From contig NIVC01005236.1 of the NCBI GenBank assembly GCA_002269645.1, positions 1 to 19,283 of the forward strand: DNA of 19,283 nt, written 5' to 3'. The stretch comes from Macrostomum lignano (lineage: Eukaryota). Of this stretch, positions 1 through 19,283 are shown in pieces; positions within the stretch are counted from its first letter, which is position 1; every line of letters starts with the position of its first letter. The translations under genes and the position numbers were made by a program. The notes below the pieces were generated by a model that saw nothing but the letters and a program-made list of their open reading frames with translations, had not been told where the DNA came from and searched no databases.

Positions 1-647
1 CTCTCTCGCGACCGTATAAAATTGGCACGATCGATAATTTTAAGTTCTCTCGCCAGCCAATGAAATCACTCGTGCTCGCGCTACCCCCCTCTGCGCTCTT
101 TTATTAAACCCCCCGCCGCGGCGGGCACCCCTCACCGCCCTTTTTCGTCTCTCCCCGCTTGTCCCTTGTTTCCTTCCCTGCGGCCTCTTAGCTGTCTTAT
201 CTGTTTGTCTGGCTGCCTCGAGCCTCCTTATTTCTCACCACGGCCCTTCTGTCTGGGCCAGCCTGCTCACACACTTACTTGACTGTTTCACGCCACGACC
301 GACGCCTACTCACCACTACGTTTCACTGCCTTCACGGTGCTCATAGCCACTGCTCACGTCACGTCGCCATTGTGTCATTCGCCTGCCACTTGACTTCATA
401 TCCAAATTATATTCAACCCATTGCTGCAGCCGCCAGTGCCCAGAAAGCTATAGTCTGTTTATTGCCAGTAACAACCAAACTTAATACTGATATTAACAAT
501 AAAGACAACTACGGCAGTTCCTGCCTTTATCGCCAAGTGCTCCGCTACAAAATCCGCTTTACAAGAATTGACTTCAACTTATTTTGGGACTAAAACGGCC
601 CTTTTAAGGGTCACCGCATAGCTGGCCGCTACGCCAATAACGTGACA
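1..647 (+). repeat. 5' LTR of element 1 (truncated by window start)
   Basis: Matches 9515-10160 except gcgg/tggcg near 118, two 1-nt indels (~137, ~430) and T/C at ~585. Ends AACGTGACA. TATAAAA at 15-21, AATAAA at 498-503. Confidence 0.96.
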
Positions 648-653
648 TAATTT

Positions 654-673
654 TGGAGGTCCCACCGAGACTC
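654..673 (+). promoter_or_regulatory. Primer binding site complementary to the tRNA-Gln 3' end
   Basis: TGGAGGTCCCACCGAGA(CTC) starts 6 nt after the LTR end; it is the reverse complement of the animal tRNA-Gln 3' end (...TCTCGGTGGGACCT-CCA), recalled. Confidence 0.85.
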
Positions 674-930
674 CTACTCAGCACTGCCGGCTCGCAACTA
701 AGTCAGCACCACCGAGACTCCTACTCAGCACTGCCGGCTCGCAACTAAGTCAGCACCACCGAGACTCCTACTCAGCACTGCCGGCTCGCAACTAAGTCAG
801 TGCCATCAAGACTTCTGCTCAGCCCTGCCAGCTCGTAATCAGCGCCATCAAGACTTCTGCTCAGCCCTGCCAGCTCGCAACCAAGCGTCAGCAAGATTCT
901 GCTCAGCTCTGCCGGCTCGTGACTGAGTGC
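662..930 (+). repeat. Leader tandem array, ~47-bp unit; 3 near-identical plus 3 diverged copies
   Basis: CCACCGAGACTCCTACTCAGCACTGCCGGCTCGCAACTAAGTCAGCA at 662, 709 and 756; diverged CCATCAAGACTTCTGCTCAGCCCTGCCAGCTCG copies at 803 and 845; a partial copy at ~892. Confidence 0.9.
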
Positions 931-948
931 CGGCCTGCCACGTTTCTG

Positions 949-1031
949 CCTGACGGTCCGCAAGGCTGCGAGAGCCTGTGCCACGCCTGAGGTTCGGTCC
1001 GCAAGGCTACGAGAGCCTGTGCCACGTCAGG
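949..1031 (+). repeat. Two-copy leader repeat enclosed by a 7-bp inverted repeat
   Basis: CGGTCCGCAAGGCTRCGAGAGCCTGTGCCACG twice; CCTGACG (949-955) is complementary to CGTCAGG (1025-1031); internal AGGCT/AGCCT stems. Confidence 0.7.
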
Positions 1032-1416
1032 CCCAGGGGTCCTGACTGCTCGGCCGGTCTTCGCTCGTCGCCGCGAGTCGTCGCTGGTCGTCGCCCTGAG
1101 CAACGCGCGCTGTCAACTGCGTTGAGCTCGAGCTTACGCTCTGCCAAGATAGCTCCGCTGCGTGTGCCAAGCCACGCCAGGTTACGCTGTGCGCTGATTG
1201 TTTGTAGGGACTATTGCCTGACAGTTAGTCTGGGTGGTTTGCGTGATAGGACTCTCCCCTATTATAGGCTTTTTGCGGTTTGCCCCTGTCAGGCACGTAT
1301 TTTGTTAGTAGGACGCAATCTCTCTCGTCTCTCTCGCGTCATCAACCTCAATTCGTTTTCTCTGGAGCCTTATTTTCGTTCACGCTTGATTCATTTGTCT
1401 CACTCAACCTTACACA

Positions 1417-2436
1417 ATGTCCGACAACGGGGACAACCATGCCGCAGCGTCATTGGCTGACGGAGATGCCGCCGTGCCAGATCAGGACGCAGTCGATGCC
1501 GGCGAGCAGCCAGCAGGCGCAGCTGCTGCCGCCGCGCCAGCTCCTAGTGAGCAACTCTTGTTGACTCAAACCTTAGCCTCTCTTCACCGGATGCTCGAAG
1601 AGCGTCTCGCTGTTTCCTCGCCATTAGCGCCAAATTCCTCGCCGCCTGCGAAGCCAGACATACGCCTTCGCCCTCCAATCGCTTATCAGCCGAAGATGAA
1701 CTTTGATACGTGGGAAGCTCAGCTTACTTCGTATCTAGCCACTTGCCGCGTTCCTGAGGACCAGAAGTCCGCCATTCTCGTATCTTTGCTGTCAGCCGAA
1801 TGCCAAGAGGTATATCTTAATTACCGGTGTGACCAGTTGCCTTTCGAATCTGCGCTTCGGCTGCTCAGGGAAAGGTACACCGATGCCAAGAAGAAGGACA
1901 AGGCCTACGTAGAATTAGTTGCTGCCGCCCAATCTCATAATGAGCAGATGTCTGATTTCTTCGACAGACTGGTCTCCTATTCTAGACTAGCGGGTCTCTC
2001 GCTCGCTGAAGCGAAGCCCCTACTCAAGGCCAGATTCTGCCATGGGCTGAGGGATAAGGACCTCGCCGAAAAGCTCCTCTTATGGGATCAGGAAACCGAC
2101 AGTGCCACCTCTGCAGAAGAGCTGATGCAGAAGGCCAAAGATCTTGTCGGGGTCCGCCAGCTTCTGAACGTGCCTTCTACTATAGCCAAGGTTCGTGCCA
2201 TAGAACCTGACGCTGAGAAGAAAGCGTTAGAACAGAGGGTCGCTGAGCTTGAGAAGATGGTGACCGACCAAGCCAATAGATTAAGCCAGACCACTCCGCC
2301 TGTCACTACCAATCAGGGCCCGCTCGCACAGAGCCCACTGGGGGCCCACCACAAGTTAGCCAAACCTATAGACAACCTAGGCCAGCTCCTCGCCCTCCGC
2401 GGGCTTGCCATCGATGCGGCCAGACCGATCACCTGA
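1417..2436 (+). CDS. gag: Gag (capsid) of element 1; the true frame switches to frame 3 between 2280 and 2405
   Basis: First ATG after the PBS; gypsy capsid-like motifs FDTWEAQLTSYL, SAILVSLL, MSDFFDRL, RFCHGLRD; coiled-coil near the end; the zinc knuckle continues in another frame. Confidence 0.85.
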   Translation: MSDNGDNHAAASLADGDAAVPDQDAVDAGEQPAGAAAAAAPAPSEQLLLTQTLASLHRMLEERLAVSSPLAPNSSPPAKPDIRLRPPIAYQPKMNFDTWEAQLTSYLATCRVPEDQKSAILVSLLSAECQEVYLNYRCDQLPFESALRLLRERYTDAKKKDKAYVELVAAAQSHNEQMSDFFDRLVSYSRLAGLSLAEAKPLLKARFCHGLRDKDLAEKLLLWDQETDSATSAEELMQKAKDLVGVRQLLNVPSTIAKVRAIEPDAEKKALEQRVAELEKMVTDQANRLSQTTPPVTTNQGPLAQSPLGAHHKLAKPIDNLGQLLALRGLAIDAARPIT

Positions 2437-3206
2437 TCGCTGACTGTCCATCGCCCTCGCCGAGGCCACAGTCGCCAAAGCAGCCCCGGGGGAGCCAAAA
2501 TCAGCAGCCCAGCCGTGGAAAAGTCACGACTGAACTAGGAACCATTGCCACATGGTCTCAGAATTACGGGTTCATCCAATCTGAGCACCTGCCAGAGAAA
2601 TTGTTCGTTCACATTAGCCAACTGTCTCCCAGCCTGCGTAGCCTAGTCGAGCAGCACCGCCTTAGGGGGACTAGGGTGAAATTCCAGCGCCAGGTCGACC
2701 CCGGGCGCCAGCACGACAAGGCCTGTAATGTGCAACCTCAGCCAGGGGACAGTGATCCACAATGCCGACAAGGGGGGTACACAGCTGACACCTTTGAGTC
2801 TAGCTATTTCGTGCAGCTAGGAGTAGGAGACTCTAAAGTTCTGGCCTGTCTAGACTCAGGCGCCAATGCCAGCATCATGGGTGCTGACGTGAAAGCCAAA
2901 CTGGTCGCAGCTGACCCCGTCAATAACATATTCACGCCTAGTGCCAATAAGCAGCGTGCCACCGCCTTCGGCGGCTCTCAGGTAGACATCCTAGGGTCGC
3001 TACGCTGCGAAATCAACTTAGGTAATACGACTAAACAACATGTATTCCTAGTCACTGCTTACTGTACCACGGAAGCCCTGTTAGGCATGGATTTCCTGCG
3101 CAGCTTCGAGATGCTGCTAGACTTCAACTCTGGCCGAGCTTTAGTAGCAGGGGTGTCGGTACCAGTCATTGAGGGGGACAAGGGGATTTTCCAACTCGAC
3201 GAGTGA
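2280..3206 (+). CDS. Frame-3 open segment: CCHC zinc knuckle, cold-shock domain and aspartic protease
   Basis: Open from 2280 to the stop at 3204-3206. CHRCGQTDHLIADC (2406-2447); CSD-like GTIATWSQNYGFI..LFVHISQL..RGTRVKF..ACNV (2538-2732); protease LDSGANAS (DSG at 2853-2861) and ALLGMDFL. Confidence 0.88.
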   Translation: MKPDHSACHYQSGPARTEPTGGPPQVSQTYRQPRPAPRPPRACHRCGQTDHLIADCPSPSPRPQSPKQPRGSQNQQPSRGKVTTELGTIATWSQNYGFIQSEHLPEKLFVHISQLSPSLRSLVEQHRLRGTRVKFQRQVDPGRQHDKACNVQPQPGDSDPQCRQGGYTADTFESSYFVQLGVGDSKVLACLDSGANASIMGADVKAKLVAADPVNNIFTPSANKQRATAFGGSQVDILGSLRCEINLGNTTKQHVFLVTAYCTTEALLGMDFLRSFEMLLDFNSGRALVAGVSVPVIEGDKGIFQLDE

Positions 3207-6200
3207 TGGCCGCCGGCACCGTAGAATTGCCCCCGCACTCGGAAACCTTGATCCCCAGTCGTGTCCTCGACTCTTCGCCGTACACCTCCGGTATAGTCAT
3301 GTCCCGGATCCTCGACCAGAGACCGAACAGTTGGTAGCCAAGACTCTAGACTCAGTTAGCGATACTAACCACATACTAGTGCGCGTGCTCAACAGTGGGG
3401 AACAGCCTATTCAGATAACTAGGGGGCAAGAAATTGCCTCATTCCAGGAATTAGATAGTCATGAGGTCATAGCTCAGACGACCCTGAAGGAGTCTGACTT
3501 TAGCCTGGACAATGTAGCTAACCTCACCAGCCAACTCAGTAAGCTGCCGCCGCCTAGTAGGGAGTTAGCCAAATGGCTGACAACGCAGTTCCAACTAGAC
3601 CAAGCCAAATTGTCTAGGGGCCAACTCGCCACCGTTTTGAAACTGCTCAACTACTTCAATAGCCAAATTTCTAGATCAAACGCAGATTTAGGCCACACCA
3701 ATTTACACGAGATGGGCATAGAGTTAATAGATCCTAAGGCCAAGCCTGTTGCGCAACCATACAGGCGCACCACGCCAGCACAAAAAGAATTCTTAGACCA
3801 GAACATAGCGCAGATGCTCGAACAGGGGGTCATTGAGGAGTGTGACTCTGACTGGGTGTCGCCTATCGTTCTGGTCAAGAAGAAGGACGGCACTCAACGC
3901 CTTTGCATAGACTATAGGGCCGTCAATAAGCTCATCAAGCCGTGTAGCTTCCCTCTGCCACTCATAGAAGAATCTTTTGACAGCCTTGCCGGGGCCACTG
4001 TATTCTCTAGCCTTGACCTGACCTCCGCGTACTGGCAGGTAGGGATCAAAGAGGAGGCTAGAGATTACACCGCCTTTGCCTGCCCCCAAGGCACCTTCCG
4101 CTGGAAGGTAGTACCATTCGGGATCAAGACGGCACCTGCCAATTTCGCGAAACTGATGCACAAGGTGTTTAGACCTCTCCTGATGAAGGTCAGCCTCATC
4201 TATTTAGACGACATTATCATTAAGGCTGTCAACAACGACCAAATGATCGCGCATCTCGCGCTGGTCCTCTGGCAGCTTAGAAAAGCCGGTCTCAAAATTA
4301 AGCCGTCTAAGTGTGAGCTGTTTAAGGACAAGGTCGCATTCCTGGGGTTCGTTGTGTCTAGCCGGGGCATTGAGGCTGACCCAGCGAAGACTCAGGCTGT
4401 CCAAGACTGGCCTAAACCGCTTTCTAAGAAACAGCTTCTATCATTCTTGGGATTTGCGAATTATTACCGGAAATTCGTGCCGCGATTCTCAATCATCGCC
4501 ACGCCTTTGTATGCCTTAGCCAAAAAGGATGCTCCGTTTCTATGGCAACCGCATCATGAACGGGCTTTCCAAGAACTCAAACATAGCCTCTGTTCACCAC
4601 CGATTCTGGCGTATCCAGACCTCTCTGCCAAAGGGCGCGAATTTATTTTGGACTGCGATAGCTCGCTTGACGGCACTGGGGGTGTGCTGTACCAGCTCGG
4701 GCCAGATGGCCAAGAGCAAGTTATAGCTTACGCATCCAAAAAATTCAACAGTAGCCAGAGAAACTACTGCGCCACCATGAGGGAGTTGCTAGGGCTCGTT
4801 CTGATGCTCGAGCATTTCCGTCCTTATCTATTAGACAAGCCTTTCACTGTCCGGGTGGACGCGGCCGCGCTCAAATGGCTGCATTCTAAGAAGCATGCCA
4901 CTGGTATGCTGGCCCAATGGCTTGCCACCATTGAACTGTACCCGCTGAAGGTCCAGCAGTCCACTCTAGAACGAATAGCCGAATACGATTTCACAGTCCA
5001 GTACCGTCCAGGCGTTGACCACGTGCCTGCTGACGCTCTTAGTAGACTGCCAAAATTCAGAGCCGATCACTTTGACTGCCCGACGTGCAGCCAGATTCCG
5101 GAATTTAAAGGGAAATTCCTGGACCAAGACCCAAAGCACCGGCGTACGCCCCCCTCTAGAGAACTGCGTCAGGTGTGCGTCCAGACCATAGGCATTAGCG
5201 TAGCGTGTCAGACTGACACAGATGCCCCGGCTGAACCAACGCCGAATGTCCGCGCTACTGCTAGCGGTGCTGTTCCTAGCCCAGAGACTGAATCCCGTCA
5301 ACCTGAAACCGAATCCCAAGTGCCACCTGAGCTCATCTGGGCCCAGAATGCCCAGGACTCCTGTGTTGACATGGCGCGCCTAATCGCCAGTGTCCAGTGT
5401 AAGACTGAGCCATTGTCCAAGGCCGAACTGCAGGGTTGTAGCCGGGAAATGCGCTCACTCTGGGCTCAATTCAATGACCTTGAAGTAGTCGAGGGTCTAT
5501 TGTACTTAGCCAAATCCTCCAAAGCCAAGACTGCCAACAGGCGCCTGGTGGTGCCTGAGACCGCAGACGTCGGTCATCTGGTCCTTCAGTATCATGGCCA
5601 GTTGAACCATTGCGGTATCACCAAGACGATGGCCGCCCTGAAGGCGCGCTTCGTTATTTCCGACTTAGATACTATAGTCAAGGGGGTCCTGGCCGAATGC
5701 ACCGTTTGCGCTAAGACTAAGAAGTCAAAGCGTAAGCTCAAGGCCCCTATGCAACCAGAACTGTCCGGCTACCCGAACCAGGTTGTCCACGTGGACCACG
5801 CAGGCCCGTTCGAAGAGTGTGACGGGTACAAGTACCTGCTGGTTATGATCGACAGGTTCACCGGGTTTGTTGAAGTAGTCCCTGTTCCCGACGTCAGCGC
5901 AGAGACCACTGCCACAACCATCCTGACTGAATGGGTTGCCAGGTATGGGGTGATGGAGCAGCTGGTGTCTGATAACGGAACTGCCTTCATCAATAGTACC
6001 ATGATAGAATTAACTAGGCTCCTACAGATTGACATGGGTCGGATCACAGCCCGTCGCCCTCAGGCTAACGGTAAAGCTGAGAGGATGATCCAGACGGTGA
6101 AAGCCCAGATTAGAGCCATCTGTCTTGAGAGACAATGCGACTGGCCCCTTGCCAGCCGCCTGGCCGCCCTGTCAATCCGTGCCACAGTCGCCGAATCCAC

Positions 6201-6327
6201 CGGATTTACTCCAGCCAAACTTTTCTTCGGGCGTGAGTTCGAACTACCGCTCGACCTCTGTCACAATCCACCGCCAAATGAACACTACCACCGGAGAGGT
6301 ACGCCCACCAGTTGCACCGCACGCTAG
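3169..6327 (+). CDS. pol: Pol: reverse transcriptase, RNase H, integrase (HHCC and DDE core)
   Basis: RT SPIVLVKKKDG, RLCIDYRAVN, VPFGI, YLDD (4201-4212); RNase H LDCDSS, NYCATMRELL, ADALSR; IN HGQLNHCG..CTVC, HVDHAGP, SDNGTAF, NGKAERMIQTVK. Confidence 0.97.
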   Translation: MRGTRGFSNSTSDGRRHRRIAPALGNLDPQSCPRLFAVHLRYSHVPDPRPETEQLVAKTLDSVSDTNHILVRVLNSGEQPIQITRGQEIASFQELDSHEVIAQTTLKESDFSLDNVANLTSQLSKLPPPSRELAKWLTTQFQLDQAKLSRGQLATVLKLLNYFNSQISRSNADLGHTNLHEMGIELIDPKAKPVAQPYRRTTPAQKEFLDQNIAQMLEQGVIEECDSDWVSPIVLVKKKDGTQRLCIDYRAVNKLIKPCSFPLPLIEESFDSLAGATVFSSLDLTSAYWQVGIKEEARDYTAFACPQGTFRWKVVPFGIKTAPANFAKLMHKVFRPLLMKVSLIYLDDIIIKAVNNDQMIAHLALVLWQLRKAGLKIKPSKCELFKDKVAFLGFVVSSRGIEADPAKTQAVQDWPKPLSKKQLLSFLGFANYYRKFVPRFSIIATPLYALAKKDAPFLWQPHHERAFQELKHSLCSPPILAYPDLSAKGREFILDCDSSLDGTGGVLYQLGPDGQEQVIAYASKKFNSSQRNYCATMRELLGLVLMLEHFRPYLLDKPFTVRVDAAALKWLHSKKHATGMLAQWLATIELYPLKVQQSTLERIAEYDFTVQYRPGVDHVPADALSRLPKFRADHFDCPTCSQIPEFKGKFLDQDPKHRRTPPSRELRQVCVQTIGISVACQTDTDAPAEPTPNVRATASGAVPSPETESRQPETESQVPPELIWAQNAQDSCVDMARLIASVQCKTEPLSKAELQGCSREMRSLWAQFNDLEVVEGLLYLAKSSKAKTANRRLVVPETADVGHLVLQYHGQLNHCGITKTMAALKARFVISDLDTIVKGVLAECTVCAKTKKSKRKLKAPMQPELSGYPNQVVHVDHAGPFEECDGYKYLLVMIDRFTGFVEVVPVPDVSAETTATTILTEWVARYGVMEQLVSDNGTAFINSTMIELTRLLQIDMGRITARRPQANGKAERMIQTVKAQIRAICLERQCDWPLASRLAALSIRATVAESTGFTPAKLFFGREFELPLDLCHNPPPNEHYHRRGTPTSCTAR
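3182..3337 (+). CDS. Frame-2 bridge of the PR-RT linker (missed by the ORF track)
   Basis: Reads GDFPTRRVMAAGTVELPPHSETLIPSRVLDSSPYTSGIV, resembling the usual gypsy post-protease linker; joins frame 3 to frame 1 if one G (3182-3185) and one C (3303-3305) are added. Confidence 0.7.
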   Translation, partial: GDFPTRRVMAAGTVELPPHSETLIPSRVLDSSPYTSGIVMSRILDQRPNSW

Positions 6328-7178
6328 TCGAAACCTCTGCCCTAGCCCGCCGCACTAGGGGTAAAGCCCAGGAGAGGCAGAAAAGGTATTACGACCGCCG
6401 CGCCCTCCGCGCTGAGTTCCACGAGGGAGAGTTAGTCTGGGTCTTGAACCCGAACCACAAGGGCATAGAACCCGCTGTGTGGTTGGGGCCATACCGAGTA
6501 GTGCAGCGCTGCTCCGAGCGGACTTACCGTTTAGTCCCCGAGTATGGTCTCCTAAACCCAGCAGATCGGGTGCCAAATCCGCGCCATAACATTTACAACA
6601 TTGACCGCCTCAAACCGTGCATCAGACAGCCCACTTACCAAGACGTAGTTGACCGGTATGGTGAGGCCACCCATGCCAGGTCTCCAGCGCCTAGTGTGAA
6701 CCCGCCCAGCGGACCCGCGAGCGAGCTTAGCCTCGTCACCATTCCCCAGCCTTCCTCTGCCCGGCCAGAGAGCCCACGCAGAGCGCCAGGGCCAAATCCA
6801 CCACCGCCAGCTTCAGGCGCCTTTGAGGAGGGGGCGGGAGCTGAAGCGGGAGAAGGCCAACCATTCGCCGAAGCTGGCGATGCTGTAGCTATTGAGGGAC
6901 AGCCACAACCAGACACTGACACTGACAGCACAGACACTGACACCAGCCACAGCCAAGACAGCTCAGAGTCGCTGTACACGGCTTCCTTGGGGGACCCTTC
7001 CTCCGAGCAATTAGAACCACCTGAGATTGCTGCGAATCCAGTCGCTGCGCAAGCAGCTGAGCCACCAGCCCCGGCTGACGTACCCAGATCCAGGTACGGA
7101 CGCCCCATCCGCCCGCCTGTCAGGTACCGGACCTGTCAAGTGTCCGACCTGCTCCAGCAGTGGGGAAGCAGACACTAA
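6288..7178 (+). CDS. Integrase C-terminus (GPY/F region) with an acidic/Pro-rich tail
   Basis: ERYAHQLHRTL..QKRYYDRR..FHEGELVWV..WLGPYRVV..YNIDRLKP; tail ends RSRYGRPIRPPVRY; in frame with pol if one C is added at 6291-6292. No chromodomain seen. Confidence 0.88.
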   Translation, partial: PPERYAHQLHRTLVETSALARRTRGKAQERQKRYYDRRALRAEFHEGELVWVLNPNHKGIEPAVWLGPYRVVQRCSERTYRLVPEYGLLNPADRVPNPRHNIYNIDRLKPCIRQPTYQDVVDRYGEATHARSPAPSVNPPSGPASELSLVTIPQPSSARPESPRRAPGPNPPPPASGAFEEGAGAEAGEGQPFAEAGDAVAIEGQPQPDTDTDSTDTDTSHSQDSSESLYTASLGDPSSEQLEPPEIAANPVAAQAAEPPAPADVPRSRYGRPIRPPVRYRTCQVSDLLQQWGSRH

Positions 7179-7186
7179 CCGCCAGT

Positions 7187-7513
7187 TTTTCACGCCCCGG
7201 GCAAGGCGTAAAACTACCTCCTGTGGCACCTGTCAGCCACAGGTCTCTGCGGCACCTGTAGACCGCAAGTTCACGCCCCGGGCAAGGCGTAAAACTACCT
7301 CCTGTGGCACCTGTCAGCCACAGGTCTCTGCGGCACCTGTAGACCGCAAGCTCACGCCCCGGGCAAGGCGTAAAACTACCTCCTGTGGCACCTGTCAGCC
7401 ACAGGTCTCTGCGGCACCTGTAGACCGCAAGCTCACGCCCGGGCAAGGCGTTAAACTACCTCCTGTGGCACCTGTTGGTCACAGGTCCCTGCGGCATCTG
7501 CCAGCCGCAAGCC
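7187..7513 (+). repeat. 3' UTR tandem array, 81-bp unit, 4 copies, three stem-loops per unit
   Basis: Units start at 7191, 7272, 7353 and 7434 (4th diverged). Stems ACGCC/GGCGT, CCTGTGGC/GCCACAGG and TGCGG/CCGCA. Confidence 0.92.
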
Positions 7514-7586
7514 ACAAAACACAAGCCACAGCTGTTACTCACTGCCAGATACTAGTGTGCACAACTTCCACAGCTGTACCAGCCAA

Positions 7587-8163
7587 CAGCCAACCACCGT
7601 AGTCAAGGGGATAAACTGCGGCGACATTGCAATTTGATAATTTATATAGCTAACTAAAATAAATAAAATAAAAATAAAACGCACTAGCAGAATTAGCATA
7701 ATATGCCGACAGTATAAATACTATATTGTTCTAACGCAAGAATATATATAATATCGCAGCACCCAACTCCGACTGCACCTGGTCGGCGTTGCCGTAGTCT
7801 ATAGAATACACTACGGCGCTAGAAACAAATAGTAGATAAGACATTAGCCTTAGCTCAAATATTCAAAAGTAAACTAAAAAATTAATGCATAAATATGGCA
7901 TAAAATAATGCATATATTGGTCGAAAAATGAGTTACGAGATGAATACTATAAATATAATAGTTGTCAAAATATTCTGTAGACGTCCTCTGCCTGCATCGG
8001 CGTTGCCATAATCGATAAAATACACTAGGGCACGTATAAACATTATAGCAATGGCAAAAATGATTAAAATAATTGATAGCAATGGCACCCGTTCGGTGTT
8101 GCCAAAGTCGATGAAATGAATAAGTGCGTCATCTCTGACGCTAATAGTAATACCCCGAAACCA
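7587..8163 (-). pseudogene. Four Tudor-domain-like coding fragments, antisense to element 1, separated by AT-rich spacers
   Basis: Minus-strand translations: WFRGITISVRDDALIHFIDFGNTERVPLLSI (8071-8163); RALVYFIDYGNAD (7996-8034); SAVVYSIDYGNADQVQSEL (7764-7820); NVAAVYPLDYGGW (7590-7628). They match the recalled Tudor core W(Y/F)R(A/G)...V.(F/Y)(I/V)D(Y/F)GN.E.V. Confidence 0.72.
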
Positions 8164-8506
8164 TGTAATGTGCAATATACGGTTAGTAATTAAAGCATAA
8201 CTACTGGCGACTAGTGAAACGCATAAATAACTCAAAAAGGAAAATAAAAACTGAAAAAAGCAACCATTGAAAACTCGAAAAAATGCATATAGGAACATAG
8301 CTAGCTCAGTGCAGCGCGACCCTGTCAGCTCATTGACGAGTGCAGCGTAACGCTGCGCAGCTGGCTGATCAGGTCAGCGTCGTTACTTCAAAAATCAACT
8401 GCAATTGATCATTAAATTTCGCAAATTCCATAAACACTAGTAGATATAATACTTGTGGGGTAAAAGTAAGCACTACACACACACACACCGCACCGCACGC
8501 ACGCTC

Positions 8507-8845
8507 TCTCTGCCTTTGGCGCGTAGCGCCGTCCTCCGCCTGGCGCGCTGCGCGTCCTCTGCCTTTGGCGCGTAGCGCCGTCCTCTGCCTTTGGCGCGTA
8601 GCGCCATCCTCTGCTTTGGCGCGTAGCGCCATCCTCTGCCTTGGCGCGTAGCGCCATCCTCTGCCTGGCGCGTGGCGCCGTTCTCTGCCTTGGCGCGTGG
8701 CGCCGTTCTCCTGCCTTGGCGCGCTGCGCCGTTTCCTGCCTTGGCGCGCTGCGCCGTTCTTTGCCTTGGCGCGCTGCGCCGTGTCTCCGCCTTGGGCGCT
8801 CTTGCGCCGGTTTCTCCCTTCCGCCTTGGCGCGCCGCGCCGTGTC
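8507..8845. repeat. GC-rich ~25-bp minisatellite, 13 copies, each a GGCGC-NNN-GCGCC hairpin
   Basis: Consensus CTCTGCCTTGGCGCGTAGCGCCRTC. The stem is intact in 11 of 13 copies; loops are gta/gtg/gct/gcc. Confidence 0.9.
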
Positions 8846-9318
8846 CCGCCGCCCTTGACGCTTGGCGTCGTTTGCCCGCAGTTGTCCGGACTGTGCCTCT
8901 GTTCCGTGCCTCTGCTCTGCATCCTTTGCCTCATCCACCTTGTCATCCTTGTTCTGTGTTTGCCTCATCCATCGTATCACTTCTGCGCGTCCTTTGTCGT
9001 TTTTGTGTTCGCGCGCCGCGCCGCTCCGTCGTGCACTACTTTCCGTAACCATTGTTGTATTTTGTAATGTTTTTGTAACACCACCATGTTGTATTGCTCG
9101 TGCTCACCGTGTTCTACTGCCCTGTAATGTTCTGCTCTCGTAATAGTCTGTAGCCTTTGGAACTTTGTAATTTTGTCCGGTAATCATATGCTCATACAAA
9201 CTGACTCAACCCCACTGTAATTCACTCTGCTATAATTTCATAAACTGCGGTCACGTTGTGTTTTTCTTGCCGTCACCCCGCGTGTTGGTTTTCTTTTTGC
9301 GCGACCCTATCCTTTTTC

Positions 9319-9332
9319 GGAAGGGAGGCGGG
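9319..9332 (+). promoter_or_regulatory. Polypurine tract of element 1
   Basis: GGAAGGGAGGCGGG immediately before TGTGACGTT. Confidence 0.88.
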
Positions 9333-10160
9333 TGTGACGTTGTCAGTTTAAGGTGGTCCCGAAAAGGGCCGTTGGACTGCTGTTCTCCATAGTCATTCAA
9401 CCCTTCAGTTTCACCGTTTCAACTAAACTTTTCCATTCGTTTATTGCGACGTTTACTTGTAGTAGTGCCCAACGATTTTGTGGCAATTTCTAATTCACTG
9501 TATATTTTGCTATCCTCTCTCGCGACCGTATAAAATTGGCACGATCGATAATTTTAAGTTCTCTCGCCAGCCAATGAAATCACTCGTGCTCGCGCTACCC
9601 CCCTCTGCGCTCTTTTATTAAACCCCCCGCCTGGCGCGGGCACCCCTCACCCCCTTTTTCGTCTCTCCCCGCTTGTCCCTTGTTTCCTTCCCTGCGGCCT
9701 CTTAGCTGTCTTATCTGTTTGTCTGGCTGCCTCGAGCCTCCTTATTTCTCACCACGGCCCTTCTGTCTGGGCCAGCCTGCTCACACACTTACTTGACTGT
9801 TTCACGCCACGACCGACGCCTACTCACCACTACGTTTCACTGCCTTCACGGTGCTCATAGCCACTGCTCACGTCACGTCGCCATTGTGTCATTCGCCTGC
9901 CACTTGACTTCATATCCAAATTATATTCAACCCATTGCTGCAGCGCCAGTGCCCAGAAAGCTATAGTCTGTTTATTGCCAGTAACAACCAAACTTAATAC
10001 TGATATTAACAATAAAGACAACTACGGCAGTTCCTGCCTTTATCGCCAAGTGCTCCGCTACAAAATCCGCTTTACAAGAATTGACTTCAACTTATTTCGG
10101 GACTAAAACGGCCCTTTTAAGGGTCACCGCATAGCTGGCCGCTACGCCAATAACGTGACA
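9333..10160 (+). repeat. 3' LTR of element 1 (828 bp)
   Basis: TGTGACGTT...AACGTGACA termini (TG..CA, 8/9 inverted match); TATAAAA at 9529-9535, AATAAA at 10011-10016. Confidence 0.95.
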
Positions 10161-10413
10161 ATGTCTTTTCTTACGTACTAAGAGTGAGAGGCCAACACAG
10201 ACTTATTTTTATGAATTTGATTGACGCACAACAAAGACTCGTATATGATTAGTAAAAGGTGGCATATTAGAAAAACAAGTTTTTATTAGAAAAATAGTGA
10301 AATTAAAAATAGTGGCACACACAGAAACACACACACAGGCCTCATTCACATCTCCGAAACCCTCAAAAACTTAACAGCCGAAAGAGTTTGAAAGAGGAAT
10401 TAATCATTAATTT

Positions 10414-10745
10414 GACTGCCACCAGTTTGATGTACTATTATAAAAGAGAAAGGGGAACCTACCACCACCTTGGCGCATTACTAAAGAAAAGAAAAGGAGG
10501 ATCCGCCACCATTTTGAGAGAGGTTGCTAGGGAAAACTGCCACCATTTGTACATTACCAGGGAAGAGAAAGAGGGACCTCGTCACCAATTAGAGTGGATT
10601 GCACGGGGAAACTGTCACCATTTGCCCTTCTACCAGAGGAGAGGAAGACGAAAAACTGCCTTCACTTTAAGGTGTATTATTAAAAGAAGGCGGGGAATAA
10701 GGCTACCACTACTTGATCACCTAGAGCTCAAGAGAAGGAGAGGGA
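10414..10745. repeat. Degenerate ~40-bp tandem repeat with an RCCACCATTT core
   Basis: About 8 recurrences of (ACT)GCCACCATTT(G) followed by purine-rich tracts, with an apparent ~78-bp dimer in the middle. Confidence 0.6.
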
Positions 10746-10875
10746 ATGAAGAAATGAAGAAACCCCCAAGAAGGCCACTATCACACGCCATAAAGTTAAG
10801 ATCCCCATCTATCTACATCCTAATAATTTGCTAGTTTCCTAACTCCTATCTCATCCCTTAAATTCTCATTTTCAG

Positions 10876-11282
10876 GATTCCGGCCGCTAGTAGCCGAGCC
10901 CATCCTTGAAGAGGAGTCCGACTGCGAAGCGCCCGAAGACAGCCATTCAGAGCCGGACGCCCCCTCTGATTCTGGGCCGGCTGCGCCATCTGGTGACATA
11001 GGCGCCGCGGCTCCCGGGCCATGCGACCGCCGAGCCGCCAGCGAACCAGCGTCCGGGGCCGGTTGGCATTCGGTACCACCGCCGTTGTCAGCCCGAGCGC
11101 ACGCTCCGCCGCCGGTCGCCGCGGTGGCGCCCGTGGCTGCCGCTCCACAGCCCTTGCCAACCCCTGTGGTGGAGACCGACGGCTCCTGGCACTTGGTCGT
11201 GCTGTCGACGGCCCTAATAGCCGGTCTCACAATGCACTGGCTACTGCTCTTGGAGCTATTTCTGCGGCTTCCCAACTGCTGA
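10876..11282 (+). CDS. Putative terminal exon (~135 aa): acidic, then Pro/Ala-rich, then C-terminal hydrophobic segment
   Basis: Acceptor-like CCTAAC...TTCTCATTTTCAG|G at 10875/10876; frame 3 open to TGA at 11280-11282: FRPLVAEPILEEESDCEAPEDSHSEPD...SWHLVVLSTALIAGLTMHWLLLLELFLRLPNC; ATTAAA at 11472-11477. Confidence 0.4.
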
Positions 11283-11879
11283 TGCTGGTGGTTCTTAATG
11301 CTTACTTAACTTACTAATTCTAAACTATCTGTCCCCATAACTTGACTTTAATTACTTACCTGACTTTACATTGACTAAACCACTGGCCTACTCTAAACTA
11401 ATTGCTGCCCCATTTGCCTGATGAACTTAATTACATTGAATGCCCCCCCCCCTATTGCCTCATCGAAACCAATTAAAAGTTTCCCAAAATCGGACTTTCA
11501 CAAAGTGTGAACAAACACACGAAATCAGACCTAAAGGTGCTAATTTCCTACGGTCCCAGACTTCCATTGTTCCCAGAAAATCTTAAACAGCGGGGCAGGA
11601 CCTTCCTGTGGAGCAGACCCATAGAAATTTCACTAGTTTCCAAGTTAATATTTACTGATAGGGAATTAACGCATACTGTACGGGCCTAATTTTCGAGCTA
11701 AAATCTTAGATATTTAAACAACACCAACGAGCACGAGGTCACAACATAAATTCGAGTAATAGAGGGCATACGTAAATACGCGAAAAGCGATCTCCAACGG
11801 GGCAACACGAGCAAAATTTCGACACGCGAATCGGGGGGCGGATTAAGCAATCACGGCTAGCTACCGATCTGTTACTCAG

Positions 11880-12230
11880 CGGGGGTCGAATGGGAGACTC
11901 ACACCTAGCAAGTAAACCTTTTCTGTTCGATAGTCTATGATAGCATGCGTACTGGCTAGAAAAGCACTACCCAGGAGGGAAACTGCTGCTGAATTGCCAA
12001 CGACCAGAAAGAGGATTCTCACCTCTTCTAGCCCAATAACTGCTGTGAGGGTGGCCTGGCTAGCATCTCTAATTCATTGCCCGTGTAGGACACGGCCCTC
12101 ACACATGGGGCTCCAGGGCCTCCACACTCTGTCCGGCAATTTTAGTAAAGTCTTGACTGTTAGCAAAGACAGCGCACTGCCCCATCTACCAGGAGGCGGG
12201 TGGGAACATTCTCAATTGGCAACTCTACAA
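11880..12230 (-). pseudogene. Aspartic protease of element 2 (disrupted)
   Basis: Across frames: DIVVELPIENVPTRLLVD-GA (D at 12184-12186; the usual S/T is absent) ...RAVSYTGNELEML..ILFLVVGNSAAVSLLGSAFLASTHAIIDYRTEKVYL. Confidence 0.75.
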
Positions 12231-12334
12231 CAATATCTCTCCCGCGTTGTCCTCCAGCTGGTCGTGGCTGCATAGAAATCGGGTACCTTCTCAAATCTAA
12301 ACTTCTTGCTGGGCGGACGTGGCAGGTTAAGCTG

Positions 12335-12395
12335 GGCCCTAGAGGGGAACGGGGCTGAGTTCGGGCCGGGCCATTCAGCCCTCCACGGGTTTCCC
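12335..12395 (-). promoter_or_regulatory. -1 ribosomal frameshift signal at the gag-pro junction of element 2
   Basis: G GGA AAC (12395-12389), 7-nt spacer, stem GGGCTGA/TCAGCCC (12381-12375 / 12358-12352), and loop GGCCC able to pair with downstream GGGCC (12339-12335). Confidence 0.65.
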
Positions 12396-13814
12396 GAACC
12401 CGGGGGCTCTTCAGCGCGTGGAAGGAGGAGGCATCAGAGCTTGCGCGCGCAGCTGGGCGAGCCTCTCCTGCCTCTCCCTGGTAGCCTCGTCTAACATATC
12501 TCTGCCCCACTCCTCTAAATCTTGCCTATGGCGATCAGGTGGCGCACGAAGCTGCAATTGCTGCTGCTGCACACCCGGCGCCGGCGGCGTGGGCGCCTCC
12601 TGAATTGCAAGCGGCGGGGGCTGGGTTGGCGCCAGTTCCTACTGCTATTAGAGCCGCCCTGCCCCTGCCTCCAGTTCCTGTTGGGAGTGGCGGGGCGAGG
12701 GGGCCTCATCTGCTGGGGCAGCTGGCAACAGACTCTGCTGTCGCCTTCATAGTTTCATTGAGCTGCACCAGCTGGTTGCGCAGATCCTTTTGCGTTTGCT
12801 CTAGCGCGCCCAACCTCTCTTGCATCTCTGATAGGCCGTCACCGTCCTCCTCCGTCTCGTCAGCTTCCTGGTTCACCATCCTGACCCACTTGCGAGGGGC
12901 CTGGGTGGCTGCTGAGGTTGCAGACGGACTTCGGTGCGGGACTCAGACCTGGGCGGGCCACTACTGTCCCATTTCCCGGCTAAGTCTGCGGCTTCTAACA
13001 GGGCTTGCTGCTGTTCTAACACCTGCTCAATTGTCTGCCAGCGACGGCTCAACAGATCTTGTCTGACCTGGCGGGGGAGCTTAGCGTGTTCCAAGTAGGT
13101 GTACACGATTCTTGTTCTCTCTGCTCACCCTGAATCTGAGGAAACATGGCCGTTATCTGAGATCTTATCATAGCAGCAAAAGCACTATGTGATTGGCCGG
13201 GTTTCTGGCTCAGATTCTTCAGCTTATTTCTCTTAGCCAGATCAGTGTTGGCCTCGCCCAACTGCTCTCCTAATCTAGATACGAACTGCTCAAAGGGCAA
13301 TTGCCCGTCCAATCCTAAGGCTAAGTTCTGAAATTCACCTGGGAGGTGCGAGATGAGCACCTGCTTCCTAGCCTGATCTCCTACAGTTCTCTCCGCGTCC
13401 AGCTTGTAGATCATTCTCTCTACCCATTGCACAAAACAGTGTTCGCCGGGAGAGAACTTTTCTACGTAGATTTTCGGCCTCTGGGCGTCTTGGCCCATGT
13501 TTAGCTGGTTAAACGCATTGGCTATAGCGGCAACTAAGTCTCCTAGCTGCGGGACTGCCTGAGGAGGATTCTGGGCTGCGTCCGGGAGCAGCGGCGGCTG
13601 CTGCGTCACCCTGATTGGGAGCGGGAGCTGCTACTCCTTCATCTGGTTCCTCAACTACTACTGCTTCTGGAGGCTGAGGGACCTGGTTACCAGCGGCTGC
13701 GGCCATTGCGGCTGCGGGGGCGGCAACTGCTGGGGTGTCAGCGGCCGAGGGTGGTTGACCAGGGGCGTCTGCGCACACAGCTTCTACGACCCTATCTCCA
13801 CGCGCCCGTGACAT
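12375..13814 (-). pseudogene. gag: Gag of element 2 (several frameshifts)
   Basis: ATG at 13814 (MSRARGDRVV..); capsid-like VEKFSPGEHCFVQWVERM, VLISHL, KLKNLSQKPGQSHSAFAAMIR; coiled-coil LSEMQERLGALEQTQKDLRNQL; no CCHC knuckle seen. Confidence 0.8.
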
Positions 13815-15210
13815 GTGAATGCCGGATAGCTGGGGAGTACCCACCACCGGGAAGGAAAAGAAAAGAAAACCGCGGGCAACTACAGGTAAAGACCGAAAAG
13901 TTGATCCGAAACACACAACACACACACACAGACAAAACTCACACACTTGCGGCGTCGAAGAAAACAAATTGAAAAACGGGTGGCTCCACATAATTCCATT
14001 TAGGCAGTCCTAACGGCTTCACTCGGCAAAGCACACTGACTCAAACTGCGGCTACCACTACCAGTTGTCTATGGCACATCCTGACAGGGAAAAATTGGCT
14101 ATTCAGAGAGACTTGACCTTCATTTTGCGGCCATGCTAGGGAACCCAGATGCCGACCGTAAACGGACTTACGGCACCTGTACAAATTCTCCCTAGGGTTG
14201 CGCGCCGGACCCCATTTCCTTAAGAAAGCTACTACGAAGAAGCGTTGGCGCCTGGACCCAAAAACCCAAGTGGCGGGAGCAATCCCATGGAGGTCCTCCC
14301 ACTTTACTGCCTTGCACAGCCGGAAAACCGTCGGAGTCCAGTGGGGCTTCCACCTCAGGACTACCAATCTTGTACACGCAGCTTCACAAAAGGCGGGAAT
14401 CCAGCTCCCCTACGTCTAGCAGAATCCACAAAAACCAAGACCTCCCCCTTCTGTTCAGAGCGAAGGCGCGCAGCGGAGTCCAGACTAAACTGTCCCCGAA
14501 GTTTTCAGGTTAGGCGGATTACAAGCCTGAAACTCTCGCCCGCTTTCCTAGGATAAACAGACCTAAGTGAGTATCTTCCTGAAATGCTTGCCCCTCCGAT
14601 ACTCCACCTTTGCTGCAGCTCGAAATAGCATACTTGGACCTTTATCTGATGGCGGAGAAAGTCCTACAGTTGTCAGCCTCTCCACTTTACTGTACTTGAA
14701 CGCCCGGTTCTACCAGGAGACAGCGGTACCTCCATCTAGGTTATTCCAAGTTGCCAGAGACGTCAACCCGTCTTATTGACCTTGCGGGCACTGGGTGGCA
14801 CTCTATGTACCGGGGCTTTACATTAGGGGACTGCATGCAACCCTGCGTCTAAGCGCTTAGTGGGCTGCAGTGGCCAGAGGGGAAAAGAGTTGCGCAATAG
14901 CGCCTTCCTGGGCCAGGCTGACAAGTCGGGCAGGAGCGCCGTTCTACCGGGTCGGGCTGATTGGCACACCCACCTCCCCTATCAGACTGACAGCAGGGGG
15001 GAGGAATTACTAAAGGAGGAGAATGCAGCAGGAAACATTACGAGATCACTGGGGGCCACCAGACTTCCAGTACACCATTCCAATACTCACTGAACTCCAC
15101 TATCAATAGGATACTATGGGATCTACTATTTCCAGCCACTGCACCAGCCCAAATGCAACCAAAGCAGTTACTACCGGGTCTGCAATACAGTGGGGAGAGT
15201 CAGCAGACAC

Positions 15211-15242
15211 GTTGGGATCGAATCCCAGCCATGAAGGCACCA
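15211..15242 (-). promoter_or_regulatory. PBS-like tRNA-complementary sequence of element 2 (His-like, imperfect)
   Basis: The plus strand reads GTTGGGATCGAATCCCAGCCATGAAGGCACCA, i.e. T-arm, acceptor-stem strand and CCA, with 3 extra nt relative to a canonical tRNA. Confidence 0.6.
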
Positions 15243-15550
15243 GGGGTTACCGCAGAATTCAGGTCCGGGCTGATCGCAGGTATTCCATAGGAGGTGACAC
15301 TTTTTTTAGCCCGAGATTTTGAGTCACACTGATACCCTACAGAGATACAATCACACCGCTATTCCCATTCCTGCGAGACTTTGTATCCCCAATGTTTCCA
15401 AGGCCATGACTACTGCTTCCCTTACTATGCATATATAGCGAGTTCCCCATAGCCCTTGATAGCTGTTCATTCTAATGGACAAACAAAACACGCTCCGGTC
15501 TCTACGCATTTCTAGGATTAACTGAGCGATCAGGGAGAGCGACTGTTACA
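15243..15550 (-). repeat. Candidate LTR (308 bp) between a PPT-like tract and the PBS
   Basis: Minus strand: GGGGGAG|TGTAACA start at 15550; TATATA inside; ends next to the PBS, but in GTAACCCC rather than CA. No second copy in the window. Confidence 0.45.
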
Positions 15551-17111
15551 CTCCCCCGAGTAAAAGAAAGAGGTAGGACAAAGGAAAGAAATGCTTCGCT
15601 TCCAGCTTCCCTGTGCTTGCGTGATGAGGCTTCCGTACCTGGCTGGCTGTCCACCTCAACACTCACACAGTTCTGCTGTAGGCTAGGCGAGAGAAAGAAA
15701 GGGAGGGGAAATAAAGCATATTACCATGAAATAGAAAGTGAGTCCGGAAAATTCACTTTCGCAGTTCTTCACACACTCCGTTACCAGGTAGCTATTCTGA
15801 TTGTAATCAAATCCGCTCGTCTACCACTTCACACTTTCTAGCGCTGAAACTGATCGGCTAAATTAATTTTAAATTGAATCAGGGGCTTTTGGCGAATGAA
15901 TGAATTTGGAAATTTCGAATGAATTGAACGAATTCGCAGCCCGAAAAATTTGAAAAGTTACATTAATATTTTTGGATTTTGTTGCCTCACGCCATGGGAG
16001 AAGAGAATGACGATTGGCGATTTTTACGATTGGTAGATTTAGACATGGCACTCTTTGCGCTTCGGCCACCATTCTGAGGGATGCCACAGGTGCGCTTGTC
16101 ACATCTAAACCACCAGTCCGAAACTCAGCGCTGTTTGCACCAGATCCCACCGCTGCCACCATTTTTGATGAACCGCCCTTGTCGCCTGTCCGCTCCGTAG
16201 AGAGACGAACGCATGGCTAGAGGGGGCAATGACCGTAGGCTGCCTATGACCGGGCAATGACCTGACGGACCTCCAGCACCAGACTGTCCCGCCCACATGA
16301 TTAGTAGCTTTGGTAGCGCTTCGTGACCAGAGGGCCAAGGACCCACATGGACCCCACCTGTAGCCAAGGTGCAATAGTTGGTCACTCGGTCATGGTATGA
16401 CCGAGTGGCTGCCACCACTCTATGTGACCTGGCGCACCTGGATCTTTCTACCAGACCTCTCGAGGCTAGAGCCCCGCCTGGATTGGTTACCAGGGGATTT
16501 AGGCTAACAGGGGAGACGCATGCAGCCGAGTACAGGGACTCTGCTTGGGGCATGATCGGGAACTCTGGGCTCAATCCTGGAGGATTTCTCAGCAGGGGAT
16601 CCTTTGTGGCTGTGAGCGAGGCTGACTTGCGACTTTGATTACTAAGAGTAGTATGAGGCGAACATGTACTGTCTACAGTTTAGATTGCTCAGGGCGAAGG
16701 GACGCGTTAGCATGGGGTTGCAACCTTCCTACTGCCATTCTGTGCCAAGACTCGCTAATCCCTCTACTGCACGCACACGCGGCCCCGCAGCACGCACTCA
16801 CAGGCGGGCTTTGCACGGGGAGAGGCCATTAGCTTACCCAAACTTCCTTATGCTTTGCCACCCCGGGAGAAAGGCTTAGCAAGCCATGAGTGAAATGATG
16901 GTGAAAGATTGAATAATGATGAAGTTAGTTAATAGTTAATAATTAGGCCCTTAGGCAAATAATCAGGCAATTAGGCGGCTTCACTATTGAGTAAAATACA
17001 GCAAAAGATACGGTATCACAATTGGCTCAGCTCTCTAATCAGACAATGGAAAATAGGCAAACCCCGGATAAGCAAAGGCAATTAGAGCACAAATTAGTAA
17101 CAGGAACTTAC

Positions 17112-17520
17112 CGGCAGCTGCACAGAGAGAGAGAGAGGCGGAGTGACCGGGGCGGCTGTAGGCTGCAGTCAGGCAGACGGTGAAGCGGCGATGCGCTGGA
17201 GCGACGAGGCGCTGATGTGGATCAGGCGATGCTGATGATGCTGGGCGGTATCAGACCGCTGGCCGATAGGCGAGCTCACTTGGGGAGCTAAGGATAACTT
17301 GGCGGTAACAGACCGCGGACCGGCAGGGATTCGTCTTATAGACGAATGGGTCAGAACTCAATCTGACGGCAAGTCCAAAGAAGGACGAGGAGAGGAAAAG
17401 TTGAGGATTCTCATGCCGAAATCGCTTCCTTTTATAGACCTCACAGCCGCCTCCTCAAGGTCGTTACCATGGCTCCCTCTCTCTGATTGGCTGCCGGCAG
17501 AATGACGTCAGAATGAGTCA
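17112..17520 (-). promoter_or_regulatory. Pol II promoter-like cluster and putative non-coding first exon ending at a GTAAGT donor
   Basis: In minus-strand order: AP-1 TGACTCA (17514-17520), CRE TGACGTCA (17503-17510), AGCCAATCAG CCAAT box (CCAAT 17486-17490), TATAAAA (17430-17436), then CCG|GTAAGT at 17112/17111. Confidence 0.55.
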
Positions 17521-17940
17521 TGATGAGAAGCATGAGACCGCATAGCAACATGAGAAATAGGGAAATTGCGCAATCCGGAGGTGGGGTGGGGGATAATTGG
17601 CGCAGCGGGTGGTCGCGAAAGTGTTGCGCAAGCAAACATTGAGAACAATAGGGCTGGGGTCGAGAACAAAGGAATTGGAAATCGGGATAATTGGGGAAAA
17701 CTGAGAACAATGGAAAAGTAAACATTGGAGAAAAGGTGATAATTAGGTGCGAAAACGAGAACAAAAGAAAGAGAAAATCGGAGAAAATGTGATAATTGGT
17801 GGGGGTCGAGAGAACAAAAGAATCAAAAACGAGAACAATAGAAGCGGAGGTGGGGTGGGTGTCGCATGAGAAATTTGGGAGGAGAACAATAGCATGAGAA
17901 AAGGTTGCGCAGAGAGGGGATGAGTCATCGATGAGTCATC
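17520..17940. repeat. Degenerate GA-rich repeats with 7 GAGAACAA(T/A) motifs and tandem GATGAGTCATC
   Basis: GAGAACAATAG/GAGAACAAAGG/GAGAACAATGG-type motifs recur from 17641 to 17892; CGGAGGTGGGGTGGG twice; TGAGTCA at 17921 and 17932. Confidence 0.55.
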
Positions 17941-18358
17941 GGGGGAAGAAGGGGTCACACGACTTGCGTCACCGTTTGGGAGTTTGGGAGGGGATGGGGA
18001 GACGGTGAGCACACAAAATACTGTAAGTAGACACAGAGAAGGAGGGGACAGCGCAGGAAAAAAAGTGCAGAGAGAGATAAAAAGAGGGGGGAAAGGGAAA
18101 GTACAGGAAGAATAGGGCGGAAACAGAAGAGATAGGGTAGAGGGGGAGGTACAGAAAGGGGTAGGGGCTCCGGAAAGGCAGGTGTGGCGGCAGGAGAGAC
18201 GGGACCAAGGCAGCAGGAGGGGTGCAGCAGAGCGGGAGTCTCCAGGCCCGGTCGGAGACCTGCCGAGTCTCGACAGCTCTGTGCAGAGGGTGCACGGGAT
18301 AGGAGGCACTTTCGAAAAAGTTCCCATGCCCTATCCGCGACCAGAGCGTGGTTACATC

Positions 18359-19050
18359 ATACAGGACAACTCTCTTTTGAAGGATTGTACATGTACAGGA
18401 CAATCTCTTTTGAAGGGTTTTACATGTACAGGACAACTCTCTTTTGAAAGGTTTTACATGTACAGGACAACTCTCTTTGAAGGGTTTTACATGTACAGGA
18501 CAACTCTCTTTTGAAGGATTGTACATGTACAGGACAACTCTCTTTTGAAGGATTGTACATGTACATCACAACTCGGTTTGAAGGGTTGTACATGTACAGG
18601 ACAACTCTCTTTTGAAGGATTGTACATGTACAGGACAACTCTCTTTTGAAGGGTCGTACATGTACATCACAACTCGGTTTTGAAGGGTTGTACATGTACA
18701 GGACAACTCTCTTTTGAAGGTTTTAAATGTACAGGACAACTCTCTTTTGAAGGGTTGTACATGTACAGGACAACTCTCTTTTGAAGGGTTGTACATGTAC
18801 AGGCAATCCTCTTAAAGGGCTGTACATGTACAGAACAACTCTCTTTTGAAGGGTCGTACATGTACAGGACAACTCATTTTTGAATGATCGTACATGTACA
18901 GGACAATCCTTTGAAGGGCTGTACATGTACAGGACAACTCGGTTTTGAAGGGTTGTGCCAGTATATGTACAGGACAACTCTTTTTTTAAAGGGCTGTACG
19001 CGTACAGGACAATTGGTTGAAGGGTTGTACATGTACAGGACAATTCTTTG
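18359..19050. repeat. 34-bp minisatellite, ~20 copies, with the palindrome TGTACATGTACA
   Basis: Consensus TTGAAGGGTTGTACATGTACAGGACAACTCTCTT; period 34 (e.g. 18361 to 18395). Confidence 0.95.
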
Positions 19051-19146
19051 CGGGGATGTACTCGTACTGAGCGAGTATACAAGGGGATTATTTTTAGTGG
19101 GTATAATTAACCAATTAGCATCAGCACCACATTCGCAAGCACCAAC

Positions 19147-19283
19147 CTGAGGATGCAGGTAAGGCGGTGTGACATGCAGCACATCATATCCGCCTTTGTC
19201 CGGCGGAAACGGATAGTCAATAGAGGAATGATTGGGCAACAGATCCACATCGTGCAGAGCCATATAGTCGCAGTCTGAGCAGC
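19147..19283 (-). CDS. B4GALT7: Internal exon of a beta-1,4-galactosyltransferase 7 (GT7 family)-like host gene; continues beyond the window
   Basis: CSDCDYMALHDVDLLPNHSSIDYPFPPDKGGYDVLHVTPPYLHPQ resembles the recalled human B4GALT7 [36 protein letters not shown] (DVD metal-binding motif). Similarity stops at CAG|GTTGGT (19147/19146). Confidence 0.82.

What the first reader, a model, noticed from the sequence alone, without database searches (positions are those of the whole stretch)
7587..8163. Retrotransposon 3' region carries an array of antisense Tudor-domain (DYGN) fragments: a candidate anti-piRNA-pathway cassette
SEEN: between pol and the PPT, four GC-richer islands in A-rich spacers translate on the minus strand to the same Tudor core: A-L-I-H-F-I-D-F-G-N-T-E, A-L-V-Y-F-I-D-Y-G-N-A-D, A-V-V-Y-S-I-D-Y-G-N-A-D and A-A-V-Y-P-L-D-Y-G-G-W. 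The first also carries the upstream W-F-R-G strand. Over this core, islands 2 and 3 differ by 4 synonymous third-position changes (ATC/ATA, GAT/GAC, TAT/TAC, GAT/GAC) and only 2 replacements, and islands 1 and 2 differ mostly by synonymous or conservative changes. This indicates origin from protein-coding sequence in this frame. Stops and a frame offset between islands (D-to-D spacings 96, 214, 195 nt) rule out one continuous ORF. KNOWN: Tudor proteins (Tudor, Qin, Krimper, Tejas, Papi, TDRDs) are core piRNA-pathway factors and DYGN is the most conserved part of the domain. Drosophila TART-A captured a fragment of the piRNA gene nxf2 and produces piRNAs against it. INFERENCE: the element's sense RNA is antisense to Tudor mRNAs, so small RNAs cut from it could silence several host Tudor genes at once. 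That would be a multi-target counter-defence array in an LTR element.
Basis: partly seen in the sequence, partly recalled or inferred. Interest (0 to 1): 0.88.

Follow-up and report, generated by a model that had tools for sequence, protein, structure and literature searches.

The report
Antisense Tudor-fragment array in a retrotransposon
A recently inserted flatworm-type LTR retrotransposon carries, backwards in its 3' untranslated region, four short non-coding pieces of Tudor-domain coding sequence; Tudor proteins scaffold the piRNA defence against transposons, so this may be a captured-gene counter-defence, but that function is untested.

Summary
On the minus strand at 7582-8163 there are exactly four related 45-90 nt islands (GC 48-55%). 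They sit in unrelated spacers of 26-28% GC that are A-rich on the plus strand. The islands translate to the beta-strand/DYGN core of an extended Tudor domain.

Island 1 (TWFRG...FIDFGNTERVPL) is clearly Tudor. A phmmer search of 1.84 billion proteins returned 312 hits; the named ones are multi-Tudor piRNA-pathway proteins (TDRD6, Tudor-like, TDRD1/15). An independently seeded Tudor HMM scored island 1 at 27 bits (i-E 1e-7). Island 3 is significant, island 2 marginal. Island 4 is recognisable only as a DNA homologue.

The array lies between pol and the polypurine tract of a Ty3/gypsy element. Its LTRs are 99% identical and its closest relative is a Macrostomum lignano element (68% pol identity), which lacks the array.

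Variable sites among islands are enriched at third codon positions (p = 0.02). Homology stops sharply at the island edges.

The anti-piRNA reading is plausible. It matches the known capture and amplification of nxf2, piwi and aub fragments by Drosophila telomeric elements. It remains untested: I found no donor gene, no other family copies and no small-RNA data. A non-functional passenger is about equally likely.

The parts
1..647 (+). 5' LTR, cut off by the start of the window (about 182 nt are missing)
   Evidence: 642/648 identical to 9515-10160.
1417..2436 (+). gag (PNMA-like capsid)
   Evidence: Pfam PNMA at E 8e-6. 40% identical to residues 1-298 of M. lignano P0001.
2406..3206 (+). Aspartic protease, in a different frame from gag
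   Evidence: Pfam Asp_protease families. tblastn places it in frame 3, against frame 1 for gag.
3169..6327 (+). RT, RNase H and integrase (Ty3/gypsy order)
   Evidence: Pfam RVT_1, RT_RNaseH, Integrase_H2C2 and rve. 68% identical to the M. lignano protein.
6288..7178 (+). Integrase C-terminal part, frame-shifted relative to the integrase core
   Evidence: Pfam Integrase_p58_C, weak. tblastn places it in frame 3, 63% identical to P0001 residues 1674-1746.
7190..7512 (+). Tandem array, 81 bp x 4
7582..7628 (-). Island 4: AAVYPLDYGGW. A degenerate copy that overlaps the stop codon of the plus-strand ORF 7027-7602.
   Evidence: DNA profile E 2.5e-7. 21/27 identical to island 3. Tudor HMM score not significant.
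7629..8300 (.). AT-rich matrix (spacers 26-28% GC, A-rich on the plus strand) that holds islands 3, 2 and 1. It also contains five AATAAA hexamers on the plus strand.
   Evidence: No homology among the spacers.
7775..7821 (-). Island 3: SAVVYSIDYGNADQVQSEL
   Evidence: Tudor HMM 12.1 bits, E 0.006, profile positions 55-71. DNA profile E 3.4e-11.
7990..8034 (-). Island 2: RALVYFIDYGNAD
   Evidence: Tudor HMM 8.1 bits, i-E 0.1, profile positions 56-67. 30/35 identical to island 3.
8080..8163 (-). Island 1: WFRGITISVRDDALIHFIDFGNTERVPL, the longest Tudor-core fragment
   Evidence: Pfam TUDOR profile positions 68-97. Own HMM 27.2 bits, i-E 1e-7. 15/29 ungapped identity to a Hydra TDRD6 domain. The best PDB hit is the TDRD1 extended Tudor domain.
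8508..8795 (.). GC-rich tandem array, 25 bp x 11.4, in the same 3' untranslated region
9319..9332 (+). Polypurine tract GGAAGGGAGGCGGG
   Evidence: Read directly from the sequence. It lies immediately 5' of the TG that starts the LTR.
9333..10160 (+). 3' LTR (TGTGACGTT...AACGTGACA). Its start is inferred from the PPT, the TG dinucleotide and the terminal inverted repeat.

Best explanation
A Ty3/gypsy LTR retrotransposon, probably of a Macrostomum-like flatworm, acquired coding sequence from a germline-type extended-Tudor gene. It now carries four short copies of the most conserved part of that domain (beta-strand plus DYGN) in its 3' untranslated region, in antisense orientation.

The copies are not translated as a domain. 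The element's full-length RNA is transcribed from LTR to LTR, so it contains these segments as antisense Tudor sequence. Sense-strand small RNAs processed from the element (piRNAs, for example ping-pong products, or siRNAs) would therefore be complementary to Tudor mRNAs. Such RNAs could lower the level of the scaffold proteins that assemble the piRNA machinery.

This is the same logic as the capture of nxf2, piwi and aub by Drosophila telomeric elements.

Shown here:
- the structure of the element
- the Tudor identity of the islands
- their antisense orientation
- that there are four copies
- that homology is confined to the cores
- the third-codon-position bias

Inferred only:
- that the sequence was captured from a host gene
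- that small RNAs are produced
- that Tudor mRNAs are targeted
- any selective benefit
For: - Tudor identity.
- Position between pol and the PPT of an element with 99% identical LTRs.
- Exactly four DNA-homologous cores, with flanks and spacers unrelated and very different in composition (26-28% GC against 48-55%). Simple tandem duplication followed by neutral drift would not give this. Islands 2 and 3 are 86% identical, yet their surroundings cannot be aligned.
- Variable sites among islands 1-3: 8 of 12 third codon positions against 6 of 24 first and second positions, p = 0.02.
- Precedent: TE capture of piRNA-pathway genes, with intra-element amplification, piRNAs against the host gene and faster evolution of the captured host region (PMC7785250; PMC13534243).
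- Macrostomum has PIWI proteins and piRNAs (PMC4604429, listed).
Against: - No donor was found. Word-based searches found nothing, though that index is sparse for short queries.
- The cores are short (45-90 nt) and 14-34% divergent from each other. In Drosophila, captured fragments below about 82% identity to the host gene gave almost no host-gene piRNAs.
- The nearest relative of the element lacks the array.
- Only one copy could be examined, and its gag-pol has at least four frame changes.
- The third-position test rests on 36 sites.
- Five AATAAA hexamers on the plus strand inside the AT-rich zone could truncate sense transcripts.
Confidence: 0.35

Rival explanations
1. Non-functional passenger. 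A piece of Tudor-gene sequence was picked up by template switching, read-through capture or DNA repair, either in the family or only in this copy. It was partly duplicated and is now decaying. The AT-rich low-complexity spacers turn over quickly by slippage and indels, so only the complex GC-richer cores remain recognisable. Occasional gene conversion between cores would slow their divergence.
For: - No continuous ORF. Islands 2 and 4 are trimmed or degenerate.
- Downstream of the DYGNAD core, islands 2 and 3 can be aligned by eye only with frame-breaking indels (sequences). This looks like non-coding drift.
- The spacers contain microsatellite-like runs and a 23-bp tandem repeat.
- The array is absent from the M. 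lignano relative.
- This copy has a broken gag-pol.
- No close donor was found.
Against: - Islands 2 and 3 are 86% identical, yet 48 nt of flank on either side show no homology beyond chance.
- No decayed intermediate copies were detected.
- The third-position bias suggests the copies diverged under coding constraint or were sampled from different paralogous domains.
- A random captured gene is unlikely to belong to the piRNA pathway. This is an argument from prior odds, not a tool result.
Confidence: 0.35
2. Cis-acting motif array. The roughly 36-nt GC-richer cores are binding sites for a host or element protein, or RNA elements, arranged in AT-rich spacers like the Su(Hw) site array of the Drosophila gypsy insulator. 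Candidates are a multi-zinc-finger factor on DNA, or an export or packaging factor on RNA. On this view the Tudor ancestry is incidental or has been exapted.
For: - The architecture is short conserved cores in unrelated AT-rich spacers.
- The element carries several other tandem motif arrays: 47 bp, 81 bp and 25 bp.
- Island 3 contains a perfect 8-bp hairpin and island 4 a 7-bp version of it with one G-U pair.
- From general knowledge, zinc-finger arrays read DNA in 3-nt steps. That could imitate a codon-like pattern of variation.
Against: - The hairpin is not conserved in islands 1 and 2, and fold z-scores are mostly unremarkable.
- No Rfam family matches.
- Island 1's Tudor match extends 17 codons beyond the shared core, so the sequence is primarily coding-derived.
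Confidence: 0.1
3. Antisense gene. The minus strand is transcribed and spliced into a small protein with repeated Tudor-core segments. Antisense placement would let its introns survive retrotransposition.
For: - A 146-codon open frame runs through islands 1 and 2. Only 11 of 2000 dinucleotide shuffles reach that length.
- In-frame, stop-free GT..AG joins exist for islands 2-to-3 and 3-to-4, with reasonable-looking sites such as TTTGTTTCTAG| and CAG|GTGCAG.
- No AATAAA occurs on the minus strand.
Against: - The number of possible joins is about what chance predicts (my rough estimate, not computed).
- No join links islands 1 and 2.
- The product would be four partial beta-strand fragments joined by Phe/Ile/Leu-rich filler. 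It could not form a Tudor barrel: only profile positions 43-74 of 119 are present.
- Apart from the sub-threshold TUDOR core match, the ORF has only sub-threshold chance Pfam matches.
Confidence: 0.04

Closest known systems
Capture of piRNA-pathway gene fragments by Drosophila telomeric non-LTR elements: TART-A/nxf2 (PMC7785250), and piwi and aub fragments in Drosophila and Zaprionus telomeric elements (PMC13534243)
   Same: - A fragment of a host piRNA-pathway gene sits in an untranslated part of a retrotransposon.
- The fragment is amplified to several copies within the element.
- It is absent from related elements.
- The proposed action is through element-derived small RNAs antisense to the host mRNA.
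   Different: - The element here is an LTR (Ty3/gypsy) element, probably in a flatworm, not a telomeric LINE in a fly.
- The fragments are much shorter (45-90 nt against 140-235 bp or about 700 bp).
- They are separated by unrelated AT-rich spacers.
- They cover only the most conserved motif of a domain family, not a unique gene region.
- Identity to a host gene, piRNAs and the host's evolutionary response are all unknown here.
Extended Tudor domains of germline scaffold proteins (Pfam PF00567: Tudor/TDRD6, TDRD1, TDRD15, Qin and others)
   Same: Island 1 aligns without gaps to the W-x-R-G ... [FY]-[IV]-D-[FY]-G-N-x-[ED]-x-V-P-L core, with 15/29 identity to a Hydra TDRD6 domain. The other islands keep the x-V-Y-x-I-D-Y-G-N part.
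   Different: - Only about a quarter of the domain is present.
- There is no intact ORF.
- The Pfam score is below the gathering threshold.
- It lies on the antisense strand of a transposon, so it is not a Tudor protein gene.
Ty3/gypsy LTR retrotransposon of Macrostomum lignano (BOX15_Mlig011200g1, contig NIVC01001096.1)
   Same: - Same gene order.
- About 68% amino-acid identity across RT, RNase H and integrase, 40% in gag and 51% in protease.
- The PBS region is similar, with a 33-nt match.
   Different: - The M. lignano element has a single 1791-codon gag-pol ORF.
- Its 3' region is short (about 1 kb) and cannot be aligned to this one.
- It has no DYGN motif in any frame.
AT-chX and Su(Ste)-type piRNA sources that derive from host gene fragments (vasa, Stellate) in Drosophila. 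This comparison is from memory; only a review, PMC7874207, was listed.
   Same: Repeated fragments of a germline gene serve as templates for antisense piRNAs against that gene.
   Different: Those are host genomic repeats that act for the host or in hybrid incompatibility. They are not cargo inside a mobile element.

Membership tests
Ty3/gypsy LTR retrotransposon | Direct long terminal repeats that begin with TG and end with CA | tested here: met
   642/648 identity between positions 1-647 and 9515-10160. The 3' LTR reads TGTGACGTT...AACGTGACA.
Ty3/gypsy LTR retrotransposon | Gene order gag, protease, RT, RNase H, integrase | tested here: met
   Pfam domains occur in this order. 68% identity to an M. 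lignano gag-pol. The reading frame changes at least four times in this copy.
Ty3/gypsy LTR retrotransposon | A polypurine tract next to the 3' LTR and a primer-binding site next to the 5' LTR | tested here: met
   The PPT GGAAGGGAGGCGGG lies at 9319-9332. A TGG-starting sequence lies 7 nt after the 5' LTR (the D5 rows; one search places the LTR end at 647). Its tRNA partner was not identified.
Ty3/gypsy LTR retrotransposon | Target-site duplication | not testable with these tools
   The 5' end of the element lies outside the window.
Tudor domain (Pfam PF00567) | Score at or above the Pfam gathering threshold over the domain | tested here: not met
   22.6 bits against a cut-off of 23. Only profile positions 68-97 of 121 are matched. 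Island 1 alone scores 17.8 bits, and islands 2-4 give no hit.
Tudor domain (Pfam PF00567) | Specific similarity to Tudor-domain proteins in an unbiased search | tested here: met
   312 hits at E <= 1e-3. The named hits are TDRD6, Tudor-like, TDRD1 and TDRD15. An independent HMM gives i-E 1e-7.
Tudor domain (Pfam PF00567) | An intact ORF that encodes a complete barrel | tested here: not met
   Stops and a frame shift separate the islands. No match to HMM positions 1-42 or 75-119 in any frame.
TE gene-capture anti-silencing cassette (TART-A/nxf2 type) | A fragment inside the TE that is homologous to a host piRNA-pathway gene | tested here: met
   Met at the level of the domain family only. The specific host gene is unknown.
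TE gene-capture anti-silencing cassette (TART-A/nxf2 type) | High nucleotide identity to the host gene (median about 90%; below about 82% it is ineffective) | not testable with these tools
   The host genome and transcriptome are not available. Thresholds are from PMC13534243.
TE gene-capture anti-silencing cassette (TART-A/nxf2 type) | TE-derived small RNAs antisense to the host transcript | not testable with these tools
   No small-RNA data. The orientation is right: the element's sense RNA is antisense to Tudor.
TE gene-capture anti-silencing cassette (TART-A/nxf2 type) | Fragment present in most or all copies of the TE family | tested here: inconclusive
   Only one copy is available. The nearest relative, at 68% pol identity, lacks it. 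No closer relatives turned up in metagenomes.
TE gene-capture anti-silencing cassette (TART-A/nxf2 type) | Amplification of the captured fragment within the element (seen in some members) | tested here: met
   Exactly four copies.
Binding-site array (gypsy-insulator-like) | A short conserved motif repeated in AT-rich spacers | tested here: met
Binding-site array (gypsy-insulator-like) | Conservation that is independent of any reading frame, and a known binding factor | tested here: inconclusive
   Variation is biased towards third codon positions (p = 0.02). No binding factor can be tested here.

The most novel reading that the evidence does not exclude
An LTR retrotransposon of a free-living flatworm maintains, under selection, an array of short antisense segments that copy the most conserved (DYGN) core of several host extended-Tudor domains. 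Small RNAs made from the element's own transcript would then knock down multiple piRNA-pathway scaffold genes together. This would be the first anti-piRNA gene capture outside Drosophila telomeric LINEs. It would also be the first aimed at a conserved domain that the host cannot easily mutate, rather than at a single gene.
Probability: 0.25. Interest if true: 0.85.

Novelty: new variant of a known kind. Interest (0 to 1): 0.6.

Why it matters
TE capture of piRNA-pathway gene fragments as a counter-defence has so far been documented only in Drosophila telomeric non-LTR elements.

A Tudor-core array in a young Ty3/gypsy element of a flatworm would extend the phenomenon in three ways:
- to another TE class
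- to another phylum, one in which PIWI/piRNA function also underlies stem-cell biology
- to a new type of target, a conserved domain shared by many scaffold proteins

It also gives a concrete cassette that can be tested with RNAi-tractable Macrostomum species.

If the array turns out to be a one-off passenger, it is still a clean example of host-exon capture by an animal LTR retrotransposon.

Tried and rejected
1. Conserved RNA hairpin. Islands 3 and 4 have 7-8 bp stems, but islands 1 and 2 do not, and shuffle z-scores are mostly unremarkable. No Rfam family matches.

2. Extra decayed copies that would reveal a roughly 100-nt tandem period. An nhmmer profile finds only the four islands.

3. 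Homology among spacers or among 48-nt flanks. None beyond dinucleotide-shuffle expectation. A GITIS/AIAIM extension of the island 1-2 similarity that I saw by eye did not survive this test.

4. Other parts of a Tudor domain nearby in any frame. None.

5. Donor gene.
- An alignment query found no candidates.
- A concatenated-island query found 6 candidates, none scoring.
- P0275 shares 'FIDFGNTE' with island 1 (four consecutive 5-mers) and belongs to the ~15-billion-protein collection that these searches draw on, yet was not retrieved. So these two negatives are weak.
- The exhaustive phmmer search found no near-identical segment among the sequences held from it.

6. Closer relatives of the element.
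- The pol search gives only the M. lignano relative; all other hits are at or below 47% identity.
- The metagenome scan gave 27-39% relatives.
- An exact look-up of the 121-aa ORF found nothing.

7. Splicing into a coherent protein. Possible joins are at about chance frequency, and the product would be meaningless.

8. APOBEC-like G-to-A origin of the A-rich spacers. G and C counts are equal (157 and 156), so there is no G depletion.

Full report
**Context.**
- The window carries a Ty3/gypsy LTR retrotransposon on the plus strand.
- The two LTR copies (1-647, cut by the window start, and 9515-10160) are 642/648 identical, so the insertion is young.
- The 3' LTR starts at 9333 (TGTGACGTT) and ends at 10160 (AACGTGACA). 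The polypurine tract GGAAGGGAGGCGGG at 9319-9332 lies immediately before it.
- Pfam finds a PNMA-like gag, an aspartic protease, and RT, RNase H and integrase, in that order.
- The closest protein in 5.8 billion is a Macrostomum lignano gag-pol: 67% identity, 68% over RT to integrase by tblastn. All other hits are at or below 47%.
- The host is therefore probably a macrostomid-like flatworm. This is an inference.
- Compared with the single 1791-codon ORF of the M. lignano element, this copy changes frame at least four times: near 2316-2406, near 3173-3197, near 3316 and near 6288. These are either real lesions or assembly indels.
- The 3' untranslated region (about 7180-9318) holds, in order:
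  - an 81-bp x 4 tandem array
  - the AT-rich zone that contains the finding
  - a GC-rich 25-bp x 11 array

**The observation.**
- The D[YF]G[NG] motif in its hydrophobic context occurs four times in the six-frame translation of the whole window, and all four are here.
- Cores are 48-55% GC and spacers 26-28% GC.
- A DNA profile built from the cores finds exactly four copies of 45-48 nt, with E from 3e-11 to 2.5e-7, and no weaker copies.
- Pairwise core identities are 86% (islands 2 and 3), 78% (3 and 4) and 66% (1 and 3).

**Is it Tudor?**
- Pfam TUDOR hits the ORF through islands 1 and 2 at E = 1.2e-4 and 22.6 bits, just under the cut-off of 23, on profile positions 68-97.
- phmmer of the 70-aa stretch against 1.84 billion representative proteins gives 312 hits at E <= 1e-3.
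  - The best hits are 2000-4500-residue proteins matched in 8-13 stretches.
  - The named ones are TDRD6 (Hydra), maternal Tudor-like, TDRD1 and TDRD15.
- Island 1 aligns without gaps to a Hydra TDRD6 domain, 15/29 identical, including the terminal V-P-L.
- The top PDB match is the mouse TDRD1 extended Tudor domain, though weakly, at E = 1.6.
- I built a Tudor HMM seeded from the Hydra domain (1565 domain instances) and ran it with filters off against all 943 six-frame segments of the window:

| Segment | Bits | E-value |
|---|---|---|
| Island 1 | 27.2 | i-E 1e-7 |
| Island 3 | 12.1 | E 0.006 |
| Island 2 | 8.1 | i-E 0.1 |
| Island 4 | 0.2 | not significant |
| Best unrelated segment | - | E 1.1 |

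- Only HMM positions 43-74 of 119 are represented. No other part of a Tudor domain is detectable nearby in any frame.
- The islands are therefore real fragments of extended-Tudor coding sequence. This is the type that binds methylated PIWI tails (established knowledge; the classification is in PMC12147562). They are not a Tudor gene.

**Anatomy that constrains the origin.**
- Homology among islands ends sharply. 48 nt on either side, and the whole spacers, show no similarity beyond dinucleotide shuffles.
- Islands 2 and 3 are 86% identical, so a plain tandem duplication of a roughly 200-nt unit followed by neutral drift does not explain the unalignable surroundings.
- Among islands 1-3, 8 of 12 third codon positions vary against 6 of 24 first and second positions (Fisher p = 0.02). 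Islands 2 and 3 differ by four synonymous and two replacement changes.
- This fits copies that diverged under coding constraint, or that were sampled from paralogous domains. The sample is small, though, and three of the synonymous changes are C/T transitions.
- After the DYGNAD core, islands 2 and 3 remain similar by eye only through frame-breaking indels. That part has drifted as non-coding DNA.
- Islands 1 and 2 share a 146-codon open frame that is unusual for this composition: only 11 of 2000 shuffles reach it.

**Alternatives examined.**
- A conserved RNA structure is not supported.
- A spliced antisense gene is formally possible for the island 2-to-3 and 3-to-4 steps, but the joins are about as frequent as chance predicts, and the product would be meaningless.
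- A protein-binding motif array cannot be excluded and fits the architecture. However, it does not explain island 1's 17-codon extension of Tudor similarity.

**Comparative evidence.**
- The M. lignano relative (locus L001) has an 8.3-kb LTR spacing and a short 3' region that cannot be aligned to this one. It has no DYGN motif in any frame.
- No closer relative exists in the protein database or in JGI metagenomes.
- The two word-indexed searches returned nothing. They demonstrably miss short matches, so they carry little weight.
Those criteria were a close host Tudor transcript, presence in other copies, and small RNAs.

**Comparison with what is known.**
- TART-A captured about 700 nt of nxf2 and produces piRNAs antisense to it (PMC7785250).
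- A 2026 survey found at least nine independent captures by Drosophila telomeric elements, eight of them of piRNA-pathway genes (nxf2, piwi, aub) (PMC13534243). In that survey:
  - Fragments were 140-235 bp long and 76-95% identical to the host gene.
  - They were amplified to as many as 8 copies per element.
  - piRNAs mapped to the host gene only when identity was high.
  - The captured host region evolved faster.
- The present case shares the logic, the amplification and the class of target.
- It differs in several respects:
  - element class (LTR element)
  - host phylum
  - fragment size
  - the unrelated AT-rich spacers
  - the fact that only the most conserved motif of a domain family is kept

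**Verdict.**
The Tudor origin, the antisense orientation and the non-coding array are real.
- The counter-defence function is a reasonable hypothesis with precedent. I rate it at about 0.35 as stated, and at about 0.25 in its strongest multi-target form.
- A non-functional passenger is roughly equally likely.

Noticed in passing
window 7190-7512: Four copies of an 81-bp repeat (95-99% identical), directly after the integrase region. They read as a 27-residue repeat in the plus-strand ORF 7027-7602. The stop codon of that ORF lies inside island 4.
   Followed up: partly
window 8508-8795: A GC-rich 25-bp tandem array, 11.4 copies, unit CTCTGCCTTGGCGCGTAGCGCCGTC, in the same 3' untranslated region. 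The period is not a multiple of 3. The overlapping minus-strand 227-aa ORF (8369-9052) has no Pfam match.
   Followed up: partly
window 662-920: A 47-bp tandem array of about 5 copies that starts inside the putative primer-binding site, in the 5' untranslated leader of the element.
   Followed up: no
window 7658-7678 and 8243: Five AATAAA hexamers on the plus strand, all inside the AT-rich zone. There are none in the rest of the internal region (648-7600 and 8471-9333) and none on the minus strand of the zone. They could act as premature polyadenylation sites for the element's sense RNA.
   Followed up: partly
window 7936-8373 (minus strand): A 146-codon stop-free frame in 38% GC sequence that runs through islands 1 and 2. 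Only 11 of 2000 dinucleotide shuffles reach that length. The translation is Phe/Ile/Leu-rich filler apart from the Tudor cores.
   Followed up: yes
window 7791-7817: Island 3 contains a perfect 8-bp inverted repeat, GCCGTAGT-N11-ACTACGGC. The minus-strand fold has z = -3.8. Island 4 keeps a 7-bp version with one G-U pair on the plus strand. Islands 1 and 2 do not have it.
   Followed up: yes
window 2316-2406, 3173-3197, 3316-3319 and 6288-6291: The gag-pol reading frame changes at these four places, whereas the M. lignano relative has a single ORF. This is despite 99% LTR identity. The cause is either inactivating indels or assembly errors.
   Followed up: partly
window 13049-13609 (minus strand): A gag-like ORF with a weak PNMA match (E 0.018) downstream of the element. 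It is probably a remnant of another retrotransposon, so the neighbourhood is rich in TEs.
   Followed up: no
window 18360-19047: A 34-bp satellite of about 20 copies, unit TACAGGACAACTCTCTTTTGAAGGGTTGTACATG, which contains the palindrome TGTACATGTACA.
   Followed up: no
L001 17791-19674 and 20897-22956: The M. lignano locus has two 176-bp satellite arrays of 10-11 copies (98-100% identical) just downstream of the related element.
   Followed up: no
window 9329-9375 (minus strand): A sub-threshold Rfam match to the histone 3' UTR stem-loop (19 bits against a gathering score of 34, E 0.07), straddling the PPT/LTR junction. Probably chance.
   Followed up: no
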